A stretch of 64,000 nt of DNA from positions 1 through 64,000 of the forward strand of contig CAWAPJ010000012.1 of the NCBI GenBank assembly GCA_963783885.1, given 5' to 3'. Positions within the stretch are counted from its first letter, which is position 1, and each line of letters opens with the position of its first letter. The notes below the pieces were generated by a model. It worked only from the letters and a program-made list of their open reading frames with translations. It had not been told where the DNA came from and searched no databases. Source of the stretch: Waddliaceae bacterium. GTDB taxonomy: Bacteria; Chlamydiota; Chlamydiia; Chlamydiales; SLFE01. Position numbers and translations under genes: made by a program. Positions 1 through 64,000 of the stretch are shown here, one piece after another.

Positions 1-555
1 AAAGTTAGTCCAAATAAAAGTTACGACATCTACAGGTGGAAAACGATGAAAGTTCTGGTCCCAACTAGTCGAATTGGCTAAGATGCCCGTCTTTTTTTAT
101 AAAATTTCCCCCTACTCGATACTTTTTTCCATATCTCAAAATTGCAACCCTGACAAAATTCCATCAATTTTACAGAAATGGCGAGATTATTACTCATTTC
201 TCACAAATCCCGATTATACCGATCTAAGTGAAATGATCAAAAATGAAAAAGACAACTTTCCCCTCATGCTATATACCCCTTTCGAGCTATTTAAATCGCT
301 CTCAATCGCCTCATCCCAAAACGACAGCATTGAACAAACCTTTTTCTCCGACATAGAACTCCTGACCTCCCAGTATCCTGAAAAAGTTGATGCTCTTCAA
401 TGCGCTCGTTTTGCTCTAAACGCCGTTCCCCCTTGTTGATTTCCCACGATTCAAAGAAGTGGAAAGAAACACTGGAAAAAGTCGAATCTGAGCTAAAAGA
501 AATTTATACCCGCCAGATTATGCTGCAGCGCGGTAAAAAAGCCCTCCAAAATTGA
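1..555 (+). pseudogene. 3' part of a hypothetical gene, broken by frameshifts (or assembly indels)
   Basis: ORF 74-439 continues as PLLISHDSKKWKETLEKVESELKE...QN* (stop at 555) if one C is added to the C5 run at 428-432. Another apparent shift lies near 48-52. Confidence 0.45.
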
Positions 556-619
556 TATTGCTGTAAAATAAAAATTTAATTATAATAATAATATCTAAAA
601 TATTAATTATTGTAATCAT

Positions 620-2518
620 ATGGAATTAGAAAATAATTCATTCCAATCTTCTAACTATAGTAAATTAGAGGTCCCTATTGAAGAATTTCGCATACGGGGC
701 ATCACTGTAGTCCCGATCGATGACTTATACCCGCAGCAGCTCATCAAGCCTATTTTCGATAACCTGAAGAAAAATTATCCAAATGTTTCGCTCTCAAACC
801 TCACGAATATCATCATAGACACTAATGACCGCCATATCACGATTCAAGCGAAAATCGGTGAAAAACTGGCATCCTTCAAGGTGAAAAAAGAGGGCTTGAC
901 TCCCGCTGAACAAGAGATTCTGGGCTTCACAGCTATCCCATCGACACCTCGATTTGCTTCAGCTTACTCTAGGGCAATCAGCTTCCTGACAGACAAAAAT
1001 GAATGGGAAGATGTTATTCCTCTCACCACTACTCCAAAAAAACTAACAGCAAAGGATAGACAAGATAGGGATCCTTATAGAATCATCGAAAAGCGTTTTT
1101 CCATTGGGGACGAGCTTATTGGAAAAGAAGTCATCAAACGAATAGATACTCTCACGACTTATCAGCAAATTCTCGAGGCAGAAGATGATCAACAAGAATT
1201 GAAAAAACTGAATAAATACATCGAAACCACCCAAGCCACTTGGGTCAAATCTCAGGATTTTCGATCCATATGCCACCGAGAAGGATTTAAAAAGGCTTGC
1301 GAAACCTTCCCACTTGGAGCCCCTGTAAATTTGCGGCAGCACAGCCTCGAAGATAGTGAGGGGCAAGTTGTCGAACAGATTGCCAGACTCGGAGTGATTA
1401 CCGACGTCAGCAATGGCTGGTATTCTTTGGCGGAACTCAAAAACATGGAAAGAGAGTATAGGGAAAATAACAATTTGCAATCCTTAATCTCAAAAAAAGA
1501 GGAAATTATTAATTTTCAGGAATCTCCTCCTCCTTCGGGCATTATGCAGTCAATTCTCAATTACCTTTTCAGAGTCAAAGGTAAATTAAACCGCGATCAA
1601 TACATTTCGTCTGATTTAGCCAGAGAAAAACTGCAAATCATCGAAAACGCGGGCGATATAAAACCCTTGGAAGAGCTCATTGAAGCCAGAAGAAAACCTC
1701 TGCAAAGGCAAATGCTTCAATATCTTCTCTCACAGGTATCCTCCCATCCTGATCGCTTAAAGGAGGGACAGCCTTTCAACCTATTTCACTTATCTTTGTT
1801 AAATCTTCACACCAAACACCTTGACTCAAGCGGCTGGATGCACAACGAAAGAGTCGCTTTCGAAGATATGCGGGAAATTATGCATGAATTTAGGGAAAAA
1901 AAACTCGCCTTTGCAAAAAAGGGACCAGTCATCAAAGATGATACGATCTACCTTCCTATCCCGGATATACCTGAAGGGGTCACCCTCAACACCTTTATTT
2001 TTAACTTTTCCCCTCAGGGACACACGAAAAACGACAACCCACAGCTTGAATTTAACCAGCAGGAAATGGGAAAGCTAAGAGAGACTCTTTCGAACTTTCC
2101 CTTTGAAGAACTAACCAAAATTTTTCAATCTCCACGAACCGGTTACGATACTGCAGAAGAATTTTCTATGACAGTGACCGACTATCTTCAAGAACATAAA
2201 AATGGCGCCTTTGGCAATGGATGTAATTCCGGAAAAGATAGGACGGGATTCAATTCTGCCAGAATCATGATGAGACGATTATCGAAAATTCTGCCGACTG
2301 AAACCAACCCCTATGAATCACAAATTCTGAATAAAAACGACCCCGCGACCCTCGTTGCCATAGACAATCTACCAACAAGTTTGGTGTTGAAATTGGATCC
2401 CCGCACGGTTGCTAAACGCGATATTGCGGGATTTAAAAGAATTGAGACAATTGGTTTCCTCTTCCGCTCATGCTTTGCAGGGGCAATTCAGGAAATATTC
2501 AGAAGGTTGAGCCCATGA
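620..2518 (+). CDS. Putative phosphoinositide phosphatase effector (SopB/IpgD-like CX5R)
   Basis: 632 aa, with C-terminal motif GCNSGKDRTG (codons near 2222-2248) matching the CKSGKDRT active site of SopB/IpgD/INPP4. Confidence 0.7.
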   Translation: MELENNSFQSSNYSKLEVPIEEFRIRGITVVPIDDLYPQQLIKPIFDNLKKNYPNVSLSNLTNIIIDTNDRHITIQAKIGEKLASFKVKKEGLTPAEQEILGFTAIPSTPRFASAYSRAISFLTDKNEWEDVIPLTTTPKKLTAKDRQDRDPYRIIEKRFSIGDELIGKEVIKRIDTLTTYQQILEAEDDQQELKKLNKYIETTQATWVKSQDFRSICHREGFKKACETFPLGAPVNLRQHSLEDSEGQVVEQIARLGVITDVSNGWYSLAELKNMEREYRENNNLQSLISKKEEIINFQESPPPSGIMQSILNYLFRVKGKLNRDQYISSDLAREKLQIIENAGDIKPLEELIEARRKPLQRQMLQYLLSQVSSHPDRLKEGQPFNLFHLSLLNLHTKHLDSSGWMHNERVAFEDMREIMHEFREKKLAFAKKGPVIKDDTIYLPIPDIPEGVTLNTFIFNFSPQGHTKNDNPQLEFNQQEMGKLRETLSNFPFEELTKIFQSPRTGYDTAEEFSMTVTDYLQEHKNGAFGNGCNSGKDRTGFNSARIMMRRLSKILPTETNPYESQILNKNDPATLVAIDNLPTSLVLKLDPRTVAKRDIAGFKRIETIGFLFRSCFAGAIQEIFRRLSP

Positions 2519-2958
2519 AGTTTCTTTGTGATCATATGCTTGTCAGACTCGGCCGCTGGCTGAGAGCCGCCGGCTATGATACGAGAATTGCCAAACCCGA
2601 CGACAATGATGCTTGGCTGATTTCTATCGCCGCTGATGAAAACCGCCTGCTCGTCACAAGGGACAAACTCATGAACGGAGAAAATCACATTTTATTTCTC
2701 AAAAGCAACTCAGTCGAGGCGTGCGCCCGGGAACTGTCAAAAAAAGCATCCGTCAACTGGCTAAAAGCACCGTTTTCACGGTGCCTTTTGTGCAACACTC
2801 CCTTTGAAATTATCCAACCCAGCGAAGCAAAAGACATCCCCGAAGATATCAAAAATACAGCCCCCGCCCTCTGGCGCTGTCCGAGCTGCCGAAAAACCTA
2901 TTGGGAAGGGAGCCATACCCAAAAAATGCTCAGGCAGCTCAAATCCTGGAATTCATAA
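2515..2958 (+). CDS. Mut7-C RNase (PIN-fold) domain protein
   Basis: FLCDHMLVRLGRWLRAAGYD, LVTRD, RCLLCN and CPSCRKTYWEGSH. Its ATG overlaps the upstream stop (ATGA). Confidence 0.85.
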   Translation: MKFLCDHMLVRLGRWLRAAGYDTRIAKPDDNDAWLISIAADENRLLVTRDKLMNGENHILFLKSNSVEACARELSKKASVNWLKAPFSRCLLCNTPFEIIQPSEAKDIPEDIKNTAPALWRCPSCRKTYWEGSHTQKMLRQLKSWNS

Positions 2959-2982
2959 AGACAATCCTTTAAACTGAGTTAT

Positions 2983-3207
2983 ATGGTTATTGGAAAATGG
3001 ATCATTCTTGCCGGTGTTGTCCTGATTGCCGTTGGATGTCTTGTGTGGGTTGGCTCGAAAGCCGGACTTCCCATTGGGAGACTCCCCGGCGACATCTCTA
3101 TCAAGGGAGAGACGACCAGCTTTTATTTCCCTATTGTCACAGGGCTTGTCCTTAGTGTGGTCCTAACCATAGTGATTAACTTGTTAATTTGGATATTTAA
3201 AAAATGA
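2983..3207 (+). CDS. DUF2905-like small membrane protein
   Basis: GRLPGDI...FYFPIVTGLVLSVVLT with two TM helices. Confidence 0.85.
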   Translation: MVIGKWIILAGVVLIAVGCLVWVGSKAGLPIGRLPGDISIKGETTSFYFPIVTGLVLSVVLTIVINLLIWIFKK

Positions 3208-3902
3208 ATCAATTCTCAAGAGAGCTTCCTCCGCTGGAAGTTCGCTATCGCAATGACAGGTGGGATCTGATCTTTCGCCCGATGGATGTTCAAGATCTTC
3301 AAAAAACCCACAATGCTATCTTAGATAGCGACGAATCACTCAAACGATTCATGCCCTGGTCCCATTATGAGCTGTCTGCTGTAGAACATGCCAAGCTCTT
3401 TATGCGGTTTCACGCCGAATACTTTCTCGGTGTCGAATATCACCTCACTTGCGTGGATGCAAAGACCGATGAGTTTATCCTGAACATCAGCATACTCCCT
3501 CAGCAGCGATTCAATAGGCACTCCGTTGAAATCGGCTACTGGACTTCTGCCAAATATCAAAACCTGGGACTGGCAACTCTTGCCGTCAAAATCATAACCG
3601 CCCTTTGCTTCGAGTGCCTAGAGTGCGACCGAGTCTTTGCGACAACCAACATAGAAAATAGAGCCTCTGCCAGAGTTTTAGAAAAATGCGGCATGCAAAA
3701 AGAAGGCACTATGACAAATTATATCCCTGCCGCTTCGGAAAGAATGATTTCTCAAGGCTATTCAGCAGAAAGGAAAACCTATCTTTTTGCCTTAACTCCC
3801 CAAGATCGAAAAAGGCTTGGCTGGTATCAGGATATTCTCCTCGCCACCACAGCAAAAAGCGTCTATGGAAAACTCATCACTCTGAAAGAGCTGTCGCTTT
3901 AA
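3204..3902 (+). CDS. GNAT acetyltransferase (RimJ/RimL type)
   Basis: EIGYW...YQNLGLAT and NRASARVLEKCGMQKEG. Confidence 0.85.
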   Translation: MNQFSRELPPLEVRYRNDRWDLIFRPMDVQDLQKTHNAILDSDESLKRFMPWSHYELSAVEHAKLFMRFHAEYFLGVEYHLTCVDAKTDEFILNISILPQQRFNRHSVEIGYWTSAKYQNLGLATLAVKIITALCFECLECDRVFATTNIENRASARVLEKCGMQKEGTMTNYIPAASERMISQGYSAERKTYLFALTPQDRKRLGWYQDILLATTAKSVYGKLITLKELSL

Positions 3903-3906
3903 ATAT

Positions 3907-3988
<82 letters not shown>

Positions 3989-4004
3989 TAGTCAAGCGAA
4001 CTTA

Positions 4005-4033
4005 AGTTTAATCAACAATTTAGTTAAAGTCAA
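4005..4033 (-). promoter_or_regulatory. Sigma70-type promoter for tRNA-Leu
   Basis: TTGACT-N17-TAAACT on the minus strand just upstream of the tRNA. Confidence 0.7.
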
Positions 4034-4107
4034 TGAGTCTTGAAGCCATTTCTCCGATCATCAAGCTTGATGTTAAAATGAATAAAACAATTGTATTTTC
4101 CCAATAA

Positions 4108-4626
4108 TTGGAATATCCTTTAACCATGGATCACTCTGTAGCTGCGGTCGTCTTCAACCGGGACAAAAACGAAGTTTTATGCGTAAAACGGCGGGATGTC
4201 TCGATATGGGTGCTTCCAGGAGGGCTGCCCGAGGAGGGCGAGTCTTTGGAAAAAGCCGTTATCAGAGAGGTTGAAGAAGAGACCGGACTCAAAATTGAAG
4301 TCAAAAAAAAAGTTGGCGAATACACCCCTATTCAAGTCATTAAAACGGTCACACACGTCTATGAGTGCTTTCCCGTTTCAGGACAATTGACCTGCACTGA
4401 TGAAGTCCGGGATGTAGGCTTCTACCCAATCAATGAGCTTCCCCAGCTCTTTTTTCTGCTTCATGAACATTGGATTCACGACGCCCTGTCCGACAAGCCC
4501 GGTATCATACGAAGAAATCTTACTGAACTGACTTATGGAGCCATTTTTAGATTTGCTCTGAAACATCCGGTGCATGTCTTCAGGTTTTTCTTGTCGAAAT
4601 GGCTGGGCATCCCGATTAATAGTTAA
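4108..4626 (+). CDS. NUDIX hydrolase
   Basis: Nudix box GGLPEEGESLEKAVIREVEEETG. The start may be the ATG at 4126. Confidence 0.9.
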   Translation: MEYPLTMDHSVAAVVFNRDKNEVLCVKRRDVSIWVLPGGLPEEGESLEKAVIREVEEETGLKIEVKKKVGEYTPIQVIKTVTHVYECFPVSGQLTCTDEVRDVGFYPINELPQLFFLLHEHWIHDALSDKPGIIRRNLTELTYGAIFRFALKHPVHVFRFFLSKWLGIPINS

Positions 4627-4724
4627 TTGAAAAAAATGCGGTTTTAGAGAGTCATAGGTTTAAATTGGGATCTTGAGTCACCCGTTATCCGGGCTATTTG
4701 GCAACTCTAAAACCGCATCGTGAA

Positions 4725-5285
4725 TTATTTTCCTTGTGGCGCCTTCTTAGGCTTTACTTCCATTTTATCGTGCTTGTGATCTTCCTGGTAAGGATCTTTT
4801 ATCTCTTTGATCACAGGTTTGCATTCTACCTCGGGGTGAAAGAGATACTTAAAATGATCCCATTCTTTCCCGAAGTCTTTAACCATATCAAGATCAACAT
4901 GCTGTTTAATCGCCACGATTAAAAATAACAGTTTATGCAGACTTTTCACAAGTTCGACATTATCATCAATAGGCTGTATCTTTTGCTGCAGAAAAAATGT
5001 GGTCAGTATATGAGCTGCCTGATCGGATTCCTTGTCTTTCGTCATCACCCAGCGGATATACTGGTTTTTGTCATCGTTTGTCTCAAACTTGTTATGCTCC
5101 AGTGCCTTAACACATTTATACATGGTCGTGTAATACTCGTTAATCTGATCATAGACCATTTGATCGTTATATATGCCGCAGGGCATCTGACAATGCGAGA
5201 ACAGCTGGCTGAATAACAGAGGAAACGCAATAAAAGCCGCCGTAAAAATTTGATCTAAGCGTAGATTCATCATGCTGGTATCCAT
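4725..5285 (-). CDS. sodN: Nickel superoxide dismutase with a signal peptide
   Basis: Ni-hook-like HCQMPCGIY follows a hydrophobic leader; NQYIRWVMTKD helix. Confidence 0.8.
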   Translation of the reverse strand: MDTSMMNLRLDQIFTAAFIAFPLLFSQLFSHCQMPCGIYNDQMVYDQINEYYTTMYKCVKALEHNKFETNDDKNQYIRWVMTKDKESDQAAHILTTFFLQQKIQPIDDNVELVKSLHKLLFLIVAIKQHVDLDMVKDFGKEWDHFKYLFHPEVECKPVIKEIKDPYQEDHKHDKMEVKPKKAPQGK

Positions 5286-5703
5286 AATACACAGATCATT
5301 TTTTTATGCAAAAAAAAATTCGATAACGTTTATGCTTGAGAAGGTGACAGCCATGGATAGAAAGTCATACAAAAAAGAACTGCGGGCGCTTAACCACCCT
5401 GTCTACAAGAAGATCGAGTCGTTTCTAATTGCCAATTGGTGGGTGGTCCTTTTTACGCTTATATGCTTGATCGTATACGAAAGAAGCAGCCAGGAATACC
5501 TCGGTCAGAGGGCCTATCTTGCCAACAAATTGACAACCCTTGAAAATGAGAAGAAAATTTTGTTAAATAAAATTGAAACTCAGCAAATGCAAATCAATAG
5601 CCAAAGCGACCCTAAATGGATTGAGTTGACTCTTATTAAAGTGCTGGGGGTAGTACCTGAAGGGCAAAGAAAGGTGTATTTCCAAAAAAGAGCTAAGAAG
5701 TGA
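5272..5703 (+). CDS. Bitopic coiled-coil membrane protein (FtsB/DivIC-like architecture)
   Basis: One TM, a coiled coil, then SDPKWIELTLIKVLGVVPEGQRKVYF. The true start is probably downstream (5332 or 5353). Confidence 0.55.
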   Translation: MLVSIIHRSFFYAKKNSITFMLEKVTAMDRKSYKKELRALNHPVYKKIESFLIANWWVVLFTLICLIVYERSSQEYLGQRAYLANKLTTLENEKKILLNKIETQQMQINSQSDPKWIELTLIKVLGVVPEGQRKVYFQKRAKK

Positions 5704-6953
5704 TCGAAACTTTCCTATACATCTTTTTCCTCCTTTTTCTTACTTATTGGTCGGGATTTTTTTCAGGTTCCGAAATCGCTTTATTCTCCCTTTCTTCGAC
5801 AAAAGTAAGGTCGTACCGCACTTCGCAAGATTATCGAAGGCGTTTAATTTCAAGACTTCTCAATCAGCCCCGCAACCTGATCGTAACGATTTATATCATG
5901 AACACCCTCGTCAACATTTTAATGCAGAACGTATCGTCGAGCATGTTCGGCGTCTCATCAAGCTGGTGGCTGAAAGTCGGCGTCCCCCTTTTGATCACCC
6001 TGATTCTTGGCGAAATCATCCCCAAGTATATCGCAATGCAGAAAAACGAATCCTTTGCCTATCGTGTGATCCCTCTAATCAATCTGTTTACAAACATCTT
6101 AAAGCCTATAAGGGAAGTGATGGTCAAGATCACAACGCCCATTTCAAGAGTGATGTATTTTTTTCTGAAAAAAGAAAAAACCATGTCTAAAGATGAGCTC
6201 TATCATGTCTTGAAAACTTCCGAAGAGTCCGGGGTTTTAAACTCTGATGAAACAACATTAATTTCCGGCTATATCAACTTGCAAGACGACCAGGTCGATG
6301 AGCATATGCACCCAAGGGAAGATGTCATTTTTTACAATATCGACGACCCCCTCTCAAAACTCATCTATCTTTTCGTCGAAGAAGAGTGCACAAGAATTCC
6401 TGTATGCAGAGGCGAACTTGACGATGTCATCGGAGTCATCAGCGCGAATGACTTTTTTCTTTATAAGCCGATGCTGAATACCCCGGATGATATCAAACCA
6501 ATTATGTCAAAACCATTTTTTCTTCCCGAAAGCACGCCGGCTCGGACAATGCTTAAGCGATTCGAAGAAAAAAATCAGCAGATGGCTCTTATAGTCGATG
6601 AGCACCGTTCGGTAACCGGCCTGATTACCATTGAAGACATCGTTGAAGAGGTTGTGGGCGAAATCACTGACCGCAGAGATCAGCAGCAGATGTATGAAGA
6701 GGTTGCCGGCGGCGCGCTCATTGCAAGCGGGAAAATGGAACTGGATGATTTGGAGGAAGTGCTCGGCATCGCATTGGAAAGCGAGCACCATCTCAAAACG
6801 ATCGGCGGCTGGCTGACGGAGCAGTTGGGGGATATCCCCGCTGTGGGAACAAAATATGAAACCAAGGAGCTCCTATTTCAAGTGCTGGCCGCCGAACCGA
6901 ATAAAATCAAAAGAATTTATATAACGAAAAAGGAGGGCAAAAAAAATGTCTGA
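5700..6953 (+). CDS. CNNM/CBS/CorC-HlyC family protein
   Basis: FFSGSEIALFS, GEIIPK, CBS pair, VDEH...GLITIEDIVEEVVGEI. Confidence 0.92.
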   Translation: MIETFLYIFFLLFLTYWSGFFSGSEIALFSLSSTKVRSYRTSQDYRRRLISRLLNQPRNLIVTIYIMNTLVNILMQNVSSSMFGVSSSWWLKVGVPLLITLILGEIIPKYIAMQKNESFAYRVIPLINLFTNILKPIREVMVKITTPISRVMYFFLKKEKTMSKDELYHVLKTSEESGVLNSDETTLISGYINLQDDQVDEHMHPREDVIFYNIDDPLSKLIYLFVEEECTRIPVCRGELDDVIGVISANDFFLYKPMLNTPDDIKPIMSKPFFLPESTPARTMLKRFEEKNQQMALIVDEHRSVTGLITIEDIVEEVVGEITDRRDQQQMYEEVAGGALIASGKMELDDLEEVLGIALESEHHLKTIGGWLTEQLGDIPAVGTKYETKELLFQVLAAEPNKIKRIYITKKEGKKNV

Positions 6954-8184
6954 TGCATTTCTCTGGCTCTTCCTGAATATCCTTTCCATCATCATTTTAT
7001 CTTTTTACACGTCAACCGAACTGGCTGTTGTTTCATTCAACAAAGTGCGGCTCCAATTTTATGTTGCCAGGGGCGATAAACGAGCTATACGGCTGAAATG
7101 GCTTCTCGACAACTCCGCAAGACTCTTTGGAACAACATTAATCGGGGTTAATGTTGCAATGATGTTCGGCTCTGAATTTTCGAGGCAATTCCACGAAGCC
7201 ATTGGCCTAAATCCCGATCTGGCTCCCCTTTCCCAGGTCATCATTGTGATTATATTTGGCGAACTCGCTCCCATTTTTGCCGCCAGGCGCTATTCGGAAC
7301 ACCTGTCTATGCTCGGAGCTAATCTCCTCTATGCTTCAGCCATCCTCATGAAACCTTTGCTATGGATCATTTCTCTGATCACCCATATTATCCATTACTT
7401 TTTTGGAGGAACTTCAGAATCATTCGATCTCTACCTCAATCAGGAAGAGATCCGCAATATTTTGGAAGAACATCATGAAGAGCAGCCGGCAACCGGCTCG
7501 GTGGAAGAGCTCACCACAATTGTTTCGAATATTTTCGATCTTCGCACAAAAACGGCCTTCAAGATCATGGAACCGCTCAGCTCGATAGCCAAAATCCCTT
7601 CAAATTCTCCTATCCGCAAAATGCGGCAGCTATTGCTCAATACAACGCAAAATTATCTTCTTGTATATCATCGTGACGAAAATAATATAGTCGGAATCGC
7701 ACACCCTCGGGATTTGCTTCGCGAAGCCGATAACAGACGTGTAGGCGACCATTCGCGGCAACCCTGGTTTATCGGCGCCGATACCGAAGTTGTTCATATA
7801 CTTCACCAGTTTCGATCCAATAAACAAACTGTAGCGATTGTGATCGATGAATCGGGAAAAGCCATCGGAGTGTTAACTCTGCAAGATGTGCTGGATGAAA
7901 TCTTTGTCCATGGCGCCGCTTCTCTTTCTCAGGAAGAGGTCAAGCCTCCCCCCATCATCGAACGGACATTTCCCGGATCAATGGAAGTCTCGGAGTTCAA
8001 TGAGCTTTTTGGGGTCACGCTTGAGTCGATTGAAGAAGAAACTCTCGCCGAACTGATGACGCGCATCATCGGCCATCATCCTGAAATAGGAGAAACAGTC
8101 TCTCTTCCCCCTTTTGAACTCCAGGTCAAAGACGCCACTCTTCTCGAGATCAAACTCATCACGATAAAAACACGCGTCATTTAA
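6946..8184 (+). CDS. CNNM/CBS/CorC-HlyC family protein (tandem paralog)
   Basis: TTLIGVN, IFGELAP, IDESG...GVLTLQDVLDEIF. Confidence 0.9.
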   Translation: MSDAFLWLFLNILSIIILSFYTSTELAVVSFNKVRLQFYVARGDKRAIRLKWLLDNSARLFGTTLIGVNVAMMFGSEFSRQFHEAIGLNPDLAPLSQVIIVIIFGELAPIFAARRYSEHLSMLGANLLYASAILMKPLLWIISLITHIIHYFFGGTSESFDLYLNQEEIRNILEEHHEEQPATGSVEELTTIVSNIFDLRTKTAFKIMEPLSSIAKIPSNSPIRKMRQLLLNTTQNYLLVYHRDENNIVGIAHPRDLLREADNRRVGDHSRQPWFIGADTEVVHILHQFRSNKQTVAIVIDESGKAIGVLTLQDVLDEIFVHGAASLSQEEVKPPPIIERTFPGSMEVSEFNELFGVTLESIEEETLAELMTRIIGHHPEIGETVSLPPFELQVKDATLLEIKLITIKTRVI

Positions 8185-9298
8185 GGTATGAGCGCATTTC
8201 GGTAACAACCCGAACAATGATCTCGACTGCCCTGTTTATTTCTTCACGTGTCGTAAAACGCGAGAGGCTAAAACGAATAGAGCTTCTAGCCCTTTCCTTT
8301 GGAAGGCCCATGTTCAAGAGAACGCGCGAAGGCTCCAGAGATCCGGATGAACAAGCCGCTCCGTGGCTGGCAGCAAGGCCCGCCAGATCAAAGTTCATCA
8401 AAAGCGATTCGCCATCCAGTCCGGTAATGGAGATGTTCGAAGTGTTGCACACCCTCGGACCTGTACCGTTGATTATAACGTCTGATAATCTTTCTTGAAT
8501 TTGCCTCTCAAAATCATCCCTAAGCTCTTCCATACGCCGGGAGGCCTCGGGCATCTCTTCCTTTAAAATAGCAAAAGCTTCCTCAAGAGCCAGAATCCCT
8601 GCTACATTTTCTGTCCCTGCCCTCTGATTATGCTCTTGATGTCCGCCAGAAATCAATGGCGGTATTTTTAAGGACGAGCGAAGCACCAGTCCCCCGATCC
8701 CTTTTGGAACGTGAAATTTATGTCCGCTGAAACAAAGCGCCGAAACCCCTGAAGGGATCTCAAAAGGTTCCTTGCCGACCAGAGCAACGGCATCGACAAA
8801 CAAGGGAATCCGCTCTTCCTCAGCCATGCGGGCGATGGCTTCAATATCGGATTTGACTCCGGTCTCATTATTTGCGGCCATAATCGCAATAAGCTTGGTT
8901 TGCGGTTTAATGGCGCTTTTGACCTGATCGGCAGCGACAGAGCCTCTTGCTCCCGCAGAAAGGAAAGTCACATCGCGCCCCTCTTCAAAAAGATGTCTTG
9001 CAGTCGCGTAAACTGCGGAATGTTCAAGAGATGTTGTGATTAGGTGTCCTTGCACACCTTTTAACACCATGTTGGCAGCCTCAGTGCCGCTTGATGTAAA
9101 AATCAGCTCGGCAGGTTTGACATTAAAATATTCGGCAATACTTCTCCGGGCTCTTGTCACTTGGTTGCGAACCTCGCGGCCGAAAGAATGAATGCTTGAA
9201 GGATTGCCATAGCTTTCTTTCAATACAGACAGCATGGTGCCTAAAACACGGGGATCGACCTCAGTTGTCGCATTGTTATCCAGGTATATGCGTTTCAT
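8177..9298 (-). CDS. iscS: Cysteine desulfurase (NifS/IscS family)
   Basis: YLDNNATT, SGHKF (PLP lysine), RAGTEN and GAACSSGS. Confidence 0.93.
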   Translation of the reverse strand: MKRIYLDNNATTEVDPRVLGTMLSVLKESYGNPSSIHSFGREVRNQVTRARRSIAEYFNVKPAELIFTSSGTEAANMVLKGVQGHLITTSLEHSAVYATARHLFEEGRDVTFLSAGARGSVAADQVKSAIKPQTKLIAIMAANNETGVKSDIEAIARMAEEERIPLFVDAVALVGKEPFEIPSGVSALCFSGHKFHVPKGIGGLVLRSSLKIPPLISGGHQEHNQRAGTENVAGILALEEAFAILKEEMPEASRRMEELRDDFERQIQERLSDVIINGTGPRVCNTSNISITGLDGESLLMNFDLAGLAASHGAACSSGSLEPSRVLLNMGLPKERARSSIRFSLSRFTTREEINRAVEIIVRVVTEMRSYLK

Positions 9299-10047
9299 CG
9301 GGTTAATTTTATAACAATTACTGTTACGTTATCGATCCCTCCAGCCTCAATCGCCGCAGAAACTAAATTCTGCGCGGCTTCCTGCGCGGTTGGAGACGAT
9401 AACATGATGCTCTGAATTTCTCCGGGACCCAGCATATCGGTAAGGCCGTCGGAACACAAAAGATACATATCGTTATTGTGGATACTGGCCATATCGACAT
9501 CGGGAACGACGATGGGGTCGTTGCCTATGGTCCTTGTTAAAATATTTTTATAAACAAACTTTTCGCAGCCTTCCTTGTCCATCTCATCAGGGGACACAAA
9601 CTGCACGGCCAGAGTATGGTCTTCTGTCAATTGTTTGAGCTTACCTTCCCTAAGCCGATAAATACGGCTGTCTCCAACGTGGCCGAAAACGACTCCCTCG
9701 ATACCTATGATTAAACAGCAGAGAGTGGTTCCCATCCCTGTAAGCGAGCTGTCCGAATTGGCAATGGAGTACACGATAGAGTTGACATCCACGATCGAAC
9801 TGTGAATCAGTTCGGACAAAGAGCTCAATGTGTGCTTTTCCAGGGGCTTTTCCGAAAGCTTGTGCCTCACAATCCTTGTTATGGCGTCGACAGCTTCGCG
9901 CGCCGCGACTTCTCCTGCCCTATGCCCCCCCATGCCGTCGGCAACCACAAAGAAACTCTCATTTTCGAGTTCGTCAAAGACATCCTCGTTATTGCCTCTG
10001 ACGAGTCCGATATTGCTCAGACCCCAGCTTTCAATATTTACTGACAT
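9295..10047 (-). CDS. PP2C-family Ser/Thr phosphatase
   Basis: RGNNED, VADGMGGH, HVGDSRIY, LCSDGL and GGIDNVT. Confidence 0.95.
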   Translation of the reverse strand: MSVNIESWGLSNIGLVRGNNEDVFDELENESFFVVADGMGGHRAGEVAAREAVDAITRIVRHKLSEKPLEKHTLSSLSELIHSSIVDVNSIVYSIANSDSSLTGMGTTLCCLIIGIEGVVFGHVGDSRIYRLREGKLKQLTEDHTLAVQFVSPDEMDKEGCEKFVYKNILTRTIGNDPIVVPDVDMASIHNNDMYLLCSDGLTDMLGPGEIQSIMLSSPTAQEAAQNLVSAAIEAGGIDNVTVIVIKLTR

Positions 10048-10108
10048 AAAAGAATTTATAACAAATTTCAGTTTAAAATTAAAGTGTAAGCATTCGAAGG
10101 CCTTATGC

Positions 10109-10984
10109 TTAAAAAAAAGTAATGGCAATGCTGATGCCGTTTACAGTCATATGGAGGAAAATAGAGGCAATGAGGCACTGCTGGCGCTCATAAACATAAC
10201 CCAGGTAGCAGGATAGGGCAAACAGGCCGGGTATCAGCTGCCAGTTCAAGAGACCCTGGCCAAAGGAAAAATGCAGCGAAGCAAAGAGAATGGATGTGAA
10301 AATAATGGAAAGGGAAAGAGGGAGAAAAGTTCTCAGCCAGTTTTGCAAAAAGCCTCTGAAAAGCAATTCTTCGCCGATTGGAACAATGAAGATGACAGTG
10401 GCAATTGTGGAGAAAAACAGAGGTTTATACGCTGTGATCTCTTTCATATATTTTAACATTTCCTGGTCAGTATTGGGAGGGGCCTCTCCATACCACAGGA
10501 TCATGGCAATGGCGACAAATTGACTGATGATCACAACCCAGGGATAAGCCAGCAGCCACGTAACCATTCCGATGAAGGCGCTTTTAACTATCTTCCCGAA
10601 CTTCAGGCCTCCAAAATTCCAGATTGTCTTTCTAATATTTTTTCCAAAAACAATGCTGACGACAAAGACAACCGCAGTCGAAATCAAAATCAGCGCAATA
10701 TTGATCCATCCGAGTTCAACTTTTGATATCACCGATCCGAGCTTTCTCGGAATAATTCCTGTTGTTAAGTAAACCCAGGCCAAAAGAGCCCCAGGTATGA
10801 GAATAAGTTGAACAAAAAAATAGAGAAAAAATGCCAGAAGAACAGACCCTATAGAAATATGCCGGGCTTCCCGCGGGGCAGGAATACGGTAATAACCTGC
10901 AAACCAGGCGATTACAGATGTAATGACCACAAATCCCGAGGCTACCAGAAAAATTGACGAATAATCATAAACTTCTGACAACAT
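10109..10984 (-). CDS. CPBP (CAAX/Abi) intramembrane metalloprotease
   Basis: PIGEELLFRGFLQ, FASLH and HMTVN motifs with many TM helices. Confidence 0.92.
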   Translation of the reverse strand: MLSEVYDYSSIFLVASGFVVITSVIAWFAGYYRIPAPREARHISIGSVLLAFFLYFFVQLILIPGALLAWVYLTTGIIPRKLGSVISKVELGWINIALILISTAVVFVVSIVFGKNIRKTIWNFGGLKFGKIVKSAFIGMVTWLLAYPWVVIISQFVAIAMILWYGEAPPNTDQEMLKYMKEITAYKPLFFSTIATVIFIVPIGEELLFRGFLQNWLRTFLPLSLSIIFTSILFASLHFSFGQGLLNWQLIPGLFALSCYLGYVYERQQCLIASIFLHMTVNGISIAITFF

Positions 10985-11049
10985 TGCTTAAAAACAACCT
11001 CCCGGTATATTAATTGAGTGTACAAGATCACTTAAACATTGTAAAGCGA

Positions 11050-12963
11050 ATGACTGGTATTGCCGGGATTCTTTATCCCGATATTTTTCATATTCATAAA
11101 CTAATGGACCCTATTCTCGACAGTCTGTCACAAAGAGGATCGATTGTTCATGAAGAAGCCGCGCGGGATGTATACTCTTACAAAGATCTGAGCCTCGGCG
11201 TCAGCGGCGGATTGATTGCAGCCAATCCCAAGAAAAGCTTAATCGCCATACTAGATGGAAAAATCTACAATTATGATGAGTTATCCCTCGAACTTAAAAA
11301 TGCGGGTTATGATCTGACAACGACGAACCAGTCTGAGGTATTGATTTATGCGTATGAGGCCTGGGGAGAAGAGTTTGCAAAAAAAATCAACGGGGATTTT
11401 GCTGCGGCACTATTCGACAAGAACAAAAACACACTTTATCTTTATCGAGACCGAGTCGGAGTGAAACCTCTTTATTGGTTTTTTGATCAAAACCATTTTA
11501 TTTTTGGCAGCGATATCAAATCCTTGCTGGCTTCAGACATTATTCCCCAAACCCCGGCGACAGACTCCATAGCCTTTTATCTGGCTCTCGGCTACATTCC
11601 TCAGGACATGACTCCTATTCAGAACGTCAATAAACTACTACCTGCCCACTACCTGAAGTTCTCTCGGGAAACAGGCATGTCGATCCACCCTTATTGGTCT
11701 TATGGAGAAAAATTTCTAAGCAGCAAATCAGAACCTATAGAATCTGTCCGCAGCAACCTCGATGTTTTGCTCAATGAGGCGGTTAAGAAAAGGCTTCCTT
11801 CCGACAAGACTCTGGGATGCTTTTTGTCCGGAGGCATCGGGTCTGCCAGCGTCGCCCATTGCATTCGCCAGATGCGTCCCTACGATGAAATCTCCGCCTT
11901 CTCGGTAGGATTTAAGGGGCAAAACGACAGCGATGTGATGGCAGCATCCGGTTTTGCCCAGGCAGCTCATTTGGAACAGACAATTGGAATCATCACACCC
12001 AAAACTCTATTGGATGATTTTGTCAAAATCATCTGGAATCTAGACGAACCTATTGCCGACCCCACCGTCATCTCAACTTTTAATCTCGCCAAGATTGCTT
12101 CAACGCAAACTCATTTGGTCTATTCCGGAATGGGCTCGGACGAGCTCCTTGCCGGACATGGACGGTACACCCTTTCCGAACAAGAGTCCAGCCTGAAATA
12201 CGGCGCTGTATCTTTGTGGCATTTGGCCCTAAGACATCTCATTGTTCCGGTAATCCAACAGTTCAGCCCCCACCAGGCTTTCAATATATTGAAACACGCT
12301 CAATCGAATGTCTGGCAAGTGGGTTATATCCGGCATAACTGTCTTTTTTCTGAAGACTTGCTGAGCCGGGCCGCACCGTCTCTTAGCGTTTTTTTTAATC
12401 CCGATGTCTTTGTTCAGAAATTCCATAATTTGCCCAACATCGAATCCCGCACATCTTCCTTTCTCTATTTAGATTTTAAAACAAGACTTCCTGATCTTTA
12501 CATCGCGCAATATGAAAAATTAACAATGGCCAATGGGCTTGATTGGAGAGCTCCCTATCTGGATTCGAACATCATCGATTATCTGGCGGGCCTGCCCGAA
12601 CCTTCATCGTTGACAGAAGCTGACACAGCTTCGATATTGAAAGAGATGTATAGGGAAATATTCCCAAAAGAACTCATCTACAGACCCAAAAAAACCCGAA
12701 AGAATTTTTTAAGCTCCTGGGTCAAAGAGGCCGGCCTCAAAGAAATATTCCAATGTTTAAACCGAGGTACTCTCGTCGAATCGGGAATTATTGACGAAAA
12801 CTGGATCCTAACTGTGACCGACACCACCGAAAATTGTGAAAAATATTTCCAAAATCTCTGGGCTCTTCTTGCCTTGGAAGTGTGGTTCCGGTTATTTATA
12901 AACTTCCCTATAGAACACAAATGTCCGGAAATAACTCTAATGGAACTTTTAACCAAAACCTAA
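11050..12963 (+). CDS. Asparagine synthetase B-like protein with degenerate catalytic motifs
   Basis: RDRVGVKPLY, LDEPIADP and SGMGSDELLAG are present. It has MTGIAG instead of MCGI, and SGGIGS instead of SGGxDS. Confidence 0.85.
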   Translation: MTGIAGILYPDIFHIHKLMDPILDSLSQRGSIVHEEAARDVYSYKDLSLGVSGGLIAANPKKSLIAILDGKIYNYDELSLELKNAGYDLTTTNQSEVLIYAYEAWGEEFAKKINGDFAAALFDKNKNTLYLYRDRVGVKPLYWFFDQNHFIFGSDIKSLLASDIIPQTPATDSIAFYLALGYIPQDMTPIQNVNKLLPAHYLKFSRETGMSIHPYWSYGEKFLSSKSEPIESVRSNLDVLLNEAVKKRLPSDKTLGCFLSGGIGSASVAHCIRQMRPYDEISAFSVGFKGQNDSDVMAASGFAQAAHLEQTIGIITPKTLLDDFVKIIWNLDEPIADPTVISTFNLAKIASTQTHLVYSGMGSDELLAGHGRYTLSEQESSLKYGAVSLWHLALRHLIVPVIQQFSPHQAFNILKHAQSNVWQVGYIRHNCLFSEDLLSRAAPSLSVFFNPDVFVQKFHNLPNIESRTSSFLYLDFKTRLPDLYIAQYEKLTMANGLDWRAPYLDSNIIDYLAGLPEPSSLTEADTASILKEMYREIFPKELIYRPKKTRKNFLSSWVKEAGLKEIFQCLNRGTLVESGIIDENWILTVTDTTENCEKYFQNLWALLALEVWFRLFINFPIEHKCPEITLMELLTKT

Positions 12964-12970
12964 AGTCATT

Positions 12971-13951
12971 ATGAAAAAAAACCCTTTATCTGTGATCAAG
13001 GCAGACCGACAATCCCCGGCCCCCGGCTCTGTCAATAAAATCAAACACAGGCAGCAAGAGGCCGAAGCTAAATATGAACGAATCTGGCTCACAAAACCTA
13101 AGCGATTTGATCCCAGCACTAATGCTATGGGACGTGAGAGAATAAAAGCAACTCTGGCTATTATCGAAGGCAAATTCAAACTTCAAGACATGGCTGTTGT
13201 CGACATCGGATGCGGAAACGGTCCTCTAGCAATCCCTCTTGCCGAAAAAGGAGCAAAAGTCACAGCTTCCGATATCGCCGGGAACGCAACCAAACTCATC
13301 CCGGACCATCCGAATATCAACAAAAGGCAAGATGCTTTGCCGATGACAAGTCTGGAGGACGACCTCTACGATCTTTGCATGTGCCTAGAGGTGATTGCCG
13401 AACTGGACCACCGCGATTTCCGACTGGCTATGGCAGAACTTTGCCGCATCATTAAACCAAACGGAGATGTTGTTTGCTCAACGCCAATTGACATCTATTC
13501 CGAAGATGCCTTCAACCGCTTCGCCACCCTTGCCGAAACCGAATTTAAAATCCACACCTGGAAAATCAGTCATTACGCTCTTTATTTGAGGCTGCTTCAT
13601 TTTTTCAAAGCCCCCTCCAAATTTTTCAATGCCTGGATGGACAAAAATCGCCGGGAAGAAGGCCTTAAACACAGAAGAGGCCTCTACCGCTGGTGGTTCA
13701 AAGTCAACAGCACGGCCATACCCGCCCTGATTTGGGCTCCTGTGCAGTTTATCTTGTATCCCCTTGTCTACTTTTTGGAACAAAACCACACCTGCATGTT
13801 GTTTTTTGAAAAACTCTGCCATTTCTTTCAGCAGGACCGAGGGATCAGCCATGTCATCTTTGTTGGAAAGAGGCGGCCGATTCTCGAAGAAAAGCACGAG
13901 CCTCCGATACCCGATAGGGCCCCGTTCAAAAAAGAAATTAAGTGGGAATAA
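12971..13951 (+). CDS. Class I SAM-dependent methyltransferase
   Basis: VVDIGCGNG, DLCMCLEVIAEL and IIKPNG. Confidence 0.88.
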   Translation: MKKNPLSVIKADRQSPAPGSVNKIKHRQQEAEAKYERIWLTKPKRFDPSTNAMGRERIKATLAIIEGKFKLQDMAVVDIGCGNGPLAIPLAEKGAKVTASDIAGNATKLIPDHPNINKRQDALPMTSLEDDLYDLCMCLEVIAELDHRDFRLAMAELCRIIKPNGDVVCSTPIDIYSEDAFNRFATLAETEFKIHTWKISHYALYLRLLHFFKAPSKFFNAWMDKNRREEGLKHRRGLYRWWFKVNSTAIPALIWAPVQFILYPLVYFLEQNHTCMLFFEKLCHFFQQDRGISHVIFVGKRRPILEEKHEPPIPDRAPFKKEIKWE

Positions 13952-13953
13952 AG

Positions 13954-14053
13954 TGCCGGAGATTGACTCATGGCATCGCATCAATTCCCTTAAGGCTGCT
14001 ACATTCCTGTCCTGACCTGGTTCGGGCGAGACAATTCCACAAGGTCCCCGGCA
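13954..14053 (-). ncRNA. ffs: Signal recognition particle RNA (4.5S)
   Basis: Minus strand contains GGTCAGGACAGGAATGTAGCAGCC (SRP helix-8 core). The ends pair (TGCCGG.../...CCGGCA). Confidence 0.92.
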
Positions 14054-14059
14054 ATAAAT

Positions 14060-14088
14060 AGTTTACACCGGTTTTCATTAAATGACAA
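14060..14088 (-). promoter_or_regulatory. Sigma70-type promoter for ffs
   Basis: TTGTCA-N17-TAAACT ending about 6 nt before the RNA. Confidence 0.7.
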
Positions 14089-14108
14089 CCCATGTATAGT
14101 TTTTACCT

Positions 14109-14708
14109 ATGAGAGAATTCAATGAGTTAATCAACGTTGTTGAGAGCCTCCTCGGCCCCGAAGGATGCCCTTGGGACAAAAAGCAGACTTTGAGCTCCGT
14201 CCGCCGCCACCTCATTGAAGAGGCCTATGAAGTCATCGAAGCGATCAACGACGAACACAATGAAAATATTGCCGAAGAATTGGGAGATTTGTTTTTTAAC
14301 GTCGTCTTTCTTTGCAAACTTGGCGAGAAAGAGAAAAGATTGACCACCCGGCAAGTACTGAAAGGAGTCATTGACAAACTAATCAGGCGCCACCCCCATG
14401 TTTTTGAGGAAAAAAAAGACATGGACCCCGAAGAAGTGGTCAAACAGTGGAACGAGATTAAACGGACGGAAAAAGCAGCGCCCAAAAGCCCCTTCGATTC
14501 GATACCCAAAGATCTTCCCACCTTGTTAAAAGCGCAGAAAATATTGAAAATCATGAAAAAAGAAGGATTGGAAATGAAGCTGGCTTCTAAAGACAACGCC
14601 GAAACCGATCTAGGCAATCAAATTCTTGAGCTCATTGATGCCGCTAACGAGCAGAAGATTGACATTGATATAGCCTTAAGAAAATCCCTGCAGCAAATCA
14701 TCAAATGA
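14109..14708 (+). CDS. mazG: MazG-family NTP pyrophosphohydrolase
   Basis: GCPWDKKQT, EEAYEV, EELGDL and KLIRRHPHVF. Confidence 0.92.
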   Translation: MREFNELINVVESLLGPEGCPWDKKQTLSSVRRHLIEEAYEVIEAINDEHNENIAEELGDLFFNVVFLCKLGEKEKRLTTRQVLKGVIDKLIRRHPHVFEEKKDMDPEEVVKQWNEIKRTEKAAPKSPFDSIPKDLPTLLKAQKILKIMKKEGLEMKLASKDNAETDLGNQILELIDAANEQKIDIDIALRKSLQQIIK

Positions 14709-15187
14709 TCAGAGAATTCACAGCGACAGTCTATATCATCGACGAAGAGAAACAAAAGGTTCTTCTCATTTTCCATAATAAGATGAAAAAATGGCTGCCC
14801 GCCGGAGGCCATATCGATCCTAATGAAACCCCTCCCGAAGCCGCCATTCGCGAAGCAAAAGAAGAAACCGGACTTGCTGTTGAACTCATCAGAGAGGAAA
14901 ACCTGTGGATTCACTATCCTAATGCAACAAGCATCGAGCGTCCTTTTCTCTGCCTGCTTGAAGAAATCCCCGCTTTCGGCAATCAGCCGGCCCATCAACA
15001 CATCGACAACATCTTTGTCGGCAGACCTGTTGGAGGAGAACTCGTCTGGAATCCCCGGGAAACCCGCGCTATCAAATGGTTCTCAAGGGATGAGCTTCAG
15101 AATTTGACTCCTGAAGAGGAGATTTTCCAGGAAACCCTCGATACCATCGAAGTCATTCTGTCTCGAGCAGCTCATGCTCTTTCTTGA
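14705..15187 (+). CDS. NUDIX hydrolase
   Basis: GGHIDPNETPPEAAIREAKEETG. Confidence 0.92.
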   Translation: MIREFTATVYIIDEEKQKVLLIFHNKMKKWLPAGGHIDPNETPPEAAIREAKEETGLAVELIREENLWIHYPNATSIERPFLCLLEEIPAFGNQPAHQHIDNIFVGRPVGGELVWNPRETRAIKWFSRDELQNLTPEEEIFQETLDTIEVILSRAAHALS

Positions 15188-16532
15188 CAAGAACGAGAAA
15201 ATTTTGTGTTTCCTTCACGATGATTCCCGATAGTGCGATAATGCCGATTAGATTAGGAAAGGCCATCAGCCCGTTAAAAATATCGGAAATTTTCCATACA
15301 ATATTGAGATCCAGAACCGCTCCGGGAAAAATGATCAGGGTAAAAATCAACCGAAAGTAGAAAATCGATGATTCGCCTAAAAGATACTCGATGCATTTTT
15401 CTCCATAATAGGCCCATCCGAGAAGTGTGGTGAATCCAAAAAACACAACCCCGATTGTGACGATGAATCCTCCCCAGCTAAACACCGAATTGAAAGCAGT
15501 CAGAGTGAGAGCCGCTCCGGTGACAAGCCTTCCATCAGGAGCCGTGGTTCCGAAAACTTCGGTCACACCCAAAACAAGACCCGTTAAAGTGCACATCACA
15601 ATTGTTGAAATGAAGCTTCCCGTCATGGATACCATGGCCTGACGGCCGGGGACATCGGTTTTCGCTGCAGCCGCGGCGATTGAAGCGGTTCCCAGCCCCG
15701 ATTCGCTCGTCATGAGCCCTCTGCTGACACCCACTTGCAGGCCGATGAGTATGGTAGCCCCGACAAATCCGCCGAATGCGGCCTGGCCTGTAAAGGCGCT
15801 GTGGAAAATTCTCCAAAGCGCCAAAGGGATCCGTTCAAAATGATATCCGAGAACGATCAAGGCCCCCAAAAGATAGAAGATGGCCATAAAAGGGACCAGG
15901 ATCGACGCAACGCGCCCAATGCTCTTAATCCCTCCGATCAAGGTAAGCCCCACAAAGGCCGCCGCAACAATGCCGGTCAGATAGTGAGGCAGCGAAAACA
16001 TTGTATTCAGAGCATCTGCAATTGAATTCGCCTGAAGCATATTGCCGCCTCCGAATGAAGCGATCGCGCCAAAAAGTGCGAAGGAAAAGGCAAGCCAGTG
16101 CCATCCAAGCCCTTTTTCTATAAAAAACATCGGTCCCCCGACCATTTCCCCATTCCTGTCGACATGGCGGTACTTGATCGCAAGATAAGCTTCTCCATAC
16201 TTGGTCGCCATCCCCAAAAGCGCAGTCACCCACATCCAGAAAATGGCCCCATACCCGCCGATCACAACAGCTGTAGACACACCGGCGATATTGCCGATGC
16301 CTATGGTCGCTGCAAGAGCCGTCATCAATGACTGAAAATGGGAAATATCGCCTCTCCCCTCATGAGGCTGGTTCATACCGACAGCGACTTTCAAACCATA
16401 CCAGAGGTAACGGAACTGAATGCCCCGCAAGACAATAGTGAGATAAATCCCCACAGCGGAAATGAGTATCAGCAGCGGATATCCCCAAACAATCTCATAG
16501 AGAGTTTCAAGTCCAGATTCAAAGAGCCTCAA
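15153..16532 (-). CDS. Alanine/glycine:cation symporter (AGCS)
   Basis: ALAATIGIGNIAGV, GAIFWMW, GGPM and WAYYGE. Confidence 0.93.
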   Translation of the reverse strand: MRLFESGLETLYEIVWGYPLLILISAVGIYLTIVLRGIQFRYLWYGLKVAVGMNQPHEGRGDISHFQSLMTALAATIGIGNIAGVSTAVVIGGYGAIFWMWVTALLGMATKYGEAYLAIKYRHVDRNGEMVGGPMFFIEKGLGWHWLAFSFALFGAIASFGGGNMLQANSIADALNTMFSLPHYLTGIVAAAFVGLTLIGGIKSIGRVASILVPFMAIFYLLGALIVLGYHFERIPLALWRIFHSAFTGQAAFGGFVGATILIGLQVGVSRGLMTSESGLGTASIAAAAAKTDVPGRQAMVSMTGSFISTIVMCTLTGLVLGVTEVFGTTAPDGRLVTGAALTLTAFNSVFSWGGFIVTIGVVFFGFTTLLGWAYYGEKCIEYLLGESSIFYFRLIFTLIIFPGAVLDLNIVWKISDIFNGLMAFPNLIGIIALSGIIVKETQNFLVLVKKEHELLETE

Positions 16533-17913
16533 AATGACTTCCTTCAGCCGGCAGTTGCAATAAGAATCGGTCTGTTTCTTTCTTAATCACAGCCGAAAGC
16601 ATAATAAGGGCCAAAAGATTGGGAATCACCATCAAACCGTTTGTGATATCGGCAATCAGCCAGACAATTTCCATCTTCAAAACCGCACCGGGAATGATCA
16701 TAACGGAATACAGAATTCTATAAAAGGGGACAGAACGCTCTCCAAAGAGATATTCGAAGCACTTTTCTCCATAATAAGCCCATGCCAAAATTGTAGAAAA
16801 TGCGAATAATACCAGACCAATAGTCACAATATAATTCCCTCCCCAGATTGAGGAGTTGAAAGCCGTAAGAGCCAGCGCCGCTCCATTGAGCATTTCGCCG
16901 CCTTCGCCTACCTGTCCCAAGACCCCGGTTACAGCAAAAACTATTCCGGTAATGGTGCAAACGATGATCGTTGAGAACAACGCCCCGGTCATAGAAATCA
17001 TCGCCTGGCGTCCCGGGCTGTCGGTTTTGGCCGCGGCCGCTGAAATCGAAGAAATGCCAAGGCCGGCCTCATTGGAAAAGACGCTTCGGGAGACGCCCAT
17101 TTGTATCGCAAGCATCAGTGTCGACCCGGCGAATCCTCCCAGAGCCGCCTGCCCGGTAAAAGCGCTGGTAAAAATGAGATTGAGAGCTTCGGGAATTTTC
17201 ACAAAGTTGATACCCAGAATAATCAATCCGGAAAGCAGATAAAAAACGCCCATGATCGGAACCAGCACCCCTGCAAAGCGTCCGATCGCTTTCACTCCAC
17301 CCAAAAGAACCAGTCCAATCAAAATCGCCACAACAAAGCCGGTAATCCAGGGTTTGATCATCCAGACGCTTTCCACAGCTTCGGAGATGGAATTTATCTG
17401 AACCAGGTTTCCCGTACCGAATGCAGCGACAGAAGCGAAAAGAGAAAATAAAACCGCCATCCATTTCCAGCCGATTCCCCGCTCGATATATTCCATCGGC
17501 CCGCCAACCATTTCCCCCCTCTTGTCAACGATGCGGTACTTGACCGCAAGGAGGGATTCGGCATACTTGGTCGCCATCCCTAAAAATGCCGTCACCCACA
17601 TCCAGAAGATCGCTCCGAATCCACCGATTGTGACAGCCGTTGCGACACCGACAATCGAACCGGTCCCTATAGCTCCCGCCAAAGAGGTCATCAAAGCGTC
17701 AAAGGGGGTGATATCTCCTTCGCTTTCCGACTTTGATGGAGAAAAGACCTGTTTGAACGCATAACCTAAATAACGAAACTGCATCCCTTTTAGAAGAAAC
17801 GTTAGATAAACTCCTGTACCGAATATAAACAGAAGCAGCGGCACGCTCCATATGGCATTCTTGACATTTATGAGAATTGACTCGATTTCAACCATTTTTC
17901 TGTAAAACTCCAC
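16519..17913 (-). CDS. Alanine/glycine:cation symporter (AGCS, tandem paralog)
   Basis: GAIFWMW, GGPMEYI, FSNEAGLG and WAYYGE. Confidence 0.93.
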   Translation of the reverse strand: MEFYRKMVEIESILINVKNAIWSVPLLLFIFGTGVYLTFLLKGMQFRYLGYAFKQVFSPSKSESEGDITPFDALMTSLAGAIGTGSIVGVATAVTIGGFGAIFWMWVTAFLGMATKYAESLLAVKYRIVDKRGEMVGGPMEYIERGIGWKWMAVLFSLFASVAAFGTGNLVQINSISEAVESVWMIKPWITGFVVAILIGLVLLGGVKAIGRFAGVLVPIMGVFYLLSGLIILGINFVKIPEALNLIFTSAFTGQAALGGFAGSTLMLAIQMGVSRSVFSNEAGLGISSISAAAAKTDSPGRQAMISMTGALFSTIIVCTITGIVFAVTGVLGQVGEGGEMLNGAALALTAFNSSIWGGNYIVTIGLVLFAFSTILAWAYYGEKCFEYLFGERSVPFYRILYSVMIIPGAVLKMEIVWLIADITNGLMVIPNLLALIMLSAVIKKETDRFLLQLPAEGSHFEAL

Positions 17914-17977
17914 AAGTAAAAATTAATTTTAGCAAATATCACAAAATAGATCAATAAAAAACTGTTAATATTAAAAT

Positions 17978-18871
17978 TTAAACTATTGATTTTAACTGAA
18001 ACTGACCGATGTCCCATAGAAACGCATCATCTTTTGGCGGTGCCTGGATCATAGCGAGCAAGCCGCAAAAGCAGTGCTTTTTCATCAGGGAAAATAGTCT
18101 TCTCAGCTCATCGCCAGGCGAGTCAGCAGGGATGATGGGTAAAAGAGGAGCGGTTATTGGATCGAGGCTTTGCCGGATTTCTTTCCAAAAAGCAGTACCA
18201 GAAAAAGCGATCACTGTATTTTTTCCTGCCGCAAGGCATAGCTTTATTATCTGCCGCTGATTAGGCAGATGATAAATTAGCCTTCCCTCGCCTGCGATGC
18301 TTTCAAGAAGCTTCATCTCTTTTTGCAAAATCTCGATCCGAGTTAAATACTGCCCCTCTTCATGAGTAAAAAATGAAGGATCGCTGCATCGGCTCTCCCA
18401 AAAAATATAATCTGCTTCAACAGACGACAAAGCTTTCTTAAGATATTGAACATAAGAAGTATCGAAAGGACTGCAAGATTGGCTCCAATCAATCTTTGGC
18501 CTCAGAATCACTTTGACACCCTCGGGTATCTCGCAGCCTTTGTTTTCAACGACCGCAGCATTGAAGCCGAAGGGAATCCATTTTTCCAATTGCTCCGAAA
18601 CATTGCCCGCCTTAATCCAAAGGGGGCGAAGGGGATAAAGGGGTTTTGTCTTTCCCAGAATCTCAAGGAGGAACCCGCTTTTCAGTGCCTCGGCGGCTTG
18701 TTTGGAAGCCCATACTGCCGCAAGTTCGCTTTCTGCATTGATGATGCATTTGCCGCCTCTTAATAGAATCTCGAAACTCTCCCCCCGATTTTCTTGAATC
18801 TGCCCCCGAACGATGGAACTTGCTAAATATTGGCTGTACATGGTATCAGTAACTTCTTTAGTCTTATTCAT
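17978..18871 (-). CDS. Hypothetical protein
   Basis: 297-aa ORF filling the gap; no motif recognised. Confidence 0.6.
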   Translation of the reverse strand: MNKTKEVTDTMYSQYLASSIVRGQIQENRGESFEILLRGGKCIINAESELAAVWASKQAAEALKSGFLLEILGKTKPLYPLRPLWIKAGNVSEQLEKWIPFGFNAAVVENKGCEIPEGVKVILRPKIDWSQSCSPFDTSYVQYLKKALSSVEADYIFWESRCSDPSFFTHEEGQYLTRIEILQKEMKLLESIAGEGRLIYHLPNQRQIIKLCLAAGKNTVIAFSGTAFWKEIRQSLDPITAPLLPIIPADSPGDELRRLFSLMKKHCFCGLLAMIQAPPKDDAFLWDIGQFQLKSIV

Positions 18872-18887
18872 GGATGGACCTTATTTT

Positions 18888-19976
18888 ATGACATCACGGC
18901 TTTTGCACTATCCCGGGACCAAATGCCAGCCATTGCCGACTCCCGATAATATCAAAAATGAATTTCCTTTAAAGAAAGAAGTCTATACCAAGATAGCAGG
19001 CTTCCGTCAAGAAATCATCAATATCCTTCAAAAGAAGACAAAAAAGGCTCTTTTTATTGTTGGCCCTTGCTCCATACATGATACCTCCGCCGCCTATGAA
19101 TTTGCCAGTAAATTAGAGCGGCTTGCCGAATATGTCTCCGAATCGATACAACTTGTGATGCGTGTTTACTGTGAAAAACCGCGAACGTCTCTGGGGTGGA
19201 AGGGGCTTGTTTATGATCCCGGCCTCGACCATTCAAACGATGTGGCCACAGGCATTCGCCTCACACGCGAACTGATGCTTGAAATTAACCGGCTCGGAGT
19301 GGCTGTCGGAACAGAGTTCCTCGATCCCCTCACCTGCCACTATTTTCAAGACCTTGTTAGTTGGGGGTGCATAGGAGCCAGAACCTCGGCATCGCAAATT
19401 CACCGCCAGCTGGTCTCGGGTCTGCCGATGCCTGTAGGTTTCAAAAACAGCACCGACGGCAACATTCTAAACGCCGTTAACGGCATGTGTTCTGCCAACC
19501 ACCCCCAGTGCCATATTGGACTCGATGATGCGGGGCGGGCGTGCACAATGAATACCTCCGGCAACCCCAACACGCACCTTGTTTTAAGAGGAGGCGAACA
19601 CACCCCGAACTATAATCGCCCCTCCGTCGCCTACGCCCTCGAGCTTTTGGCCACACACAAACTCCCCCTCCGTCTTCTCATCGACTGCTCTCACGACAAT
19701 TCCGGAAAAGATCATGAACGGCAGCCTGAAGTCTTCGACGAGGTGGTCGAGCAAATGTGCCAGGGCAACAAAAATATACTCGGAGTTGTTCTTGAGAGCC
19801 ATCTTCATCCGGGCAAGCAAAAACACGAAGGACCTCATTCCTGCCTCAAATACGGCATCTCCATTACAGACGGCTGTATGGACTGGAATACAACCGAAGA
19901 GCTTATCCTTCGAGCCCATGTCCAGCTCTCCAAAGAAGAAGCTTCCTGCAGATCATCGCTTGCCAGCGTCGACTAA
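18888..19976 (+). CDS. DAHP synthase (class I, AroF/G/H type)
   Basis: VGPCSIHD, RVYCEKPRT, IGART, GFKNSTDG, IDCSHDNS and SITDGC. Confidence 0.95.
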   Translation: MTSRLLHYPGTKCQPLPTPDNIKNEFPLKKEVYTKIAGFRQEIINILQKKTKKALFIVGPCSIHDTSAAYEFASKLERLAEYVSESIQLVMRVYCEKPRTSLGWKGLVYDPGLDHSNDVATGIRLTRELMLEINRLGVAVGTEFLDPLTCHYFQDLVSWGCIGARTSASQIHRQLVSGLPMPVGFKNSTDGNILNAVNGMCSANHPQCHIGLDDAGRACTMNTSGNPNTHLVLRGGEHTPNYNRPSVAYALELLATHKLPLRLLIDCSHDNSGKDHERQPEVFDEVVEQMCQGNKNILGVVLESHLHPGKQKHEGPHSCLKYGISITDGCMDWNTTEELILRAHVQLSKEEASCRSSLASVD

Positions 19977-21667
19977 ATTTGGATACTGAGATCGTTAAGT
20001 GATTTGATCTTCTCTTGAACTTCTTGATAAACTTTCTCCTTTTTTCCGGCAGACTTATCGTAGATTAGACGAAGAAGTTTTTTATCCATTAAGCTATGAA
20101 GCGGTCCTCCCTCCTTATGCTCATCAAGATAATCACTGATTCCTAACTTTAAATCAAATCTACGCCAATCTTTGAATACCTTTTCCGTCATTTCTTTTGC
20201 ATTTTTAGGTTCATAATCTTTGCCAAGGTAAGTCAGATACAACGCGCCTCGAAATGCCAGTTTTGCCGATGCCCATGAACAATTGCCTGCTTTTTGGCCA
20301 TGTGTTTTAAGGCTCTCGGCAGGATTAAACTCTAATCCTAAATCCTCGTTAATTTGATGATTGAAATAAAAGAAAGTTTGCTCTTTTCGATTATTTTGAT
20401 GAAAAAGAATTGAGAGCAATTTAATAAAATTAGGAGTAATAAATTGTGGCGAATTGATCTTATAAAGCAAGAGTCCAAAATCTTTTCTAAACTCCCCTTT
20501 ATTCCCCTTAAGCAAAATTCTATCTTTTATCACGAGAGAAGTTGTATGATTTCCCCATCCGGTGGGTATAATGACCAGTTTTTTATTTTCGTATCTACAA
20601 CATTGTTTTTTAAATTTTATACCTACATTGTTCATTGCAAAAGCGTCTATAATTTCTTGCTGCTCATTTTCATCAAGATTGTGAATGTCTTGATTATTGA
20701 GTAAATATTGTTGGATAGATGATGTCAGGATAGGATAAGTGAGTATTGATGAATAACCGGTGTATGGACGGGACAGCTCGTCAGTTCCACTAATCGAAAA
20801 GCGATGAGCCAGCATCTTTTTCGAATGAAGAGTTTTTATTTGATTGAGAGCCGGTTCACTTATCATTTCAGCAGGTTTTGTATCATCGGCTAGTTCCAAT
20901 ATTTTGATAAAATATGGGATTTTCCAATAGTCTTTTGCAAAAAAACCCTCTAAGTCAATTCTGATGTTATCGAGAAGAAGTTTAGCGGTATTGATATAAC
21001 TCTTATTAAAGGCGGTTTGAACCAAACAGCTTAATTCTCTTGTCCGTTCATTTTCATCATGATAGGCACTCAAAATTATGGAAACTTTTACCATTGTTAC
21101 AAATTCTTCAAAGTAGATTTCATATTGCAAATAGGGCTTTAGTATTTCTAGCACTTTTTTACCTAGTATGCAGGAAGTTCCATCAGCAATTTGGTATATC
21201 TCTTCGATATCGCCCATTTTTTTGAAAGTTACGAACATATCGACTAAAAACTTCGCGATGGCTTCGTTTCTGAGCTTATCAGGAATTATGATAAGAGTTT
21301 TTAATAAATATCTTCTTAGATTTCTATTGGTAATTATATCTAACAACTCTTCTCTTTCATCGCTTTCCAGGGTGCTAAGAACGGTAAGAAAAATACATTG
21401 CACTCTTTCTTGAATATCAGAATTTTTGCACGCGTGGTTGTGATAAAACTTGTGAATTTGCGTTTTCAATCGTGTTAAATTTTCAACGTCTTGCTGATTA
21501 AAGCTCTGATGATGATCTTTAATCCAGGAAAAGATTTTATCTACGATATTTGGTCTTAGAAAATCACCACGAACTTCAAATGGGAGTTTGTTTACTTCAT
21601 TTTCAAACTGGTCTCTATTAGAGGCATTTGCAAGATTAATCAAAGCATGATCAATATCAACATCCAT
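19973..21667 (-). CDS. Low-GC hypothetical protein with a putative cysteine-catalytic domain
   Basis: 564 aa, with GWGNH...NKG...QKAGNCSW in the C-terminal third. Confidence 0.65.
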   Translation of the reverse strand: MDVDIDHALINLANASNRDQFENEVNKLPFEVRGDFLRPNIVDKIFSWIKDHHQSFNQQDVENLTRLKTQIHKFYHNHACKNSDIQERVQCIFLTVLSTLESDEREELLDIITNRNLRRYLLKTLIIIPDKLRNEAIAKFLVDMFVTFKKMGDIEEIYQIADGTSCILGKKVLEILKPYLQYEIYFEEFVTMVKVSIILSAYHDENERTRELSCLVQTAFNKSYINTAKLLLDNIRIDLEGFFAKDYWKIPYFIKILELADDTKPAEMISEPALNQIKTLHSKKMLAHRFSISGTDELSRPYTGYSSILTYPILTSSIQQYLLNNQDIHNLDENEQQEIIDAFAMNNVGIKFKKQCCRYENKKLVIIPTGWGNHTTSLVIKDRILLKGNKGEFRKDFGLLLYKINSPQFITPNFIKLLSILFHQNNRKEQTFFYFNHQINEDLGLEFNPAESLKTHGQKAGNCSWASAKLAFRGALYLTYLGKDYEPKNAKEMTEKVFKDWRRFDLKLGISDYLDEHKEGGPLHSLMDKKLLRLIYDKSAGKKEKVYQEVQEKIKSLNDLSIQI

Positions 21668-21721
21668 TTTATTCTCTTTATATTAAAATTATTTTCAGTT
21701 CCTCCCGCTCCGTGATAAAAA

Positions 21722-21782
21722 GGCGTTGCTGCATAAATCACCACCGAGTCGGGGAAAGAGTGGTGAATTGTGCAACGGCGCG
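21722..21782. mobile_element. 61-bp miniature remnant of the IS5/GxxExxY element
   Basis: The left 23 bp are the exact reverse complement of the end of element copy 2 (50015-50037). The right end GTGGTGAATTGTGCAACGGCGCG is a degenerate IR. Confidence 0.75.
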
Positions 21783-21984
21783 ATTAGAGAACAAAGCCTT
21801 ACAAATCAGAAAAAAAACACAAATTGAGGATTTTTTACTGATAATCTCTCAGAGTTTAAGGATTTTAATCCATTTATGAAATACTATTCTCGTGAGAAAT
21901 GGCTATAGACACGCTTATTTTCTTATCTTGAGACACAAAGTTGTGCGCATTCTTTGTCGTGAAAGATTATCACGACAACGAGTT

Positions 21985-22433
21985 CTACCTCGCATATATA
22001 GTTCTTAGACCCTCAGTAATACGGGTCACTCTCGCGTCACGTTCAACTAGAAGTTTGTATGCCATGAATCTTCCTTCTTGACCTGTGTAAATTTTACATT
22101 GAATATCTGAACCTCCAACTTTACCAAGAAAACGTATCCCATACAATATAGTTTGAATAATCGGTACTGATTCAAACGCCCCAGCCATGATATTTCCAGC
22201 ACCATGTAGCACGTGTCTGCAGGAAAAGACAAACCAATCCCTTGCTGAATTTTCCGTAAACGTTGGCATCGCCGCTGGGACTAGCAACAGCACTGCTAGA
22301 GCGACAGAAGCTGTCAGCTGAACAGTGCCCATTCCCATTTTAGACCAACCGGCAGCAGTACCTATAACGGGATAGTATGATAACTCAGATAAAATTCTTC
22401 TGCTTTAAAAATACTTTCTTCAATTTGAATCAT
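21985..22433 (-). pseudogene. Small hydrophobic protein gene with a frameshift near its 5' end
   Basis: RBS GAGGTGG precedes ATG 22433 (MIQIEESIF). A frameshift near the run at 22407-22411 joins RRILSELSYYPVIGTAAG to ORF 21985-22338. Confidence 0.5.
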
Positions 22434-22630
22434 AATAAACCACCTCTTTAATAAAGATTAAATAAGAGAATATTATATTTAATTGTTTATGTAAAGAGGT
22501 AAATTTGTTATGTTGTTCCAAGAAAATTTTGGCAAAAAGCTACTGTTAAATATTCAAATCTTTTTGGCTTTGTTGCGTAATTAACCACAGAGCTCACAAG
22601 AGCGCACAGAGAGAATATGAGAGATTTGAT

Positions 22631-23575
22631 TTAAGCTGCTATTAATTCACTTTCAGGCATTCCCAGCTTTGTCATTATATTTAGTGCTTCACATTTTGCC
22701 CTTGATTCAGCCCTTTGGGTTTCCAGAGTTCTACTTCTTAAATCATTTCCAAAGAATCGTTTAAATCTAAACATGGCTGTTTCTGCAAGTGATCGACGAT
22801 GATAACCTTTCAACTTTTTCCATAATTTTCTTGCATCATCATCACCTCCTAAACCTGAAATTTCCAGCAAACTGATATTCCGCATCTTCCAAGAAGGAGA
22901 TATGTTTTCTCGAAAAACAGCATTCCTATTGGGTGGAATAATAGGAATTGAGCCGTGAACTACATTTGCAGCATAGCATCGCTTAGTATCATAAGCCCCA
23001 TCTCCATATGTGCGCTTAACTGATTTCGGCATTACCTCGAGAAGTTTTGGATACACTTCACAATCTGCAACGTTATTTTCAGTAAGAATTTCGAAAATAA
23101 TTTCGTGAGAGTCAGGGCAGACTGCCAGATGGAGCTTTCTCCATGTTCGCCTTTTACTGATTCCATGCTGCCTAACTTTCCATTCACCCTCTCCGTACAC
23201 TTTCAAACCGGTTGAATCGATTACAATATTGGTGACTTTTTTTTTCGAAAGTTTCTTCAACTCTTGCCCCAACAACTTAGCTCTGCGACAAATTTGAGTA
23301 TAAGAAGGAATCGATAAACCAACAGATAAAATCATAACAAGAGATGTCAAAAATCCTTCGAGTGCTCTCAATGGAAGATGAAAAACCGATCGAATAATGA
23401 GCGCGGTGAGAATAGCGTTATCAGAATAGAGTTTTGGACGCCCCTTTTTTCCTATTTCTTTTGGAGCCATCCACTTATTGATAGCATCTTCAGAAAACCA
23501 AACAGTTATGCTTCCCCTTTGAATAAGAGATTTGTTATAGTCGTTCCAGTTGCGAATGCGATATTTTGCCTTCAT
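22631..23575 (-). CDS. IS5-family (IS903 group) DDE transposase
   Basis: NWNDYNKSLIQRGSIT, IDSTGLKVYGEGEW, WRKLHL, GDGAYD and GYHRRSLAETAMFRFK. Confidence 0.96.
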   Translation of the reverse strand: MKAKYRIRNWNDYNKSLIQRGSITVWFSEDAINKWMAPKEIGKKGRPKLYSDNAILTALIIRSVFHLPLRALEGFLTSLVMILSVGLSIPSYTQICRRAKLLGQELKKLSKKKVTNIVIDSTGLKVYGEGEWKVRQHGISKRRTWRKLHLAVCPDSHEIIFEILTENNVADCEVYPKLLEVMPKSVKRTYGDGAYDTKRCYAANVVHGSIPIIPPNRNAVFRENISPSWKMRNISLLEISGLGGDDDARKLWKKLKGYHRRSLAETAMFRFKRFFGNDLRSRTLETQRAESRAKCEALNIMTKLGMPESELIAA

Positions 23576-23659
23576 CTTGATCCTCCAATTTGTTGCAACT
23601 AAAAATTAGAGTATTAGGTATTTGTCGGCAAGCTCGCATTCGCCCTTTTTGGAGAAAAG

Positions 23660-24067
23660 ATGACTAGTACCCACACAACTGAAGAAGCCAACCAAAAAAG
23701 AAATGACCTTTTAACAGGGGAAATCATAGGTGCTGCGATTGAAGTTCATCGAAGATTAGGTCCAGGCTTGCTTGAATCGACATACGAAACTTGTCTTTGC
23801 TACGAGTTGAACCTTGCGGGTTTGAAAGTTAACCGGCAGATACCAGTACCTATTATTTATCGTGATAAAAAGCTAGACTCAGGCTACCGGATCGATATGA
23901 TAGTGGAAGATAAGGTTATTTTGGAGATAAAATCTGTGGCCAATCTCTTGCCTGTTCATGAGGCCCAACTTCTATCCTATCTTAAGCATAATGGCGGTGG
24001 CAGAGGTTTGCTCATCAATTTCAATGTAAAACTTCTAAAAAATGGGATTAGGCGTCTAATCATTTAA
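23660..24067 (+). CDS. GxxExxY protein (PD-(D/E)xK nuclease-like)
   Basis: LGPGLLESTYE, YRIDMIVE, ILEIKS, HEAQLLSYLK and GLLINF. Confidence 0.93.
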   Translation: MTSTHTTEEANQKRNDLLTGEIIGAAIEVHRRLGPGLLESTYETCLCYELNLAGLKVNRQIPVPIIYRDKKLDSGYRIDMIVEDKVILEIKSVANLLPVHEAQLLSYLKHNGGGRGLLINFNVKLLKNGIRRLII

Positions 24068-24196
24068 TTCCTCTCTCATAATCTCTCAGTGAGCTCGGTG
24101 GTCTCAGTGGTGATTTATGCAACAACGCCAATCTTTTTTATGATTTTTTTTGGGTATACCTTACGCCAAAACACTTATTAACATCCATAGTAATCC

Positions 24197-24904
24197 TTAT
24201 ATATAATAATTATTTGATCTCCACTCAGAAAGGATGACCGATGCTGCCTGGGAGACGTTAAGGGAGTCGATTTGTCCGAACATGGGGATGTAAATCTTGT
24301 GGTCGGAGTATTTGCTGATAAGAGGCTGCACTCCCTTTCCTTCAGACCCCATAATTAAGAGTGTGTGCGAAGGAAATTGAAATTCGTAGAGGTTTTCGGC
24401 ATTTGGACCGATTTCGGCAGTGACTGCCCAATAGCCGTGCTTCTGAAATTGTTTGACTGTCTCGGCAAGATTCGAAACCTTAATTAAGTCGACAAGCTCG
24501 GATGCTCCAACGCTGGCTTTAGTGACAACCGGGGTGATGTCGGCTCCCCTGTTTTTTGACCAGACAACGGCGCCTGCGCCGAAACATTCAGCGGCGCGGA
24601 GTATGGCTCCAAAGTTTTGCGGATCGAAAATCGAATCGAGCATCAAAACCAGACTCTTTTCTTTTTCTTTTGTTAAAAACGCTTTGAGATCAAGTTTGGG
24701 TTTTTCTTTAAGGTAAGCGGCCACCCCTTGGTGGGACTCGGATCCCGCAAGTTCTGATAATTCATCTTTGCTAAGGATTTTTATTGGAATGCCCGCTTTG
24801 GAAAATTCCGGATCTTTTTTTGCGAGTAATATTTTTTGAATGCGCTCGGGGGCGGCTTTGAGCACTTCCCGAACACAATTTTTTCCCATAATCAGGTGCG
24901 TCAT
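24197..24904 (-). CDS. rlmB: 23S rRNA 2'-O-methyltransferase (RlmB/SpoU)
   Basis: HQGVAA, DPQNFGAILR, MGSEGKG and IPMFGQIDSLNVS. Confidence 0.92.
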   Translation of the reverse strand: MTHLIMGKNCVREVLKAAPERIQKILLAKKDPEFSKAGIPIKILSKDELSELAGSESHQGVAAYLKEKPKLDLKAFLTKEKEKSLVLMLDSIFDPQNFGAILRAAECFGAGAVVWSKNRGADITPVVTKASVGASELVDLIKVSNLAETVKQFQKHGYWAVTAEIGPNAENLYEFQFPSHTLLIMGSEGKGVQPLISKYSDHKIYIPMFGQIDSLNVSQAASVILSEWRSNNYYI

Positions 24905-25449
24905 ATTTTGTAAAATCCTGTTCCGTCAGGTTTCTCTTGGTAAAAGCGGAAGTCGTCGGGGAAATTGTTGATCTCAAGATCCATTTCTTCCAGTTCCTCT
25001 TCAATTGGGTTGATGGTGATGATTTCTTCCCAAAGGTGGTGCCTTTTCTCAGCGATCAGGCAACCATCTCCGAATATTTGAATGTGATAGGCGGCGATTC
25101 CATCGGTGCAAGAATAATCCTGATCCATTAAGTAGTAGGCCATACGGCCGATAGGACATTTGAGGTGGATCCACTTTTCGATTTCCTCATAATTACGCAG
25201 CCTGATGCGCATTCTGAGCCAGATCGCCCGGCAGCTTTGCATCTCGGGCTTCAGCTTCCATTGAATGAGGAGTCTCTGGCCGACGCTGGGACAATATTTA
25301 TGGGGATCGGGTGTCCCGACCCAGGTGCTGGCATACCGCTCGGGAAGCATATATTCGCTCTGCACCTGAAGTCTTTCGGTACCGCAGGAAGCGAGCAAAA
25401 GGGCCAGGGGTATGATCTTAAACCATTTTGCCCGGATCGACAATTTCAT
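24901..25449 (-). CDS. Putative lipoprotein
   Basis: Lipobox LLASC after a basic and hydrophobic leader. Confidence 0.7.
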
Positions 25450-26797
25450 CAAACCTCTTTTCGTCAAGGATTCCCAGCTGAAGCGCCGCCTGCTTGAGCG
25501 TAAGTCCTTCTGTATGGGCTTTTCTGACAATCTTGCTGGCGTTGTCATAGCCGATTTCCTGATTCAAAGCCGTGGCAAGCATAAGCGACCGGTCGAGGTA
25601 TTCTTGAATTTTTTCTCTGTTTGGCTCAATACCCTTGACGCACTTTTCGGTAAAACTCGCCGCTCCGTCCGCAAGAAGGCGGACCGACTGTAAAAAATTG
25701 TGAATAATGACCGGCTTGAAAACATTGAGTTCAAAATTTCCTTGAGAGCCTGCGATTCCGATCGTGTTGTCATTGCCGATGACCTGAACGCTAAGCATTG
25801 TGAGAGCCTCGCACTGGGTGGGGTTGACTTTGCCGGGCATAATGGAGGATCCGGGTTCGTTTTCAGGGATTTTGATCTCTCCGATCCCGCACCTCGGCCC
25901 CGATGTCATCCAGCGGATGTCGTTGGCGATTTTCATAAAGGAACACGCAAGTCTTTTTAAGGCGCCGCTTGCCGAAACGAGTGCGTCATTGGCGGCTAAG
26001 GCCTCGAACTTGTTAGGAGCGGTCTTAAAAGCGATTCCGGTCAACTCACTGAGCGTAGCGGCCATTTTCTCTCCAAACTCCTTAGGGGCGTTGAGCCCTG
26101 TGCCGACAGCAGTTCCGCCGATTGCGAGTTCAAATAGCTGAGGGAGGGTATTTTTGAGCGCTTCCGTTCCGCGGGCTATCTGACTGGCGTAACCGGAAAA
26201 CTCCTGGCCTAAAGTGAGAGGAGCGGCATCCATGAGATGGGTGCGGCCCGTCTTGATAATATCACTGAACTCACGGGCTTTGCTCTCCAAAGCTTCTTGA
26301 AAATTTTTAAGGGCCGGGAGAAGGCGATTCATGATTTCCAAAGAAGCCGCTATGTGCATGGCAGAAGGAAACACATCATTGGAGGATTGAGACATATTCA
26401 CATGATCGTTGGGGTGGATCGGATGTTTCGTCCCGATTTTGCCTCCAGCCATTTCAATCGCGATGTTGGCTATCACCTCATTGACATTCATATTCGTCTG
26501 TGTTCCTGAGCCTGTTTGCCAGATGCTCAAGGGAAACTGGCCGTCATGATTTCCGGAATGGATCTCATCGGATACCGCCGCAATCAAGTCGGCTTTTTCC
26601 TTATCGATCAGGCCAAGCTGCCCATTGACCCTCGCCGCAGCTTTTTTTATGAGGGCAAGAGCATAGATGACTTCAACGGGGATGATTTCCGACCCTATCT
26701 GAAAATTCAACCGCGAGCGCTCTGTTTGCGCTCCATAGAATTTTTCGGTAGGAACTTTAACCTCTCCCAAACTGTCTTTTTCAATGCGATAGCTCAC
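25418..26797 (-). CDS. fumC: Class II fumarate hydratase
   Basis: [19 protein letters not shown] and [15 protein letters not shown]. Confidence 0.97.
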
Positions 26798-26806
26798 TTT
26801 ATCCTC

Positions 26807-27229
26807 CTACATGAGCAAGAGAGCGAACACAAAGGCAAATAGAGCAAAAGACTCGATAATACCGATGGCCGCAAAACATTTACCGAATACCGCGGGCTGC
26901 TTTGCGGTGGCCTGTATGCCGGTCGCGCAAACTCTGCCCTGAAAAATCGCGGCAATCATAATTGCCGATCCCGATCCAAGGCCAATGCCTATGGCTGTGA
27001 GCGGGGTGAGGGTTCCCGCCTCAATCGCCCGACTCATCAAAAGCATGAGAATGAAGCCGTAAATAACCTGAGAGGATGGGGCGGCGGCCATGGCGATATA
27101 TTTTCCATGCCCCTCTTCAACGCGGCTCATCACCGCATGGGAGGCAGCTCCTGCGATCCCGCAGCCGATACTGCTGCCAATCGCACTCAACCCCAGGGCG
27201 ATTGCCGGTCCAAATAAATCATATGCCAT
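26807..27229 (-). CDS. atpK: V-type ATPase subunit K
   Basis: 4-TM proteolipid with GIIESFALF; last gene of the operon. Confidence 0.92.
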   Translation of the reverse strand: MAYDLFGPAIALGLSAIGSSIGCGIAGAASHAVMSRVEEGHGKYIAMAAAPSSQVIYGFILMLLMSRAIEAGTLTPLTAIGIGLGSGSAIMIAAIFQGRVCATGIQATAKQPAVFGKCFAAIGIIESFALFAFVFALLLM

Positions 27230-27242
27230 AAAATTACTCCTT

Positions 27243-29165
27243 TTATTCCACTTCGTAAAGGCGGAGAGGATCAAATGGTTTTCCTCCCCCTTCAAATGAA
27301 TAATGATACCATTCTATAAAATTAAGACGCAGTCCATGGATGATCCCTCCCATGATTCCCAAAAGCATATTGACTACATGGGCGCATGCGATGACCACAA
27401 TCGCAAGGAGAAGAGGCATCGCTCCATACATTTCATTGATCGTTTCGCTCACAATTGCGCTGGCAAGCCCCAAAGCGTAAATCCTTAAATATGACAATAC
27501 GTCGGCAAAAATTTGAATGAGGTTCATCGGTTCTGCCAGCCCTCCAAGCCGATGCTGGAGCAGGGCTAATAAAACTGCCAAGCCAATGCCAATGTATATC
27601 AGCTCCAATCCTTCGGTCGCCCCAAAACTCGGGGGAACGCCGAAAACATAGTGAAGAAGGGAGGTTTCTCCGAGATAATGGGGAAAATAGAGATAACCGC
27701 CGACAAGAACAATAATCCATCCCAGCCCGCTCCAATTCCTGCTTAAATATCTGAAAAATGACAAGGCGATATGAACAATTCCGACAACTAAAGCCAATTC
27801 AAGCAAAATGCTGCGGCCAACATTGTCGAGCACCTCGTTGGTGACAGCATTGTTCTCGGAAACTTGGGTCGCCTTGAAAAATTGTTTGCCGCTCTTAACA
27901 TTCGCGATTTGAGGATATTTCTTCAGCCAGTCTTGATAAGTGTCGTCTTTCATACGCAAATGATATTCAACTTTCTTTTCGCTTACCCATCCCAGAAGCG
28001 AAACTTTGCGAAGCGGACTGTCGAGTGGAATGTTGATTCCGAAAAACGACGTGGTGAGGAATCCCCAAATCATGCAGGATCCGCAAAGGATAAGAATTAA
28101 ATTCAAGAAGCGCTTGCCGGCTCCTTTTTGATTCCAAAATTTATATTTGAGATAAATGGCAACAGCAAGAAAAACAAACCCGTATCCCGCATCGTTGACA
28201 ATCATGGCAAAAAAAAGTGCAAAAGCAGACAAAACCCAAATCGAAGGGTCTTTGTCGGTATGATGGGGGGTATCGTAAATATTGATGAGATCTTCGCCGA
28301 TTCTTCCCGCCCCTGTGTTTTCCAAAAATGTAGGGATTCTGTCGGCCTCTTCAATTGCCACCTCTTCATAATAGATGCCTAGCTCCCCGACCAGCTTTTC
28401 GAGATCGTCGATTTGGTCCAAGGGGACCCATCCTTCGACGACAAAAAGGCTCCCGCTCAATTCATCCCGCGTATAATCGAGATTCACTTCCAAGTTGTGA
28501 TGATTGTGGGCGATAATGAGCGCTTTGTGCAGAAAATGATTATATTTTGCCAATTCTTTGAGGGCAACCTCCAGGGCGTGAATTTTTTCACGGTTTTTCG
28601 CAATCATTTCATGAAGCTCAGAAAGGGAGTGATCAAAGACCATCTCAACCATTTTATCGAAAGTCCTCGGCTCTTTGCTAATGCCGACAAAATAATCAAG
28701 GCCGTGATCCGAGGAAACGAAAATAATGCCATCAGGCAAGGTTTCTCCATCGAAATGCCCTTTTTTTGCGCAATAAAACTGGACCCTTCTGTTGCCCTCT
28801 TTTTCAATATAGGCAATGTCGCCTAAATTAAATTCTCCAAACTCCTGAATACGGGAGACCTCCAGGGTTAAAACCCTCTGCTCCTCTTCTTTTGCGTCGA
28901 TGGTATGCTTTAGGTCGAGAATTTCCCTGGCTAAGGGATAGGCTTTTTGCATGTCTGCGGGTTCGACCTGCGGAACTACCGGAAGGCCCCGCAATATTTT
29001 TATTGCTTGGATCAAATCCTGAATTTCCTGAGGAACGGAGCCTACCCTTTTTTCGCTGATATCGATAAAATGGATAATCCCCCGTTGTTGGGCGCGGCGG
29101 AAAAAGCTGTCTCTTTGCTCCTTGACTCCGACAAAAGCAAATTTTTTGACATCGATACGCGCCAT
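27243..29165 (-). CDS. atpI: V-type ATPase subunit I
   Basis: DAGYG, DVLSYLRIYALGLA and HGLRLNFIEW. Confidence 0.95.
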   Translation of the reverse strand: MARIDVKKFAFVGVKEQRDSFFRRAQQRGIIHFIDISEKRVGSVPQEIQDLIQAIKILRGLPVVPQVEPADMQKAYPLAREILDLKHTIDAKEEEQRVLTLEVSRIQEFGEFNLGDIAYIEKEGNRRVQFYCAKKGHFDGETLPDGIIFVSSDHGLDYFVGISKEPRTFDKMVEMVFDHSLSELHEMIAKNREKIHALEVALKELAKYNHFLHKALIIAHNHHNLEVNLDYTRDELSGSLFVVEGWVPLDQIDDLEKLVGELGIYYEEVAIEEADRIPTFLENTGAGRIGEDLINIYDTPHHTDKDPSIWVLSAFALFFAMIVNDAGYGFVFLAVAIYLKYKFWNQKGAGKRFLNLILILCGSCMIWGFLTTSFFGINIPLDSPLRKVSLLGWVSEKKVEYHLRMKDDTYQDWLKKYPQIANVKSGKQFFKATQVSENNAVTNEVLDNVGRSILLELALVVGIVHIALSFFRYLSRNWSGLGWIIVLVGGYLYFPHYLGETSLLHYVFGVPPSFGATEGLELIYIGIGLAVLLALLQHRLGGLAEPMNLIQIFADVLSYLRIYALGLASAIVSETINEMYGAMPLLLAIVVIACAHVVNMLLGIMGGIIHGLRLNFIEWYHYSFEGGGKPFDPLRLYEVE

Positions 29166-29170
29166 AAGCT

Positions 29171-29809
29171 TTAAGCTATCCCCCTAAGATGCTCTTTCAG
29201 CATTTCTTCTTTTTTCGCTTCAATCTTTGTTTTAGCCACCTTGACCTGTCCGACAGCGGCAAGCTGCTGATCGCCTAAGAATACGCTGATTTTTTTTATA
29301 TTCTTTTGGGCTCTCGGTATGAGAACTTTTTCAAACAAGTTGACCCTGATAGAGACATTTCTCAGTTCGGCCTCAAGCGCAGCTTTTTTTTCTTTAACGA
29401 CTGTAATTTCAACAAGGATTTCCGAAAGGGCTCTCAACCCGACAATGACCCCGTCAATCCAGGGAGGAGTTTCGAATAGAGAGTACTCAACCTCTTGAAA
29501 TACAGCTCCGTCATAGTAAGGAACTTCAATCCCGGCGATATTTTCATATCGTTTTTTGATTTCAAGAACCCGTGTGACCTCAACGGGATCGATAACAGTC
29601 TTCCCGGTTAGGAGCGTGCAGTATTCAAGTGCCGTTTCCCTCTCCTGGTCGTACTTTTTTTCAAGAAGGACGATCTCCTGCCTGGCCTCGTTCACTTCAA
29701 CCTGAAGCATCGCCTTTTTCAGCTTCAGGGTCGGCAAATACCGCTCAAGCTGCGCCAGTCTGCTCTGCTGATCCCTCAATCCGTTCTTTGTGAGTTTAAT
29801 GTCGCTCAC
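29171..29809 (-). CDS. atpD: V-type ATPase subunit D
   Basis: YLPTLKLKK and [14 protein letters not shown] start overlaps the B-subunit stop. Confidence 0.93.
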
Positions 29810-49579: not shown

Positions 49580-49975
49580 ATGACCAGTACTCACTCAACT
49601 AATGAAGCCAACCAAAAAAGAGATGACCTTCTAACAGGTAAAATCATAGGTGCTGCGATTGAAGTTCACCGAAGATTAGGTCCAGGCTTGCTTGAATCAA
49701 CATACGAAACCTGTCTTTGCTACGAATTGAACCTTGCGGGTTTGAAAGTTAACCGGCAGATACCAGTACCTAATAAAAAACTAGACTCAGGCTACCGGAT
49801 CTATATGATAGTGGAAGATAAGGTTATTTTGGAGATAAAATCTGTGGCTAATCTCTTGCCTGTGCATGAAGCCCAACTTCTATCATATCTTAAGCATAAT
49901 GGTGGTGGCAGGGGTTTGCTTATCAATTTCAATGTAAAACTTCTTAAAAATGGGATTAGGCGACTAATCATTTAA
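49580..49975 (+). CDS. GxxExxY protein, copy 2 (12-bp in-frame deletion, RID to RIY)
   Basis: Near-identical to 23660-24067 apart from these changes. Confidence 0.88.
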   Translation: MTSTHSTNEANQKRDDLLTGKIIGAAIEVHRRLGPGLLESTYETCLCYELNLAGLKVNRQIPVPNKKLDSGYRIYMIVEDKVILEIKSVANLLPVHEAQLLSYLKHNGGGRGLLINFNVKLLKNGIRRLII

Positions 49976-50100
49976 TTCCTCTCTCATAATCTCTCAGTGA
50001 GCTCGGTGATCTCAGTGGTGATTTATGCAGCAACGCCCCTGCTCGCTCTACCTGCATTCATATCACATTTTTTTGGGCGATACTATAACATAAGCAAATT

Positions 50101-51477
50101 TTACTGCAAAGCCCGCATTCCGCCGAGGACTTGGCAGACATTTTTCCTCCCTAGCTGCAGCAGGTAAGAGGCCGCGATCGACGAGCGCATCCCTCCTCCG
50201 CAAACGACACCCACCGGCCGATCTGTGGGCACTTCATCGACTCGCTTCGACAGCTCGCCCGCGTGAATGTTGAAAGCACCCTCCAAATGCCCCTCCTCCC
50301 ATTCCGAAGGAGTACGGACATCCAGGATAAACAAATTCTCGCCGGATGCAACTTTTTGAGCCGCCTCTTGAATCGTTAACGTTTTCAGCGACCCTACGTC
50401 CCTGCCCGATTTTTTCCACGCGGCAACCCCCCCATCGACAAACCCTCTGATATTGTCCAGTCCAATTCGAGTCAACTGCCAGACAATCTCTTGCTCATCC
50501 TGATCCTCATCTTTGATAATGACAAGCGGCCGATCGTAGGGAACTGTCCATCCCGCCCACAGTGCCAGCCTTTCGGTTGTCGGAATGTTTAATGATCCTG
50601 GGATGTGCTGCTTGGCAAAATGAACATCCGGCCTGACGTCCAAAAGAAACGGTCGCTCGATTGCATCAAACTCATCCATGGACAAAGGTTTTAAGCCGGG
50701 AATAGTCCCCGCCAATAAATCCGGACCTTGTGCGTTTACCCGCTTCATGATCGAAAAATAAGAAGGCATTGGCGGCATATCGGCAAGCAGCTGCTCGATC
50801 CATTCGGGTTCGGGCATTTTCTTCAGCGAAGGATTTGACTTCCTTTCCTCACCCACGGTTGTCGACTCCCGCCCGCTGATTGCTTTGCCGCAAAGCGACC
50901 CCTCGCCATGGGCCGGATACACCTCGACCTTATCATCGTATTGAGGAAGAATGCCAAAGACGCTGCGGTACAGCGCATGCGACAGTTTTTCCTGCTCTTT
51001 TTCTCCGAGAAGATCGGGACGTCCTATGCTGCCGACAAAGAGAAAATCCCCGGAAAATATCATCAACGGGCTGTCCTTGTCGATCTCATCATCATAGAGT
51101 TCCCAGAGAATATGCTCGGGGGTATGGCCCGGTGAATGCCTGGCTTTTAACCTGATTTGTCCTAAAATCACCTCTCCTCCATCATCAACTACCCTGTCGG
51201 CATAGGAAGGAGTCCACTGATCCCCTCCAAGGCCCGAGCAATGGATGCGAGGCTTGCCATCAAGGGCGGCCTTCAGCTCCTTGGCGCCGCTAATGAAGTC
51301 GGCATGAACGTGCGTTTCCAATATATCCGTGATTTCATACCCCGCGTCCTTTGAAACGGCGGTAAATTCGCCCACATCGCGTACAGGATCGATAACCGCC
51401 ATTTTTTTGGTCTTGGGATCCCCAATCATGTAGGAAAAAATTGACAGGCCTGGCGTCGCTTTTTTTCTGAAAAACAT
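50101..51477 (-). CDS. MBL-fold persulfide dioxygenase-rhodanese fusion
   Basis: ETHVHADF, PGHTPEH, GRPDL, PAHG and a C-terminal rhodanese CGGGMRS. Confidence 0.9.
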   Translation of the reverse strand: MFFRKKATPGLSIFSYMIGDPKTKKMAVIDPVRDVGEFTAVSKDAGYEITDILETHVHADFISGAKELKAALDGKPRIHCSGLGGDQWTPSYADRVVDDGGEVILGQIRLKARHSPGHTPEHILWELYDDEIDKDSPLMIFSGDFLFVGSIGRPDLLGEKEQEKLSHALYRSVFGILPQYDDKVEVYPAHGEGSLCGKAISGRESTTVGEERKSNPSLKKMPEPEWIEQLLADMPPMPSYFSIMKRVNAQGPDLLAGTIPGLKPLSMDEFDAIERPFLLDVRPDVHFAKQHIPGSLNIPTTERLALWAGWTVPYDRPLVIIKDEDQDEQEIVWQLTRIGLDNIRGFVDGGVAAWKKSGRDVGSLKTLTIQEAAQKVASGENLFILDVRTPSEWEEGHLEGAFNIHAGELSKRVDEVPTDRPVGVVCGGGMRSSIAASYLLQLGRKNVCQVLGGMRALQ

Positions 51478-51490
51478 GAGGCTTCCTCCA

Positions 51491-51519
51491 TTGACTTTTT
51501 TCTAAAAATTTGATATAGT
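51491..51519 (+). promoter_or_regulatory. Sigma70-type promoter
   Basis: TTGACT-N17-TATAGT upstream of 51542. Confidence 0.6.
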
Positions 51520-51541
51520 TATATTTAATCAAAGGATTTTA

Positions 51542-52219
51542 ATGCACACATTTTTTAAAGAAATAAAAGCTTCATTTTACAGTGCTTTGGTCTTTTTAAA
51601 GGGTAAAAGCTCCAATTTCAGCTATTACGGCTTAAATCCTTCCGAGCTCACCCCAGAGCAGGCCAGACAGCCGGCAATCCTCTGTCTTCATGGCGTCAAG
51701 CACAATCAGTCGGGTTGGTTAAAATTGGCAAAAAAGCTGCGTAAAAAGGCCCGGGGTCCCATATATACGCTCAATATCCGCTATGACCTGAAAACAGAAA
51801 TTGACCAGGTAAGAAGTTGCATTGACGAAATCAAAAAACATTATGCCGAACATGGACAGGAGCTCAGACTGCGCATTATCGGCCATTCTTTCGGCGGAAT
51901 CATCGCAGCGTCAGCTTACCATCTGATCGAAGGTGTAACGATTGAACGGATCATTACTATCGCAAGCCGCCTCCGCTGGTTTCCCCATTTTGCCCGCAGC
52001 CAATCCCAAAAGCTGGGGGACATCATCAACAGCTTCAAAGAAAAAATTCACGATATACCTCTCTACAACATTGTCGCCGACAAAGACTGGCTGGTTCCCA
52101 AGGAAGCCACGCTGGTCGTGCAAGATCCCGCCAAATATCACATCGTGAAAAATACAAGCCATCTCTCGGTTCTCTATGATCAGGAAACCGAAAACAAAAT
52201 TATTCAGTGGGTCGCTTAA
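51542..52219 (+). CDS. Alpha/beta hydrolase (lipase/esterase-like)
   Basis: LHG, GHSFGG, DWLVP and SHLSVL. Confidence 0.85.
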   Translation: MHTFFKEIKASFYSALVFLKGKSSNFSYYGLNPSELTPEQARQPAILCLHGVKHNQSGWLKLAKKLRKKARGPIYTLNIRYDLKTEIDQVRSCIDEIKKHYAEHGQELRLRIIGHSFGGIIAASAYHLIEGVTIERIITIASRLRWFPHFARSQSQKLGDIINSFKEKIHDIPLYNIVADKDWLVPKEATLVVQDPAKYHIVKNTSHLSVLYDQETENKIIQWVA

Positions 52220-52333
52220 GCCGTGATTACGACCTAAACTCTCTACTAAAGTCCTTGCGCATTGCTTTATACTCTTTCTTTTTTTTTCCAAGTATGCCAA
52301 TCTTCTCGATTAGAGAAAAAAGGAGTTCAAGCT

Positions 52334-52702
52334 ATGAGTGCAAATGCAGCAAACTATACTTCAGGAGTCACCGGCGAATGGGGCAAAACCAACTTGATCA
52401 GCCCTTTCGTCACCTTTTATGGCATCGGATTCATCAAAATAGCCACAGGAACACTAAACCCGATAACTGCGGCTCTTATGGCTGTCATATCATCAGTTTC
52501 CGATGTGGCCGCCTCATGCATCACTAAAGGGTCGCAAAGACATGCCGATATGAATTTCCGATTAGCGGCGACAATAATCATCCCTTTTACAGTCGCCATA
52601 GCCTTCGGATGCTCTTTCCCGGTCGCTTTGACGACGACAATCATCATGTTCGCTAACCGCATGCTTCTCCATAAATTTCTCTCCGAAAATTCCAACGAAT
52701 AA
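52334..52702 (+). CDS. Small membrane protein
   Basis: RBS AAGGAG and several hydrophobic segments. Confidence 0.6.
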   Translation: MSANAANYTSGVTGEWGKTNLISPFVTFYGIGFIKIATGTLNPITAALMAVISSVSDVAASCITKGSQRHADMNFRLAATIIIPFTVAIAFGCSFPVALTTTIIMFANRMLLHKFLSENSNE

Positions 52703-52758
52703 AATAATTGTAAAAAATTTGGCATTCCCTTAAGTAGGTACCTTTAAGGGAGTGCTGA

Positions 52759-53922
52759 ATGAAGACATCAACCGAAAAATCCAAAGAGCTGGTTTCCACA
52801 GTGTTAGGGTGGGCCGGCGTCGAATTCAACGGCAAAAGGCCTTTTGATATCCAGGTCCATGACGAACGCTTATACGACAGGCTGCTTAAAGACAGGGATC
52901 TCGGGTTCGGCGAGTCGTATATGGATGGCTGGTGGGATACCCTGCGTCTGGATATCCTTGCCGAAAAAGTTATCGAAGCCCAGCTTCACAACAAAATCAA
53001 GAAGAATCCCCGCTTGCTTTTTTCGGCTCTCCGCTACTACCTCTTTAACGCTCAAACTAAACAGGGTTCAAAAAAAGTCGCTGTCGAACACTACGACCTA
53101 GGCAACAACCTCTATGAGCTGATGCTCGATAAGAACTTAAGCTACAGCTGCGGGTATTGGAAATTCGCCAAAGATCTCGATGAAGCCCAAGAACATAAGC
53201 TGGAGATGATCTGTCAAAAGCTGCAGCTTAGGCCCGGAATGAAATTGCTAGACATTGGCTGCGGCTGGGGAGCTATGGCCAAGCATGCGGCAAAAAATTA
53301 CGGGGTCGACGTCGTCGGCATCACCATTTCAAAAGAACAGCAAAAGTTGGCTCAAGAGAGATGCCGCGGCCTTCCCGTGACCATCCGCCTTCAGGACTAT
53401 CGGGAAGTCAAGGAATCATTCGACCGTATTGTCTCTATCGGCATGTTCGAACATGTCGGATACAAAAATTATAACACTTTTATGAAAATTTGTAACAAAA
53501 TCCTAACGGATAAAGGGCTGTTTCTCCTTCACACCATCGGAGGCAACCAGTCGAGAATCATGGGACATCCCTGGATTCAAAAATATATCTTTCCTCATGG
53601 CATGCTTCCCTCGATTAAACAAATTGGAGAATCCATCGAAAAGCGATTTGTTATGGAGGACTGGCATAACTTAAGTACCAATTATGACAAAACCCTCATG
53701 GCCTGGCACAAAAATTTCAATCAAAACTGGCCGATTTTAAAGGAATTCCACTCAGAAAAATTCAAGCGGATGTGGAACTTCTACCTCCTGTTTTGCGCAG
53801 GAGCATTCCGATCGCGCTACATACAACTTTGGCAAATCGTTCTTTCGAAGAATGGCACTGAAGGCGGTTACCATATTCGCGATTTAAACCCGGCTCAAAA
53901 AAAGGAGCTGATTCATGGCTGA
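52759..53922 (+). CDS. cfa: Cyclopropane fatty acyl phospholipid synthase
   Basis: GFGESYMDGWW, HYDLGN, LDIGCGWG and SIGMFEHVG. Confidence 0.95.
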   Translation: MKTSTEKSKELVSTVLGWAGVEFNGKRPFDIQVHDERLYDRLLKDRDLGFGESYMDGWWDTLRLDILAEKVIEAQLHNKIKKNPRLLFSALRYYLFNAQTKQGSKKVAVEHYDLGNNLYELMLDKNLSYSCGYWKFAKDLDEAQEHKLEMICQKLQLRPGMKLLDIGCGWGAMAKHAAKNYGVDVVGITISKEQQKLAQERCRGLPVTIRLQDYREVKESFDRIVSIGMFEHVGYKNYNTFMKICNKILTDKGLFLLHTIGGNQSRIMGHPWIQKYIFPHGMLPSIKQIGESIEKRFVMEDWHNLSTNYDKTLMAWHKNFNQNWPILKEFHSEKFKRMWNFYLLFCAGAFRSRYIQLWQIVLSKNGTEGGYHIRDLNPAQKKELIHG

Positions 53923-54361
53923 CTTAACAATTGACAGCCCCGCTTTCGTGCATGAGCAGCCCATACCCTCTAAATACAGCTGCCAGGGAAAAGATATCAA
54001 TCCCCCTCTTCACATCGATGGGGTTCCCGAAGGAACGAAAACCCTTGTCCTCATCATGGACGACCCGGACGCGCCGATGGGAACCTGGGACCACTGGATT
54101 ATGTGGAATATCCCTCCCAAATCCCAAATAGAAGAAGACAGCGTTCCCAAAGGAGCTGTGCAAGGGAAAAACAGCTGGAAGAGAAACGACTACGGAGGCC
54201 CTTGTCCCCCCTCGGGCACCCACCGCTATTTCTTCAAACTCTATGCACTCGACAAAACTCTGGATCTGCCCGCTTCAGCCGGCAAAAAGGATGTGGAGGC
54301 CGCAATGAACGGCCACATTCTTGCCGAAGCGGTCTTGATGGGAACCTATAAGAAGAATTAG
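53915..54361 (+). CDS. YbhB/YbcL (PEBP/RKIP-like) protein
   Basis: DDPDAP...WDHW and GPCPPSGTHRYFF. Confidence 0.93.
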   Translation: MADLTIDSPAFVHEQPIPSKYSCQGKDINPPLHIDGVPEGTKTLVLIMDDPDAPMGTWDHWIMWNIPPKSQIEEDSVPKGAVQGKNSWKRNDYGGPCPPSGTHRYFFKLYALDKTLDLPASAGKKDVEAAMNGHILAEAVLMGTYKKN

Positions 54362-54363
54362 AC

Positions 54364-55002
54364 ATGATCTTTGAAGACCGCCAAGACGCCGGCAAAAAGC
54401 TTGCCGAAAAGCTGCTTCAATACCAAAATATTCCCGATGGTATTGTGGTCGGTCTTCCGAGAGGAGGTGTTGTCGTCGCTTGCGAAGTCGCCAGGCGCCT
54501 GTCGCTTCCCTTGGATGTCGTCTGTCCCCGAAAAATCGGCGCCCCCTTCAACCCCGAATACGCCATCGGTGCAATCACAGAAACCGGCGAGGGAATATTT
54601 AATGAAGAGGCCATTTCCTATCTCAATATATCCGCCGAGCATATCAAAGAAACAGTCGAATTTGAAAAAAAACAAGCCCAAAGACGTCTTGAGCTTTTCC
54701 GAAAAGGACTTCCGCCCCGAGACTTTAAGGACAAAATCATGATTATTGTCGATGACGGCCTCGCTACCGGTTCCACAATGAAAGCCGCAATCAAGTCCGT
54801 CAAAGCCGAGGGGGCAAAAGAGATCATTTGCGCCGTGCCGGTTTCCCCTCCCGACACATACAGGGAGATTGAAGGCATGGTCGACAAAATAATCTGCCTC
54901 GATACCCCCCACTTATTCCAGGCAGTAGGGCAATTCTATGAAGACTTCCGAGCCACAGAAGACGAGGATGTCGCGGCCATCATGCAATCTTTCAAAAAGT
55001 GA
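54364..55002 (+). CDS. Phosphoribosyltransferase family protein
   Basis: FEDRQDAG, LPRGG and VDDGLATG. Confidence 0.9.
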   Translation: MIFEDRQDAGKKLAEKLLQYQNIPDGIVVGLPRGGVVVACEVARRLSLPLDVVCPRKIGAPFNPEYAIGAITETGEGIFNEEAISYLNISAEHIKETVEFEKKQAQRRLELFRKGLPPRDFKDKIMIIVDDGLATGSTMKAAIKSVKAEGAKEIICAVPVSPPDTYREIEGMVDKIICLDTPHLFQAVGQFYEDFRATEDEDVAAIMQSFKK

Positions 55003-55948
55003 GGGAATTGTCCTTCAATTCGAGGTCTGTCTCGAATTCTTTAGAGAGCAGCTTCATTCTTTCTACCGTTTCGGCAAAATCCTGACCGGTGGAATGGTTA
55101 ACCTGGAAATTGGATATAAGAGTCGGGATCAGCTGCACATCTTCCACCCCTTCTTTATCCACAGTCACTTTAAAGAAAAACGAGCGGTCATTGCGCAAAA
55201 TCGGATCCACATAATAGTCATCAACGAAATCGCCTGTATCATACAGGATTAGTTTGCGGTCGAAATATTCTATTCCCTGAAAGATATGTGCGCTGTGGCC
55301 ATGAAAGATATCGGCGCCTGCATCCATGATATCGTGGACAAAATTCACGAGATACTTTGACGGCCTTTCCTGCATGTTCGGCCCTAAATGTCCGCTCACA
55401 ATCGCTATATCGACCTGTTCTTTGAGCTCTGCGATATCCTTCCCGATCTTTTCAATGTCCCCCTCCTCCACATATCGGATTCCGGAAGAGAGGTCTTTCG
55501 CTTCCCATCCCGGTTCATTGTCAGTAATTCCGAGCAGACCTATTGTGATCTCGTTTTTCGTCATGATAACAGGGCGGCTAGCCTCGCGAAGATTTTTTCC
55601 CGCCCCTACATGCAGGATGCCGGCGTCATCAAGCGTTTGCAGCGTTTCCAGAAGTCCAGATTCTGAAAAGTCAAGGACATGGTTGTTCGCGAGGTTGACC
55701 GCATGGACATTCGCCTCCAAAAGGGCCTGAACGTTTGCGGGATCGGACTTGAAATTAAAAACCTTGTCGACCTTTTGTCTGCTTGTCGTCAAAGCCGCTT
55801 CAAGATTAAAAATATTGATGTCTGTAGAGCGAATTTCAGGAAGCATATCTCCCCAAAGATAAAGCGGGCGGGCAGTTGAAAGATGGCGGTTCACCAACCT
55901 GCCGATCATCACATCTCCAGAGAAACCGATGACCAATTTCTCATTCAT
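54992..55948 (-). CDS. CapA/PGA_cap family metallophosphatase
   Basis: GDVMIGR, NLE, LANNHVLDF, GHSAH and GDFVDDY. Confidence 0.9.
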   Translation of the reverse strand: MNEKLVIGFSGDVMIGRLVNRHLSTARPLYLWGDMLPEIRSTDINIFNLEAALTTSRQKVDKVFNFKSDPANVQALLEANVHAVNLANNHVLDFSESGLLETLQTLDDAGILHVGAGKNLREASRPVIMTKNEITIGLLGITDNEPGWEAKDLSSGIRYVEEGDIEKIGKDIAELKEQVDIAIVSGHLGPNMQERPSKYLVNFVHDIMDAGADIFHGHSAHIFQGIEYFDRKLILYDTGDFVDDYYVDPILRNDRSFFFKVTVDKEGVEDVQLIPTLISNFQVNHSTGQDFAETVERMKLLSKEFETDLELKDNSLTF

Positions 55949-56598
55949 TAGAGGTGATCCTTAAACCATGCCAACGCTTGATTTGCGACATCCTCAAGCG
56001 CGCCCGGCTCTTCGAAAAGATGCGTCGCGCCTTCGACAATGCTCAACCTTCTCTCGCACTGCATGAGATCCAGTGCTTCTTTATTCAAGTCGATCACCAC
56101 AGTGTCGTCGCCCCCGACGATAAAAAGCGAGGGGCTTTTGACATTTGGAAGATACCTTCCGGCAAGATCGGGCCTGCCTCCGCGGGAGACGACAGCTTGG
56201 ACAATCTCCCCTTTTTCGGCGGCGGCGACAAGAGCCGCGGCCGCTCCCGTACTCGAACCGAACAGCCCGATCGACAGCTTTTTCGTCTCATTGTATTCTG
56301 TCAGCCACTCCACCACTTTAGCAACCCTGCCGGCAAGCATGCCGATATCGAACCGCAAATGGCGGGTAATTAAATCGATCTGCTCTTCATCAGAGGTGAG
56401 CAGGTCGATTAAAAGGGTCGCGATTCCCCCATCGCTTAGCGTCCGGGCAACGGCCTGATTGCGCGGGCTGTGGCGGCTGCTGCCGCTTCCATGGGCAAAA
56501 AGGACAATACCGGTAGCGTTCTCGGGGATAGTGAGAAATCCTTCAAGCTCGACCTCTCCGGCAGCCGCTTTGACTAATTTGGTTCCAGCTTGAGCCAT
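55948..56598 (-). CDS. Dienelactone hydrolase-family protein
   Basis: FAHGSGSSRHSPRN, GSSTG, SRGGRPDLA and HLFEEPG. Confidence 0.9.
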   Translation of the reverse strand: MAQAGTKLVKAAAGEVELEGFLTIPENATGIVLFAHGSGSSRHSPRNQAVARTLSDGGIATLLIDLLTSDEEQIDLITRHLRFDIGMLAGRVAKVVEWLTEYNETKKLSIGLFGSSTGAAAALVAAAEKGEIVQAVVSRGGRPDLAGRYLPNVKSPSLFIVGGDDTVVIDLNKEALDLMQCERRLSIVEGATHLFEEPGALEDVANQALAWFKDHL

Positions 56599-56623
56599 AA
56601 CCTCACGTTAATGGCCCGGTTAT

Positions 56624-57235
56624 TTAGAAGCAATTGGAATTATTGGGCAGGGAATCGATAAACTCCTTGCGATAAGGAGACTCTCGCAATTTTCCTGAGA
56701 AATCGCATGTCCGGGTATAAGAGTCGCTGTCGCGTATGCCCCGCATGCGGACGCACAGATGCTGGGCATCGACCACAACCCCCACATCTTCGGTTTCCAA
56801 AACTTCGATCAAACTCTCTTTGATATGCCTTGTCATCCTCTCCTGTATTTGCGGACGACCGGCAATATGCTGCGCCACTCTGTTGAGCTTGGAAAGTCCG
56901 ATAATCTTTTTATCCGGGATGTAGGCGATGTGGCAGTAGCCGAGAATGGGCATGAAATGATGCTCGCAAATGCTTTTGACCGCGATATTGTACTCAATGA
57001 GCATCTCCCGGTAGTCAAATTCGTTGTCTTGAAGCGTGATCGAGGGGAAATTATCTTCGCTCATCCCGCAAAACAGCTCGTTGACAAGCATTTTGGCATA
57101 GCGCTCGGGTGTTTTTCGGAGATGCTCTTCGGAAAGGTCCATGCCGAGAGTTTCGAGAATATGGCCGAAGTGGCGGCTGATGATCTCGATTTTCTCCTCA
57201 TCGGTAAGACAGCGCAGTTCATTCATAATCGTCAT
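56624..57235 (-). CDS. folE: GTP cyclohydrolase I
   Basis: TPER, SICEHH, GLSKLNR, PQIQER and HLCVRMRG. Confidence 0.95.
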   Translation of the reverse strand: MTIMNELRCLTDEEKIEIISRHFGHILETLGMDLSEEHLRKTPERYAKMLVNELFCGMSEDNFPSITLQDNEFDYREMLIEYNIAVKSICEHHFMPILGYCHIAYIPDKKIIGLSKLNRVAQHIAGRPQIQERMTRHIKESLIEVLETEDVGVVVDAQHLCVRMRGIRDSDSYTRTCDFSGKLRESPYRKEFIDSLPNNSNCF

Positions 57236-57675
57236 AAAGCCGCTTCCGCCCAGCAATTGTCGGTTTCATGAATCACTACTTTTGTCACCCTGACACTCGT
57301 CCCCTCCAGCACTCGGGGTGCCACGGTTTTCAGAAGATACCCCGCCAAATTCTCTGCAGTGGGATTAAACGGGCAGATAAACGGCTTTTTGGGGGCAGAG
57401 ATCCTAGAAAGAGCCTCAATCAACTCCCCGTCCTTCTCATAGACTAAAAAAGCGTGGTCCCAATAGGTATCGATCCATCCCCCGATTTTTTCCTTCAGAA
57501 CCGAAAAATCCACAACCCTTCCCAGCGCATCCAGCCCGTCCGCCTCGGCAGTAATATGAACCCAGTAGTTGTGCCCATGCGGCGAGGCGCAGTGATTCTC
57601 ATGGCCCACCACTCGATGGCCAGCCGAAAAGTGCAGCTTGCGCACGCATTTAAAATCCGCAATTTTGGTTTGCAT
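57232..57675 (-). CDS. queD: QueD/PTPS-family 6-carboxytetrahydropterin synthase
   Basis: FSAGH, CASPHGHNY, PTAEN and ET. Confidence 0.88.
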   Translation of the reverse strand: MQTKIADFKCVRKLHFSAGHRVVGHENHCASPHGHNYWVHITAEADGLDALGRVVDFSVLKEKIGGWIDTYWDHAFLVYEKDGELIEALSRISAPKKPFICPFNPTAENLAGYLLKTVAPRVLEGTSVRVTKVVIHETDNCWAEAAL

Positions 57676-57768
57676 CCATTAATTTTAAGCGTTTAAGGAT
57701 ACAAAGTCAATGTTCTGTTGGTAAAATTATCTTTATGCGATATTAATAGGCATTTTAAGGAGGCAGTT

Positions 57769-58947
57769 ATGAATCCGATAACCCAAACATCAAACTGGCC
57801 GCGTTTTGCCGAGGGAATGAGAAACAACCCCGATGACAAAATCTGCATTAGATTCAAGACAGATAACACCTATTGCTCTCCAACAATCCCTCTTGACGAG
57901 GGAAATGAAGCCAAACGGGAAGGCGATGAAAATTCCTATATCGCCATGTGCGGCTGGAAAGACTTGACTACCGTCGTAGATCCTCTTTGCAACAAAATCA
58001 CTCACAGATTTATCCAGTCCATTGAGACGTCGGACGGCAGACCTCTACTTTATGCCGACCCCCTGGAAGAAGATATAGAGCTAGATGAAATGGGTCCCTC
58101 CGAACCCAAAAAACCTACCATCAGAAGGGGCGAAGTGAATGGAATCAATCTAGATTACAGAATCGAAGGAAGCGGCCCCCTCATTGTCCTGCTGCACGAC
58201 CTTTTCGACACTTATGCCGGTTTCGATGAGTTGATCCAGCAACTTTCGGAAAACTATACCGTCGCCGCTCCCAACCTTCCCGGATTCGGCTTCAGTGATA
58301 AAATGACATCGACACACACCCTTGAAGCCGCCACCGACATTATGGCCGCATTTATCGAAGGGCTTGGAGAAAAGGCCGTTATCGTCGGCCATGGCTATGG
58401 GGGAACCCTCGCGTGGGTTTTGGCCTACCGCCGCCCCGACCTTGTCAAATCTATCGCCGTCGTCAACGGCCCTCATCCGGTGGATTTTGCGAAAAAACAG
58501 ATCTCAAGCACCCAGCTCTTCCGCTCATGGAACTTCTGGGCATTCCAGATCCCCTACCTGCCGCAGTCGATTCTAAAAGCCAATGACGCCTCCTTGCTCA
58601 AGGCGATGATCCGCTCATGGTCGGGGAAACCCCACACACTGAACCTTAAGGCAATGGCCCACGAGATGCAAAAACAGGGTGTTTTAGACGCCGCCTTGGC
58701 GTATTACAAAGGGGCATTGTGGGGTTTTCATCCTTGTACAACGAGTCCCTACGCCGGCAAAGTCAGCGTGCCCGTTAAAGTGATTTGGGGAGAAAACAAC
58801 AGCCGCCTCGGCTCAAGCCTTGCCGAAGGAGCCAAGAACTACACATCGGAGGGAGTCGAGACTCGTACCATTCCTCAAACGGGCCACTGGATCAACCGCG
58901 AAGCCCCCCGGGATCTCGCCAGAGAAATTGACGACATGATGGAATAA
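57769..58947 (+). CDS. Epoxide-hydrolase-like alpha/beta fold with an N-terminal extension and an altered nucleophile
   Basis: LPGFGFS, VGHGYGG, WGE and GHW. Confidence 0.75.
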   Translation: MNPITQTSNWPRFAEGMRNNPDDKICIRFKTDNTYCSPTIPLDEGNEAKREGDENSYIAMCGWKDLTTVVDPLCNKITHRFIQSIETSDGRPLLYADPLEEDIELDEMGPSEPKKPTIRRGEVNGINLDYRIEGSGPLIVLLHDLFDTYAGFDELIQQLSENYTVAAPNLPGFGFSDKMTSTHTLEAATDIMAAFIEGLGEKAVIVGHGYGGTLAWVLAYRRPDLVKSIAVVNGPHPVDFAKKQISSTQLFRSWNFWAFQIPYLPQSILKANDASLLKAMIRSWSGKPHTLNLKAMAHEMQKQGVLDAALAYYKGALWGFHPCTTSPYAGKVSVPVKVIWGENNSRLGSSLAEGAKNYTSEGVETRTIPQTGHWINREAPRDLAREIDDMME

Positions 58948-58970
58948 AAAAGGCCGAAAATTCCCGGCCT
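58946..58970 (-). terminator. Intrinsic terminator
   Basis: Minus strand AGGCCG-GGAATTTT-CGGCCT followed by a T tract, between convergent genes. Confidence 0.6.
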
Positions 58971-58981
58971 ATTCGTAAGCA

Positions 58982-60897
58982 TTAAATTTCAATATCATCG
59001 GGAGATATTCTTCCCTGTCTGCCTTTGATTCTTTTCTTTAACTCCTCTTGCATCTTTCCACGAATATCCGTTTTGCTAGCTGACTCTGCTTGAGTGAATT
59101 CCTTTTGTTCTTTTCCTTCAAGACGATCCAATTCCCTTTGCAAACCAGGAAGTTTTTTCTGTAAACCTTTCAACTCTTTCTCATGACTTTCTTTTTGTTC
59201 ATTATTTTCATCAATTTTTTGTTTGATGTCTTTTAATTTTTGCTTCACATTTTCTTGTTGCTGATAGATTTCTTCAATTGAAAATTTCCCTTCTTGTTTT
59301 AGCTGTTCATTTGCCTGTAAAATTTTCGCCTCATGATCATTTTTTGTAATTTGATATTCTTTTACCTTCTTTTCCTGTTCTTCAATTTCTTTTTTTATAG
59401 ATGGTATAAGTTGATCTGTAATATATTTACTATCAACAACTTTTTCTCCATCATGAGTCCTGATTATGGCGTTTCCGCCTTCTGCATTCTGCAAGGCTTC
59501 ATTCAATACTTGAATCTTTTTCTGATTAATAGAGAGATGTTCTTCAGTTTGTTTTATAAGTGCGTCAGATTTTTCAGCATGGGCTTTCGATTCAATAGCT
59601 GAACTCAGGGTTTTATCTTCTTTGATTTTTCTTTCAATTACCTTAAGTTGATTTTCTAACTCTTTTCTTTGATTATTGAGCATTTTACCTGTATCTTTAA
59701 ATTGTGTTTGTATTTCTCTAAATCCGCTAATTTGTTTATTCATTTCTGCTATTTCTTCACGCTTTTCTTCTCGTTTTTTGGCTTTCAACTCTTGGGCTTT
59801 TTTCGCTTTTTCTTCAGGGGAAAGCATTAGGGGAGGCGGAGGAGGAGCTCCTGGCGGGGGTGGAGGAGGGCCTTCTGAAACAGGGGGGAGATCGGCATCT
59901 GTTACCTCTTCCAATTCATAACCTCCTACAGTCGGAATTTCCTGTTCTTCTGAAAATTCTCTTCTTTCCGGCTCTTTTTCCTGAATTTTTTCCTTGCCTT
60001 TGTCTTTTACCGGAGAAGGCTGCTGCCGGTGTCCGGCCATTGTCCCAGAAAAACGTGTCCGTTTTGCAAAGCCTTCCAACAGTCATCAGCTGCGCGCATC
60101 CATTCCTCTTGAATTTCTTGATTAAAATCCTTATCTGCTTTTGAAAGTTCTTTCTGAGCCTGATAATACTGTCCTCTTGTTTCTAGCAGCTTAAATTGAC
60201 TTAACCGGATATCTACTTTCACTGAATATTCGCTAATACGGTCTGTAAGCTTTTTCAATTCATCAATAACACCAGGTATGAACAATTTAGCCTGCCTTCT
60301 TTTTTCTCTAATTATTTTTTCCTGCTCCTTTTTCCCTTTTTCAAAATCTTCTTCCGTTATGAAAACATCTTGAAGCTTGATCTCTCCATCTAAAATCTTG
60401 TTATAATATTCTCGACACCATTTTTCCCCTTCAAACTCAGAAACGATCTTTTTTTTCATATTGTTTAAAGGATGTCCCTTTTGGGTCAGCTTCTGATATC
60501 GTTCACTCTGCTTTTTGATTTTTTCAAGAAGGTTTTTGATATCTTCTTCCCCATAGAGATCTTCCACTTTAGAACCTATCTTCTCCGTCAATGTCGATGG
60601 ATCGTCAAAATGTAAAAACTTTTCTAATTTATCCAGCTCGTTTTCAATTTCTTCTTTGGCCGCAAGCAAGTTTTGCAGATCTTGTATCGCAGTTTCTTTA
60701 TATAAACTCCTTTTAGCCCTCTCAATGGCCCCTCCCCAGCCTTTGGCGTGGGGAATAAATGCATGCTCAGAAAAATAGATTTTTACGCCCTTTTTACACT
60801 TTTTGAGAGATTTGATGGTTTTTCCGAGATGCTTGACCTCTTTTTTCAGCTCTTCCATTGGAATTTTTGGACTTGCCTGTTTTTCAATTGGTTCCAT
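58982..60897 (-). CDS. Coiled-coil, polyproline protein split by a frameshift (60007-60079)
   Basis: Two overlapping K/E-rich ORFs (296 and 365 aa); PPPPPPGAPPPPP followed by a long coiled coil. Confidence 0.6.
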
Positions 60898-61059
60898 AAT
60901 TAAACCTTTTATTATTTATATATTAATATATATATTATATATATTTTATTAATTATTAATCAAATTTTTGTTAATATATTGTTAATTAAGTATAATTATT
61001 TTTAATCCGTAAATAAACCGCCTATAGACAGAAGAAATTAAAGGAGATATAGTCGGGCT

Positions 61060-61512
61060 ATGATTTGGATGAAGCTGTTTATCGCGATTCTTTTGCTTTT
61101 GATCCTGTTGGCTGCCTGGGCAGTCTATACCAATTTTACCCCGCCTCTTCTCGGGGTCTCAGACGGAAAACTTGCCCCCTGCCCCTCCAGTCCAAATTGC
61201 GTCAGCTCTCAAAGTACAGTAAAATCCCATTATATTGACCCTCTGACACTTAAATCAGGAAGCCTGAAACCAATCGAACAGATCATAGCTCGCGATCCGC
61301 ATGCCAAAATTGTCCGAAAAACCAAGGATTATTTAAGGGCTGAATATAAAACCCCGCTAGGATTTAGAGATGACGTAGAATTTTACGTCAATCGAGAGAA
61401 AAATGTCATTGATGTCCGGTCCTCGTCGAGAGTGGGCTACAGCGATCTGGGAGTCAACCGCAGGCGTATTGAAAAAATCAGGGAGCAGCTAGCCAATGAA
61501 GCTTTACCATGA
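61060..61512 (+). CDS. DUF1499-like protein
   Basis: LAPCPSSPNCVSSQ and RSSSRVGYSDLGVNRRR. Confidence 0.9.
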   Translation: MIWMKLFIAILLLLILLAAWAVYTNFTPPLLGVSDGKLAPCPSSPNCVSSQSTVKSHYIDPLTLKSGSLKPIEQIIARDPHAKIVRKTKDYLRAEYKTPLGFRDDVEFYVNREKNVIDVRSSSRVGYSDLGVNRRRIEKIREQLANEALP

Positions 61513-62076
61513 AGTTCAAGGGGAGGGAGAGCCTCTTGTCCTTATAGCAGGGCTGACTGCCGACCATATAACCTGGCTGCGGGTAATAAATGCGCTTACA
61601 GAGAAATTTCAGGTGATCGTCTTTGACAATGCGGAAGGACAAAGCCCCATTCCCTCAAAACCGCACTCTATAAGTTGATGGAAGACGATGTTCCAAGAGT
61701 CAGAATCATGGAAGCGTTTCTTCCCTGATGCTTTTCCAATCAGTTTCTTGCCGTCGAAGAAAATGTCGACCTCATACTTGAACTCTTTAAAGCAAATCCT
61801 CATCCACAGACGAGCCAAGGCTTCAACACGCAATTTCATGCTGTATTGGAGGCGGATATTGAAAAAATATTAAAGGATATATGTCAAGAAACCCTGATCA
61901 TTGCGGGAGAAGCTGATCTTTTGGCTAACCTCAAAGATGCTCACAGACTTGCAGACGGCATTAAAGGATCCAAACTCGTCGCGATTCCCAAATGCGGCCA
62001 TATCCCGCACATCGAAAAACCCGATCTTTTTTGCAGCCTGATTCTCAATTTCTTACGGGGGATGCACGAATGGTGA
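61496..62076 (+). pseudogene. Alpha/beta hydrolase remnant (internal deletion plus frame break)
   Basis: The N-terminal GEGEPLVLIAG...FDN and C-terminal GEAD...GHIPHIEKP lie in different frames, and the nucleophile region is absent. Confidence 0.7.
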
Positions 62077-62302
62077 ATCGGGCCCGGAATAACTAGACTT
62101 TATCTTATAATAAATCCCTGGAGCCAAGAAAAAGAGGCTGATGATCGCCAGTATCAGCACGATCCAAAAAATCAGGACAATCGTCGAAAACTTGATCTTC
62201 ATATTTCTCTTGTAGCCTAATTAGCCACATAAAAGCAATGGCATGATTTATGCTTTGTCCTTCCGCATGGCTGCTCGGCCATAACAATCTAAGGAGGTTA
62301 TA

Positions 62303-62848
62303 ATGACTAAGCTATTTAAGATCATAGGCTTAGGATTCGGAGCCATGCTCATTGCCACGTTCCCACTAGTGGGGGCAATGAATTCTGAAAGCATGGACCA
62401 AGCAAATCAGACAATGGATCAAGCAAACAAAAAAGATATTGTCGATATGGCTGCGTCGCAAGATAATTTTGCGACTTTCGTCATGCTCCTCAATAAAACA
62501 GGGCTTAGCGGAGTTCTCAAAGGAGAAGGGCCGTTTACAATTTTCGTACCTACCGACAAAGCTTTTGAAGCTCTTGGGCACCCTAAGCTGGAATCACTGC
62601 TTCTGCCGAGCAATTCAGAAGAGCTCAAGTCTATTCTCATGTTTCTTATCGTTCCCAAAAAGCTCACAAGCTCTGATATCAAAGGGGACATGACTGTCCA
62701 AACCTTAAATGGCAAAGATCTTAAAATCACTTCTGAAGACGGAAAAATCATGGTCGATGATGCTGCTGTTGTCGGTTCCGATCTAGATGCCAGCAACGGC
62801 GTGATCCACGTAATTGATAAAGTAATCATGCCTCCAAAATCGAATTGA
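62303..62848 (+). CDS. Secreted fasciclin (FAS1) domain protein
   Basis: Signal peptide, GPFTIFVPTDKAF and ASNGVIHVIDKV. Confidence 0.93.
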   Translation: MTKLFKIIGLGFGAMLIATFPLVGAMNSESMDQANQTMDQANKKDIVDMAASQDNFATFVMLLNKTGLSGVLKGEGPFTIFVPTDKAFEALGHPKLESLLLPSNSEELKSILMFLIVPKKLTSSDIKGDMTVQTLNGKDLKITSEDGKIMVDDAAVVGSDLDASNGVIHVIDKVIMPPKSN

Positions 62849-62860
62849 TAGGCACTTCTT

Positions 62861-62894
62861 GCCGGGGTTTGCTTCAAGCCCCGGCTTTTTTTTT
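62861..62894 (+). terminator. Intrinsic terminator
   Basis: GCCGGGG...CCCCGGC followed by a T9 tract. Confidence 0.85.
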
Positions 62895-62929
62895 GACAAG
62901 ATGTCGCCAGAAGGGGAAAATAACAGGTG

Positions 62930-64000
62930 ATGGGATTGTTACTTAAGATCATCTTTATCGCATCAATTCCGCTGTATCTTATGGCTGATCAGGATATTAT
63001 TGACTATATTGAAAAGACGTGGACATTGCTGGAAAGATCATGCGATCAAGGTGCTCTTTGCACTCCCGATCCCAAACTGATCAGCGATAACCATCCTGTC
63101 ATTTACATCGCACAAGATGAAGATCCCGAAAGGATCCATCTGAGGGCCGAGGTTAAAATCCTTCCAGACACCGTTGAAGACATCGAACATCACGGCCTCC
63201 TTTTTGTTCCGAAGCCTTACATCACTCCGGGAGGCCGGTTCAATGAAATGTATGGCTGGGACAGCTATTTTATTGTCCTGGGTCTAAAAGCCTCGGGGAG
63301 GTTGGATATGGCCCGGAATATGGTCGACAACCACCTGTATGAAGTGCAGCATTACGGCCACGTGCTCAACAGCAACCGCACTTATCACCTGACCCGCTCC
63401 CAGCCGCCCGTACTTTCGCTAATGGTTTTGGAAGTCTATGGAAACGACATTGCTAAATTGACAGAAGCCTACCCTCTTCTGGTCAAATATTACAGCTTTT
63501 GGAACCAACCTCCACGGCTTGTCAAAAATTATGGGTTGTCTCGGTACTACGATCACGGGCAAGGTCCGGCTGTCGAAGTTCTTTCCTCGGAAATCGACCA
63601 TCTCGGTTTCAATCATTTTGACCGCGTTGAATCCTTGGTCTTGAAAAAAGTTCTTCACGTGTCGGACAAATATTACGACCCCAAAACCAAAACCTGGAAA
63701 GAGAGCTATTATCTCGACGACAAAGCCATGAGGGAATCGGGTTTCGACGTCTCCTGCTGCTTCGGCCCTTACGGCATCGAAACCACCCGGCACATTCCGG
63801 TTTGCCTCAATACTCTGCTCTTCATGATGGAGCAAGATCTTGCCGTTATCGCCAATAAACTCGGGATCAAGCACGATTGGGACAAGCTGGCCCAAGCCAG
63901 AAAAACACGGATCAACCGCCTCCTTTGGAGCGAGGAGAGAGGCCTTTACTTCCCCTACAACTTCAAACGGAAAACCCACTATGCCTACCCCTTTCTCGCT
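62930..64000 (+). CDS. Trehalase (GH37), exported; runs off the window and is absent from the ORF track
   Basis: Hand translation gives MGLLLKIIFIASIPLYLMA..., PGGRFNEMYGWDSYF, NSNRTYHLTRSQPP, RESGFD and PVCLNTLL. Confidence 0.9.
   Translation, partial: MGLLLKIIFIASIPLYLMADQDIIDYIEKTWTLLERSCDQGALCTPDPKLISDNHPVIYIAQDEDPERIHLRAEVKILPDTVEDIEHHGLLFVPKPYITPGGRFNEMYGWDSYFIVLGLKASGRLDMARNMVDNHLYEVQHYGHVLNSNRTYHLTRSQPPVLSLMVLEVYGNDIAKLTEAYPLLVKYYSFWNQPPRLVKNYGLSRYYDHGQGPAVEVLSSEIDHLGFNHFDRVESLVLKKVLHVSDKYYDPKTKTWKESYYLDDKAMRESGFDVSCCFGPYGIETTRHIPVCLNTLLFMMEQDLAVIANKLGIKHDWDKLAQARKTRINRLLWSEERGLYFPYNFKRKTHYAYPFLA

Follow-up and report, generated by a model that had tools for sequence, protein, structure and literature searches.

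Positions 22566–24129 of the window (the whole 64-kb stretch of DNA that was analyzed, from the environmental chlamydia Waddliaceae bacterium; all coordinates are positions in this window) are probably occupied by an active transporter insertion sequence, in which an IS903-group DDE transposase and a GxxExxY passenger lie between composite ends derived from a captured heptad cassette. The arms of the element are homologous to the arms of cassettes that lack IS tips, and the whole unit has been mobile recently. The novelty lies in the joining of a heptad-armed GxxExxY cassette to a DDE transposase in one active chimera. Features were assigned as follows.

22557–22565, no strand: left 9-bp target-site duplication AATCTTTTT, identical to 24130–24138.
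22566–22585, plus strand: left IS903-type tip, GGCTTTGTTGCGTAATTA plus 2 nt, with the GGC-TTGTTGC tip common to canonical IS903-group relatives.
22586–22611, plus strand: left heptad array (CACAGAG, CACAAGAG, CACAGAG), homologous to arrays beside stand-alone GxxExxY genes without IS903 tips.
22612–22624, plus strand: left inner arm motif AGAATATGAGAGA, common to the right arm in the arm alignment.
22631–23575, minus strand: DDE transposase, 314 aa, IS5 family/IS903 group, reading outward to the left tip (PF13737, 8.6e-34; PF01609, 5e-21).
23576–23659, no strand: divergent intergenic region of 84 bp between both start codons, from the ORF map; promoters are presumed here.
23660–24067, plus strand: GxxExxY protein, 135 aa, predicted minimal PD-(D/E)XK nuclease fold, reading outward to the right tip (TIGR04256; PF13366).
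24072–24084, minus strand: right inner arm motif, AGATTATGAGAGA on the minus strand, from the arm alignment, beginning 4 nt past the GxxExxY stop codon.
24085–24109, minus strand: right heptad array (CACTGAG, CACCGAG, CACTGAG inward), with the same 3' arm at the sister-genus stand-alone locus L199.
24110–24129, minus strand: right IS903-type tip, GGCGTTGTTGCATAAATC plus 2 nt on the minus strand, like the tips of relatives.
24130–24138, no strand: right 9-bp target-site duplication AATCTTTTT, identical to the left copy.

The element is a 1,564-bp insertion sequence of the IS903 group (IS5 family), and the copy at 22566–24129 is bounded by a perfect 9-bp target duplication that was absent from the earlier note on this DNA. 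Nine full-length copies were found in the host genome at 99–100% identity, 7/9 with perfect 9-bp duplications of their own, and the sister genome G001 holds at least 15 copies. An empty site was recovered in one metagenome contig (151 nt, depth 3.4), which joins 22556 to 24130 across a gap of exactly 1,573 bases, sharing 9 letters. The IS is also present in soil and salt-marsh samples (runs X1–X18). The left flank was also searched for an empty site in the sister genomes G001 and G002, with no match; G001 retains the right flank, but rearrangement upstream prevented a clean comparison there. All 17 GxxExxY matches in the host genome fall within IS-homologous DNA. The passenger lies inside the terminal repeats and is mobile together with the transposase as a single unit, as in a transporter IS (tIS), that is, an IS carrying passenger genes. 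IS903 is defined by an 18-bp terminal repeat starting with GGC and by a 9-bp duplication, and the tips, the transposase models (NF033579, 289.6 bits against a cut-off of 140; PF13737 and PF01609, both above cut-offs) and the 9-bp duplication all fit this group. The length does not: where ~1.05 kb with a single ORF is expected and relatives measured ~1,050–1,130 bp, the element has 1,564 bp and two genes, and it was therefore classified as a passenger-carrying variant of the group.

Arms were compared by aligning 22566–22624 with the reverse complement of 24072–24129. With one 1-nt gap, 47 of the 59 columns are identical, the value that had been counted by hand in the earlier note; without the gap, register is lost past position 32. 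The arms were said there to match well beyond the ~18-bp repeat, and they do: over positions 19–59, past the canonical 18 bp, 33/41 columns are identical, and the alignment score of 24 exceeds that of every one of 2000 dinucleotide-preserving shuffles (maximum 17, mean 2.0, sd 3.4). The three CACnGAG units described for each arm were all located, on the left at 22586–22592 (CACAGAG), 22595–22602 (CACAAGAG) and 22605–22611 (CACAGAG) and on the right, inward, at 24103–24109 (CACTGAG), 24094–24100 (CACCGAG) and 24085–24091 (CACTGAG). Units start 9 and then 10 nt apart in the left arm, and 9 nt apart both times in the right arm. A search of the 64-kb window for the exact triple pattern, allowing ≤3 mismatches, gave one match (expected 0.01); the right arm escaped it solely through its 1-nt difference in spacing. 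Between the arms, all 18 CAC/GAG positions are the same, and the 7 differing columns inside the arrays are each a free base or a spacer, which makes strict within the arrays what had been reported as a tendency of mismatches to fall at variable positions. Another feature absent from that note is the motif AGAWTATGAGAGA, common to both arms and placed between the array and the end of the gene that reads outward to it, at the stop codon. GAAAATGAGAAATT comes after the arrays of the G032 cassette (L177), and several MITE ends have ATATGAG/AATGAG-type motifs after their arrays. Arrays stand beside the tips in all tIS lineages and in the IS903-tipped MITEs of G025, G028 and G072, an arrangement that also fits a transposase using the arrays.

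The tips GGCTTTGTTGCGTAATTA and GGCGTTGTTGCATAAATC resemble those of ~60 relatives, whose arms do not extend to 59 bp. An IS903-type tip heads the tip-anchored alignment of 18 representative ends, and 66/102 distinct tip-anchored ends examined are without any unit. Canonical relatives (42–60% transposase identity) are ~1,050–1,130 bp long, with repeats of ~16–18 bp and no units. A tree of 27 IS903-group transposases places the 5 array-bearing ones together in a single clade (support 100/99); the remaining 22 have no arrays, no GxxExxY and plain repeats of ~16–18 bp. In this tree the arrays have a single origin. Since none of the 22 transposases outside the clade carries heptads, passenger-free relatives do not share the composite arms. 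One relative without a passenger but with the same arms (L040), first seen as speaking against a fusion of cassette and IS, lies inside the array-bearing clade and is missing transposase residues 1–55 as well as the passenger, and is thus a gutted copy. A vestigial inner tip was considered by eye in TTTGTTGCAAC, 11–25 nt upstream of the transposase start, and rejected, the match being too short and the start codon too near.

Units were found at the flanks of GxxExxY genes elsewhere, which confirms the earlier note's statement that stand-alone genes of this family are often bordered by inverted repeats. CACnGAG arrays lie within 150 bp of the gene at 16/30 GxxExxY loci of the order, and 12 of these 16 have no IS903 transposase in the locus. 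An unbiased heptad detector, scoring at least two phased inverted heptads on both sides, was positive at 13/31 GxxExxY loci (Chlamydiales plus four other genomes) vs 0/108 shifted control windows. Cassettes consisting of an array, a ribosome-binding site with GxxExxY and an inverted array, without IS903 tips, were found in G016, G072, G048, G101, G012, G125 and G057, those of G016 and G072 being nested in another IS5 subgroup (NF033580/DUF4096). The G016 transposase was considered as partner of that genome's 116 arrays and rejected, its ends having other tips and no units. L199, from a sister species and at 79% identity the closest GxxExxY, shares the 3' arm down to a CACAAGAG-type unit and has no tip, and the arrays of the element are homologous to those of L199, L184, L195 and L208. 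Just as stand-alone cassettes do, the element has its 3' array beginning 19 nt past the GxxExxY stop codon; its 5' array stands at the far end, moved away from GxxExxY by the transposase gene.

Comparable arrays of other heptads flank genes of this family in cyanobacteria, Acidobacteriota and Bacteroidota, the inverted phased heptads having been read at the genes of Nostoc, Leptolyngbya, Pyrinomonadaceae and Gillisia. Heptad arrays like those of the element also border gene-less hairpins without an IS903 tip. Two gene-less array pairs of the host (C28:64021-64140 and C40:1138-1235) are absent at the orthologous sites in G001, and were set aside as neither boundary nor duplication was readable, the intergenic DNA having been replaced there, not cleanly interrupted. 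A literature search found no description of these arrays, though the REPtron and repeat-family lists of PMC3733652 may include related repeats from the PVC group.

Across genomes, the arrays track GxxExxY and not the transposase. Of 151 genomes in the order, 45 hold arrays, up to about 150 each. GxxExxY is present in 38/45 genomes with arrays vs 14/105 without (a search gave no match in the other 7 of the 45), and an IS903-group transposase in 19/45 vs 38/105. Three genomes with GxxExxY and 151, 153 and 96 arrays (G057, G101 and G025, respectively) were searched for an IS903-group transposase, with no match. PF05635 genes are likewise enriched (21/45 vs 6/105, in genomes that are mutually related), so the association across genomes is not confined to GxxExxY, and the abundance of cassettes may explain part of it. 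PF05635 genes were rejected as an alternative cargo of these arrays: among 16 loci scored, none had CACnGAG arrays and 3 had other heptads. The GxxExxY tree did not resolve by heptad type, with no significant clustering (CACnGAG, 9 changes vs 10.5 shuffled; 90/500 shuffles as low), and it thus lends no co-variation support to recognition of the heptads by the protein, nor does it count against it.

These counts bear on a reading of the heptads as subterminal sites of this transposase clade, original or co-opted after capture, that would aid synapsis or end recognition, like the repeated sites of transposons whose ends are multipartite. About three units do stand at both ends of every clade member, IS903-tipped MITEs with 9-bp duplications retain the arrays (L138, L143, L144 and L175; by eye), and host deletion derivatives that keep both arms still have duplications (C16, 378 bp; C33, 608 bp). 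Against this, arrays are found in many elements with other tips or no tips, show no genome-level link to the transposase, reach 96–153 copies in genomes that gave no transposase match, lie at distances from the tip that vary from 2 nt to about 50 nt, and are missing from the 22 relatives outside the clade; we consider such a role unlikely. Host copy C28 is without two of the three left units, a loss that says little as its transposase is also broken.

It was judged quite unlikely that the arms act on RNA or on a single strand, as terminator or stabilizer hairpins or as RNase III-type stems, with the IS copies as a remnant of that role. Inverted array pairs right after GxxExxY stop codons fold strongly (z −7.6 at L128, −4.5 at L199 and −13.6 at L144), stand-alone cassette arms tightly enclose the ORF, the innermost unit abutting the ribosome-binding site, and the Coxiella IVS is an ORF-bearing stem cut out by RNase III (PMC4990558). 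In the IS, however, the two genes diverge, so no transcript made within the element spans both arms; each arm alone is unstructured in the folding test (z −0.02 and +0.20); and conservation lies on CAC/GAG and not on pairing, the free base and the spacers differing between arms in many pairs. Mismatches between the two arms of the element sit exactly where stem pairing would require a match. With single arms unfolded and the arms on different transcripts, protein-binding sites in duplex DNA are favored, and our best guess is that the heptads are candidate phased sites for the GxxExxY PD-(D/E)XK protein or for another cassette-specific factor.

Although synonymous sites have reached saturation from one tIS lineage to another (pS 0.75–0.85), CAC/GAG are kept at both ends; what varies is the free base, the spacers and the distance from tip to array. 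Such persistence beside variable neighbors is not expected of neutral DNA and shows purifying selection on the CAC/GAG triplets, which makes it very unlikely that the heptads in the IS are a neutral leftover of capture without present function, as the degenerate host copy C28, with two units lost via deletion between repeats, might suggest.

The composite ends probably arose as follows. The outer 18–20 bp of each arm is an ordinary IS903-type terminal repeat, through which the transposase would cut and paste the whole unit and produce the 9-bp duplication. Inside it, the ~39 bp that in each arm hold three CACnGAG heptads and AGAWTATGAGAGA would not be ancestral IS DNA; they would be the arm of a heptad-armed GxxExxY cassette, captured once by this IS lineage. 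The repeat family of such cassettes is spread over the Chlamydiales in gene-bearing form and as gene-less hairpins. Both genes read outward and the same arm follows each, so the 3' arm of the cassette was, in this reconstruction, most likely copied to the transposase end too. The heptads would be retained because the passenger requires them, the transposase presumably requiring the tips only. The earlier note had proposed a fusion of a GxxExxY repeat cassette with IS ends, and this proposal is supported from both sides, by plain ends in passenger-free relatives and by arrays at GxxExxY flanks elsewhere.

The passenger scored 148 bits against TIGR04256 (cut-off 35) and 8e-42 against PF13366 (PDDEXK_3). 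Residues G34, G36, E39, Y42, D79, E89, K91, Q103, Y107 and N120 are invariant in 24 relatives, and the G-x-x-E-x-x-Y motif (G36-L-L-E39-S-T-Y42) is likewise invariant. The AF2 model has a pLDDT of 92; the best Foldseek rows are weak (Cas4 SSO0001, E 4.6e-3; Hjc, E 8.3e-3; TM 0.45). Together with the fold, D79, E89 and K91 mark the passenger as a predicted nuclease of the PD-(D/E)XK superfamily. A sequence search of solved structures returned RelE chains only, at E 0.38–0.83, which is not meaningful. Measured against two older host-genome copies with a broken transposase, GxxExxY has a dN/dS of 0.07–0.10 and is under purifying selection. Two RNA-library runs each gave one contig, within GxxExxY only (23733–23949 and 23903–24015), although library origin is no proof of transcription, and stretches without a contig are no evidence against it. 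Among the papers listed by a full-text search, none concerns the biology of GxxExxY, and PDDEXK_3 is entered as 'Unknown' in one paper.

It is possible, though doubtful, that GxxExxY is the putative working nuclease of REPIN/RAYT-like selfish palindromes, driven by a PD-(D/E)XK protein and merged here with a DDE transposase. The protein would then bind the heptads and cut or resolve paired arms, for example in an extruded cruciform, like the similar-sized junction resolvase Hjc. Gene-less hairpins would thereby have spread to about 150 copies per genome and in many phyla, and two unrelated nucleases would use one set of composite ends in this IS. Should GxxExxY indeed act on the arrays, the result would be a self-spreading element of a new type.

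GxxExxY/PDDEXK_3 is a large family found in many phyla and without known function, and the element links it to a specific DNA signal, phased heptad arrays. The setting is directly testable: a small, multi-copy, active transposon with ends in which the portion belonging to the transposase can be separated from that of the cassette. In 45/151 sampled genomes of the order, a single short repeat module makes up tens to about 150 intergenic palindromes per genome, a load relevant to how these bacteria are annotated and assembled and to how their genomes evolve.

The element shares with the IS903 group and with tIS an NF033579 DDE transposase, GGC-TTGTTGC tips, a 9-bp duplication and a co-mobile passenger within terminal repeats. 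It differs from the IS903 relatives measured in length (1,564 bp vs ~1,050–1,130 bp) and in its arms (59 bp vs ~16–18 bp), the extra 39 bp per arm being phased heptads that are also found apart from any IS903 element. Unlike stand-alone GxxExxY cassettes, it has a transposase gene between the left array and GxxExxY, IS903 tips capping both arrays, and the activity of a multi-copy IS that makes 9-bp duplications. Subterminal repeats are known from Tn7, Mu, the IR/DR elements of the Tc1 family and plant MITEs, where they are bound by the element's own transposase. The element resembles these in having several short direct repeats inside each terminal repeat, inverted between ends, but here the heptads are common without this transposase.

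The 23S rRNA IVS of Coxiella burnetii with S23p is a selfish element with a small ORF of no known function, inverted repeats and horizontal spread (PMC4990558). A small ORF bracketed by inverted repeats is common to both; the present element, however, lies outside rRNA (its flanks are protein-coding or intergenic DNA, not a 23S rRNA helix), its ORF is PF13366 and not PF05635, and its arms are unable to pair in one transcript. REP/REPIN sequences with RAYT (REPtrons) comprise a gene flanked by inverted short repeats, with gene-less palindromes scattered intergenically (PMC3733652). Some relatives of the element have CTAC/GTAG beside their arrays, recalling REPs. The cassettes are like REPtrons in combining one or a few gene copies between inverted repeats with tens to about 150 gene-less palindromes. 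They are unlike REPtrons in the gene, which encodes a PD-(D/E)XK protein in place of an HUH tyrosine transposase (the arms of the element enclose only this protein and the DDE transposase, and no RAYT), and in having three phased heptads where REPtrons have a single GTAG-tagged palindrome.

Positions 22566-24129 of the window form a discrete element of 1,564 bp (GC of the window, 45%), whose two genes diverge from an 84-bp spacer and both read outward:

22557-22565 and 24130-24138: 9-bp direct repeat, perfect, AATCTTTTT, bounding the element
22631-23575, minus strand: DDE transposase, 314 aa (PF13737 and PF01609; IS903-group model NF033579, 289.6 bits; cut-off 140)
23660-24067, plus strand: GxxExxY protein, 135 aa (TIGR04256, 148 bits, cut-off 35; PF13366 PDDEXK_3)

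IS903-group elements are defined by an 18-bp terminal repeat and a 9-bp duplication, figures with which the relatives measured here agree, and an IS that carries a passenger gene inside it is a transporter IS (tIS). The two arms were aligned with one 1-nt gap allowed and were identical in 47 of 59 columns, reproducing the earlier note's count of inverted complementarity past the ~18-bp repeat. Beyond the canonical tip (arm positions 19-59) 33 of 41 columns were identical, an alignment score equalled by 0 of 2000 dinucleotide shuffles. Each arm consists of a GGC-TTGTTGC-type tip, 2 nt, three CACnGAG heptads (spaced 9 and 10 nt in the left arm, 9 and 9 nt in the right; such phased runs are termed arrays) and a shared AGAWTATGAGAGA motif, which ends at a distance of 4-6 nt from the outward-reading gene's stop codon. 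The arms were identical at all 18 CAC/GAG positions and the seven in-array differences fell on the free base or spacers, so the reading that mismatches spare CAC and GAG held. The long inverted arms with their heptads were thereby confirmed as real, far beyond chance.

Nine full-length copies were present in this genome (99-100% identity) besides deleted and older variants, and at least 15 copies in a sister genome. Perfect 9-bp duplications flanked seven of the nine, as well as two internal-deletion derivatives (378 and 608 bp); the remaining two full-length copies and two variants lack them. In 18 DNA metagenome runs (soil, salt marsh), half or more of the sampled words were found. A single low-depth contig from one of these (151 nt, depth 3.4) joined 22556 directly to 24130, omitting 1,573 bases with 9 letters fitting either side, and is a precise empty site with one target copy. 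The element moves as one piece.

Further relics were located in this genome. A 60-bp mini-element (window 21722-21781) is a back-to-back pair of IS903-type tips that each retain the first CAC unit only, and a similar solo tip lies at C25:54753 (C-numbers are contigs of this genome). A second, older copy (window 48857-50037; 85-91% identical in pieces) has a fragmented transposase part and an intact GxxExxY frame (92.6% amino acid identity, dN/dS 0.10); C6:39949-42508 is similar to it. A degenerate copy (C28:21979-23560; loci L015/L018/L022) retains a single heptad in its left arm, 19 bp being deleted between the first and third CACAGAG, as slippage or recombination between direct units would give. 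Two metatranscriptome runs from different studies gave one contig each, both wholly inside the GxxExxY gene (window 23733-24015), a weak hint of expression and not proof of it.

Ends were measured at 80 loci that code for transposase relatives. At 42-60% transposase identity, the elements (from Vibrio, Nostoc, other chlamydiae and more) were ~1,050-1,130 bp long with repeats of ~16-18 bp, and carried neither heptad units nor passenger. Among 102 distinct tip-anchored ends in the DNA collected, 66 had no unit, eight had one and 28 had at least two. Of 27 transposases placed in a maximum-likelihood tree, the five with arrays formed one clade (support 100/99), and the other 22 were without arrays and without GxxExxY. 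One clade member (L112) was labelled as lacking GxxExxY only because its contig stops there; another contig of its genome (L130) has tip, arrays, GxxExxY and transposase in the same layout. L040 was considered as a passenger-free ancestral form and rejected: it aligns to the IS only from nucleotide 726 on and, since transposase residues 1-55 and the passenger are missing, is a gutted copy within the array-bearing clade. Passenger-free relatives with the same arms, which the earlier note would have counted against its own proposal, thus did not appear, and no intact passenger-free IS with heptads was found among the transposase relatives examined.

Of 151 genomes sampled from the order Chlamydiales, 45 contain a strict pattern of three CACnGAG units, the richest with 77+74 and 77+76 copies; most genomes lack the reversed pattern, which matched once in six and eight times in one. 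Arrays took four forms: (a) tight cassettes of array, ribosome-binding site with GxxExxY, and inverted array, without IS903 tip; (b) GxxExxY with an inverted array pair immediately behind it, the loop being AT-rich; (c) array pairs of 60-300 bp that lack a gene and have different outer ends in different genomes; and (d) MITEs with IS903 tips, four of which (L138, L143, L144, L175) have 9-bp duplications as judged by eye. In two genomes (G016 and G072; L115:459-1852, L184, L168/L169) a tight cassette, its arrays enclosing GxxExxY alone, lies between the stop of another IS5-family transposase (NF033580, DUF4096 and DDE_Tnp_1_2; in three pieces in L115) and that element's own tip. CACnGAG arrays were found within 150 bp at 16 of 30 GxxExxY loci of the order, only four of these beside an IS903-group transposase, so that enrichment at GxxExxY flanks elsewhere, the second point on which the proposal could have failed, is present. 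One further locus has array pairs 220-270 bp from GxxExxY and 13 have no CACnGAG arrays, several of them carrying CGCnGAG, CGCnAAG or CACnAAG arrays instead. The closest GxxExxY to this one (L199, sister species; 79% identity) has the same 3' arm including a CACAAGAG-type unit; its DNA homology to the IS ends 16 nt before the terminus, so the tip is absent there. This genome holds 36 arrays of at least three units, 32 in IS-homologous DNA and four as two gene-less pairs without tips.

Those two CACnGAG pairs are intergenic (C28:64021-64140 and C40:1138-1235; L258, L259), and in the sister genome the orthologous sites hold other sequence in place of both intergenic stretches. Genome G022 (L147:5136-5505; L148:1065-1417 and 6148-6495; L149) has a ~370-bp intergenic repeat that ends in 42-bp terminal inverted repeats of its own. 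The array pair at its centre is almost perfect (three CTCTGTG units, then a T-rich loop, then three CACAGAG units), and its two arrays are oriented to each other in the opposite sense to those in the IS. Array pairs of G018, G014 and G052 (L173, L174, L179, L185) lie inside elements with ACAGGAT-type outer heptad repeats, the unit that flanks GxxExxY in a Pyrinomonadaceae genome (L219).

Presence was cross-tabulated over the same 151 genomes (one unscored in protein searches), which are mutually related and many of them incomplete: GxxExxY occurred in 38 of 45 array-bearing genomes versus 14 of 105 others. The IS903-group transposase (E <= 1e-10) occurred in 19 of 45 versus 38 of 105, and therefore showed no link to arrays; genomes with 151, 153 and 96 arrays have GxxExxY and no transposase match. 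PF05635 genes were also enriched (21/45 versus 6/105), so cassette-rich genomes may explain part of the GxxExxY signal. CACnGAG arrays lay beside PF05635 genes at 0 of 16 loci scored (other heptads at 3/16), and the physical linkage of CACnGAG arrays to GxxExxY is specific. Some PF05635 genes of the order (four-helix-bundle, '23S rRNA IVS protein'; L228:1300-2000, L255, L257) are flanked by inverted arrays of TTCGGAG (strict 7-nt tandem), CAATGAT-type or AAAGGCT-type units; TTCGGAG is also the outer end of CACnGAG elements in G057.

Outside the order, inverted phased units adjoin GxxExxY at seven loci, from one Nostoc, one Leptolyngbya, one Pyrinomonadaceae and one Gillisia genome (CGCAGAG-type, ACAGGAT and CACGAAT units). 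An automatic heptad test (exact 3+N+3 core, period 7-11 nt, and within 150 nt on each side at least two units; six loci with too short flanks left out) was positive at 13 of 31 GxxExxY loci versus 0 of 108 shifted control windows, which bears out the earlier note's statement that stand-alone GxxExxY genes often have similar inverted repeats.

Against two older copies in this genome, which have stops in their transposase frames, the GxxExxY gene shows 18 synonymous changes and 5-7 non-synonymous ones (dN/dS 0.07-0.10); against the stand-alone gene of the sister species dN/dS is 0.17. Synonymous sites between tIS lineages are saturated (pS 0.75-0.85). When 18 representatives of 34 distinct ends were aligned with the tip as anchor, ACCAC-GAG and the subsequent CAC-GAG units were kept, while the free base, spacers and tip-to-array distance varied (~50 nt in the L175 MITE); the triplets are therefore under constraint. 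Ten positions were invariant in 24 GxxExxY relatives (G34, G36, E39, Y42, D79, E89, K91, Q103, Y107, N120), matching the GxxExxY motif and the predicted PD-(D/E)XK catalytic set. An AlphaFold2 model was confident (pLDDT 92, pTM 0.83). Foldseek against solved structures returned weak rows only, headed by Cas4 SSO0001 (E 4.6e-3, TM 0.45) and by Hjc, a junction resolvase from archaea (E 8.3e-3); nothing meaningful emerged when the solved structures were searched by sequence.

The heptads could act as duplex protein-binding sites or by forming a hairpin. Array pairs after stand-alone genes folded very strongly (z -7.6, -4.5, -13.6), and stand-alone cassettes may act through RNA or a cruciform. Single arms of the IS, folded as the 3' end of their own gene's transcript, were no more stable than shuffled sequence (z -0.02 and +0.20); since the genes diverge, any transcript begun inside holds one arm only, and arm-to-arm mismatches coincide with positions that a stem would have to pair. 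Putative duplex protein-binding sites are therefore favoured in this element. We infer that GxxExxY binds them; no co-variation of protein clades with heptad type was found. The arms are composite, the IS903 tip serving the DDE transposase and the inner part being the arm of a GxxExxY cassette that this transposase lineage captured once; the 3' arm of the cassette is found at both ends of the IS. Composite arms from a single capture are shown to the extent that anatomy, homology, phylogeny, mobility and selection can show them, and the proposed fusion of a GxxExxY repeat cassette with IS ends is supported.

In published accounts, PDDEXK_3 function is entered as Unknown in a table row (PMC3424549) and GxxExxY appears as a domain label beside reverse transcriptase. 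Background on REP/RAYT and on the Coxiella IVS is available from PMC3733652 and PMC4990558, respectively. Among the papers surveyed on miniature inverted-repeats in Chlamydiae, none was recognised as dealing with these repeats. As a passenger-carrying IS903-group element, the element is of a known kind; the additional DNA in its arms is part of a repeat-armed nuclease cassette that is widespread and of which no description was found in the literature.

Follow-up and report, generated by a model that had tools for sequence, protein, structure and literature searches.

The window, a stretch of 64,000 nucleotides from a Waddliaceae bacterium, contains a chimeric element of 1564 bp (positions 22566–24129), part IS903-type insertion sequence and part GxxExxY cassette. 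The element belongs to the IS903 group of the IS5 family and has two divergent, intact ORFs, one encoding a DDE transposase and the other a small passenger protein of the GxxExxY family. It is a live, multi-copy insertion sequence that is mobilised in full by its DDE transposase, which generates 9-bp duplications of the target. At either end, the outermost 18 bp are an IS903-type repeat, and ~2 bases further in come three CACNGAG units of the kind typical of stand-alone GxxExxY genes, and it is this combination that identifies the element as a chimera. The reading we favour, with a probability of roughly 35%, is that the passenger binds these CACNGAG arrays and works at the two ends, either as an accessory nuclease or as an architectural factor.

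The boundaries were read directly in the sequence. A perfect 9-bp target-site duplication (AATCTTTTT) occupies positions 22557–22565, and the same nine bases recur at 24130–24138. Inside the duplications are the terminal inverted repeats, the left one starting with GGCTTTGTTGCGTAA and the right one, read as its reverse complement, with GGCGTTGTTGCATAA. The left repeat (GGCTTTGTTGCGTAATTA, 22566–22583, plus strand) was identical to the IS903 repeat of an annotated Klebsiella plasmid copy at 14 of 18 positions, and the right repeat (GGCGTTGTTGCATAAATC, 24112–24129, minus strand) at 16 of 18. The inverted repeat extends ~59 bp inwards as pairs I1 (34 nt, 79%) and I3 (25 nt, 88%), which join two subterminal arms. 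The left arm (22586–22624, plus strand) is composed of CACAGAG, CACAAGAG, and CACAGAG with a AGAATATGAGAGA tail, and its inverted partner (24072–24109, plus strand) of CTCTCATAAT followed by CTCAGTG, CTCGGTG, and CTCAGTG. The arms of the preliminary description were thus composite, the outer ~18 bp alone being IS903-like and the inner part consisting of the three CACNGAG units.

The transposase gene (22631–23575, minus strand, 314 aa) and the passenger gene (23660–24067, plus strand, 135 aa) are separated, start to start, by 84 bp (23576–23659), and they end 6 nt and 4 nt, respectively, before the extended repeat. The arrangement given in the preliminary description, with IS903-like repeats and a perfect 9-bp duplication enclosing two intact divergent genes that lie 84 bp apart and end a few bases from the arms, was therefore correct. 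The spacer contains a block (AAAATTAGAGTATT ... GCAAG) conserved across four element lineages. A simple sigma-70 scan of these 84 bp yielded no promoter, with sites no more numerous than in shuffled sequences. The 8-mer TTTGTTGC at ~23590, short as it is, may be a vestigial internal repeat. No gene for a methylase- or antitoxin-type partner was found within the 1564 bp.

The transposase matched Pfam families PF13737 and PF01609, scored 289.6 bits against NF033579 (cut-off 140), and was 44% identical to annotated IS903/IS903B transposases over 99% of its length. Among 27 aligned transposases, D192 and E265 were invariant and D120 was at least 90% conserved. We take these residues to be the DDE triad, assuming the spacing Y-2-R-3-E-6-K (Y258, R261, E265, K272). 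The element shares with the IS903 group the family HMM, the DDE triad, terminal repeats of ~18 bp starting with GGC, and a 9-bp target duplication, which IS903 itself also generates. IS903 was confirmed to carry a transposase only, being a one-gene element of 1057 bp with 18-bp repeats and no CACNGAG units inside its ends. In contrast, the element described here departs from the one-gene, ~1.05-kb form of the group, having 1564 bp, a second conserved gene, and extended repeats; its own passenger-less relatives are ~1.1 kb long. To our knowledge, members of the IS5 family are seen as transposons that encode a single protein.

The genome contained nine full-length copies of the element (98.5–100% identity), with both ORFs open in 9/9 and perfect 9-bp duplications, each different, at seven of the nine. 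These copies bear out the earlier proposal that the gene pair moves as a unit. An empty site was present in one metagenome contig (run X4), in which position 22556 was joined to 24130 with nine shared letters. The sister genome G001 had at least eight identical copies. Depth in run X1 was ~55–63 inside the element versus 3–5 in the flanks, which fits many copies, although contig depth is not equal to copy number. In a DNA search of a plasmid collection, no record covered 80% of the element, and the matches spanned 6–11% of the query, inside the transposase gene. In run X20, an RNA library, a contig of 217 nt aligned to the passenger with five differences; as a single contig of a relative, it is not evidence of transcription. 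Two gene-less derivatives of 378 bp and 608 bp (C16 and C33) each had a perfect 9-bp duplication. Since these derivatives also moved, any role of the passenger in movement could be supplied in trans or would be dispensable.

PF13366 had 16 matches in this genome, each of them inside a copy or a remnant of the element. An older copy lies in the window at 48857–50037 (plus strand, 85–91% identity), where the preliminary description had noted a recurrence of the two-gene layout. It is indeed the same element, with the right arm and terminal repeat intact to 50037, but the copy has decayed. Its left end is lost, and its transposase gene is fragmented, with a 73-aa N-terminal ORF at 49275–49496 and foreign DNA inserted. 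The passenger ORF (49580–49975, 131 aa) has a four-residue deletion and a tyrosine in place of the invariant D79.

The passenger was assigned to its family by matches to PF13366 (E 8e-42, 142.7 bits, cut-off 22) and to the GxxExxY model TIGR04256 (E 1.3e-43, 148 bits, cut-off 35). The family is very large, with at least 8000 scored relatives, and its function is given as 'Unknown' in the one review table that lists it (PMC3424549). In 42 sequences, G36, E39, and Y42 of the GxxExxY motif were invariant, as were D79, E89, and K91. An AlphaFold2 (AF2) model of the passenger (pLDDT 81) had a restriction-endonuclease-like fold, and its top structural matches were all PD-(D/E)xK nucleases (Z 5–7.9; Foldseek probability up to 0.99), the best of which, at Z 6.9–7.9, were R.SwaI, the nuclease domain of CinB, BpuSI, Hjc, and Cas4. 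These matches (best Z 7.9) do not go beyond the level of the superfamily. In Foldseek, the model had no match at E 0.001 or better (E 0.01 or worse), and the sole outcome of a sequence search of the PDB was RelE, at E values (0.38 or worse) too high to be informative. The model, the fold matches, and the invariant D79/E89/K91 agree with the earlier assignment of GxxExxY proteins to the PD-(D/E)xK fold, and the passenger is a small predicted PD-(D/E)xK protein whose putative catalytic set is intact.

The passenger gene is under purifying selection. Its dN/dS values were 0.07, 0.10, 0.13, and 0.17 in the four of ten comparisons with a defined dS, and dS was saturated in the other six. The gene was present in every sufficiently complete element of one transposase clade, and this presence together with dN/dS values of 0.07–0.17 argues against a neutral one-off capture, the outcome that would have undermined the preliminary description.

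The distribution of the passenger was scored, together with that of the arms, at the 30 best transposase loci from 30 Chlamydiota genomes. It was present in 4/4 loci with a transposase of at least 67% identity and readable upstream DNA, namely the element itself and those of G001, G255, and G296. The element of G011 was split over two contig ends, and that of G283 was a deletion derivative. At the 24 chlamydial loci with transposases of 62% identity or less, the passenger or the arms were found in 0/24. The three complete passenger-bearing transposases formed one clade (support 100/99), and the IS-linked passengers also fell in one clade (support 95/89), the seven rows of which were six IS-linked rows and L130. 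The counts and trees thus agree in tying the passenger to a single transposase clade, and they show a single, lasting fusion of an IS903-type element with a GxxExxY cassette. Within this clade, in which a handful of lineages were readable, there was no derivative with the transposase alone. Passenger-less IS903-group relatives were plentiful, intact, and multi-copy, showing that an IS903-group transposase needs no such partner.

The CACNGAG units followed the passenger. Arms were present at both ends in 6/6 passenger lineages read and in 0/10 passenger-less relatives. The stand-alone relatives of the passenger belong to the same family, carry the same motif, and have the same layout, in which three CACNGAG units, the ORF, and three CTCNGTG units then GGTGA follow one another. 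At least three units occurred within 160 nt downstream of the gene at 66 of 77 stand-alone loci, versus 21 of 1147 background windows; a 3' flank of the same kind as the right arm was found at 59 of the 77, and flanking inverted repeats beat shuffled controls in 53 of 68. Unlike the element, the stand-alone genes had no IS903-type terminal repeats, and 79 of 80 metagenome loci had no transposase (in up to 2.5 kb of flanking DNA, depending on the extent of the contig), indicating that the basic job of the protein is independent of IS903. The CACNGAG units are the normal flanks of GxxExxY genes, now part of the ends of an insertion sequence. The presence of these triplets in both ends, in common with most of the stand-alone flanks examined, is what the comparison of sequences adds to the preliminary description. 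The central base of the units differs between the two arms of one element (CACAGAG versus CACTGAG), a mismatch more in keeping with a word recognised by a protein than with a strictly base-paired stem.

Arm triplets were also dispersed in Chlamydiota, with 121 of the 401 genomes containing them and as many as 324 triplets in a single genome. PF13366 was found in 156 of 400 genomes, and by hand count in 71 of the 82 with at least four triplets versus 85 of the ~318 others. In G022, the arms lay in a 354-bp MITE-like repeat, where 20/20 hairpins examined were in the middle of the repeat and the ends of the repeat itself were different. In G016, 12/12 dispersed arms were within a longer repeat adjoining a fragment of another IS5-family transposase; this genome also had an inserted cassette with both arms around the passenger alone. 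The location of the dispersed arms inside larger repeats in these two genomes weakened a pure REPIN-like reading of them, and their copy number may be passive.

In the mechanism that we favour, the CACNGAG arrays at the two ends of the element would be recognised by the passenger, whose part there would be that of an accessory nuclease or of an architectural factor. A second nuclease would then be placed ~20 bp from each tip, as TnsA is beside TnsB in Tn7, and selection at the level of the element would keep the passenger gene intact. We counted for this explanation the mobility of two-gene copies, the clade-wide presence of the passenger, the purifying selection, and the arms belonging to the passenger. 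Counted against it were the intact passenger-less relatives, the common stand-alone GxxExxY genes with arms, the arms in unrelated repeats, the movement of gene-less derivatives, and the generic fold matches. A broader proposal is that GxxExxY proteins would be sequence-specific nucleases with the flanking CACNGAG triplets as their sites, and that in a Chlamydiota lineage this module merged with an IS903-type transposase, the two now working on a common pair of ends. We consider this unlikely.

The closest competitor to an accessory role at the ends is a selfish or self-maintaining GxxExxY cassette that was captured a single time by an IS903-type element and rides on it, with no part in DDE transposition; selection on the gene would then reflect the cassette's own function. 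The frequency of passenger relatives that have the same arms and no transposase is as this explanation predicts, and so are the arms and gene fragments carried in other repeats, the association of triplets with PF13366 across genomes, and the canonical relatives that need no partner. However, a simple inserted cassette would be expected to have its arms directly on either side of the passenger, as it does in G016, whereas in every lineage of this clade they stand at the extremities of the element with the transposase also between them. The lack of a transposase-only derivative among the few readable lineages of the clade also counts against it. We regard a mere rider as only slightly less probable than the role that we favour.

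The position of the arms, which are inverted repeats starting 4–6 nt past each stop codon, could also suggest a device at the RNA level. In rRNA intervening sequences, a long stem is processed, and by analogy the arms might pair in read-through transcripts to give a stem that is processed or terminates transcription and so insulates the element, with the passenger being unrelated to the arms or acting on RNA. The CTCNGTG form of the arm does follow each gene of the element in the gene's own sense, and the stand-alone cassettes, inspected by eye, sat tightly between or ahead of host genes. This explanation is nevertheless improbable. The left and right arms are mismatched at the centre of every unit and are 1.5 kb apart, and because the transposase and passenger genes are divergent, neither mRNA contains both arms. 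A search of Rfam with positions 22400–24300 gave no match at E ≤ 1 except for a chance-level hit elsewhere (E 0.62), and the predicted catalytic set of the passenger is of the DNA-nuclease type. Less probable still is a cargo nuclease that raises the fitness of its carrier through defence, repair, or addiction, in the manner of a transporter IS: the best fold matches to R.SwaI, CinB, BpuSI, Hjc, and Cas4 and the purifying selection would suit it, but PADLOC gave 0 families for transposase or passenger at E ≤ 0.01 and PHROGs gave no match, leaving a defence role without support from either, the element encloses no methylase or antitoxin partner, about nine identical copies per genome are unlike what host-level selection for one function predicts, and no PF13366 match of the genome lies outside element copies and remnants.

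Several known systems resemble the element in part. Tn7 combines a DDE transposase of the retroviral-integrase type, TnsB, with a PD-(D/E)xK nuclease, TnsA, and the element likewise pairs a DDE transposase with a PD-(D/E)xK protein. However, Pfam (E ≤ 0.01) gave PF13366 only for the passenger and PF13737 with PF01609 (DDE_Tnp_1) for the transposase, which places neither protein in the TnsA or TnsB family and the element outside the Tn7-like group. RAYTs are HUH (IS200/IS605-type) tyrosine transposases flanked by dispersed REP repeats. REPIN-RAYT systems and the GxxExxY cassettes both have a small nuclease gene between inverted short repeats that are dispersed in tens to hundreds per genome, but the gene flanked here encodes a PD-(D/E)xK protein and not an HUH protein, so that the likeness is one of architecture alone. 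Like the element, transporter ISs (tIS) have the size of an IS and enclose an additional gene between their terminal repeats, and their passengers are described as unrelated to transposition (PMC3129680). The element differs from them in having as its passenger a predicted nuclease that is conserved across an IS clade and whose flanking repeats are now part of both ends. The preliminary description knew of no earlier account of the element, and our search, confined to the literature, found no description of it in print.

The element offers the GxxExxY family a testable candidate DNA target, the CACNGAG triplets. Being small and active, with clear ends and clear transposition products, it is a natural genetic test bed. 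Retention of a second nuclease over a deep divergence (transposase identity as low as 67%, saturated synonymous sites) would illustrate the way in which simple insertion sequences gain accessory functions. If the broader proposal of sequence-specific GxxExxY nucleases were true, the element would represent a two-nuclease transposase of TnsA/TnsB-like type that arose independently within the IS5 family. If the nuclease were a mere rider, there would still be a cassette of gene and repeats, widespread and unannotated, that acts as a source of repeats in environmental Chlamydiota.

The element occupies positions 22566–24129 (1564 bp) between two copies of a 9-bp target duplication, AATCTTTTT, read in the sequence at 22557–22565 and 24130–24138. 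Its left terminal inverted repeat begins GGCTTTGTTGCGTAA and its right one, reverse-complemented, GGCGTTGTTGCATAA; a repeat-finder extended the pair to ~59 bp in blocks of 34 nt (79%) and 25 nt (88%). The transposase ORF (22631–23575, minus strand) encodes 314 aa matching PF13737 and PF01609, and scored 289.6 bits against NF033579, the NCBIfam IS5 model (cut-off 140). The passenger ORF (23660–24067, plus strand) encodes 135 aa matching PF13366 (PDDEXK_3, E 8e-42) and TIGR04256 ("GxxExxY protein", E 1.3e-43). The two ORFs are divergent and separated by 84 bp. In this spacer (23576–23659), a block reading AAAATTAGAG(T/A)ATT ... GCAAG was shared with the homologous spacers of three other loci (L056, L247, and L061); it was kept across four element lineages that are otherwise 66–80% alike, and may represent a shared promoter or operator. 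A 564-aa ORF (19973–21667, minus strand) just upstream of the insertion site had no Pfam match at E ≤0.001. The host bacterium is chlamydia-like.

The transposase shared 44% identity, across 99% of its length, with annotated IS903/IS903B transposases of enterobacterial plasmids, and the terminal 18-mers of the element agreed with the IS903 repeat, GGCTTTGTTGAATAAATC, at 14/18 and 16/18 positions. By transposase, ends, and duplication length, the element belongs to the IS903 group of the IS5 family, and the sole group feature that it fails is "one gene, about 1.05 kb". The preliminary description was right that canonical IS903 has only a transposase, as one annotated plasmid copy (1057 bp, with 18-bp repeats) held no second gene or anything else inside. 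In form, as an IS carrying a passenger gene, the element resembles the transporter IS described in passages of PMC3129680. It is not a member of the Tn7-type or RAYT-type systems, to which its likeness is functional only. No description of it was found in the literature on IS903/IS5 passenger genes, on chlamydial families combined with IS terms (no hits), or on chlamydial palindromic repeats, though the element may have an ISfinder catalogue entry.

The window's genome (46 contigs, 2.16 Mb, 89% completeness) contained nine full-length copies at 98.5–100% identity. Both ORFs were open in all nine (314 aa; 135 or 134 aa) and seven were flanked by perfect 9-bp duplications, different at each site, which bears out the earlier proposal that the gene pair moves as a unit. 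Of the remaining two, one had no duplication and the other had its first five bases replaced. Perfect 9-bp duplications also flanked internally deleted derivatives of 378 bp (contig C16, with neither gene) and 608 bp (contig C33), and one deletion between 10-bp direct repeats was common to three older derivatives. The DDE transposase was shown to move everything between the IS903-type repeats, duplicating 9 bp. A contig from metagenome run X4 joined position 22556 directly to 24130, omitting 1573 bases (1564 + 9) with nine letters shared, which is the pattern of an unoccupied target; this empty site was represented by a single contig of depth 2.8, with only 27 letters on the right side. Among metagenome contigs placed on the element, several distinct flanking sequences met both tips. 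Soil and salt-marsh metagenomes (19 DNA runs) contained the element with almost no change, and the near-identical sister genome G001 carried at least eight identical copies.

The supposed second instance of the two-gene layout at 48.9–50 kb turned out to be a degenerate copy of an older lineage (48857–50037, 85–91% identity to the element), with a fragmented, interrupted transposase and no left end. Its passenger ORF was open, having lost four residues, with Y replacing the otherwise invariant D79. The foreign DNA that truncates and interrupts this copy (48295–49214) contained ORFs of 106 aa (48295–48615, minus strand) and 86 aa (48954–49214, minus strand), neither with a Pfam match, which may be remnants of other insertion sequences.

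The IS903-like part of each end comprised only the outer 18 bp. Directly inside lay an arm of three CACNGAG units at ~9 bp spacing: CACAGAG, CACAAGAG, and CACAGAG on the left, and CACTGAG, CACCGAG, and CACTGAG (reverse-complemented) on the right. Downstream of each gene's stop codon came the arm, in its CTCNGTG form, with the IS903 repeat beyond it. These units were present at both ends in all six readable passenger-bearing lineages, and absent from ten passenger-less relatives, from the 24 surveyed loci with transposases at ≤62% identity, and from IS903. Among the 80 closest passenger relatives in the metagenome collection (52–73% identity), a single one, in a deletion derivative (L131), was beside a transposase. 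Nevertheless, of the 77 loci whose downstream sequence was long enough, 66 had at least three CACNGAG-type units within 160 nt after the stop codon, 59 of them in the CTCNGYG orientation and usually ending GGTGAA; the background, from other 160-nt windows in these loci, was 21 of 1147. The typical layout was CACNGAG x3, ORF, CTCNGTG x3, and of 68 loci reaching 200 nt to either side, 53 had a flanking inverted repeat that beat 20 shuffles by a margin. Since the arms are thus the usual flanks of GxxExxY genes without a transposase, the element is a chimera, with the transposase and then the passenger in the middle, a cassette arm on each side of the pair, and an IS903 repeat outermost at each end.

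A composite end (TTGTTGC, 6–24 nt, two CACNGAG units) was found in 34 of 401 Chlamydiota genomes (26 of 212 genera), and a reversed control pattern gave no match. The examined loci were mostly solo ends or 90–260-bp miniature elements, some with the passenger 3' end. The window's genome had 16 PF13366 matches, every one of them inside a copy or remnant of the element. Inspected by eye, stand-alone cassettes from different metagenomes repeatedly lay 7–30 nt upstream of the start codons of similar host genes, whose products start MLQRFLDP..., MPEKKIRVLIAKPG..., or ...FYNRPTL.... This recurrence, in three groups of loci (L134, L135, L150, L165, L177, L189, L197, L204; L149, L154, L173, L176, L182, L209; and L168, L169, L179, L188), suggests either old conserved insertions or a site preference.

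IS903-group transposases (E of 1e-30 or better) were identified in 91 of 400 Chlamydiota genomes, and the best 30 loci, from 30 genomes, were surveyed for passenger and arms. With transposases at ≥67% identity, the passenger was directly upstream of the transposase in the window's own genome, G001, G255 (92%), and G296 (68%). In G011 (72%) the element was split over two contig ends, with the transposase on one and, on the other, the passenger and spacer plus residues 1–77 of the transposase; G283 (68%) held an internal-deletion derivative retaining both ends. At ≤62% identity, none of 24 loci had passenger or arms, and these elements were ~1.1 kb where both ends were readable. In species-representative genomes, the 80 best loci had the passenger only beside transposases at ≥68% identity. 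In a maximum-likelihood tree of 27 complete transposases, which left out G001 (identical), G255 (internal stop), and partial sequences, the three passenger-bearing ones formed one clade (100/99 support) nested among passenger-less chlamydial elements. All six IS-linked passengers likewise formed one clade (95/89 support) in a tree of 45 passenger relatives, from which one row with stops was dropped; a metagenome cassette with different outer repeats (L130) grouped with them. Passenger and arms were shown to have travelled with the transposase since a single fusion. The G255 element, 92% identical and in another family, suggests horizontal spread; lying on a 1.5-kb contig of a MAG, it could be mis-binned.

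The L130 cassette (2230–3030), at 73% aa identity the closest stand-alone one among the 80 relatives, had arms and an outer 57-nt inverted repeat (96% complementary) unrelated to IS903 ends, with no transposase within 2.5 kb. In the sister species G002 (contig C68; L033, 1870–2020), a passenger homologue (81% aa) directly after a host gene was followed by its arm and a degenerate IS903-type repeat; after exactly 9 nt came a second degenerate repeat in opposite orientation, another arm, and the contig end. The arrangement looks like two element ends abutted at target-duplication spacing.

Passenger dN/dS was calculated by the Nei-Gojobori method in ten comparisons, with synonymous sites saturated in six. 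The four unsaturated comparisons gave 0.07 and 0.10 with the genome's own two old copies, 0.17 with G002, and 0.13 with a cassette of genome G016, showing that the gene is not evolving neutrally and that selection keeps it intact. A one-off capture, with nearly all relatives lacking the passenger and its gene drifting, is therefore not what we found, because relatives of the same clade carry the passenger and the gene is not neutral. G36, E39, Y42, D79, E89, and K91 were invariant in 42 aligned relatives. The AlphaFold model (pLDDT 81) had a restriction-endonuclease-like fold; its best structural neighbours were R.SwaI, the CinB nuclease domain, BpuSI, Hjc, and Cas4 (Z 6.9–7.9), and such matches to a predicted structure assign the passenger to the superfamily and no closer. 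The superfamily table in PMC3424549 gives the function of PDDEXK_3/PF13366 as unknown, and one paper that uses the name GxxExxY mentions it in passing only. No description of the arm–gene association was found in the literature on IS903/IS5 passenger genes, on chlamydial families combined with IS terms, or on chlamydial palindromic repeats.

Of 401 Chlamydiota genomes, 121 contained the arm triplet, at up to 324 per genome (controls close to zero), and PF13366 occurred in 156 of 400. By hand count, PF13366 occurred in 71 of 82 genomes with at least four triplets and in 85 of ~318 others, figures that are an association rather than a test because of relatedness among the genomes and because every gene comes with arms of its own. 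In REP/RAYT systems, a gene is flanked by a dispersed repeat that it serves, and GxxExxY genes between dispersed arms resemble this arrangement. In the two genomes inspected, however, the many triplets lay within larger repeats. In G016, all 12 pairs examined enclosed a truncated GxxExxY gene inside a longer repeat, which continues into part of another, different transposase of the IS5 family; in G022, all 20 hairpins examined lay mid-way in a non-coding repeat of 354 bp that has unrelated terminal repeats of its own. The abundance of dispersed triplets may therefore be passive. In G016 (L302, G016:C15:32900–35400; L256–L273), a complete cassette with arms enclosing just the gene adjoined a C-terminal stretch (173 aa) of a different IS5-family transposase (...RWVVERSFAWL...). 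The same arrangement, or its truncated form, was repeated dozens of times (116 arm triplets), and may be a second, independent IS–cassette association. The G022 repeat (L304–L325; e.g. G022:C1, 862064–862416) had terminal inverted repeats …CATACGCATCAAC… and a central hairpin of CTCNGTG/CACNGAG arms.

We infer that the arms would be recognition words for the passenger, because they accompany the gene in many unrelated contexts, form arrays at roughly helical spacing, and have a free central base that differs between the two arms of one element, which fits a protein site over a base-paired stem. In this IS, a PD-(D/E)xK nuclease would then be seated ~20 bp from each tip. Our tentative reading, with a probability of roughly 35%, is that the passenger has an accessory role at the ends, in end cleavage, excision, or synapsis. 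The cassette being a rider with its own agenda is a possible but somewhat less probable explanation: passenger-less relatives do well and cassettes mostly lack a transposase, but every lineage has its transposase enclosed by the arms and, among the small number of lineages, a transposase-only derivative was never seen. That the arms act as an RNA stem or insulator is unlikely. Host-beneficial cargo is slightly less likely still, given no defence match in PADLOC or PHROGs. The mobile element on its own is of modest novelty; the main value lies in linking a huge uncharacterised nuclease family to a specific repeat, inside a tractable active element.
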